From: a virus
Taxonomy: Duplodnaviria > Heunggongvirae > Uroviricota > Caudoviricetes
Strand: one strand, 5' to 3'
DNA: 42,973 nt
IMG/VR virus record: IMGVR_UViG_3300011626_000001
Span: 1-42,973 of that record
Positions 1 through 42,973 of the stretch are shown here, piece by piece. The notes beneath the pieces are model-generated. The model did no database searches. It had not been told where the DNA came from and saw only the letters and a program-made list of their open reading frames with translations. Both the position numbers and the translations under genes were made by a program. How positions within the stretch are numbered: the stretch's first letter is position 1; every line of letters begins with the position of its first letter.

Positions 1-309
1 TGAATTCAGGACTAAAATTTCTTCGTTTCATTGGTGCACCTATATTGTTCTGAGGTGAGCATATCACCTCTGTTCAGGTGGCCAAATTCAGTAAACCACT
101 TCAAGTACATGGATACGAGACGCGAGATGATGCAATGGTGGGCTGACTACATAGACGGAAAGGTTAGCTGAGGATTAGCAATCATTGGCTCTGCGGCTGT
201 GAGATTACTCTATATTAGAAGCGGGACCTTATAATCTTCTCCGCAAAATCATAACATTCGTTCGCACACAGCAGCACAAACAACCATAAAGTTACACACC
301 TTCATGATT

Positions 310-331
310 GCCCGCTTTAAGCGGGCTTTTT
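310..331 (+). terminator. Terminator-like hairpin GCCCGC-TTTAA-GCGGGC followed by T-run; same hairpin family as the array at 35.0-35.5 kb
   Basis: Perfect 6-bp inverted repeat plus T5 read directly; no obvious plus-strand gene upstream, so the terminated transcript is unknown. Confidence 0.4.
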
Positions 332-392
332 CATGCCTGCGGCCTGTTGGACATTTATACTGTACTGCCCCGGGTGACACTCAGCATCCCAT

Positions 393-734
393 TCATATCG
401 TCGGCCGGTCCGGTTCTTCATCGTCGAGAATCGTCGCCGTCACTTTACCCAGCACGATGATCCTCTCCATCACATCGCCTTCCAGCGTTTCACCGTCTGG
501 CGTAATCAGCCCGGAAGAAAACAAAATCCCTATCATCGGATAGCCATCGTACTGAAACGCCACTTCATCACCTGCTTTCGCTCGTTCCGCGCTGTCCACG
601 ATGACAAAGCCATCTTGCGTCTCGATGCGGAAGCTGCTCGATGTGAAAGGCGTATAGTCCGGTTCCGCCTGGTTTAGGTCGTACGGCTCAAATGAGGCTG
701 TCACATCACGTATCCCATGTTGCGCAGCGCCCAC
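393..734 (-). CDS. Hypothetical protein (about 107-113 aa), second gene of the SOS-box operon
   Basis: ORF in track; GTG start overlaps the stop of the upstream 78-aa ORF (translational coupling); no family recognised. Confidence 0.4.
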   Translation of the reverse strand: MGAAQHGIRDVTASFEPYDLNQAEPDYTPFTSSSFRIETQDGFVIVDSAERAKAGDEVAFQYDGYPMIGILFSSGLITPDGETLEGDVMERIIVLGKVTATILDDEEPDRPTI

Positions 735-937
735 GTCTTGTTTTCCTTCACAGCGTCTATCTCAAAGAAATTCGACTGATAGCGCAGGATATACTCGTTG
801 CACTGCTCCAGCGTCCAGTGATGGTTGTACTTTGCCAGTGCCAGGCGGAACTCGTTCGTTGTCACCATCCGTCGGCTACGGCTGTCCAGTTTGATAGCGT
901 CCCGAAATGCCCAGCCAACTTCATACCCGCGCGCCAT
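701..937 (-). CDS. Hypothetical protein (78 aa), first gene of the SOS-box operon
   Basis: ORF in track; purine-rich SD (GAAGGGGGAA) before the ATG; LexA box about 20 bp upstream; no family recognised. Confidence 0.45.
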   Translation of the reverse strand: MARGYEVGWAFRDAIKLDSRSRRMVTTNEFRLALAKYNHHWTLEQCNEYILRYQSNFFEIDAVKENKTWALRNMGYVM

Positions 938-957
938 AAATTTCCCCCTTCAAAAAT

Positions 958-977
958 TACTGTATATAAACACAGTA
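958..977. promoter_or_regulatory. LexA (SOS) operator TACTGTATATAAACACAGTA overlapping a promoter
   Basis: Matches CTGT-N8-ACAG and 17 of 20 positions of the enterobacterial consensus TACTGTATATATATACAGTA; on the minus strand a TTGCCA -35-like hexamer lies 18 bp upstream. Confidence 0.6.
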
Positions 978-1127
978 ATATCGAGAGGGTTTTTTGGCAA
1001 GCCGCTGCGTTTGGGACTTTTGTAAGGAGTATGATGCGAAAGGGATTTTTTCGGAAGGTGTTGGCGTGAGCAGCTAACCTGTAGTCACTCACCCCGCAGC
1101 TTGCTGAGACAGGCGCGGTACGTAGCT

Positions 1128-1150
1128 GCCCCGTCGCCGGGGCTTTTTTA
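1128..1150 (+). terminator. Rho-independent terminator (GCCCCG-TCGC-CGGGGC + T6)
   Basis: Hairpin plus T-run on plus strand immediately beyond the tail-fibre stop; may end a short plus-strand transcript from the LexA-box promoter and/or act bidirectionally. Confidence 0.5.
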
Positions 1151-2230
1151 TCACGCGCCGGGAGTCAGTATTGCGGCTTTGATTTCGTCTATGTGCTTCA
1201 ACGCAGTATCGGGTTCTGTGAGCGCTAACTCTACCAGGCTGAAAAGCGACTTTATTGCTTCGGTGTGATAAGCCGCGGAGACCCCTGCGGTGTTGAGCGA
1301 CTTAAAGTCTTCGATAATTTTTCCGTCCGAAAACTCTCTCCGGCCAATGTTAATCACTGCTACCGGGCAAAATGACTCTACATCTTGAGCGATAAGGCCT
1401 ACCTCTGAGCCGCCATCCTGCTTGTCGTAAGTGCAACCGCGCCATGAAAGGACTGCTGCGAGCGGATTGGCTACGCATTGGATGTTGCTTTTATGCCTTT
1501 CATCAGAGCCATTAACCCAAGAACCTGGCGCGTTAGCATTGCCTGTAGAATAAAAATTCCAGTATTTGGAACCGTAACCCGCCCAGTCGAGCGTTATGAG
1601 AGCGTAAACATTCGTGCCCACTTGCTCGCCACAGCTTAGTGAGGCAAAGCCACCCTTGCTTGAAATGTTTGCCCCTCTTCCTTTCATAACTGAGCGAAAC
1701 GCTGGCGCATTGTTATATGAACCATTTGTTGCTGACGGATTTGCTGGCCCAACTACCTCTACATTGCTTGTCAGTGCGTTGAGTGCAGTAATATCGTTAT
1801 TGGAGCCAGAAGCAGCTTTGCTGTTTAGTGAGCCCGACAGGTAAAGCCATGAAGGCCCATTATATTGAGTGCCATCTGGAAGCGTGACCGTGATATTCCC
1901 TGATGAACTATACACCTGCTGCCAGTTGACCTTATCGAGATTCAGGCCGCGAATGGCTTTTGCTACATCAGCGGCCACCTGAGCGGTAATACCAACAAGA
2001 GCAGCATTTGGAACGGCTGTCCACGAAAGACCAGAAGCCGTCGGTCCGTTATAGGCTGTGATGAGCGTTACGCCGGTTGCTGAATCTACAGACTTAACGC
2101 CGAGGGTATATGTCACGCCGCCGACGATGGCGACAATAAAGTCATTCGCCTTTAACTCTGTGGTGAAGCTTGTGCCTGATCCGGCAACTGAGGTCGAATT
2201 ATTCGTGAGTGTGATAGTGCCTGCTGGCAT
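1151..2230 (-). CDS. Tail fibre protein with C-terminal intramolecular-chaperone (peptidase S74-like) domain
   Basis: G/S/T/N-rich beta-type N-terminal part; C-terminal segment with DERHKSNI and GLIAQDVE motifs typical of self-cleaving tail-fibre chaperone domains. Confidence 0.75.
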   Translation of the reverse strand: MPAGTITLTNNSTSVAGSGTSFTTELKANDFIVAIVGGVTYTLGVKSVDSATGVTLITAYNGPTASGLSWTAVPNAALVGITAQVAADVAKAIRGLNLDKVNWQQVYSSSGNITVTLPDGTQYNGPSWLYLSGSLNSKAASGSNNDITALNALTSNVEVVGPANPSATNGSYNNAPAFRSVMKGRGANISSKGGFASLSCGEQVGTNVYALITLDWAGYGSKYWNFYSTGNANAPGSWVNGSDERHKSNIQCVANPLAAVLSWRGCTYDKQDGGSEVGLIAQDVESFCPVAVINIGRREFSDGKIIEDFKSLNTAGVSAAYHTEAIKSLFSLVELALTEPDTALKHIDEIKAAILTPGA

Positions 2231-2244
2231 ATTTTTCTCCGGGC

Positions 2245-2270
2245 AATAAAAAACCCGGCGCAGTGCCGGG
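2245..2270 (-). terminator. Rho-independent terminator (CCCGGC-loop-GCCGGG + T7 on minus strand)
   Basis: Inverted repeat and T-run read on minus strand, between the two fibre genes. Confidence 0.5.
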
Positions 2271-2292
2271 TTATATTCGTTTAAGGGATTAA

Positions 2293-3378
2293 TCAGAAAT
2301 AGTAGCTGGCTTCAATGCAGGGAAGCTGGCAGGCCGCCTGAACAGCTTTCGGGTACTGATAAACAGCGATTTCCCTGCCTGTAGATTTGGCCCGGGCAGT
2401 GGAAATTGCGTTGCCGTTCATTTTCATGCCGGACTCAAGGCACTTCCTGAAGCTGTAAATGCTGTTGTTCCTTGAGTAATCGCCCCTCTGCACACCGAGA
2501 CTGCATAAAGGCACCATCGGCTGTGAAACGGAACCGGTCGGATTTACCCATGAAAGAACTTCGCCAGTCGAGCCGTCGAAATTTTCATAAGCGCCCATGT
2601 CATAATAAGCATCGGTCCACATGACGGGCGGGTATTTACTGGAGTAGGTTACCTGGTTGGCGGCATTCCTGATAACCATGCCGTAGCCCGAAACAGGGAG
2701 CGATGGCGAGAACCCACAAGAAACAATGACAATCTGAACATTGCTTACTGACCCGCCCTGCACCGAACCGTCAATACTGCCAAATGATGTATAAGTCCTT
2801 ATGGCATTGGTTGCCCTGTCAAGGTATAGCGGCGTATCGGTATTTGACCACCTGGCAAAAACAATATAATTCCCGAGGTTCAGCACGTCAGATGGAATTG
2901 CCCATTCGCCGCTGATATTTATTGTTGCCCTGTAGGTCACAAATCCCAGATATGAAACATCCCCTATTTCCATAAAGTTGGAGCCATTGGTGATTCGAAC
3001 TCCATACTGAACGGCGGGGTTAGCTGCATAAGACACAGAAAAAACGTCTGCATAACCGGCCTCAACTGCAGATGGTGTATTTCCATTGGGGCTAATATAT
3101 TTCGCGCTATAGATTAATGAGCTTCCGTCAAATGAAAGGCTTTTTATATAGGTCATCGGCGGCCCTGCGGGGTTTGTTCCCTCATAAACCCTCACCAGAT
3201 TACGCGGCACAATCAGCGCCCGGCTGCCCGCAGGCTGCTGCTTAAAACCGCCAGCAGAGCCTGCATTTGCCATCATTGATGCGCTGCCGAGATAAGATGC
3301 GTACCGCATTGAGGCATCGAGTATTATTTGCTTGCCGCCATCATCTGGCGTGATTCTCACTCCGTAAATATCCGCCAT
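2293..3378 (-). CDS. Putative tail fibre / receptor-binding protein (361 aa)
   Basis: Position directly after the J-like gene; beta-rich composition; function inferred from context only. Confidence 0.45.
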   Translation of the reverse strand: MADIYGVRITPDDGGKQIILDASMRYASYLGSASMMANAGSAGGFKQQPAGSRALIVPRNLVRVYEGTNPAGPPMTYIKSLSFDGSSLIYSAKYISPNGNTPSAVEAGYADVFSVSYAANPAVQYGVRITNGSNFMEIGDVSYLGFVTYRATINISGEWAIPSDVLNLGNYIVFARWSNTDTPLYLDRATNAIRTYTSFGSIDGSVQGGSVSNVQIVIVSCGFSPSLPVSGYGMVIRNAANQVTYSSKYPPVMWTDAYYDMGAYENFDGSTGEVLSWVNPTGSVSQPMVPLCSLGVQRGDYSRNNSIYSFRKCLESGMKMNGNAISTARAKSTGREIAVYQYPKAVQAACQLPCIEASYYF

Positions 3379-6050
3379 CAGTTAAGTTTCCCCGCTTTAA
3401 ACCTCTCCACGCCGTTGGCGTCATAAACAGCCAGCCCCGTTTCATTAAGTACGCTCCCTCCGGATGTACCTGAGCCTCCATATAGTTCAAAGGTGCCGTC
3501 GTTTCGCATAATCGTTCCCGATTTCCCGGCAACGTAATTTGCTGAGTACCACGACCCCACTTTAGCGAGCGTAATCGAGGCGTAGTTGATAAGCGCATCA
3601 TTGATAAACACCTGACCATTAACGGCAGTAAACGCCAGCTGGTAGCTCTGGTTAGTTGTGTTGTAAATCGCAAAGGTGTCTGCACTGAATAAGGCAAAAG
3701 ACTGCGTAGAGCCGCCATTCCCTTCAATGCCCAGCTGCATACCGGCCACATATTTCGTGCCATTCTTGTCAATCTGGACTTTTACGCCCCACTGAGCAGA
3801 CAATTTCCCGCTCAGATCAGCGTAAGCGCTGGATACCTGCTGTACTGATGAGGTGTTCTGGTCAGACTGCGCCTGAATCTGATCCATACGTTGTGCGTAG
3901 GCCGAATCATTCGTCGCGATGGTCTGCCTGACGCTGATGATATCAGCGCGGTTGCGCCCGCTAGCTTCAAACTGATGATCTACGGAAGCGTCCAGGTTAA
4001 GCGCGTTCTGGAGGATTGCATCAATACCCGTATCGATAGTGGAGCTAAGCCTGTCAAAAGCTTCTGACTTGCGTATTTGCGTGTCGATGTAATCAATCAG
4101 CTCACCAGTATCCGTGTTACACACTACGGGAACCTCAACAAACGCCGACGTTCCAAATGCGTTTATAGTCCGCACGTACCAGTAATAGGTTGGTCCAATC
4201 TTGAGCTCGTGTGCCGTCCAGTTGCTGCCAATACCTGCCCGGCTGGCATTGGCTTCCACGGTTGCCTGGGTGGTGTTTGGGAGCTTCGTTAAGCCTGACG
4301 TCCAGAAATCAAACTGCGTCGAAACATTCGTGATCTCATTGATGCGAGGAATGAGCGTTACAGCAAAATACCCCTGCTTTTGTTCAACGACAGAAGGCGG
4401 CGGCGGCGCTTCGATGCTGAATTCAAGATAGGCCTCCGGTGACTGGGCGCCCATCTGGTTTACAGCTATAACGTGTGCAGTATAAGTATCGCGCAGCAGG
4501 CCGGTCAGGCGAGTGAATGAACCAGGTACCTGAACGGAAAGAACCAGTTCCCCATCCTTGCGAATAAGAACCTGGTTATAAACATACTGACCAACGTTCT
4601 GCCATGAAAGCACGCCCTGAACTACCTGTCCGATTTCCTCAACGGTATATTTCAGGTTCTGAGGCTGAGCGACGCCTCCTGTAGGAAGTTGCGTAAATGG
4701 TGGGCGCTCAATAGGCTTGCCAATGGCATCACCCCACACCTCAGCAGTTTCCTGCTTCAGCGTCAGTTGCACACCATTCTGGACGCCAAATTTCCAGTCG
4801 GTTACCCGCATTTCAACGTCAGTAATACCGAGTGATGGAAAATTAACCTTCACGTACATGCCCGGTCGATATCGGTAGCCGCTCAGATTGAGAGTGACGT
4901 TCATCGTTCTGGAGATGCGTGTACGTTTAAGCTTAACGTCAGCCAGACGCTGCGCCTGAAATTCAGAGGTAACAAAGCGCAGTTTGAGGTCTTGTGAGAT
5001 TTCCACGCCGTCTTCTGCCACCCACTCAGAGACTGAGACGGTTGGGAAATCCACCTCGGAAAACCGCTGCATCGGGTCGATAAAGGTGCCTTTAATGGTA
5101 TTCACACGTTCTGATTGCGATACTTCAGGCATCATTTCTATGTCGCCAGCGAGCTGACTTTCGGTAATCACCTCTACAGCTGGCCCGTAATAGGCCCCGA
5201 CGAGGATGCCGTGTTTGCCAGCAATGTAGGTCGCCTCGCCTGCGCATGCTGAAAGCATGGCCTCCAGTATGCTTGCCTTATTCTCGCTCAGGTCAAATTC
5301 ACCATTAATGGTGTAACGCGGCTCCGTCTGATTACTGCTGCTTGTTACCCTTTCATCTGAAATATTTGCCGCTTCCTTGAACTGGTCCCAGTTAATGTCT
5401 GAGTCAGGCACTTTCAGGTAATTGCGGTAATAATCCAGGATGCACAGAGCGGCATTATTGCTGTAAACCGTGGCGCCGGTTCTGGGGTCATAAACCTTTT
5501 TGCCCATCTTCTCGACGGTGATGTTAGGGATACCCGCGGGGAATTTCTCCGCATCAAACTTCAGCGTCACCCTGAGCCAGCTGATGCCTTTACCAATCAT
5601 GTCCTCTTTCCATGACGGCGCGTTCTGCAGCAGGTAGGGGTCTGCAGTCTGTCGGTCGATGTGCACCTCGTAAGAGGCTTTATCGCCAAACGTAGAGATG
5701 TCATTGTCACCCAGATAAACTGCACCTACGCCAGTAATTGGATGCCCGGCAAGCGTAATTGCAAGGTGAAGAAGTTCGCCATCTGTCTGCTCTCCTGGTT
5801 GCTCCTCAGAAAAGAAAAGCGTCCCGGCAGAAAGGGATTTCCCGTAAATTACCGTCTTTGCACTGGCAGCGGCTCTCAGTACCTGCTTGCGTTCCTGAGT
5901 ATCCCTGTAACCGTTCATTGATGGTTTTTTTGTAAGGGCCTGAGAAGCAAGCTGGGCGGCTATGGTAATAACCATGGCAATGGCGTAAGCCTGATTCGCT
6001 ACAGCAATACCGCCCGCGATAGCGGCCACAACGGGAATAGCAGCAGGCAT
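3378..6050 (-). CDS. Host-specificity / central tail tip protein (J-like, 890 aa)
   Basis: Large protein directly after the minor tail proteins; N-terminal hydrophobic region and repeat-rich beta-type C-terminal region; operon position. Confidence 0.8.
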   Translation of the reverse strand: MPAAIPVVAAIAGGIAVANQAYAIAMVITIAAQLASQALTKKPSMNGYRDTQERKQVLRAAASAKTVIYGKSLSAGTLFFSEEQPGEQTDGELLHLAITLAGHPITGVGAVYLGDNDISTFGDKASYEVHIDRQTADPYLLQNAPSWKEDMIGKGISWLRVTLKFDAEKFPAGIPNITVEKMGKKVYDPRTGATVYSNNAALCILDYYRNYLKVPDSDINWDQFKEAANISDERVTSSSNQTEPRYTINGEFDLSENKASILEAMLSACAGEATYIAGKHGILVGAYYGPAVEVITESQLAGDIEMMPEVSQSERVNTIKGTFIDPMQRFSEVDFPTVSVSEWVAEDGVEISQDLKLRFVTSEFQAQRLADVKLKRTRISRTMNVTLNLSGYRYRPGMYVKVNFPSLGITDVEMRVTDWKFGVQNGVQLTLKQETAEVWGDAIGKPIERPPFTQLPTGGVAQPQNLKYTVEEIGQVVQGVLSWQNVGQYVYNQVLIRKDGELVLSVQVPGSFTRLTGLLRDTYTAHVIAVNQMGAQSPEAYLEFSIEAPPPPSVVEQKQGYFAVTLIPRINEITNVSTQFDFWTSGLTKLPNTTQATVEANASRAGIGSNWTAHELKIGPTYYWYVRTINAFGTSAFVEVPVVCNTDTGELIDYIDTQIRKSEAFDRLSSTIDTGIDAILQNALNLDASVDHQFEASGRNRADIISVRQTIATNDSAYAQRMDQIQAQSDQNTSSVQQVSSAYADLSGKLSAQWGVKVQIDKNGTKYVAGMQLGIEGNGGSTQSFALFSADTFAIYNTTNQSYQLAFTAVNGQVFINDALINYASITLAKVGSWYSANYVAGKSGTIMRNDGTFELYGGSGTSGGSVLNETGLAVYDANGVERFKAGKLN

Positions 6051-6448
6051 TATTTAACCCTCCAGGCACTCAATAAATTTCCACGCAAACTGACGAGCCC
6101 GTTATCACCGGGAACCCATACTGAACCACCGTAAAAAACGCCTGCACACCTGCGGCCAGCATTCTCTACTACGGCAACATCACCTCGCTGAATCAGTGAG
6201 GGATTAACTTCATCCAGGAACCGGGCAAGAACTCGCTCAAGCGATCCACCTCCGCGCAGTAACGCTTTTTTGGCTCCGGTTTCGCTGTCATATTTCCCAC
6301 GAAATTCAGCCGCAAAATCCTCACCGCACATTGCCTCAACGCAATCTGCGGCAAACAGGCAGCAGTCATGCTCACCCCATGAAAAAGGCCGCTTTTCGGC
6401 GGCCTTAATTACGGTTACGAGTCTTTTCTGCCAGTCAGGGTGTTTCAT
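6050..6448 (-). CDS. Minor tail / tail assembly protein (132 aa)
   Basis: Operon position between minor tail proteins and tip protein; start overlaps upstream stop. Confidence 0.45.
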   Translation of the reverse strand: MKHPDWQKRLVTVIKAAEKRPFSWGEHDCCLFAADCVEAMCGEDFAAEFRGKYDSETGAKKALLRGGGSLERVLARFLDEVNPSLIQRGDVAVVENAGRRCAGVFYGGSVWVPGDNGLVSLRGNLLSAWRVK

Positions 6449-6454
6449 AAAACC

Positions 6455-7039
6455 TCACGAATAGGTAAAGCCTGGCGCATCCTTCTTGCTGCCCCAGAAG
6501 ATAGAGCGTTCTGACATTTGCGCGACATACCGAAAAATTCTGTCGCCGGGCTGAACAGACTGGTGTGACTCATCAGTAAACCGATCCGGGAAAGGCCTCT
6601 GCCAGTCTTCGAAAATATTACTGACCGTATACTGGAGCGCGTTGGTTTCGCCTGCAGTAGCGCCGGTACTGGAAACCTTGCCCTGAAATATCAGATCAGC
6701 AATCTGAACCTGGCCGTTGTCGTCTATTGCCACCAGGAAAATCTCTGCGGTTCGGCCTACACAGCGCTCATTAAGCGTTTTAGCGAACAGGGACATATCC
6801 AGCCCTGACAGCGTCATCTTCAACTGTGAGGGGCTCGTGGTGTTGGTTTCATTCACGTCATCAATAGAGCCCATTCGCCCCATGCCGTAATAAACAAAAC
6901 CATCTATTACGATCGTTCCCGTGCCGGAATGCACATAGGCGGTGCCGGACTCAAACTGGATGTTTGCGGCCACAACAACAGTGACACGATCTCGTGATAA
7001 CCAGTCCACCATTGAGTCTGAAAACGGTGAATACATCAT
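6455..7039 (-). CDS. Minor tail protein (194 aa)
   Basis: Operon position after tape measure; coupled with neighbours. Confidence 0.5.
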   Translation of the reverse strand: MMYSPFSDSMVDWLSRDRVTVVVAANIQFESGTAYVHSGTGTIVIDGFVYYGMGRMGSIDDVNETNTTSPSQLKMTLSGLDMSLFAKTLNERCVGRTAEIFLVAIDDNGQVQIADLIFQGKVSSTGATAGETNALQYTVSNIFEDWQRPFPDRFTDESHQSVQPGDRIFRYVAQMSERSIFWGSKKDAPGFTYS

Positions 7040-7632
7040 CAGAATGCCTCCTCAAACTCGATAGTCGTGGAAGAAATAAGGCCGGGCGCGCGCCGGATTT
7101 CACCCTGCGAGTTATCTTTCAGCTTGAATATTCCCCATGGGTTTTGCACTTCCAGCGGGGCACTGGCAGCAGGCGAAGAGCGCAGCATCGGCGCAAACTG
7201 AATAACCGCGGCGCCAGATGCATCACTGATGACATCAGCAGTCACTTTTTTCAGTTCGAAGTTAACCGTGAAGTAGTCGCCTGCTCGCAGAACCAGCGTG
7301 TTTGCTGCCCAGCCTTTTGTTGAAAGCGCCACGCCAGTCTGGTCAGCATCGGAAACCACAGGGCTGCCAGCCGGGGCTTTTCCTTCCCTTCCCCAGTCCC
7401 GTATTCTCACGCGTCCGTATTCTCCATCGAGAGCGACAATCACCGCCTCAATCTTACGGGCCTGAGCTTCTTCCAGAACGGCATACTCGACGGTGCACTT
7501 CCACCGCGAACCGGGAAAGCGAACCGTTTGTGACGCTCCGTTAAAGGGGGATCGGAAAGTTTTGGTGTTTGATTCGAGATGCCAGCTAAGCGAGGAAGGA
7601 TTGGGGCCGGGCCATTCCAGTACATCTGTCAT
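7039..7632 (-). CDS. Minor tail protein (distal tail-like, 197 aa)
   Basis: First gene after tape measure; overlapping start/stop with next gene. Confidence 0.5.
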   Translation of the reverse strand: MTDVLEWPGPNPSSLSWHLESNTKTFRSPFNGASQTVRFPGSRWKCTVEYAVLEEAQARKIEAVIVALDGEYGRVRIRDWGREGKAPAGSPVVSDADQTGVALSTKGWAANTLVLRAGDYFTVNFELKKVTADVISDASGAAVIQFAPMLRSSPAASAPLEVQNPWGIFKLKDNSQGEIRRAPGLISSTTIEFEEAF

Positions 7633-7646
7633 TCGTTACTCCTTCG

Positions 7647-16843: not shown

Positions 16844-17581
16844 TTATTTCGATGCCTCATGCGCCGCTTTAAGTCGGGCATGTTCGGCGGGGTTATTTCG
16901 GCGGAGTTCAACTTTCTCCATGCCGCTCATTTGCTCCCATGTTTTGGTAACCCTGTCACCACTCTTAGGCGCGGCCCCGCCGCCACCTGCCTGACTGCCG
17001 CGCACGAGGGATGCGTAACGCGGAGAGGTTTCAAACTCTCTCTGGAGATCGGCCAGAGCGCTAACGGTGAGATTCCCTGAATCGTCAGTTACGCGCACCT
17101 GGCCTTCTGCCACTTTCAGCCGCTTGGCGATGAATTCTTTGAGGATGTCGGCGTTGTCGCCGTCTGCAATCGCCGTAGCGATGCGCGTGGCCGCCAGGTT
17201 GATGTCGCGCTGCTCAATGGACCGGCGAAGCTCTACGAGGCTGCTGCGTTCGCGCTCGAGTTCTGCCTGCGAGCTCTGGAAGAGCTGCTGATAATTGCCT
17301 TCTGCTGCCAGCCGCTCTTCTTCTTTGCGTCGGGCCTCTTCTTCTGCTGCGCGGCGACGCTCCTGCTCGGCTTTCTTCTCTGCCAGAAGCTCGTCACGCT
17401 GGCGCTTAAGGCCACTCACGTCTTCCTGAGGGATGCCATCAACCTGCAGTTGGTAGAGATCGCCCTGTTGCACATACAGCGCTTGTTTGGCTTCATCAAG
17501 CTGAGCGAATTCCTCAGCGGTAAGCTGATACTTCAGAGTCATACATTCTCCTGAATGAATGTGTGCTGGCCCGGCCAGCAT
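16844..17581 (-). CDS. Scaffolding protein (245 aa)
   Basis: Highly charged coiled-coil (RRAAEEEARRKEEERLAAEG); directly before the capsid gene. Confidence 0.55.
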   Translation of the reverse strand: MLAGPAHIHSGECMTLKYQLTAEEFAQLDEAKQALYVQQGDLYQLQVDGIPQEDVSGLKRQRDELLAEKKAEQERRRAAEEEARRKEEERLAAEGNYQQLFQSSQAELERERSSLVELRRSIEQRDINLAATRIATAIADGDNADILKEFIAKRLKVAEGQVRVTDDSGNLTVSALADLQREFETSPRYASLVRGSQAGGGGAAPKSGDRVTKTWEQMSGMEKVELRRNNPAEHARLKAAHEASK

Positions 17582-17637
17582 TGGAAGTAGGATAGAAAAT
17601 TAGTTAAATTAGGTTTTTCATTCGAAACGACCAGAAA

Positions 17638-18138
17638 ATGACTGCAAATAGTTCAGGCACATCTTCCTTTGCCATCATCTTTCCAGTTGTTTGCACACTT
17701 TTGGGTGGTGCAATAACATCTGGCTTAACTTGGGTGAGCACCTATCAAGCGGCGTCTTTAGCTCAGAAAAATGCATGCATTTTGCAATTCGACCAGCAAG
17801 AAAAAGAGATTCGCGCGAAGGCAGGTAACTTCCTTTCTGCATACGGGGATATTGTTGCTTACTTGACAGTAGCTGAACGGTTGAATCCTGTTGATATGCA
17901 AAAGTCTTCGGCGCCTCTGTTTAAAGCTGGTTTCGAGCTTGTTGCATATGCGCCTTCTGACTTATCGATCACGACAGCTCAATTGTTGGCTGCACTTAAA
18001 GATAATGTTGTTGATGAAATTAATGGCGAGAAGTCAGAGCAGCACCAAAAAACTGCTGCTGAAGTTTTTGGTAACTGGACGCATCTATACAGTAAACAAT
18101 TGCTAAGCCTGAAAGAGCAGAAAAACTCTTGTAAATAG
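17638..18138 (+). CDS. Hypothetical N-terminally membrane-anchored protein (166 aa); opposite-strand moron
   Basis: Low GC relative to flanks; N-terminal hydrophobic helix FAIIFPVVCTLLGGAITSGL; convergent with the MuF-like gene. Confidence 0.5.
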   Translation: MTANSSGTSSFAIIFPVVCTLLGGAITSGLTWVSTYQAASLAQKNACILQFDQQEKEIRAKAGNFLSAYGDIVAYLTVAERLNPVDMQKSSAPLFKAGFELVAYAPSDLSITTAQLLAALKDNVVDEINGEKSEQHQKTAAEVFGNWTHLYSKQLLSLKEQKNSCK

Positions 18139-19185
18139 CTAACTGATTTTTGCAAGCTCGAGAGCATGCGGCTCTAAATCTTTGAGTTGGTCGAGGGTGT
18201 ACTGCTTGCCGTTGTCATCAACAAAGCGATCAATGCTCAGCTCGCCTTTGCTGAAAAGCCTGTAGCGCGCAGGGCCAAGCACCTCTTTCTGGAACGCTGC
18301 AGGTTGTCTTGCCAGCCAGTCGCCGTAACTGGTGTTACTGCTGACCTGCTCAACGCCGTCCAGACCTTTTGATGGTCGCGTGCTGCCAGGAATCTCTCGC
18401 TGATACTCTGGTTTGAGCACCGGCACGATTGACGATCGGCACCCCCAATGTGCAGGTGGCTTTGGCCCATCCAGCGGATAAACCTTTCTATCACGCGCAC
18501 GGCATACCGGCGTTGTTCTGCTGTCGAGCGTTGCTATCCAGCGATGCCCCTGCAGGATGTCTTCATTCTGCTTCAGCGTTTCCGCCCGTGCAGATGAGGC
18601 GACGTGGTTGGTCATCGTTCTTACCAGCGATCCGACCTGCTCCTCATGTGACACACCGAGAGAAGTGAGACGACGGATAATCTGCTTTTGCGTCTCACCG
18701 AGCGATGACCCGATAGCGATTTCGCTGAGGATATCAGCCGCCTTCTTGCTGCCGAACTGCGCCAGCGCGCCAGTGATGTCGATAACCTGCCTGCCATGGC
18801 CTACAACAAGCTCTAACGGGTCAGCCAGTACAGCAGCGGCAATCATCTCCGCCGATGGCTCAGCGAGACGCACAGAAGCTTTAACGATTTGGCCGAGCAA
18901 TTTGCTGTTGAAGGCGAACTCGTATTGCGCGAACTCACCCAGGTCGAGCTTCTGTTGCTGTGACAGCTCACCATAGATGGTATTAAGGTCACTCCTGAGC
19001 GTTTCTATCTGCCTGTTGTAGCGTGCGGTAGCATACTGGCTCAACCCTCCGTTTACAGCTTCTTTAGCGCGCCTGATAGCCTTGCGGACGAACTTAGCTG
19101 CCTTGCCTGCCAGCCCTGACCCAAATCGCTGTACGTAAACCTGATGGCGCGTGGCGGCGTCTGTCGTGTAACCGTCTGCGCTCAT
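18139..19185 (-). CDS. Head morphogenesis protein (Mu F / SPP1 gp7 family)
   Basis: Motif ATLDSRTTPVCRARDRKVYPLD characteristic of the family; position after portal. Confidence 0.8.
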   Translation of the reverse strand: MSADGYTTDAATRHQVYVQRFGSGLAGKAAKFVRKAIRRAKEAVNGGLSQYATARYNRQIETLRSDLNTIYGELSQQQKLDLGEFAQYEFAFNSKLLGQIVKASVRLAEPSAEMIAAAVLADPLELVVGHGRQVIDITGALAQFGSKKAADILSEIAIGSSLGETQKQIIRRLTSLGVSHEEQVGSLVRTMTNHVASSARAETLKQNEDILQGHRWIATLDSRTTPVCRARDRKVYPLDGPKPPAHWGCRSSIVPVLKPEYQREIPGSTRPSKGLDGVEQVSSNTSYGDWLARQPAAFQKEVLGPARYRLFSKGELSIDRFVDDNGKQYTLDQLKDLEPHALELAKIS

Positions 19186-19187
19186 GG

Positions 19188-20648
19188 TTATTCCTCAGTA
19201 GCCGGGTCAGGCTCGTTAGTAACGGCATCGCCTTCAACCGGTGGATCTTCAGCGCGATCTGAATCAATGTCATCGTCATTGCGATCAGCGTCGATGATTG
19301 CTGCCTGGCGAAGATTGGTGCGAAGGTCAGATTTTGCGATGAAGCCCTGCTGCCAGAGCTGGATTTGCGCCAGAATCATCTGTGCATCCATCGTTTCGTC
19401 GAAGAACTCCTGATTCAGCCAGAACACTGTGTTAGCCATGTCAACTACGCCACTCATATAGAGCTGCGCATCCAGAATGGCTCGCTTAAGCGCTTCGCTG
19501 ACGTTGCCAGCAATCGTACCCAGCACGCTGTTATCGCTGCTGTAACGGATACGAGCGGCTTCTGCTGTCTCGTTCTGCCCTGACTGCTGCACAATGCGCG
19601 CACCAATCATCAGCATCTGGTTCTCTTTTTCCTGCATCAGCTTCAGCGCGAGCTGGCTTTCGTTAGCCTGAACCAGCGTTGCTGTGCCTGATTTGCCCAG
19701 GCTGTAGCCACAGGTTGAGCCGATTTGTATCCCGTTAGGGTTCCACTTCTCAAACTCGTCCTGAGTAATATCAGTCGTGAAGAACAGCGTCGGCTGGCTG
19801 CTGATGAACCCCGACTCTTCCACGGTGGCGCTGTTGCCGTAGTGAAGCACGTTAACCTCAGCCAGGTCTTCAAGCGGTGCCTTATCAATGCGGGCGTCGT
19901 TGCTTTCCGCGCCGAAGAAGTAGAACGGAATATGATCGAAGGTCTTCCCGCTGAAGTCGGTCGGGTAAACATCAAGCTGCGGCGTTTCATAAGGATCGCC
20001 TTCATGCCACATGCGATGACGATACACACCATCCTCAAGGGTCAGCGCGCGAAATTGCTTTCTGACGTCAAAGGTGAACTCGTCGCCTTCTGTTTTGTTG
20101 TAGCACTCTGCGAACACGACCAGTGTCAGCTTGCGCACGCCGTTAATCACATCCTCGCGCCAGTTAATGATGCTCAGCGCTTCGTAGAGATGGATATGAG
20201 CGAAACGCCCTGCCGTTTGTGCTCGCGTCGGCCTGGTGCCTTCGGGCGCGTCACTGGTCGGGTAGTCCACGAAGAAGCCACCGCGGCCCGTATCGAGGTC
20301 TTCACCTACGGCCTCTTTGGAAAGCTGCTCAAGGCTTGTGCCGTCACCGCTGGCATTCTCGATGAGGTATTTAACCGCCTCCGGCAAATCCACCTCAGCG
20401 GTCTTGCGAAACACTGCGCCAATCAGCCCCTGACGCGTGCGCCCGGTGATGTTGAGGAACATGGCTCGCTTCAGCAGTGCTGCGTAGCGTTCTTTGTTCT
20501 CTTTGCTTTCGTTGGTCGGGTCGGGCATTGGCAGGTAGCGAATGCCCTGGTCTTTAATCGCACGGCTGCCTGCCACGCAGTCTTTGACAAGCTGCCATGA
20601 CTTTGCGGCATCGCTGTATTCTGCTCTTGCAAATGAATAGTTAGCCAT
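19188..20648 (-). CDS. Portal protein (486 aa)
   Basis: Size and position between terminase large subunit and MuF-like gene. Confidence 0.7.
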   Translation of the reverse strand: MANYSFARAEYSDAAKSWQLVKDCVAGSRAIKDQGIRYLPMPDPTNESKENKERYAALLKRAMFLNITGRTRQGLIGAVFRKTAEVDLPEAVKYLIENASGDGTSLEQLSKEAVGEDLDTGRGGFFVDYPTSDAPEGTRPTRAQTAGRFAHIHLYEALSIINWREDVINGVRKLTLVVFAECYNKTEGDEFTFDVRKQFRALTLEDGVYRHRMWHEGDPYETPQLDVYPTDFSGKTFDHIPFYFFGAESNDARIDKAPLEDLAEVNVLHYGNSATVEESGFISSQPTLFFTTDITQDEFEKWNPNGIQIGSTCGYSLGKSGTATLVQANESQLALKLMQEKENQMLMIGARIVQQSGQNETAEAARIRYSSDNSVLGTIAGNVSEALKRAILDAQLYMSGVVDMANTVFWLNQEFFDETMDAQMILAQIQLWQQGFIAKSDLRTNLRQAAIIDADRNDDDIDSDRAEDPPVEGDAVTNEPDPATEE

Positions 20649-20654
20649 AGTCGC

Positions 20655-22139
20655 TTATCGTCTGAATGTTATCGGGGCCGCTTTAAGGACGCTGCGTTTC
20701 TTCTGCGTCACGGCGAAATAACGGAAGCTGTCAGCCCCGTGTGAGGTATGGTCATGCAGTGGTTTGTCTTTCCAGCAGCCGCGCTTGTCGTCCCATTCCT
20801 TGCGGTAGCCTTCCAGCGCGAGGATGCCGTCGGCACACTTATGCTCGTCAAAAGCACACTTCGGCAGGATTTCACGCACCTGTTCGATGCCGTCATCAAC
20901 ACCAAGCTTTGGCACGACCTGAAAGGTGATCGTGTATTTCACGCCATCAATCTCGTAGCCTTCGCGCGCCAGCTCGCGGCGTGATTTCGCATCCGATCCA
21001 AACTCGCGGTTGTCAATATCGTGCGGCCCCCAGTGAGCAGCATACTCATAGCCTTTATCCTTCAGCACTTTCATGTAGTGCCGGAGGCCTTCACCTGAGT
21101 TTTCGTAGTAGTCGATGACGTGATATTCCTCGCCAACAATGCGCACGAACCAGATGGCCGTTGAGTCGCCTACGCCAATATCCCAGAACGTATGAACCGG
21201 CAGATGTGAGTTGTCAGGCAGCGTACCAATGCGCTTCTGTTCGTAGAGCTTGCGGAACTGTTTTGCGTAGTAAGCGCCCTCGACTGACTGCTGAAACGCC
21301 TCCGCCGGTATCGACGGATATTCGCGCTTCATGTCATCGCCGAGCGTTTTCTCTTTGGCGTAATACCAGGCTCTCTGGCGCTCGTCTGTAACCACCCCAT
21401 GCTTTGCCTCGATGTCAGCGAAGTAATCGCTCAGGCGCTGCGGTATTGGCTCTACGGGGTCGATTGCATACAGGGGATTCTTCCACCAGGAGAAGAAGAA
21501 AAACTTCCAGTCTAACTGTGAGAGCTGCTTGCCCTGAATGAGCGCCTTTTCTGCCGACTGGCAGTAATCGAAGAAGTAACCAGCGCGGCCTTCTGCAGTG
21601 CTTTCAATCGTCGTGAAACAGTCGCCTGATACTGCCTCAAAAGCGCCGGTGACAATCTCTCGCGCTTTGTCCGGAAACTTTGCGCATATCTTCCCGAACT
21701 CCGAAACATGGAGATAGCGAAGTGTGCCGCCGCGGAAAGACGTACTGATATAAAGTGAGCCACCTTTGCTAAATACCAGCTCACCCGCTGCATCATTGCT
21801 CGCAGGGTTAGCGGCCTTAATCTCATCCGGAAGGCGGTCGTAAGCATATTTAATTTTCTCGCGGAAAAGGCGCTTTGCGTCGTTCAGGGTGTGGGCGATA
21901 AGGGCGCATTTGGCGGCTTCGAACAAAGCCGCATCCAGCTGAATAATGCAGACTTCAGTGGTGAAGCCTAACTGGCGAGCTTTCAGTATGATGTTGCGGG
22001 TATGCATGCCTTCGAAGTATTCGAGTTGCTCAGGCGTCATCTTGAAGCGTACTGGCTTGCCTTCTTTGTCGGTTATCCAGTAGAGGTGATTCAGGCGCCA
22101 GAGTTTGTCTCGCAGAAGCTTGAGATGCTCTGGTTTCAT
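20655..22139 (-). CDS. Terminase large subunit (494 aa)
   Basis: Size; position after small subunit; ATPase-type N-terminal and nuclease-type C-terminal halves. Confidence 0.8.
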   Translation of the reverse strand: MKPEHLKLLRDKLWRLNHLYWITDKEGKPVRFKMTPEQLEYFEGMHTRNIILKARQLGFTTEVCIIQLDAALFEAAKCALIAHTLNDAKRLFREKIKYAYDRLPDEIKAANPASNDAAGELVFSKGGSLYISTSFRGGTLRYLHVSEFGKICAKFPDKAREIVTGAFEAVSGDCFTTIESTAEGRAGYFFDYCQSAEKALIQGKQLSQLDWKFFFFSWWKNPLYAIDPVEPIPQRLSDYFADIEAKHGVVTDERQRAWYYAKEKTLGDDMKREYPSIPAEAFQQSVEGAYYAKQFRKLYEQKRIGTLPDNSHLPVHTFWDIGVGDSTAIWFVRIVGEEYHVIDYYENSGEGLRHYMKVLKDKGYEYAAHWGPHDIDNREFGSDAKSRRELAREGYEIDGVKYTITFQVVPKLGVDDGIEQVREILPKCAFDEHKCADGILALEGYRKEWDDKRGCWKDKPLHDHTSHGADSFRYFAVTQKKRSVLKAAPITFRR

Positions 22140-22141
22140 GC

Positions 22142-22741
22142 TTACCCCTTGGCGAGATCGTCCATCAGGTCGGATAGTTTCTTAGATGCGTCATCACCGG
22201 CAGGGCCGTCAATGTCGTACGCCTGACGCTCCAGGCCAATTAGCGTTTTAAGCGTGTCGGATAGGTCTTTCATCGACTTCACCCGCCCCGGCATGCTGAT
22301 CACCTTGTGATAAATCTCGTTGAGCCTGTCCTGCCCTTTGTCGTCAGGCTGATACATCAGGTCACCCAGCTGCTGCAATGCAGCGACGTCAGCGCATTCG
22401 GCCTCGAGTTCATCAAAGAGTGAGTTGGCAATATTGCGGGCCCGACGAATGTCTCCACGATGCTCCATGCGGACAGTGGCAATAACCTCGGCGTTTGCCT
22501 CAATCAGTATCCGTTCACAGGTAGCCGTTTCAGTGGATACCTTGCTGGATACCTCTCGTTTGGATACCAGCGCGTCAGCCTTGGCTTTTATCTTTGCCTT
22601 TAGGTCTCGCTCCCATCCATCACGCTTTGCGCGCTTATTGATGGCGCCGTGGGTGATGCCATGCTGAGATGCGATTTCTCGGATAGACAACAAGCCAGCC
22701 CGGTAAGCCGACTCGATGGCCTCCCAATCTGGTGTCGCCAT
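22142..22741 (-). CDS. Terminase small subunit (199 aa)
   Basis: N-terminal HTH (LSIREIASQHGITHGAINKRAKRDGW); immediately upstream of and coupled to the large subunit. Confidence 0.65.
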   Translation of the reverse strand: MATPDWEAIESAYRAGLLSIREIASQHGITHGAINKRAKRDGWERDLKAKIKAKADALVSKREVSSKVSTETATCERILIEANAEVIATVRMEHRGDIRRARNIANSLFDELEAECADVAALQQLGDLMYQPDDKGQDRLNEIYHKVISMPGRVKSMKDLSDTLKTLIGLERQAYDIDGPAGDDASKKLSDLMDDLAKG

Positions 22742-22773
22742 ATTTACTCCAATAAAAAACCGCCCGAAGGCGG

Positions 22774-23211
22774 TTAGCTGTTGTCTCTTAGATAATCAAT
22801 TAGCATATCAAGGCGCACTCTATCCGGCCCATCGGAGTACCACGTATTAGGTGCGGGTTGATTAGCCTCAAAAAGCGGCCTAACGTCAACATCGTCATCA
22901 ATGATTGAAATGCCAGTATCGCTTAATTGATAACAGACAACCCGGCAACTCCCTTCTGGTACTTTATCGTAGTGATCCAGTTTTCTGCTGTTCGAATAGA
23001 TTTCGTACTTTAGCTGCCTACCATCATTTGTTCTGGTCAGGAAAGTCTGAATAAGAAATCGCATCAGTGCCTCAGCTATTGAATTGTGAGGCTCCACATT
23101 AGCGCCAAGACATTGCTGATGGAATCTTATTTTATAGGGATCGATCATCATCGGGCGCACTCGCAAATGCGCCCTGTGATGAAAGCCGTTGTGAAAGTGG
23201 CTCTCAATCAC
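22774..23211 (-). CDS. Hypothetical protein (145 aa, or about 125 aa from internal start MMIDPY...)
   Basis: ORF in track; AT-rich body; N-terminal 20 codons overlap repeated hairpin A, so the internal start near 23151 is more likely. Confidence 0.4.
   Translation of the reverse strand: MIESHFHNGFHHRAHLRVRPMMIDPYKIRFHQQCLGANVEPHNSIAEALMRFLIQTFLTRTNDGRQLKYEIYSNSRKLDHYDKVPEGSCRVVCYQLSDTGISIIDDDVDVRPLFEANQPAPNTWYSDGPDRVRLDMLIDYLRDNS
23146..23182. repeat. Repeated hairpin element, copy A (CATCATCGGGCGCA-loop-TGCGCCCTGTGATGA)
   Basis: Second near-identical copy at 24806-24843; extended imperfect palindrome. Confidence 0.6.
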
Positions 23212-23376
23212 TCCTCTTTATTTTCAAGTCTTCCATAGCGAGCAGGGCATCCAGAAGAACTTCCGCCTTTTCGACGCTCGATCTGCCGAGCGCAATACGC
23301 CCGCTGTTCAGATCCTTAAATCCATCCTTCAGATAGCGACAGATGGTTTCCAGTTGCTGCTTTTCATTTTTCGTCA
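23209..23376 (-). CDS. Small hypothetical protein (55 aa) coupled to the Rha-family gene
   Basis: Hand-translated ORF MTKNEKQQLETICRYLKDG...; its ATG overlaps the Rha-gene stop; below the ORF-track size cut-off. Confidence 0.3.
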
Positions 23377-24057
23377 TGCAGCACGCTCGCTAACTTTATT
23401 TGATGCAAGCAGACCGGCAATCCACTGAATGCCTTTTGGCGTGAACTTAACCTGAGTGAACGCATGTCCGTTGTGCTGATTCTCGCCAGTTTTTACAGTG
23501 AAGCGACCAGCGTCCAGATGCTGAGCGTATGGCGTAAGCTTTCCTGCCAAGCGGTACATAATGCCGTGCTCTAGCAGGAACAGACGGAACTCGGTTTCTT
23601 TCACCTTAAGCAGCTTTGCAGCCTCACGGAAACCCATAGAGCCGGATGCCTCTACGTAGCTATCAACGAAATCAGCCTTAGGAGCGGCAATAGCGAGCTT
23701 GCTTTCAAGTTGTGCTTTTTGCTCTGCAAGGTCAGCAGCCAGACGGAGAGCCTCAGGTAATGTCTGCGGGATGCGCACCGACTCTTCAAGCTCATGCATC
23801 CGCTTAATGACCTTCATGCGAAGTAATGCGCTGTACCCTGTTACAAGGCACTCGGTATGCTCGCGATCAAGAACGTACTCGGTTTGCTTGCGGTTCATAC
23901 TGTCCAGATAGATGCGCGCAAATTTGCTCACATCCTCCTGAAGCTGTTCCATCATGGTTTCTATGTCGCGCTTTACATCTGGATGACGCTTACCCGTCAC
24001 TTCCGCAATTTCGCGGCTTGTCATTGTCAGAGACTGATCATTTACTGGGTATTGCAT
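23374..24057 (-). CDS. Rha-family regulatory protein with C-terminal antirepressor (KilA-C/Ant-like) domain
   Basis: N-terminal LTMTSREIAEVTGKRHPDVKRDIETM matches the Rha N-terminal signature; own promoter region and AGGAG SD. Confidence 0.7.
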   Translation of the reverse strand: MQYPVNDQSLTMTSREIAEVTGKRHPDVKRDIETMMEQLQEDVSKFARIYLDSMNRKQTEYVLDREHTECLVTGYSALLRMKVIKRMHELEESVRIPQTLPEALRLAADLAEQKAQLESKLAIAAPKADFVDSYVEASGSMGFREAAKLLKVKETEFRLFLLEHGIMYRLAGKLTPYAQHLDAGRFTVKTGENQHNGHAFTQVKFTPKGIQWIAGLLASNKVSERAA

Positions 24058-24188
24058 AGGGTGGTGCTCCTATAGAGAAACAAGCCTGTCGCACAGATTA
24101 AGCCGCCCCTAAGACGCACCATTAACGGCTAATCTCAGGCTTGCTTTTCTGTAGGCTTAGGGATTGATATTTGCGCGTGCGAGGCGCA

Positions 24189-24213
24189 TAAAAAAGCCCC
24201 GCGAATGCAGGGC
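24189..24213 (-). terminator. Rho-independent terminator (hairpin + T6 on minus strand) upstream of the Rha gene promoter
   Basis: Minus-strand GCCCTGC-ATTC-GCGGGGC followed by TTTTTT. Confidence 0.45.
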
Positions 24214-24503
24214 CATGATGCTTGAGGTGCTTTGTTACTTTGTCGCGCCGTCAGAGATATTTAACTGCCATTGCCTTCAGCTCATCTTTAGCCGCTGCGC
24301 CCAGCTGAGACACGCCGCTCTCTGCAAACGCCAGTGCCCTTTTAAAATCTTGCGCCTGCGTTTGCCTTGTCTAGGGGGTGTGAGAAATTCACCGCTTACG
24401 CTTGAAGGTGTCGCGAGGTTGTCTAACCTGAAAAACGTATAAGAAAAAATGAACTCCTATCACGTCCTTGGTCCACGGATGGGCTGTTTTTTTCAAGCGT
24501 GCT

Positions 24504-24707
24504 TTAAAGTCTCTTCCCCCGCTGTCGGGTAGCACTCTTGAGTTTTGGTTCGGTAATTTTGTGGCTGAGGATTTTCAGTCCAGCGGCGTTAAATTGCTGC
24601 ATTGTGAAAGGTACAGAACAGGCAGGTTTGTAAAAGCCACCTGCGTCCCAGAACCACACTAAGGGCTCAGCTACACTATCGCCTACCCAGTAGAAACCAG
24701 TTTCCAT
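24504..24707 (-). CDS. Hypothetical protein (67 aa); possibly a gene remnant
   Basis: ORF in track directly downstream of hairpin copy B; no RBS checked; weak support. Confidence 0.25.
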   Translation of the reverse strand: METGFYWVGDSVAEPLVWFWDAGGFYKPACSVPFTMQQFNAAGLKILSHKITEPKLKSATRQRGKRL

Positions 24708-24805
24708 GATGGATGTCCGGTTGAGAATGAATCCCCACCGTACGCCTTATCTGAGACGTTATCACGGTATTACTTGCAAAGTTGTATCAGTCCCGCTTCG
24801 GTACA

Positions 24806-24843
24806 CATCATCGGGCGTACTGCTTGAATGCGCCCTGTGATGA
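24806..24843. repeat. Repeated hairpin element, copy B (CATCATCGGGCG-loop-TGCGCCCTGTGATGA)
   Basis: Abuts the Rz stop codon; shares both flanking arms with copy A. Confidence 0.6.
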
Positions 24844-25296
24844 TCACTTCAAACACTGCTCATTGATGTACTGCTGCAATCCGGCTATTTGCTTCCCGGC
24901 GAGCTCGATTCGACTTCTGAGGGTGAAATAATCCCGTTCAGCGGAGTCAGTAAGTCCGGGGCTGGCTGCATCATCCAGGCTGGCGGTGCCGGTGGCGGAT
25001 TGCTTCGTGCAGGTGGCGTTGAGCTGCAACCGGCGCTTGCCAGAAGCAACGTCACGCTCAAGCTGATCGATAGTTGCCTGAGCACTGGCTAACTCCTTTG
25101 TGTATTTGGCGTCGAGCGCGGCAACATCACGCTGGCGGATCTGCATATCGTCAATCGTCTGCTGGCGCTCGGTAGCCAGGCTGTCAGCGGTAACGTATTT
25201 GCCGTGGAAAAGAATTGCTAACCGGCAGACCGTAATGAGCGCCACCAGCAGCAGGCCAATAATTAATGCTCGCCAACTAAATGTCATTTGGACCAT
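24844..25296 (-). CDS. Rz: i-spanin (Rz-like, 150 aa)
   Basis: N-terminal TM helix, coiled-coil periplasmic domain, position after endolysin. Confidence 0.75.
   Translation of the reverse strand: MVQMTFSWRALIIGLLLVALITVCRLAILFHGKYVTADSLATERQQTIDDMQIRQRDVAALDAKYTKELASAQATIDQLERDVASGKRRLQLNATCTKQSATGTASLDDAASPGLTDSAERDYFTLRSRIELAGKQIAGLQQYINEQCLK
24885..25085 (-). CDS. Rz1: o-spanin (Rz1-like lipoprotein) embedded in the +1 frame of the Rz-like gene
   Basis: Signal peptide with lipobox LLASAGC, proline-rich mature part, fully nested in Rz. Confidence 0.65.
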   Translation of the reverse strand: MLRQLSISLSVTLLLASAGCSSTPPARSNPPPAPPAWMMQPAPDLLTPLNGIISPSEVESSSPGSK

Positions 25297-25780
25297 CCGC
25301 CAGGCACATTGAACGCTCCATATCGCGTCGATTCATCAGGCCACGAAACTTCATGCCACCGGCATAAACCCAGCGGCGTAGCTCTTCACATGCACCATCC
25401 TGATCGCCTGCGTTCAGCTTCTTAAGCAGCGTAGATTTAGAGAATGCACCAGAACCGACGTTGTAGGTGAAGCTGTAGAGCGCAGCGCGCTGATATTCAT
25501 TAAGCGGCACTTTGACCAGACTATCGACCGTCTTCTTTACCGGCTGCAGGTCATTCCAAAGAAGGCGATCGCATTCGCGGTCGGTGTACTTCTTGCCTTT
25601 GATGATGTCTGTGCCGGTGTGACCATCACAGACCGTCCAGACTCCGGCAACATCTTTGTAGGGCTCGTACACACGGCCTTCCACGCCATCTTTACCGCCG
25701 AGGAATACCGTAGCGATAAGCATGGCTCCGCCACCTGCGGCAGCGATCAGCTTGTTCCGCAGTGAGTTTGACATTGCCAT
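25277..25780 (-). CDS. R: SAR endolysin (phage 21 R-type lysozyme)
   Basis: N-terminal Gly/Ala-rich signal-anchor-release segment; YEPYKDVAGVWTVCDGHTG closely resembles the phage 21 lysozyme catalytic region as I recall it. Confidence 0.85.
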   Translation of the reverse strand: MAMSNSLRNKLIAAAGGGAMLIATVFLGGKDGVEGRVYEPYKDVAGVWTVCDGHTGTDIIKGKKYTDRECDRLLWNDLQPVKKTVDSLVKVPLNEYQRAALYSFTYNVGSGAFSKSTLLKKLNAGDQDGACEELRRWVYAGGMKFRGLMNRRDMERSMCLADGPNDI

Positions 25781-25783
25781 GGG

Positions 25784-26026
25784 TTATTCCTCGGTGAGGC
25801 CGGGTGCGGTGGGCCAGCGCTGAAGCGCCTTGATCTGCGCCAGTGTGGCTTTGCGTTTGTAATACCAGTTGATGCCGAGCGTTAGCAGGGCGACCAGAAT
25901 ACCGGCCAGGACGCCTACAGCGCTCCACTCATCGGGACTAAGCCGGGTCAGAAGACCGTTGGCAATCGTCCCGGCTGACGCGCCATACGCTGCGCCTGAA
26001 GCCAGTTTGCTCATATCGATACTCAT
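25784..26026 (-). CDS. S: Pinholin (phage 21 S-type holin, 80 aa)
   Basis: Two TM segments; SPDEWSAVGVLAGILVALLTLGINWYYKRK resembles S21; paired with a SAR endolysin. Confidence 0.75.
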   Translation of the reverse strand: MSIDMSKLASGAAYGASAGTIANGLLTRLSPDEWSAVGVLAGILVALLTLGINWYYKRKATLAQIKALQRWPTAPGLTEE

Positions 26027-26158
26027 GTGACCCCCTCGGTGTTGAGGGAGCTAGCTCAATTAGGAATTGTCTACTTTCTGAACTGAGCAAGCCCGGTTAG
26101 CTTTAATCTTGTCGAGAGAGAAAAGCACCGCCCTGCCGTTGCGTAGCCAACGTTGAAG

Positions 26159-26183
26159 AATCCGCCTGAGCGCGGATTTTTTT
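26159..26183 (+). terminator. Rho-independent terminator (AATCCGC-CTGAGC-GCGGATT + T7) on plus strand
   Basis: Perfect 7-bp stem and T-run read directly; lies upstream of the 89-aa plus-strand gene, role unclear. Confidence 0.45.
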
Positions 26184-26334
26184 ATGGATAAAAATCGCCC
26201 TCTGCCCCGGATCGCTAGATTCGAAGTGTGCAGTGATTGGCAGGGGCGAAAACAGAAAGGCACCGCCGAAGCAGTGCCCTATAAAGTTTTTCAGTTTGTT
26301 GCCGATGAGAAATCCTCTAAAACAAGGAGGATTT

Positions 26335-26604
26335 ATGGCGAACAATCATCATGTATATCGAGTTCATGACTCGAAAGTAGCATCATTTAAAACAGAAGCG
26401 ATTCGTAAGCATCCGCACTTATCTATCCATGAGATTTCTACTGGCTCTCGGGATGACATAAATACTTATATAAATAAATCAGTACACGTATTCATTGCAG
26501 TTGCCGACCAAGCTACATTGGATCACTTTAATGCTGACATCAAACTTAACATTTCATTAAATTCTCAATATGAAGAATTAAGTGATAGTGAGTTTTACAT
26601 TTAG
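26335..26604 (+). CDS. Hypothetical protein (89 aa); antisense moron between Q and holin
   Basis: Strong SD AAGGAGG 6 nt before the ATG; AT-rich; followed by terminator; no family recognised. Confidence 0.5.
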   Translation: MANNHHVYRVHDSKVASFKTEAIRKHPHLSIHEISTGSRDDINTYINKSVHVFIAVADQATLDHFNADIKLNISLNSQYEELSDSEFYI

Positions 26605-26613
26605 TCTGCTAAC

Positions 26614-26653
26614 AAAAAACGCCCTCGCAGTTGGTGAGACTGCAGGGCGTTTT
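26614..26653. terminator. Bidirectional terminator (11-bp bulged stem, T-runs on both strands); candidate tR' of the late leader
   Basis: Inverted repeat ACGCCCTcGCAG / CTGCAGGGCGT flanked by A6 and T4 on plus, T6 on minus. Confidence 0.5.
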
Positions 26654-26795
26654 GATTATCAATAATCGATAGAACTGACCGTTTAAATTTATCGCGCTAA
26701 ACAACAAGGCGCAACTTCAACTGTTAGAAATCATATCCCTGACTTCCGGAAAAGTAAATAGTCTGCGATAAAATAACAGGCTATTTTATTTGGCT

Positions 26796-27563
26796 CTACG
26801 CGGTTACCTTATTCAGTGCCGCATTTGCCCATGACTCTTCTGTTTCCAGCTTGCCAATCAGCGTTTCATAAAACTGCTTGCCACTTTTCTCCCACGTAGC
26901 CAGGCTGATTAAGTCAGTGATGCTGCTGATCGCGCGATATGCTGCGGTTGAAGGAATACGCTCAAACCCTCTTCCGCTGCATTGCTTACAGTCACCCATC
27001 ACCGGCACGCCCTGCCGCTCTGACTCTTTGCGCATTACTGCGCGCCCTCGCCCGTTGCAATCCCGGCACGCCGAAGACACGACACCTTTTCCCGCGCACG
27101 TTTTGCAGCGCACCCGAACCTGCTCACGCACTTCGCGTCGGCCGGCGCCGGACAGCATCGACTTCATCGTCACGACTTCAGCAGCGATAAATCCGGTGGC
27201 GCTGCAGCACTCGCACGGCTTTACGCTGGCGGCGCTGCGGCAGTAATCCAGATAGGCGTAAGTTGCGAGCACTTGCATTACAGCTGGTTTAATATCGGTT
27301 TCAAGCTTGCGAAGGGCGGCAACCCGATCGCAGGTCTGCAGTGCAAAATCAGTTAACAGGGATACGGCGCGTCGGGCGTCGTTCTCGCTTACTCCAACCT
27401 TCCCCATGAAGGCTGCATAACCCAGCGGCGCGCGGCTTTGCGTCATGCCCATGGCTGCTACATAGTCGGTCCCGGTCATCGCGTCGGGCGATGTCTGTGG
27501 AGCCGTGCCACTGAAGTTCTGGCCCTTCGGGAAGTGATACTTCACTGTTGCTTCAAGGCTCAT
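26796..27563 (-). CDS. Q: Late antiterminator Q-like protein (255 aa)
   Basis: Position between nin genes and the lysis cassette; Cys-rich zinc-binding segment (CKTCAGKG...CRDCNGRG). Confidence 0.6.
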   Translation of the reverse strand: MSLEATVKYHFPKGQNFSGTAPQTSPDAMTGTDYVAAMGMTQSRAPLGYAAFMGKVGVSENDARRAVSLLTDFALQTCDRVAALRKLETDIKPAVMQVLATYAYLDYCRSAASVKPCECCSATGFIAAEVVTMKSMLSGAGRREVREQVRVRCKTCAGKGVVSSACRDCNGRGRAVMRKESERQGVPVMGDCKQCSGRGFERIPSTAAYRAISSITDLISLATWEKSGKQFYETLIGKLETEESWANAALNKVTA

Positions 27564-28168
27564 GCTGCTTCGCTCCTCTGCTTAATCAGCTCTCTGGTTT
27601 TCTGCCGGTAGTGCGCCGCCAGTTCTTGCAACTCTTCCCGCGTCCACTTCTTCACCGGATGCGGCCCCATGAGGCGATCGAAAGCAGCCTGCCCGATTTT
27701 CTTAATCAGGTTTGGCGTGTAGTTTTCGATGTTGCCGGAGAGGTGCTGGTTACACGGAACGCATTGTTTATGGCAGTTGGTTTCGTCGTAACGCGTGGCC
27801 GGTGATGCGCCGCGAGTGCGGTAGTGCCCGGCATCATATTTCCCTTCATGGAAGCGCCCGCAGCTGATGCAAGGCGCTTCTGCGTCGCGGGTGCGGATAT
27901 ATTCGTTGAAGGCGGACTGGGCTTGCTTATGGAAGTAACTGAGGGGCTGTACTGCTAACTTGCGGATTTTGGTGTGGCGTTTTTCCTGCTGGGTTTCTTC
28001 TCTTCGTCGTCGTTCTGCTTCCTGTTTCGCTTTCTGCCGGTCTTTCTCCCTCTTAGCCAGTGCGATTGCCGTCCCACACTCTGCGCTGCACCACTGCTGA
28101 TTTTGAAAGGCAGGATTAAACCATTCGCGGCAGTCAGGGTTTTTACAGCGGCGTCTGATTTTTCTCAT
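27560..28168 (-). CDS. ninG: NinG/Rap-like recombination nuclease
   Basis: Basic Cys-rich N-terminus (CKNPDCREWF...CSAECG) and HxxR/Cys-rich C-terminal region typical of NinG; position before Q. Confidence 0.65.
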   Translation of the reverse strand: MRKIRRRCKNPDCREWFNPAFQNQQWCSAECGTAIALAKREKDRQKAKQEAERRRREETQQEKRHTKIRKLAVQPLSYFHKQAQSAFNEYIRTRDAEAPCISCGRFHEGKYDAGHYRTRGASPATRYDETNCHKQCVPCNQHLSGNIENYTPNLIKKIGQAAFDRLMGPHPVKKWTREELQELAAHYRQKTRELIKQRSEAA

Positions 28169-28446
28169 TGCCCCCTCCGTGCATTCTGAAGTTGTCGTCT
28201 TGCATCCAGCCGGCGCAGCAGCGGGCGCAGGCATACACCCAGTCCGTCGGCAATGCTGAACCGCAGCCAGCGCAGCTGATAGCAGACGTATCGCCAGATG
28301 GTGTGGAACGGGACGTAATCGAAGTGCTCGTAATACCAGGTGTCGCCTTCACAGATTTCACAGTTCACTCCGAATCGGTGTTTGTCCTCACTGGTGAGAA
28401 CGGTAAGGCATTTGCAGCAGCGCTTACGCCCAGCATTTGTGCTCAT
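28165..28446 (-). CDS. Small Cys-rich zinc-finger protein (nin-region, about 93 aa)
   Basis: CCKC...CEIC motif; start taken at internal Met; overlapping alternative frames exist here. Confidence 0.35.
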   Translation of the reverse strand: MSTNAGRKRCCKCLTVLTSEDKHRFGVNCEICEGDTWYYEHFDYVPFHTIWRYVCYQLRWLRFSIADGLGVCLRPLLRRLDARRQLQNARRGQ

Positions 28447-28598
28447 AGGTTGTGTCTCTCCGTGGTTCGCGGTTTCCTTCAGGCAGCAGCGCGCTGACCA
28501 GCCAGAGGCGTGGATCGGTAGCGAGTGTCTTTTGGGTCTGGATGTTGCGGGCGGCGTAGCGTGAAAGGAGTTCGTTGGCGGTGTCAAAATCTACGGGG

Positions 28599-28835
28599 TC
28601 ATGAGTGAACCAGGTTTGCCGCATGGCTGCCCCCGTTTTTTCTCAGATACTCCGGCCAGTGCTTTTCGAGGATACGCTTCGGGACATGTAAACCGAGCCC
28701 CATAACGTTGGCTTTGGTTTTCAGCGTGCTGAGCGGTTTGTTGATCGCCCTGGCAATAACCGGCGCCGGGACCTTTCCGGCCACGCGCTCGACGTATTCA
28801 AGTTCCTGCTGTGTCCAGGTGCTTCGTCTACCCAT
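28599..28835 (-). CDS. Hypothetical nin-region protein (78 aa)
   Basis: ORF in track, coupled to NinB stop. Confidence 0.4.
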   Translation of the reverse strand: MGRRSTWTQQELEYVERVAGKVPAPVIARAINKPLSTLKTKANVMGLGLHVPKRILEKHWPEYLRKNGGSHAANLVHS

Positions 28836-29289
28836 TTTGTTTTTCCTTCAGATTCATGTATTCGCTGTCGGCCGGCACCGTCAGTTTGCAGCCAAGGCTC
28901 AGCGCCCAGCCTTCCACCTGAGTGAGGTAGAAATGCATGTCGCCGGTGTCGAGGTCTGAGGTATGCCGTAGCGAACGGATTACTGTCGTTTCACCTGTCA
29001 CCACATCGACCATCTCGCGCTCTACGTAGCCGAGATAGGTGTGCTTCATCGCGTCTTTCACCCACTCAGGAGAGGCAAAGGTTTTGCCGCGCCGGATGAG
29101 CCAGTCGCTGATTTCGCTGTACCACATGTGGGATAAGGCATTCTGGTTGAGGCTGCGCTTCTCGCGCCACGGCTTGATGATTAGCCGGTAGGTTTCGCCA
29201 GAGTCGAGCATGGGGAGGATTTGCTGCCCGATGGCGCTGAAGTTCGATTTATGAAGGCGTATGCCGTCTTTCGGTATCTCCATCAACAA
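28828..29289 (-). CDS. ninB: NinB-like recombination protein
   Basis: Segment REKRSLNQNALSHMWYSEIS resembles the NinB signature region; position after P. Confidence 0.65.
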   Translation of the reverse strand: MLMEIPKDGIRLHKSNFSAIGQQILPMLDSGETYRLIIKPWREKRSLNQNALSHMWYSEISDWLIRRGKTFASPEWVKDAMKHTYLGYVEREMVDVVTGETTVIRSLRHTSDLDTGDMHFYLTQVEGWALSLGCKLTVPADSEYMNLKEKQNG

Positions 29290-29659
29290 CCTCCTTGAGT
29301 TGCTGAATAATTACGTGAAACGCATCTTCCAGGCGCCCTACGGCTGCATCTGAAAACGGTTTGTCACCCCGATGAACCATGAGAAGCTGCTGCTGGGCGT
29401 TCACGGCGTTGATGTAGGCGTTGCAGATCTGCCGGTAGTCCCGCTTTGAGATGGTGACTTGCTTGCTGCTCCTGGCTGGCGCCGCATCATCAGGTGACTG
29501 GCTGCCCATCAGGTCAACAGCTTCTGAGGCCAGCGTGCGGATATGCGTCAGCGTGTCCTGCGATGCCGGTTGTTTCCGGGCGACGTCGATGATCGCCAGC
29601 ACCAGGTTGCGCGTCTGGTCCTGCGAAGGTCGGATAATCAGCTGTGTTACCTGCGTCAT
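29249..29659 (-). CDS. Hypothetical protein (136 aa)
   Basis: ORF in track between P and ninB; a further 51-aa coupled ORF lies at about 29657-29810. Confidence 0.4.
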   Translation of the reverse strand: MTQVTQLIIRPSQDQTRNLVLAIIDVARKQPASQDTLTHIRTLASEAVDLMGSQSPDDAAPARSSKQVTISKRDYRQICNAYINAVNAQQQLLMVHRGDKPFSDAAVGRLEDAFHVIIQQLKEVVDGDTERRHTPS

Positions 29660-29807
29660 GCCCTTACTCCTTCCCGTCCGGCCAGCCAGAAGAAAAACGC
29701 GCGGTCGACAACCTCATGCAGATAGCCGAGGTGCGATCGGGTCATGCTGTGCTTGTCGCCGTGAACGCTGTGGTAAAAGCGTTCGAAGCTGCTTCTGATG
29801 CTTTCGC

Positions 29808-30524
29808 TCATGACCCTCTCCCTTTCCTGACCAGTGCTTTCAGCCGGGCAACGTTGTCCAGGGCCTTTTCACTGGCTGTAGGCATGTAGAGCTTTTCCAG
29901 CTGCGCGCGAGGTGGGGGAATTTCTTCGCCAGACTCGATGCGCGACGCCATTTTGCGAAGCTCGGCGCGGCATTTTGCTCGCAGCTCAGGCTCGGTGAGG
30001 TTGTTGGCGCGCATGGTGCTGTACAGGCCGGTGACCATCCAGTATGCCGCGTTGCTTTCCCACGGATACGCCTCAGGGCTGTCTATCAGACCGCGGCGGG
30101 CGGAGTACTTCATCACCATGTCATACAGACCGTCTTCGTCCGGCAGACCAGCGGAGCGGAGTTCGCCCTGCTTGCACCACCCGATAAATTGTCCAGGCGA
30201 TGGCCAGAACGGTGAGGTACTGGCGCGGGCGTGCTTCATGCCGGCCGACAGCTGCTGCTTCGTGCTGATGTCGTTTTCGGCGAAGGCGGCGATCCACTGA
30301 CGCTTGGCTGAGGCTTCGTCGCGCGGGTCTTTAAGCGCGGTGCTGACCGATGCGGGAAAAACCTGCTTCAGGCTCATGAACAGCATGTCGACCAGACGCT
30401 CAACGGTTTCGTTGACGCCACGATCTACCGGCTGAGGGCCGTCACCAGCCATGCGGGCCAGCGCGCTGCTGTCGCGGTTGTTTATTGCGGCTACGAGATT
30501 TCTCATATGAAATTTTCCTCCCAC
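29808..30524 (-). CDS. P: Replication protein P (helicase loader, lambda P-like)
   Basis: PFWPSPGQFIGWCKQ and YPWESNAAYWMVTGLYSTMRANNLTEPELRAKC closely match lambda P as I recall it. Confidence 0.85.
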   Translation of the reverse strand: MGGKFHMRNLVAAINNRDSSALARMAGDGPQPVDRGVNETVERLVDMLFMSLKQVFPASVSTALKDPRDEASAKRQWIAAFAENDISTKQQLSAGMKHARASTSPFWPSPGQFIGWCKQGELRSAGLPDEDGLYDMVMKYSARRGLIDSPEAYPWESNAAYWMVTGLYSTMRANNLTEPELRAKCRAELRKMASRIESGEEIPPPRAQLEKLYMPTASEKALDNVARLKALVRKGRGS

Positions 30525-31426
30525 TCTCTGCGGTCGTTCCAGTGTGGAACCTGCTGCTGTGAACTGGATTGCGCGTTGCGAGCCGGCTGGCTCATCTGCG
30601 CTTTAAGGGTCGCCCACTGCTTTCGCAGCTTCGAAGGGCTGAGGATGTTTGTCTGCCAAAACTGATTGCCGTTCGCCCAGGTGAAGACTTCGCAGATTTC
30701 CCGGTGGCTGACCTTCAGGGAATCGCGCATCAGGCGAATGTCGTTTGCCCAGGCGGGCCAGTTGGGTTGCTGGGCTGTCGGGGTGATCACCTGAACCCGG
30801 CTGAATATCCACTGAGCGGCCAGAAGGTCGTCAGCGGTTCCCCACTTATCGCCCTTCGGTGAATGAACCGCTGCATCAGGCCGGACAACAGGAAGACTTT
30901 TCAGACGCTCGTCAGAGGATTCGCCAGAATTCTCGGACGTATGTTTAATGTCTTTTTTGTCTTTTGTAATAGTGTCTTTTGTGTGTCCCTGTTTTGGTGA
31001 CAACCCTGTCACCGTTTTGGTGACACTTTTTGTCACTGTTTTGGTGACAGTGACACCGTCTTGGTGACACTCTGGAATTTGCCACTCAGCGAGGTTCTTA
31101 TTAGGCCCGATTAGCATGCCTTCCCGGACCAAAACCCCCATCTGAATAAGCTCGTTTTTCGCCTTGTTCACCTTTTGCCGCGGCAGTCTGGTGAGCTGGC
31201 TTATCTGGCTGTCAGCAATGCGATCCATCTTTTTGTTGAAGCCGTATGTTTTCCGGCAAACAGCATGCGCAACCTTCGCCTGGTTCCTGGTCAGGTTGGC
31301 CCCTATCAGCTCTTCGTACAGCTCGTTTGCCAGACGCGTATATCCGTCGTCTGTGTCTGCCACACGTTGCTCCACGGCCCGGAGTTCGGGCCTGATTGGT
31401 GTTACATTGTCATAAGCCAGATTCAT
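30503..31426 (-). CDS. O: Replication initiator O-like protein containing the origin iterons
   Basis: N-terminal LTRNQAKVAHAVCRKTYGFNKK resembles the O N-terminal domain; the central repeat VTVTKTVTKSVTKTVT is encoded by DNA iterons. Confidence 0.8.
   Translation of the reverse strand: MNLAYDNVTPIRPELRAVEQRVADTDDGYTRLANELYEELIGANLTRNQAKVAHAVCRKTYGFNKKMDRIADSQISQLTRLPRQKVNKAKNELIQMGVLVREGMLIGPNKNLAEWQIPECHQDGVTVTKTVTKSVTKTVTGLSPKQGHTKDTITKDKKDIKHTSENSGESSDERLKSLPVVRPDAAVHSPKGDKWGTADDLLAAQWIFSRVQVITPTAQQPNWPAWANDIRLMRDSLKVSHREICEVFTWANGNQFWQTNILSPSKLRKQWATLKAQMSQPARNAQSSSQQQVPHWNDRREWEENFI
30989..31075. repeat. Origin of replication: four or more iterons (core TTGGTGACA) followed on the minus strand by an AT-rich tract
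   Basis: Direct and inverted copies of GTTTTGGTGACA read within the O coding region; adjacent TGTCTTTT repeats. Confidence 0.7.
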
Positions 31427-32249
31427 TGCCGCCCCCGCCTGCCGGTATGCCAGCGCGATAATCAGCGATGATCCGCTTTATCTCTTCAGTCGTGCCATAG
31501 GAAAGAATCAGCTGGTCAAAACCTCCATCGCGGTCGAACTCCGCATCGACCAGCAGCTCTACCAGGCGTCGCGCTTTAGCCGCGCTGAACTGAGGAATAG
31601 CTGCGCTACGGGACAGTTTCTTTTTCCCAGCCGCTTTGGCCTTCTCCATCTGCTCGCGCGCTACGCTGTCAGCTTTAGGCCCGTGCTCACGAGAAAGAGC
31701 CACTGCAGTCGTCGGAGCAACCTCACCAGCTTTCACCATCGCGATCAGCTCATCGCCGCAGGCAAGCAGCTGCAGGTGATGATCAACATCCCCAACAGAG
31801 CGTTTCACCTTGCTGGCGATTTCTGAGGTCGACCAACCCTGATTAGCCAGACGCTGATATGCTGCAGCGCGCTCCAGCGAGGTGAGCGGTTTACCCTGAC
31901 TGCTGGTAACCATGAACGCGATGCGATCGGCTTCGGTACCGGAAAAGTCTTTGCACTCTAGGCGCGCAATCTCATGGCCTGCTTTGGTCGCCAGCAGCGC
32001 ACCGTGATAGCGGTGGTGGCCGTCGATGACTTTGATGCCCTGCTCAGTTACCTGAACAGCCAGAGGCGGAACAAACTCGCCGGCGATGAACGCGTTGCGA
32101 AATTCTTCGACGTGCGCCTGGTCGATTTCACGGACGTTGTAGCCCGGTTCGATGTACAGCTCTGCCAGTGGCACCAGAAACGTTTTCTTGACCGTTGTTT
32201 CGGTGCCGTTTTTGTCCTTGGCCTTGTAATGCAGTGATAAACTACTCAT
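31410..32249 (-). CDS. ParB/Srx-like N-terminal-domain protein (279 aa)
   Basis: Motif VIDGHHRYHGA typical of the ParB N-terminal (nuclease/CTPase) fold; inserted between cII and O. Confidence 0.55.
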   Translation of the reverse strand: MSSLSLHYKAKDKNGTETTVKKTFLVPLAELYIEPGYNVREIDQAHVEEFRNAFIAGEFVPPLAVQVTEQGIKVIDGHHRYHGALLATKAGHEIARLECKDFSGTEADRIAFMVTSSQGKPLTSLERAAAYQRLANQGWSTSEIASKVKRSVGDVDHHLQLLACGDELIAMVKAGEVAPTTAVALSREHGPKADSVAREQMEKAKAAGKKKLSRSAAIPQFSAAKARRLVELLVDAEFDRDGGFDQLILSYGTTEEIKRIIADYRAGIPAGGGGNESGL

Positions 32250-32283
32250 AATTACTCCTGTGAATTGATCCAGTCATTTCGCA

Positions 32284-32574
32284 TCAGGCTTCGAAGCTGT
32301 TAGCGCAGCTCGGAGCCTTTTCTTTTCCCAGAATCAGGGCCACTTCCTTCGCTACAGCTTTAGCCAGCTGCGCAGCATCGTCATCAACGATCCCGTATTC
32401 GAGGATGTCTATAGCCATGCTCATCTGGCGGAAAAAGTTCTTCTTCATGCGGCTGACCTGGTATTCAGCGATCCCCAGTTTTTCTGCGAATGTTTTCTGG
32501 CTGATAGATGCCAGCTTGTTCAGCAAGGCCGATTCGATGCGGCGCGCGTTCTTGCTTTGAGTTGCATGTTCCAT
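32284..32574 (-). CDS. cII: Transcriptional activator CII
   Basis: RIESALLNKLA and GIVDDDAAQLAKAVA match lambda CII; position after cro and nutR. Confidence 0.85.
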   Translation of the reverse strand: MEHATQSKNARRIESALLNKLASISQKTFAEKLGIAEYQVSRMKKNFFRQMSMAIDILEYGIVDDDAAQLAKAVAKEVALILGKEKAPSCANSFEA

Positions 32575-32639
32575 CTTGGATAATTCCTTTGTTAGTTAAG
32601 TGGTTGCGTGACATTGCAGTGAGCAAGTCACTTAAGGTT

Positions 32640-32681
32640 TCCCCACACGGGCGGGGACGGGTTTCAGAGTGTTAAAGAGCG
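32640..32681 (-). promoter_or_regulatory. nutR: boxA (CGCTCTTTA) plus boxB hairpin (TCCCC-GCCCGTGT-GGGGA), minus strand
   Basis: Consensus boxA read on minus strand just downstream of the cro stop; hairpin loop nearly identical to the nutL boxB loop. Confidence 0.6.
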
Positions 32682-32688
32682 GTGGAAA

Positions 32689-32904
32689 TCAGGCGGCGGT
32701 ATCGACGCCATTTCCGTATTGCAGCCAGACAGGGTCACATTGCAGAGCTACAGCTATTTCGAAGATCTTCCGTGGGCGCTTCGTGATACCAGCCTCAATC
32801 TGTTGGATTGATTGCTGCTTCACACCTGCCTTAAGCGCCAATTCGGTCTGAGTCATCTTCAGCTCTGCACGTTTCTGCTTGAGGCGCTGGGAGATAGTTT
32901 GCAT
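32689..32904 (-). CDS. cro: Cro-like repressor (71 aa, HTH)
   Basis: Internal start [10 protein letters not shown] preceded by [30 protein letters not shown]; divergent from cI. Confidence 0.7.
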
Positions 32905-33004
32905 ATAGCCTCCTTGACAAACTTTCTTGTATTTTAAATACAAATTACTTTGTTTGTCAATTACAGCTTTTCTTGTGAACATCTCTTTTTTGATGAGGTG
33001 TTAA
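32905..33004. promoter_or_regulatory. OR operator / PR-PRM divergent promoter region
   Basis: Inverted repeats TTGACAAAC...GTTTGTCAA and TTGTATTTtAAATACAA between cro and cI starts. Confidence 0.6.
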
Positions 33005-33646
33005 ATGACAATTGCGGCAAGGGTGCTTTCAAAAAGGACTGAGCTGGGTTTGACTCAGACAGAGCTAGCGGAAAAGGCCGGCACAACGCAGCAGGCGATT
33101 GTCCAGCTTGAGAGCGGTAAAACTAAAAGACCAAGATATCTGCCTGAGCTGGCTAAGGCGTTAAATTGCGACATCCAATGGCTTCTTGATGGATCAGGGG
33201 CAACCTTAGACAGCAATGTGTCTAACCCTAGGGACTACAAGCCGACTGCGCGCTACCCCGTTTTAAGCAAGGTTCAGGCTGGCGCATGGGATGAAGCCTG
33301 TGAACCCTATACGATTAAGGATGTCGATATGTGGCTTGAATCTGACGCACATACGCAAGGAGAGGCTTTCTGGTTGCAGGTGGAAGGCGATTCGATGACT
33401 GCCCCGATTGGCCTCAGTATTCCGGCAGGTACGTTCGTACTGTTCGACACCGGCCGTGAGGCGGTCAATGGAAGCCTGGTCGTGGCAAAGCTTACTGACG
33501 ACAATGAAGCCACATTCAAGAAGCTCATTATCGACGGCAGTCAAAAGTATCTTAAGGGCCTGAACCCTCAATGGCCGATGGTCCCGGTTAACGGGAATTG
33601 CAAGGTTCTTGGCGTGGCGATCGAGACGAAGATGAAGCTCGTTTAA
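33005..33646 (+). CDS. cI: CI-type prophage repressor (HTH + LexA-like S24 autopeptidase domain)
   Basis: N-terminal HTH; C-terminal GDSM serine motif and downstream Lys ([10 protein letters not shown]). Confidence 0.85.
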
Positions 33647-33690
33647 GGCTCAGTGGCCGGAAGAGACTTTCAGCTAATCAGGAGGATGGC

Positions 33691-33849
33691 ATGTCAGTTT
33701 TTGCGAAGATAGCGATTCCGATGTTCTGTATTGCGTTCGCGATGTTCTACCTGGCTCGCAAGAAGCGTGACAAAAACTACCTGATTCCTGGCTTTGTTCT
33801 GTTAGCTGCTGGAGTTGTGAATACGGTGATTGCGATTACTGCAGGTTAG
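33691..33849 (+). CDS. Small two-TM membrane protein (52 aa) cotranscribed with cI
   Basis: AGGAGG SD 7 nt before ATG; two hydrophobic helices separated by RKKRDKNY; flanked by a 15-bp direct repeat. Confidence 0.55.
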   Translation: MSVFAKIAIPMFCIAFAMFYLARKKRDKNYLIPGFVLLAAGVVNTVIAITAG

Positions 33850-33966
33850 TGGCCGGAAGAGAGGTTTGGGTAAAGATTTAGCGGTATTAGCCGAAAAGAC
33901 ATATAGCACGAAGCCGACGCAAGAACGGATCGTTTAATCTTTTCAGGGAAATATCAGAGATTAGCT

Positions 33967-34962
33967 ATGGAACAACATGACGTTTTTGTGTACACAGGTG
34001 ATATCCACCGTGATGGTTATCTCGATCTTACTAATGCCATAAAAAAACGCAAAAAAGCTCAAGGACTCAGCACTGAGGTTACTTTTTGTGTCGCCACTTA
34101 TGGCGGAGATCCAAATGCAGGCTATCGTATAGGAAGAGCGCTTCAACATAACTATGAGAAAGTGAATCTTTTAGTAGTGGGCCCCTGTAAGAGTGCCGGG
34201 ACTTTGATAGCGATTGCAGCTGATAAGCTTATCATTGGAGACATGGGTGAGCTTGGCCCCCTTGATATACAGCTTAAAAAAAATGACGAAATTGGCGAGA
34301 TGAGTTCAGGCCTGGTCATAATGACGGCCTTAGATGCGTTAAAAGATCGCTCTATTTCGACGTTCAATTCTCATCTGGTTAAGATAAGATACGAAAACCA
34401 GATAAGTACGAAGATGTCAGCTGACATTGCTGCGAAGTTAACTGAGGCGTTAGTTGCTCCCATGGCTGCTCAGATAGATCCAATTAAACTTGGAGAGCAT
34501 CAACGAGCTATGAGCATTGCCATAACCTATGGGCAGCGACTCAGTGACAAATCTAAGTGTTTGAAGGATGGAGCTTTATTTAAATTAATTGCCTCTTATC
34601 CTTCACATGGTTTTGTGATAGATCGCAAAGAGGCTCGCGAACTTTTTCACCATGTTGAAAGTCCAACTGGTTACGCTGAAGCACTTTACGAGATTTTTTA
34701 TCAAAAAATTCACGAGGGTGAAATTCAACCTTACGGTAAACCGAAGGTGCTCGATTTCACTATCGATCCTGAAACAACTGAGAATAATGGAGATGCCAAT
34801 GCACAATCACCCGGAGATGGAGGTACTGAACAAGATGATTCAGGACCAAATCCAGGAGAGTCAAGATCTGGCAAAGCGAGCAGAGCAAAATCTAAACGAT
34901 CTGAAGCGTCAACTGGAGCCCTACCAGTTCAGCAGCCCAATGACATACCGCCTCCAGAGTGA
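33967..34962 (+). CDS. ClpP/S49-fold (SDH-type) serine peptidase-like protein with charged low-complexity C-terminal tail (331 aa)
   Basis: Segment GPCKSAGTLIAIAADKLIIGDMGELGPLDIQ resembles the Ser-containing core of ClpP/SppA-fold peptidases; no signal peptide; AT-rich gene. Confidence 0.55.
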   Translation: MEQHDVFVYTGDIHRDGYLDLTNAIKKRKKAQGLSTEVTFCVATYGGDPNAGYRIGRALQHNYEKVNLLVVGPCKSAGTLIAIAADKLIIGDMGELGPLDIQLKKNDEIGEMSSGLVIMTALDALKDRSISTFNSHLVKIRYENQISTKMSADIAAKLTEALVAPMAAQIDPIKLGEHQRAMSIAITYGQRLSDKSKCLKDGALFKLIASYPSHGFVIDRKEARELFHHVESPTGYAEALYEIFYQKIHEGEIQPYGKPKVLDFTIDPETTENNGDANAQSPGDGGTEQDDSGPNPGESRSGKASRAKSKRSEASTGALPVQQPNDIPPPE

Positions 34963-34984
34963 TCTCTCACCATTTTAAGTAAAG

Positions 34985-35008
34985 CCCGGCCACCGCGCCG
35001 GGTTTTTT
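34985..35008 (+). terminator. Rho-independent terminator (CCCGGC-CACCGC-GCCGGG + T6) ending the cI cargo operon
   Basis: Hairpin and T-run read directly, 23 nt after the peptidase-like stop. Confidence 0.6.
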
Positions 35009-35144
35009 ATACCCGCCACACCAATAGCCCGCCATTGAGCTGGCTTTTTCATGCTGCTCTAAAGTTATCAGTTATGCTGCCGTTAACCTCTTTGCTCTGG
35101 AAAACAGTAGTACCAATAACGACAATATGAAATCAAGCCGGTTG

Positions 35145-35168
35145 GCCCGCTATGCGCGGGCTTTTTTT
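35145..35168 (+). terminator. Terminator hairpin GCCCGC-TATGC-GCGGGC + T7
   Basis: Read directly; member of a repeated hairpin family. Confidence 0.5.
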
Positions 35169-35312
35169 CTTTCAATACATAAACTAACGTTATCCTGACG
35201 AGTAAAATTACTACGCTATATTTCACAGCAACGTAGCGGCAGTAGCCTATGCTTTGAAAGCACATTATTTGCTGTGTGCGATGGCTTTCCCCATTGGAAT
35301 TTGTGTCTTCTT

Positions 35313-35336
35313 GCCCGCCATAGAGCGGGCTTTTTT
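35313..35336 (+). terminator. Terminator hairpin GCCCGC-CATAGA-GCGGGC + T6
   Basis: Read directly; member of a repeated hairpin family. Confidence 0.5.
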
Positions 35337-35500
35337 AAGCCAACTCCCGCTGCCCAGAACAATCCTAACTTCATGACTTGTAGGACCATTCCCACATCGC
35401 AAGAACTCACACACTCCTAACCTTTAATGGCTACACGCATACAGGATGTTGCGCGTTAGCTGTACGAGATTTGCAGGTTAACCCTGTGCTGAATCACTTT

Positions 35501-35524
35501 GCCCGCCACTGAGCGGGCTTTTTT
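35501..35524 (+). terminator. Terminator hairpin GCCCGC-CACTGA-GCGGGC + T6
   Basis: Read directly; member of a repeated hairpin family. Confidence 0.5.
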
Positions 35525-35559
35525 GTGCCTGCAGATCCCACTTCGTAAAAATAAATCAC

Positions 35560-35650
35560 CTTTGAAAACAAAGCTTTTTGTATTTCTCGCCTTTAATTAC
35601 AATATTTATTGTTTACAGTATACAAACTTTATTGTAATTTTACTCCATCA
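35560..35650 (+). promoter_or_regulatory. Candidate OL/PL operator-promoter region
   Basis: AT-rich; contains TTGTAT / ATACAA half-site-like motifs shared with OR, and TTACAAT...ATTGTAA inverted repeats; lies upstream of nutL and N. Confidence 0.45.
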
Positions 35651-35681
35651 GCAGGACGCAGTACCCAACAGGATGTTGGAT

Positions 35682-35728
35682 CGCTCTTTAACATTGATGG
35701 GGTTTATTTCTCCCGCCCTTGTGGGAGA
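35682..35728 (+). promoter_or_regulatory. nutL: boxA (CGCTCTTTA) plus boxB hairpin (TCTCCC-GCCCTTGT-GGGAGA)
   Basis: Consensus boxA read directly; hairpin loop differs by one base from the nutR boxB loop. Confidence 0.6.
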
Positions 35729-35919
35729 CCAAAGAGCAATTGGCTTTGGGGTGTAATGAGGTGTGCTCAAGCGAGCTGCAGCGCCGGTCGACGCAAAGAC
35801 CAGTGAATCGACTGTGTCACAGCAACTGGTGACCAATACAAAAACAGAGCGGCTGGAAATAAGCGAGATAGCGACTCGGTGCCTCATTACACCACCTAAG
35901 CCAATTACCGGAGGTAAAT

Positions 35920-36168
35920 ATGTTTGCAGCTACCAACAGCGTCAGCCGTCGCTACCTCAAGCGTGGCGAACTGATCGCAAAACGCCGTGCAGAAGCGGCA
36001 GAAGGTAAAGCCCGCGTTGATGTCAGTGCTGAGCGAGTTTCACGCGCTGTATCTGCACCGAGCCTTCGCGAAAAGCACGAAGATGGCGCCATGTGCCTGC
36101 CCGCCATAGCGATTTACAGCGCCGGGCATCGCAAGGTTCGCAAAGACGCGACGCACATCGTTAAATAA
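35920..36168 (+). CDS. N: Antitermination protein N (P22 gp24-like, 82 aa)
   Basis: N-terminal arginine-rich motif; C-terminal LPAIAIYSAGHRKVRK resembles the P22 gene 24 C-terminus as I recall it; GGAGG SD; downstream of nutL. Confidence 0.7.
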   Translation: MFAATNSVSRRYLKRGELIAKRRAEAAEGKARVDVSAERVSRAVSAPSLREKHEDGAMCLPAIAIYSAGHRKVRKDATHIVK

Positions 36169-36261
36169 ACGAAGTGCTGAAAAGGTTATTAACTAATTCT
36201 GTATTTGCATAATCAGCCATTTTTTCTAGGCTTAAAAAGTAACTTAAGCCCAGGAGGAAAT

Positions 36262-36588
36262 ATGTTAGAGCAGTACAAAAAATGCATCGAAGCGTGTTAC
36301 CTGTGTGCAGCTGCTTGCGATAACTGTGCGGCATCGTGCCTTGAAGAAGAGAACCTGGAAATGATGCGCCAGTGCATCAAAATGGATATGCAATGCGCAA
36401 ACATTTGCCGACTCGCTGCTCAGTTTATGGCTTTGAAAAGTGAGTCAGCCAACGAAATTTGTCAGCTGTGCGCAGATGTTTGCCAGAAGTGCGGTGATGA
36501 ATGTGGTCAGCATAACCATGACCACTGTCAGGAATGTTCCAAAGCCTGTCATCACTGTGCAGAGCAGTGCCGCAAGATGGCCGCTTGA
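36262..36588 (+). CDS. Cysteine-rich four-helix-bundle-type metal-binding protein (about 18 Cys in 108 aa)
   Basis: Repeated CxxxC spacing throughout; AGGAGG SD; own AT-rich upstream region and terminator. Confidence 0.55.
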   Translation: MLEQYKKCIEACYLCAAACDNCAASCLEEENLEMMRQCIKMDMQCANICRLAAQFMALKSESANEICQLCADVCQKCGDECGQHNHDHCQECSKACHHCAEQCRKMAA

Positions 36589-36605
36589 ATATTGCGAAAA
36601 CCAAT

Positions 36606-36628
36606 AACCCGCTTCGGCGGGTTTTTTA
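36606..36628 (+). terminator. Rho-independent terminator (AACCCGC-TTCG-GCGGGTT + T6)
   Basis: Read directly after the Cys-rich gene stop. Confidence 0.6.
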
Positions 36629-36813
36629 TTGCCTAAAACAGGCCGTTTAAGTGACACCGCAATGGCCTGTTACGACAGGTCATGACGGTGCATTTGCACC
36701 AGACGCGTAATGAGCCGCAATGCGGTACGAGAGTTTTTCGCCTTTGGCTCCTGTAGGAATGCAGGGGCCATTTTTTTAACCACACCACCCCAACCCATTT
36801 AAGGATGTCCACG

Positions 36814-36951
36814 ATGAATCTTGCGATCGCGGGCGGCACCATCGTGGATGCCGCTCAACTTTACCCTTCCCAGTTAACCCGCTTAACCGAACGCCTGCGC
36901 ACTATCTGCCGCTGGCTGACCGACACCATGAAACAGCCCGGGAGACCATGA
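36814..36951 (+). CDS. Small hypothetical early protein (45 aa)
   Basis: Hand-translated; AAGGA SD; stop overlaps next start. Confidence 0.3.
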   Translation: MNLAIAGGTIVDAAQLYPSQLTRLTERLRTICRWLTDTMKQPGRP

Positions 36952-37066
36952 TGAAAATTCGCTACTTCCAGAAAGCGCAGGAGCTTTCACGAGAGGCCCA
37001 TCTGTTCGGCGACAGCGCGAAATGGGCTATGGCAATGCTGTTGTTACGGAGAGCGCACCAGTGAAA
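36947..37066 (+). CDS. Small hypothetical early protein (39 aa)
   Basis: Hand-translated; overlapping start/stop coupling on both sides. Confidence 0.25.
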
Positions 37067-37372
37067 CTTTCATGGCGAGCAAAACAGGAAGTCGAAGAGA
37101 TTATGAAAAACCTCTCTGAGACCGATTTAGAGCGCATCGGCGATGAAGTCGACGCAATGATGGACCAGCACAAGATTAACCCGCTGATGACGGCGCTGTG
37201 TGCGTTTCTGCCGAAACATTTCGATTATCCCGCTGCCGAGCTGGTCGACCAAGACGACGAGCAGTACGAAGCCGCCGAAAACTTCCTGCGCGATGCGCTG
37301 GTGAAAGTCGCTAAGCGGGACATGGCGATCGCCATCTGGAAAAGCAGACACAGCTTCGATGAGGTGGCGTGA
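37061..37372 (+). CDS. Hypothetical acidic early protein (about 103 aa)
   Basis: ORF in track; start probably the GTG overlapping the upstream stop; stop overlaps the exonuclease start. Confidence 0.4.
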   Translation: MKLSWRAKQEVEEIMKNLSETDLERIGDEVDAMMDQHKINPLMTALCAFLPKHFDYPAAELVDQDDEQYEAAENFLRDALVKVAKRDMAIAIWKSRHSFDEVA

Positions 37373-38190
37373 TGGAGCCCGGCATCTATTACGACATCAG
37401 CAACGAGTCGTACCACAGCGGCCCCGGCATCAGCAAATCGCAGCTGGACGACATCGCTATAAACCCGGCCATCTTCCAGTGGCGCAAAGAAGCGCCCGAG
37501 GACGAAGAGAAAAAAGCTGCGCTGGATATGGGCACCGCCCTGCACTGCCTGCTGCTGGAGCCCGAAGAATTCGATAACCGCTTCATCGTGGCGCCAGAAT
37601 TCAACCGGCGCACCAACGAGGGAAAGGCGAACGAGAAAGCTTTTCTGAAAGACTGCGCCGGGCTGGGCATGACTGTGATGGACGCCGAGGAAGGTCGCAA
37701 ACTGAAGCTTATGCGCGCCAGCGCCCTCGCCCATCCGGCCGCGCGCTGGCTGCTGGAAGCTGAAGGCCATCAGGAAGCATCAATCTACTGGAACGACGAG
37801 CAGACCGGCGAGCTTTGCCGGATCCGGCCAGACAAGTTCCTGTCCGGCCAGCCTGTCATCGTCGACGTGAAAAAAGTGGCTGATATGTCCCGCTTTGCCC
37901 GCCACGTCGAAGAGTTCCGCTATCACGTTCAGGACGCCTACTACCGCGAGGGCTTCAGTAAGCACTTCGGCGAGTACCCGCTTTTCGTGTTCATCGCCGT
38001 CAGCGAGTCGATCGACTGCGGCCGCTATCCGGTGCGCACCTTCCAGCTTCAGGAGGACGATGTTGCCGTCGGCTATGACCTGTTCCGCCGCGACCTGACC
38101 ACCTATCACGAATGCATGCTTACCGGTAACTGGGGCGGCATTGAAGAAATCACGCGCCCGGACTGGGCCAAAAGGAAGGATTACGCATGA
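37369..38190 (+). CDS. Recombination exonuclease (RecE/YqaJ-type PD-(D/E)XK nuclease)
   Basis: IYYDISNESYHSGPGISKSQLDDI N-terminus and IVDVKK motif typical of phage RecE-like exonucleases; coupled to the RecT-like gene. Confidence 0.6.
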   Translation: MMEPGIYYDISNESYHSGPGISKSQLDDIAINPAIFQWRKEAPEDEEKKAALDMGTALHCLLLEPEEFDNRFIVAPEFNRRTNEGKANEKAFLKDCAGLGMTVMDAEEGRKLKLMRASALAHPAARWLLEAEGHQEASIYWNDEQTGELCRIRPDKFLSGQPVIVDVKKVADMSRFARHVEEFRYHVQDAYYREGFSKHFGEYPLFVFIAVSESIDCGRYPVRTFQLQEDDVAVGYDLFRRDLTTYHECMLTGNWGGIEEITRPDWAKRKDYA

Positions 38191-39095
38191 GCAACGAAAT
38201 TACGCACGCGCCGGTCAACGAGGCCGACACCAAAGCGGCAATCTTCAGCCCGAGCGGTCTGCAAAAGTTACAGGCTTTCGCCAAAGTCATGGCTGAAGGT
38301 CGTGCAACAGTGCCAGCCCACCTGGCAGGTAAACCTGCTGATTGCCTGGCAATTGCGTTACAGGCGGCCCAGTGGGGAATGAATCCATATGCGGTGGCGC
38401 AAAAAACGCATCTCGTTAACGGAACGCTGGGCTATGAGGCGCAACTGGTTAATGCAGTCATCACCAGTTCAACAGCCGTTCAGGGGCGTTTTAAATACGA
38501 ATACGGCGGCGACTGGGGGAAATTCAAGCCTGGTGCAGCTAATGCGGCCAACGAGCGCGGCCTGTTTGTTCGTGTCGGCGCAGTGCTGCGCGGCGAAACG
38601 GAAATCACCTGGGGCGAACCGCTATTTATGGAGTACGTCACTACGCGTAACTCTCCGCTCTGGAAGACGGCGCCGAAGCAGCAACTGGCTTATCTGGCCG
38701 TCAAATACTGGGCGCGACTTTACTGCCCTGATGTGATTCTCGGCGTTTACACCCCGGATGAGTTCGAACCGGCGCAGCGCGCGGAACGCGACGTCACCCC
38801 GGCGCGCAGCCGGGCAGACCTGAACAACCTGATCAACAGCAAGCCCGAAACGCAGCAGCCCGAGCGCGAAATTAACCCGGCGACGAACACCAGTGCACCA
38901 GCGCGCACGCCGGACGAGTTGCTTGCCGATTTCACCACCGCTGCAGCTGAAGCGGAAAACGTTGCCGGTCTGGACCGCTGCTACAAATACGCGGCACGCA
39001 TGCTGGCGAATGAGGCTGACACGCTCGAAAAAGCCACCGATGTTTACCTGCTTCGCAAAGCAGAGCTGGACGAGGACGGGGCCGCCAATGCGTAA
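38187..39095 (+). CDS. recT: RecT-family single-strand annealing protein
   Basis: Follows the exonuclease with overlapping start; sequence features consistent with RecT family; paired exo/annealase architecture. Confidence 0.65.
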   Translation: MSNEITHAPVNEADTKAAIFSPSGLQKLQAFAKVMAEGRATVPAHLAGKPADCLAIALQAAQWGMNPYAVAQKTHLVNGTLGYEAQLVNAVITSSTAVQGRFKYEYGGDWGKFKPGAANAANERGLFVRVGAVLRGETEITWGEPLFMEYVTTRNSPLWKTAPKQQLAYLAVKYWARLYCPDVILGVYTPDEFEPAQRAERDVTPARSRADLNNLINSKPETQQPEREINPATNTSAPARTPDELLADFTTAAAEAENVAGLDRCYKYAARMLANEADTLEKATDVYLLRKAELDEDGAANA

Positions 39096-39486
39096 GCTCG
39101 CACAGTATCGTCGTAACACCCACCCCAACAGCGGCTTTAAGGAAAAGGTCGCATGGCAGCTTTCAAAGGGACCACGTACAGGGCGCGAATTAAGCGCCCT
39201 TTTTCATATGACGCTCGGCGAGTTCAACGGGTTGATGCGCGGCTGTCTGCGCGGCAAAACGGTCATTATCGAAGCCAGTGAGCCTGTGCCGGTCGATGGC
39301 TGCACCGACTTCACTTACACGCTGGTCAGCACCCGGCGCATCACGCGTTCCCATCCCGAAACCATGATTGTCAGCCGCCGTTCGTTCGCAGAGCGCGGCG
39401 AGGACAAACGTCAGCAGAACATTATCGCAGCTGAGAAGCGCGCCAGGCTCATTAGCCGCGGCTGGTATCCCGGCTGTCTGGAATAA
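39088..39486 (+). CDS. Hypothetical early protein (132 aa)
   Basis: Internal start overlapping the RecT stop (ATGCGTAA). Confidence 0.4.
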   Translation: MRKLAQYRRNTHPNSGFKEKVAWQLSKGPRTGRELSALFHMTLGEFNGLMRGCLRGKTVIIEASEPVPVDGCTDFTYTLVSTRRITRSHPETMIVSRRSFAERGEDKRQQNIIAAEKRARLISRGWYPGCLE

Positions 39487-39514
39487 ATCGCCGCCATTGG
39501 CGCAGGAGATACAG

Positions 39515-39685
39515 ATGAGTGGACATTGCGATAACTGCGGTTGCCGTAAAGTTTCCGGCTACTGCACTAACTGCCAGGAAGAAGCCTATATCGTTTTCGA
39601 GCAGGCACCAGAAATGGAGTTCAGCGAAGAGTTTATGCAAAAGGCATGGGATCAGCAGAAGGAGGTTTCACGTGAAAATCACTGA
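39515..39685 (+). CDS. Small Cys-rich (CxxC...CxxC) protein (56 aa)
   Basis: AGGAGA SD; four Cys in zinc-ribbon-like spacing. Confidence 0.4.
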   Translation: MSGHCDNCGCRKVSGYCTNCQEEAYIVFEQAPEMEFSEEFMQKAWDQQKEVSRENH

Positions 39686-40121
39686 AAACGAAATGCGCGG
39701 CCTGCTGGCGGGTAAGTGTCTCCCGTCAGATATTCTCGTTGGCGAGAATCTGGCTGCATATTTGGTACGGAAGTTCTCCGCGCTGCAGCAAAAGCTGGAT
39801 GCAGCCGAAGAGGAGGCTGAAGCATATAAGGCTTTTGCAGAACAGGATTATTTCGGGAACTTGGTGATTCATGCCAGGGCCAGAGCAAGTAAGGCAATGA
39901 GTAAGTTTCCACAGCCTAATTACGTGCTGACGAAGGTAGCTGAAGAGTCTGGCGAGCTGGTAAAAGCAGGCGTGCATTTCGCAGAAGGCCGCGAAACATG
40001 GGGAGCAGTTGAGCAGGAGGCGATTGATACTATCGCCATGATAATTCGGCTCATGACAGAGGGTGATGAAGTGATCGGCTTATTCCCGCCCCAACTCCGC
40101 GCCGGTAAGGATGGTGAGTGA
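39672..40121 (+). CDS. MazG-like nucleoside triphosphate pyrophosphohydrolase (about 150 aa)
   Basis: GTG start after AAGGAGG; acidic EExxE...ExxxD-type motif region (AEESGELV...EQEAIDT). Confidence 0.5.
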   Translation: MKITENEMRGLLAGKCLPSDILVGENLAAYLVRKFSALQQKLDAAEEEAEAYKAFAEQDYFGNLVIHARARASKAMSKFPQPNYVLTKVAEESGELVKAGVHFAEGRETWGAVEQEAIDTIAMIIRLMTEGDEVIGLFPPQLRAGKDGE

Positions 40122-40333
40122 TGGCTAAGCAAAACCGCTATATCTACCATTACTGCGCAGCGCAAGGTAATGCGACTGTCTCGGGTATCGCTCAGCTGAC
40201 TTTCCGAATTGTCTCTCAGGAAGACCTGAACAGACTGAAGCAGTTTGTCTCTGACGATCTCAGCTTTCAGGCTGTCGCCATTGTTTCTCTCTCGTATTTA
40301 GGCCGAGAGAATGAGGATGCAGCCCATGCGTGA
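40118..40333 (+). CDS. Hypothetical protein (71 aa)
   Basis: ORF in track, coupled to neighbours. Confidence 0.35.
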   Translation: MMAKQNRYIYHYCAAQGNATVSGIAQLTFRIVSQEDLNRLKQFVSDDLSFQAVAIVSLSYLGRENEDAAHA

Positions 40334-40913
40334 ACGCCCAATCCTCTTAAACGCCGACATGGTGCGCAATACCAACACCAACGCCCGAATCTACCCAGGC
40401 AAAGGTTTAGACCAAAATTCACCTGAGCATTTGGCGCGCCGACTTGCAAATGGGTGCTGCATCAACGAACAAACCGAATGCTGGGAGTGGCAGCGGCACA
40501 CCAACAATGCTGGTTACGGGAAACTAACCATCAATGGCCGTGGAGTTTATGCCCATCGACTGGCCTATCAGTTAACTAAAGGAGATTTACCACAAGGCAT
40601 GGAGGTTTTGCACTCCTGCGACAATCCGGCGTGCATTAATCCAGCACACCTGGCTGCCGGAACTCACTCGCAAAACATGAAAGATTGCAGCGCCAAAGGT
40701 CGCGCCAAAATGCCAACCGTTATCGTGCGCGGAGAAAGAAATGGCGCTGCTAAGTTGCGCGAGGTGGATGTTCGTTCTATCAAGCGCCTTTTGGAAAAGG
40801 GTTGGACGCAAAGGGATATCGCTGAGCGGTTCGGCATATCGCAAAGTCAGGTCAGCCATATAAAGCTTGGCAGGGCTTGGGTCATCGAGTTTAAGCGCGT
40901 GGAGGTGGAATGA
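40311..40913 (+). CDS. HNH endonuclease with C-terminal HTH
   Basis: CWEW...GYG...AHRLAY...HSCDNPACINPAHL is a classic HNH_3 / AP2-type signature; C-terminal HTH (TQRDIAERFGISQSQVSHI). Confidence 0.75.
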   Translation: MRMQPMRERPILLNADMVRNTNTNARIYPGKGLDQNSPEHLARRLANGCCINEQTECWEWQRHTNNAGYGKLTINGRGVYAHRLAYQLTKGDLPQGMEVLHSCDNPACINPAHLAAGTHSQNMKDCSAKGRAKMPTVIVRGERNGAAKLREVDVRSIKRLLEKGWTQRDIAERFGISQSQVSHIKLGRAWVIEFKRVEVE

Positions 40914-41473
40914 TGCAGGGATATACGGAAGAGCAGAGAAAGGCGCTGGTTGATTGGCTTAAACCTCAAATCTCAGAACTAGAGGCGGTATGCGATGAAA
41001 TCCCGTTCGGTCTGGATGAGGACGATTCAATGCAGTTACAGGTCATGAAAATCGCGCTCGCGTCGCTAACGGCGGAGCCTGAATATACGCGCTATGACTG
41101 CGGCTGTTGTGGTTTTGAAGTGATAGATGAGTGGCGTGATAACGATGTTTGCCCTAAATGCAATCACAAGCCGCTGGGAAAAACTGAGCTTTACACCGCA
41201 CCGCCCGCCCCGGCGCTGCGCCTTCCTGACGCAGTTTCTTGTGATGGTTTCAACGAAAAAGAACCGGACGAAGCCAGAAATCTAGGACAGTGTGAGGGAT
41301 GGAATGCGTACCGAGCCGAAGCTGTGCGCCTGAACGCCACCGCGCCGCAGCCGGTGAAAGTCAATTTGACCGGCATACTGGCTTCCTTCCCCGCTGTTGG
41401 CGAAGGGATTTATCTTGAAAAGGCTGGGGTTGAAAGAGCTATCCGACAAGCAGGCGGCCAGGTGGAGGAGTGA
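40910..41473 (+). CDS. Hypothetical protein with Cys-rich zinc-ribbon (187 aa)
   Basis: ORF in track; CGCCGF...CPKC motif. Confidence 0.45.
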   Translation: MMQGYTEEQRKALVDWLKPQISELEAVCDEIPFGLDEDDSMQLQVMKIALASLTAEPEYTRYDCGCCGFEVIDEWRDNDVCPKCNHKPLGKTELYTAPPAPALRLPDAVSCDGFNEKEPDEARNLGQCEGWNAYRAEAVRLNATAPQPVKVNLTGILASFPAVGEGIYLEKAGVERAIRQAGGQVEE

Positions 41474-42132
41474 TTATGGAAAAGCTGAATGAATTAGCTG
41501 AGTTGGCTCAAGCAATGATGAATGCTGAAACGCGCAAGGAAGCGTTTAGCATTGGAGAGGAATTTACTCTGGCTGCAAGTACTAATGCCATCCTCGCCAT
41601 TGCCGAAGCATTCCGGGCGCTGGAGCAGCGCGCAGAAGCAGCAGAGGCTAACTATGCAAATGAGGCTGATGCACGCAAACAGGTGGAGCGCAATTATGCA
41701 CTGCTTGAGGCGAAGCTGGCAGAGCTGGAGAGGCAGAAGCCCGTCGGCACAGTAAGCATTGCTATGGACTGGAACACTCACCGCAACATCGCGACAGTGA
41801 ATATGCGACCGGACCTTGTTGTAGCGGAGATGAAAGATGGTGATGAACTCTTCACCCGCCCCGCGCCAGCTATCAATCTGGCGGAGCTGGTGCCGGACGG
41901 CTTCGTGATGGTTCCGCGCGCATTGACGGCAAAGAACGGCGCAAAGGCTGCATTATCAGGCGAGTTTAATCTGGAATATGACCTCGTATGCCACGAGTGC
42001 TTTGGCGAAGGCTGTGATGATTGCAGCGGCGAGGGTCGTTGGACTAATAGCATTCCTGTTGACTGGACAACCATCAAGGAAATTTGGGCAAAAGGGGTTG
42101 AGCACTTTCAGGCAGCACTGGAGGCGAAATGA
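41470..42132 (+). CDS. Hypothetical protein (220 aa)
   Basis: ORF in track; coiled-coil N-terminus; coupled to neighbours. Confidence 0.45.
   Translation: MIMEKLNELAELAQAMMNAETRKEAFSIGEEFTLAASTNAILAIAEAFRALEQRAEAAEANYANEADARKQVERNYALLEAKLAELERQKPVGTVSIAMDWNTHRNIATVNMRPDLVVAEMKDGDELFTRPAPAINLAELVPDGFVMVPRALTAKNGAKAALSGEFNLEYDLVCHECFGEGCDDCSGEGRWTNSIPVDWTTIKEIWAKGVEHFQAALEAK

Positions 42133-42973: not shown

Follow-up and report, generated by a model that had tools for sequence, protein, structure and literature searches.

A classical Csp3-type copper-storage gene carried as a cargo cassette between N and cIII of a lambdoid phage of Pantoea piersonii

The window analysed here (the whole stretch of 42,973 nucleotides, IMG/VR virus record IMGVR_UViG_3300011626_000001) encodes, directly after the antitermination gene N of a lambdoid temperate phage, a protein that is a classical cytosolic Csp3 in all the sequence and fold features that can be checked in silico. 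The Csp3 family has been known since 2015-2016, and proteins of this kind carry the NCBI name 'four-helix bundle copper-binding protein'; what is new is that a phage carries csp3 as swappable cargo. Csp3s are tetramer-forming four-helix bundles with Cys-thiolate-lined cores; each monomer takes up about 19-20 Cu(I) (affinity near 1e17 per M). Their discovery challenged the view of bacteria as organisms without a cytosolic copper pool. The model put forward here, which we consider probable (roughly 0.8), is that of a Cu(I)-sequestering classical Csp3, carried as a moron in the slot between N and cIII and expressed both from a promoter of its own and from pL. The coordinates of the features involved are collected in the table.

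Table. Features of the csp3 cassette and of the surrounding pL operon (positions are those of the window)
Feature	Position	Strand	Details
oL operators	35567-35582, 35598-35613, 35621-35636	+	TACAA-N6-TTGTA, pattern scan; feature span 35567-35645
Inferred pL promoter	TTTACA at 35612	+	17-nt spacer, then TAATTT; overlaps oL operators
nutL-like site	35672-35728	+	boxA CGCTCTTTAAC, then boxB-type hairpin; from sequence and fold
N antitermination protein	35920-36168	+	82 aa; PF25694 E=8e-11, phrog_271; stop codon abuts cassette
csp3 upstream regulatory region and 5'UTR	36169-36261	+	93 nt between N stop codon and ATG
Best -35 candidate TTATTA	36186-36191	+	16-nt spacer to CATAAT; 8/12 matches
Conserved -10-like element TTGCATAATC	36205-36214	+	CATAAT at 36208-36213; putative own promoter
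Shine-Dalgarno AGGAGG	36252-36257	+	4 nt 5' of csp3 ATG; read off the sequence
csp3 CDS	36262-36588	+	ATG to TGA, 108 aa plus stop, 19 Cys
Cassette intrinsic terminator	36606-36629	+	AACCCGC-TTCG-GCGGGTT, then T6
Conserved structured non-coding block	about 36645-36780	+	right-hand anchor of cargo slot; phage backbone, not cassette
Second, stronger terminator	36745-36770 plus T7	+	end of conserved structured block
cIII homologue	36814-36951	+	45 aa; PF02061 Lambda_CIII on identical L143 gene; next backbone gene after slot

A sequence-only reading of this DNA had proposed a 108-aa cysteine-rich four-helix-bundle protein of a metal-storage family, with about 18 Cys in regular CxxxC spacing. The open reading frame and the family were both borne out, as was the cysteine richness; the exact number was not, since 19 Cys are counted (17.6% of residues, alongside 5 His and 7 Met), and the spacing is no plain repeat, CxxxC steps (n=8) alternating with CxxC steps (n=6) in an a/d heptad pattern along one helix face (Cys-to-Cys steps 4,3,4,3,4; 12; 7,4; 18; 3,4,3,4; 8; 3,4,3,4). 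The Pfam profile PF03860 (DUF326/Csp) matches the product in two stretches with 42.6 bits, above its gathering cut-off of 20.4. The best match among PDB sequences is the Bacillus subtilis Csp3 (BsCsp3, YhjQ; 5FIG apo, 6WKT Cu(I)-bound; E=1e-29, residues 3-108), followed by Streptomyces lividans Ccsp, Methylosinus Csp3, Methylocystis RkCsp3 and Csp1. The phage protein and BsCsp3, both of 108 aa, are about 53% identical and align without gaps, with all 19 Cys, H84/H86/H88 and D42 conserved. The mouth His motif reads QHNHDH in the phage protein, H84 and H88 being invariant and H86 at least 90% conserved in the alignment. In BsCsp3 the 19 Cys face the core and H84/H86/H88 lie at the mouth where Cu(I) enters (PMC5171941), and 'classical' Csp3s are defined by the mouth Cys and His motif (PMC10155185). 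Structure prediction, run as a check on the fold, gave an AlphaFold2 monomer model (built on 20 homologues, mean pLDDT 96) with four helices (2-26, 32-57, 63-81 and 87-107), which Foldseek superimposes on Cu(I)-BsCsp3 6WKT with a TM score of 0.93 and an rmsd of 1.1 Å. From their spacing and their alignment with BsCsp3, the 19 Cys are predicted to lie at core-facing (a/d) positions. The assignment to the Csp3 family rests on this profile match, on ligand conservation and on the predicted fold.

The differences from the characterized members are modest in the protein and larger in its setting. The phage protein has Met34/Met35 in place of the His34/Leu35 of BsCsp3, and its gene is a free-standing cassette, whereas BsCsp3 is encoded on the chromosome under the control of SigK and is co-transcribed with yhjR for metalation of the CotA laccase in sporulation (PMC9484137). 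Methylosinus trichosporium Csp3 and S. lividans Ccsp (5ARM, 6EI0) are likewise classical cytosolic proteins with the His mouth motif (TM 0.93-0.96), but are only 32-37% identical to the phage protein, have extra N-terminal or loop residues, and are chromosomal. The Tat-exported Csp1 and Csp2 share the Cys-lined four-helix bundle (5FJD, TM 0.88), with 13 Cys and a Met/His mouth in Csp1 (PMC5171941). Unlike these, the phage protein is predicted to be cytosolic, with neither a Tat nor a Sec signal: the Tat-type Csp1 model TIGR04401 (TAT_Cys_rich) scores 36.8 bits against a cut-off of 100 and is matched over its C-terminal 107 positions only, and the N-terminus (MLEQYKKC) has no extension, helix 1 of the model beginning at residue 2. 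Phage resources hold little of this family. No PHROGs v4 family matches the protein, and its exact sequence has no entry and no 90% representative in the protein cluster tables, while contigs reached via the neighbouring N protein do encode it. The GenBank phage collection contains a few records with Csp3 relatives, one of them labelled 'putative cysteine-rich DUF326 protein'. A literature search brought up no paper that connects phages with Csp3 or DUF326; the matches to DUF326 and phage that were examined proved to be prefix matches to DUF3263 and DUF3268.

The carrier is a lambdoid temperate phage of Pantoea piersonii, a host assignment made through the N protein, which is identical to WP_312158075.1 of that species. 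The same DNA occurs in four further samples; when 35400-37400 was queried by megablast, neither the phage collection nor complete E. coli genomes yielded a match, and the whole window has only patchy matches to known phages (at most 8% coverage). The window carries a lambda-type pL/N early-left operon, in which the plus-strand order is cI (S24 and HTH), a ClpP/SDH-like protease, oL/pL, nutL, N and the csp3 cassette, followed by the structured block with its terminator, cIII (conserved among related phages), orf116, a PD-(D/E)XK exonuclease and RecT. Cro, CII, O and P are present in the opposite direction to the pL operon, and the oL motif also occurs at oR (32916, 32939). The nutL assignment is made by analogy with lambda and P22. 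The cassette lies just downstream of N, as the earlier reading had stated, and csp3 is the second gene of the pL operon, preceded by oL/pL and nutL and located ahead of the first terminator, so that it would form part of the immediate-early transcript. The early expression after induction suggested earlier thus agrees with the map, from whose anatomy csp3 should be made immediately on induction.

Two other features of this region are described here for their own sake. Between the protease gene and pL (35130-35530, plus strand) lie three terminator-like hairpins (35144, 35313 and 35501), two of them nearly identical (GCCCGCCAnnGAGCGGGC plus T6), each following about 80 nt with weak Trp-leader-like Rfam matches (E 0.05-0.5); possible readings are repeated small transcription units and insulators in front of pL. 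The protease homologue itself (33967-34962, plus strand, 331 aa; phrog_21683, function unknown, E=1e-158; PF01972 just under its cut-off) directly follows cI, in the position of lambda rexAB, where the related phage L013 has other genes, and could be another cargo or defence gene expressed in the lysogen.

Comparison with other genomes indicates that the csp3 unit, comprising regulatory region, Shine-Dalgarno sequence, gene and terminator, is a true cassette. When the window was compared by BLASTN with more than 20 Enterobacterales loci, the block from about 36171 to 36630 was found to recur with unrelated flanks in Leclercia, Atlantibacter, Huaxiibacter, Citrobacter, Erwinia and Pantoea, and for more than 15 non-phage Enterobacterales loci the left end of the match falls at 36163-36181. 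The limits drawn by comparison are 36169-36644 (roughly 460 bp), with the left edge directly after the N stop codon, and they enclose the span of 36180-36628 first proposed. The products of the Enterobacterales cassettes (e.g. WP_022649401.1, pKEC-dc3) are 81-86% identical to the phage protein; the close homologues in this range are stand-alone genes on Atlantibacter hermannii and Leclercia chromosomes, and copies at 80-90% amino acid identity are present in 122 plasmids of Enterobacter, Leclercia, Klebsiella, E. coli, Salmonella and Citrobacter. These chromosome and plasmid copies share the upstream region, Shine-Dalgarno sequence and terminator with the phage cassette (the hairpin of the terminator is kept in chromosomal cassettes), but stand in non-phage contexts and have diverged from the phage copy almost to saturation at synonymous sites, so that no sampled copy is the direct donor. 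Capture of the phage cassette from this Enterobacterales chromosome and plasmid gene pool is the best explanation of the comparisons. Terminal repeats and MITE-like or transposon-like ends were sought at the cassette and not found, the only repeat pairs being short and of a kind often due to chance.

Some of the non-phage copies have settings of their own. A Leclercia-type contig (L004, GCA_031977295.1) has two csp3 cassettes (4284-4736 and 7911-8366) lying 3.6 kb apart near a Rep3-type replication gene. On many large conjugative plasmids the cassette adjoins a UvrA paralogue and a glutathione-independent formaldehyde dehydrogenase (L186).

The insertion site in the phage is an exchange slot. 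Among 38 IMG/VR contigs with a related N, the match to the window breaks off at the N stop codon (36164-36168) and restarts at 36645-36655, and the slot between N and 36645 holds at least 8 alternative cargo types, whose extremes are one ORF of 45 aa and a 274-aa ORF accompanied by another of 76 aa. Only one of the 38 contigs contains csp3 (L150, which is L013); there the gene matches the window exactly over its first 243 nt and at about 79% identity over its last 81 nt, forming a mosaic junction, and the terminator is replaced, with a 121-aa minus-strand gene before the conserved block (L013 5365-5950 versus window 36505-36650). Another phage, L098, has an N that is 42% identical overall and a different repressor, and shares the N C-terminus, the N-csp3 junction and the cassette, the latter at 79% DNA identity. 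Since it is kept in both the diverged L098 and L013, the N-csp3 junction is old, maintained and exchanged as a module. On the right, the conserved block after 36645 is 87-98% identical across the 11 related-phage slots compared, whatever their cargo, and folds with -57.7 kcal/mol (z=-4.5). It could be a structured RNA, an sRNA or a backbone tL1 element, and it provides the right recombination anchor of the slot. Rfam searches in and around the cassette and the 3' block, at gathering and E-value thresholds, returned no family. Sub-threshold Rfam matches around the cassette were weak and were treated as chance. A small ORF spanning 36683-36802 was judged non-coding, since relatives do not preserve its reading frame.

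The autonomy that had been claimed for the cassette is therefore upheld, in that the promoter-gene-terminator block stands in non-phage chromosomes and plasmids and the N-cIII site is an exchange slot. Presence or absence at a fixed site, a terminator of its own, deviant composition and non-phage homologues together point to csp3 being a phage moron, or cargo cassette. Morons and conversion genes of lambdoid phages include ral and sieB after N in lambda, stx between Q and the lysis genes, and sodC of Gifsy-2 and Fels-1. The csp3 unit resembles them in being self-contained, in its terminator and different base composition, and in its presence or absence at a fixed operon site; unlike them, it carries a metal-storage protein.

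A second csp3 lineage occupies another such position. About 44 viral contigs (IMG/VR L099-L142; e.g. L112 3160-4850) carry a second allele (92-100% identity among themselves, about 65% to the window). The gene order there is Q-like antiterminator (phrog_753), terminator, tRNA-Arg(UCU), small ORF, csp3, holin (phrog_126), endolysin and Rz, with mosaic flanking modules. This arrangement of Q, tRNA, cargo and holin is that of Stx phages, in which stx takes the cargo place. A search of 5,426 complete E. coli genomes did not find the allele. Upstream of it the DNA has no relation to that of the window cassette, and the allele forms a separate clade (bootstrap 100%); csp3 appears on these grounds to have been captured independently twice by phages.

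Selection on the gene is evident in its substitutions: where computable, dN/dS against other phage and chromosomal copies is 0.02-0.15, with dN of 0.03-0.10 and dS large or saturated, indicating a functional gene under selection and no chance ORF. Two minus-strand ORFs (36161-36334 and 36445-36657) and a 127-aa TTG-started extension of csp3 were rejected, since the strong constraint on the plus-strand frame would produce them as by-products. These data also bear on whether csp3 is simply a neutral hitch-hiker, that is, a recently captured host gene of no benefit to phage or lysogen. Such a gene might be expected in a slot that accepts many unrelated cargos, and in a phage found in only a handful of samples, but it is highly improbable here, where the N-csp3 junction persists at about 21% DNA divergence, with synonymous sites near saturation and a dN/dS of 0.02, where no phage copy has lost any of the 19 Cys, and where two independent captures are seen.

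The cassette also has its own expression signals, as had been described from the sequence. Its upstream region is AT-rich (33% GC, compared with 48.6% for the csp3 gene and 52.7% for the window), the AGGAGG Shine-Dalgarno sequence is present and its AGGAG is invariant across the alignment of 15 cassettes (A3), and the terminator described as strong is an intrinsic one, identified by terminator scan (36606-36623), with a 7-bp stem including 5 G-C pairs, a UUCG loop and T6 next to it (-13.3 kcal/mol in a 52-nt context). As the first terminator 3' of N, it occupies the tL1 position. The 5'UTR contains a short hairpin (36226-36253, plus strand), in which CTAGGCTTAA and TTAAGCCCAG pair across an 8-nt gap and the 3' arm abuts the Shine-Dalgarno sequence; similar, imperfect pairing is seen in other csp3 cassettes, and the hairpin could influence translation or mRNA stability.

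The putative promoter is a -10-like element, TTGCATAAT (36205-36213), whose core (TTG, then ATAA) is invariant in the 15 aligned cassettes and which occurs once in the window. The promoter scan between N and csp3 gave no sigma-70 site at threshold and no strong consensus; the element falls below that threshold, which leaves it a putative promoter. Constraint on the region is nevertheless high. Positions -92 to -47 are 74-91% identical in eight of nine gapless comparisons with homologous cassettes (in the ninth, with Atlantibacter L001, homology begins only at 36205, giving 41% over this interval), as against 46-58% at the third codon positions of csp3. No CueR-type box was found upstream of csp3 or elsewhere in the cassette, so that copper-responsive control is not evident, and an operator pattern scan found no cI operator near the cassette. 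Expression of csp3 in the lysogen from the TTGCATAAT element may plausibly occur.

In the model favoured here, the lysogen would transcribe csp3 at a low level from this promoter-like element, which has no cI operator, and on induction pL would drive N and csp3 together, csp3 being an immediate-early gene, since the interval from nutL and N to csp3 contains no terminator. N-modified polymerase would then pass the cassette and backbone terminators into cIII, exo and recT. A different possibility is that csp3 serves the lytic programme and not the lysogen, its 'own promoter' being a silent relic of the captured host gene; immediate-early Csp3 would lower free Cu(I), thereby shielding Fe-S and other replication enzymes, or would manipulate copper sensing. 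The location of csp3 ahead of the first terminator of the pL operon is what such a role would call for, the candidate promoter is weak, and the independent lineage of about 44 contigs lies, with its unrelated upstream DNA, in a late-lytic slot between Q/tRNA-Arg and holin. However, the upstream region is more constrained than synonymous sites even between phage copies (91% versus 58% at third codon positions, window versus L098), which argues that the promoter-like region is used. Furthermore, both slots are classical lysogenic-conversion positions, those of ral/sieB and stx, and most close phage relatives lack csp3, so that lytic growth as such does not depend on it. An exclusively lytic role is therefore rather unlikely: the constrained promoter region and the conversion-gene slots favour a benefit to the lysogen, while the two placements in strongly induced operons keep a lytic benefit alive.

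As to function, the protein would, by inference from its family, buffer and sequester cytosolic Cu(I), and possibly other thiophilic ions, and so make the lysogen, the induced cell, or both more tolerant of copper. In ΔcopA E. coli, BsCsp3 gives protection against copper and a doubled cell copper content (PMC5171941). By crude motif matching among relatives at 53-64% identity, P1B-ATPase, multicopper-oxidase or HMA motifs lie within 5 kb of 27 of the 80 best genomic relatives and of none of 92 control loci. The neighbours in the close Enterobacterales clade are not copper genes (formaldehyde dehydrogenase, TetR with aldehyde dehydrogenase, SDR, arsRBC), and it might be that in this clade the bundle is mainly a sink for another soft or thiophilic species, such as Ag(I), Hg(II), Cd(II), Zn(II) or As(III), or for electrophiles and oxidants such as aldehydes, copper not being the physiological ligand. 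Consistent with this, the homologue on pKEC-dc3 adjoins a glutathione-independent formaldehyde dehydrogenase, an alkene reductase and a quinone oxidoreductase, those of Leclercia adjoin TetR and an aldehyde dehydrogenase or directly follow arsRBC, and that of Atlantibacter adjoins TetR and an SDR; copper-homeostasis motifs were found near none of the Leclercia or Atlantibacter loci, and the missing CueR box would also fit. By contrast, all the Cu(I) ligands of BsCsp3 are retained, including the His motif of 'classical' Csp3s, the solved homologues have all been characterized as Cu(I) proteins, and the more distant relatives are enriched beside copper and heavy-metal genes. In addition, the neighbours of csp3 differ from locus to locus, as expected of a free-standing cassette, and so carry little functional signal. 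A ligand other than copper is accordingly held to be unlikely, and Cu(I) sequestration remains the preferred function.

With at least two captures, in the pL slot and in the Q-to-holin slot, Csp3 may tentatively be seen as a recurrently selected phage cargo that confers a measurable copper-related advantage, although we regard this as possible rather than probable. If true, the advantage would be lysogenic conversion to copper tolerance, or protected phage production in copper-stressed cells, for example in plant-surface Pantoea exposed to copper bactericides, and csp3 would be the first phage-borne cytosolic metal-storage function within the literature searched. An intact Csp3 is found as a 460-bp plug-in on phages, plasmids and chromosomes of Enterobacterales, and in phages it occupies two classical conversion-gene slots. 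The phage csp3 offers a simple genetic system for the role of Csp3 in the Gram-negative cell, and with it metal buffering joins the traits that temperate phages can carry between Pantoea, Enterobacter and Klebsiella, plant-associated as well as clinical.
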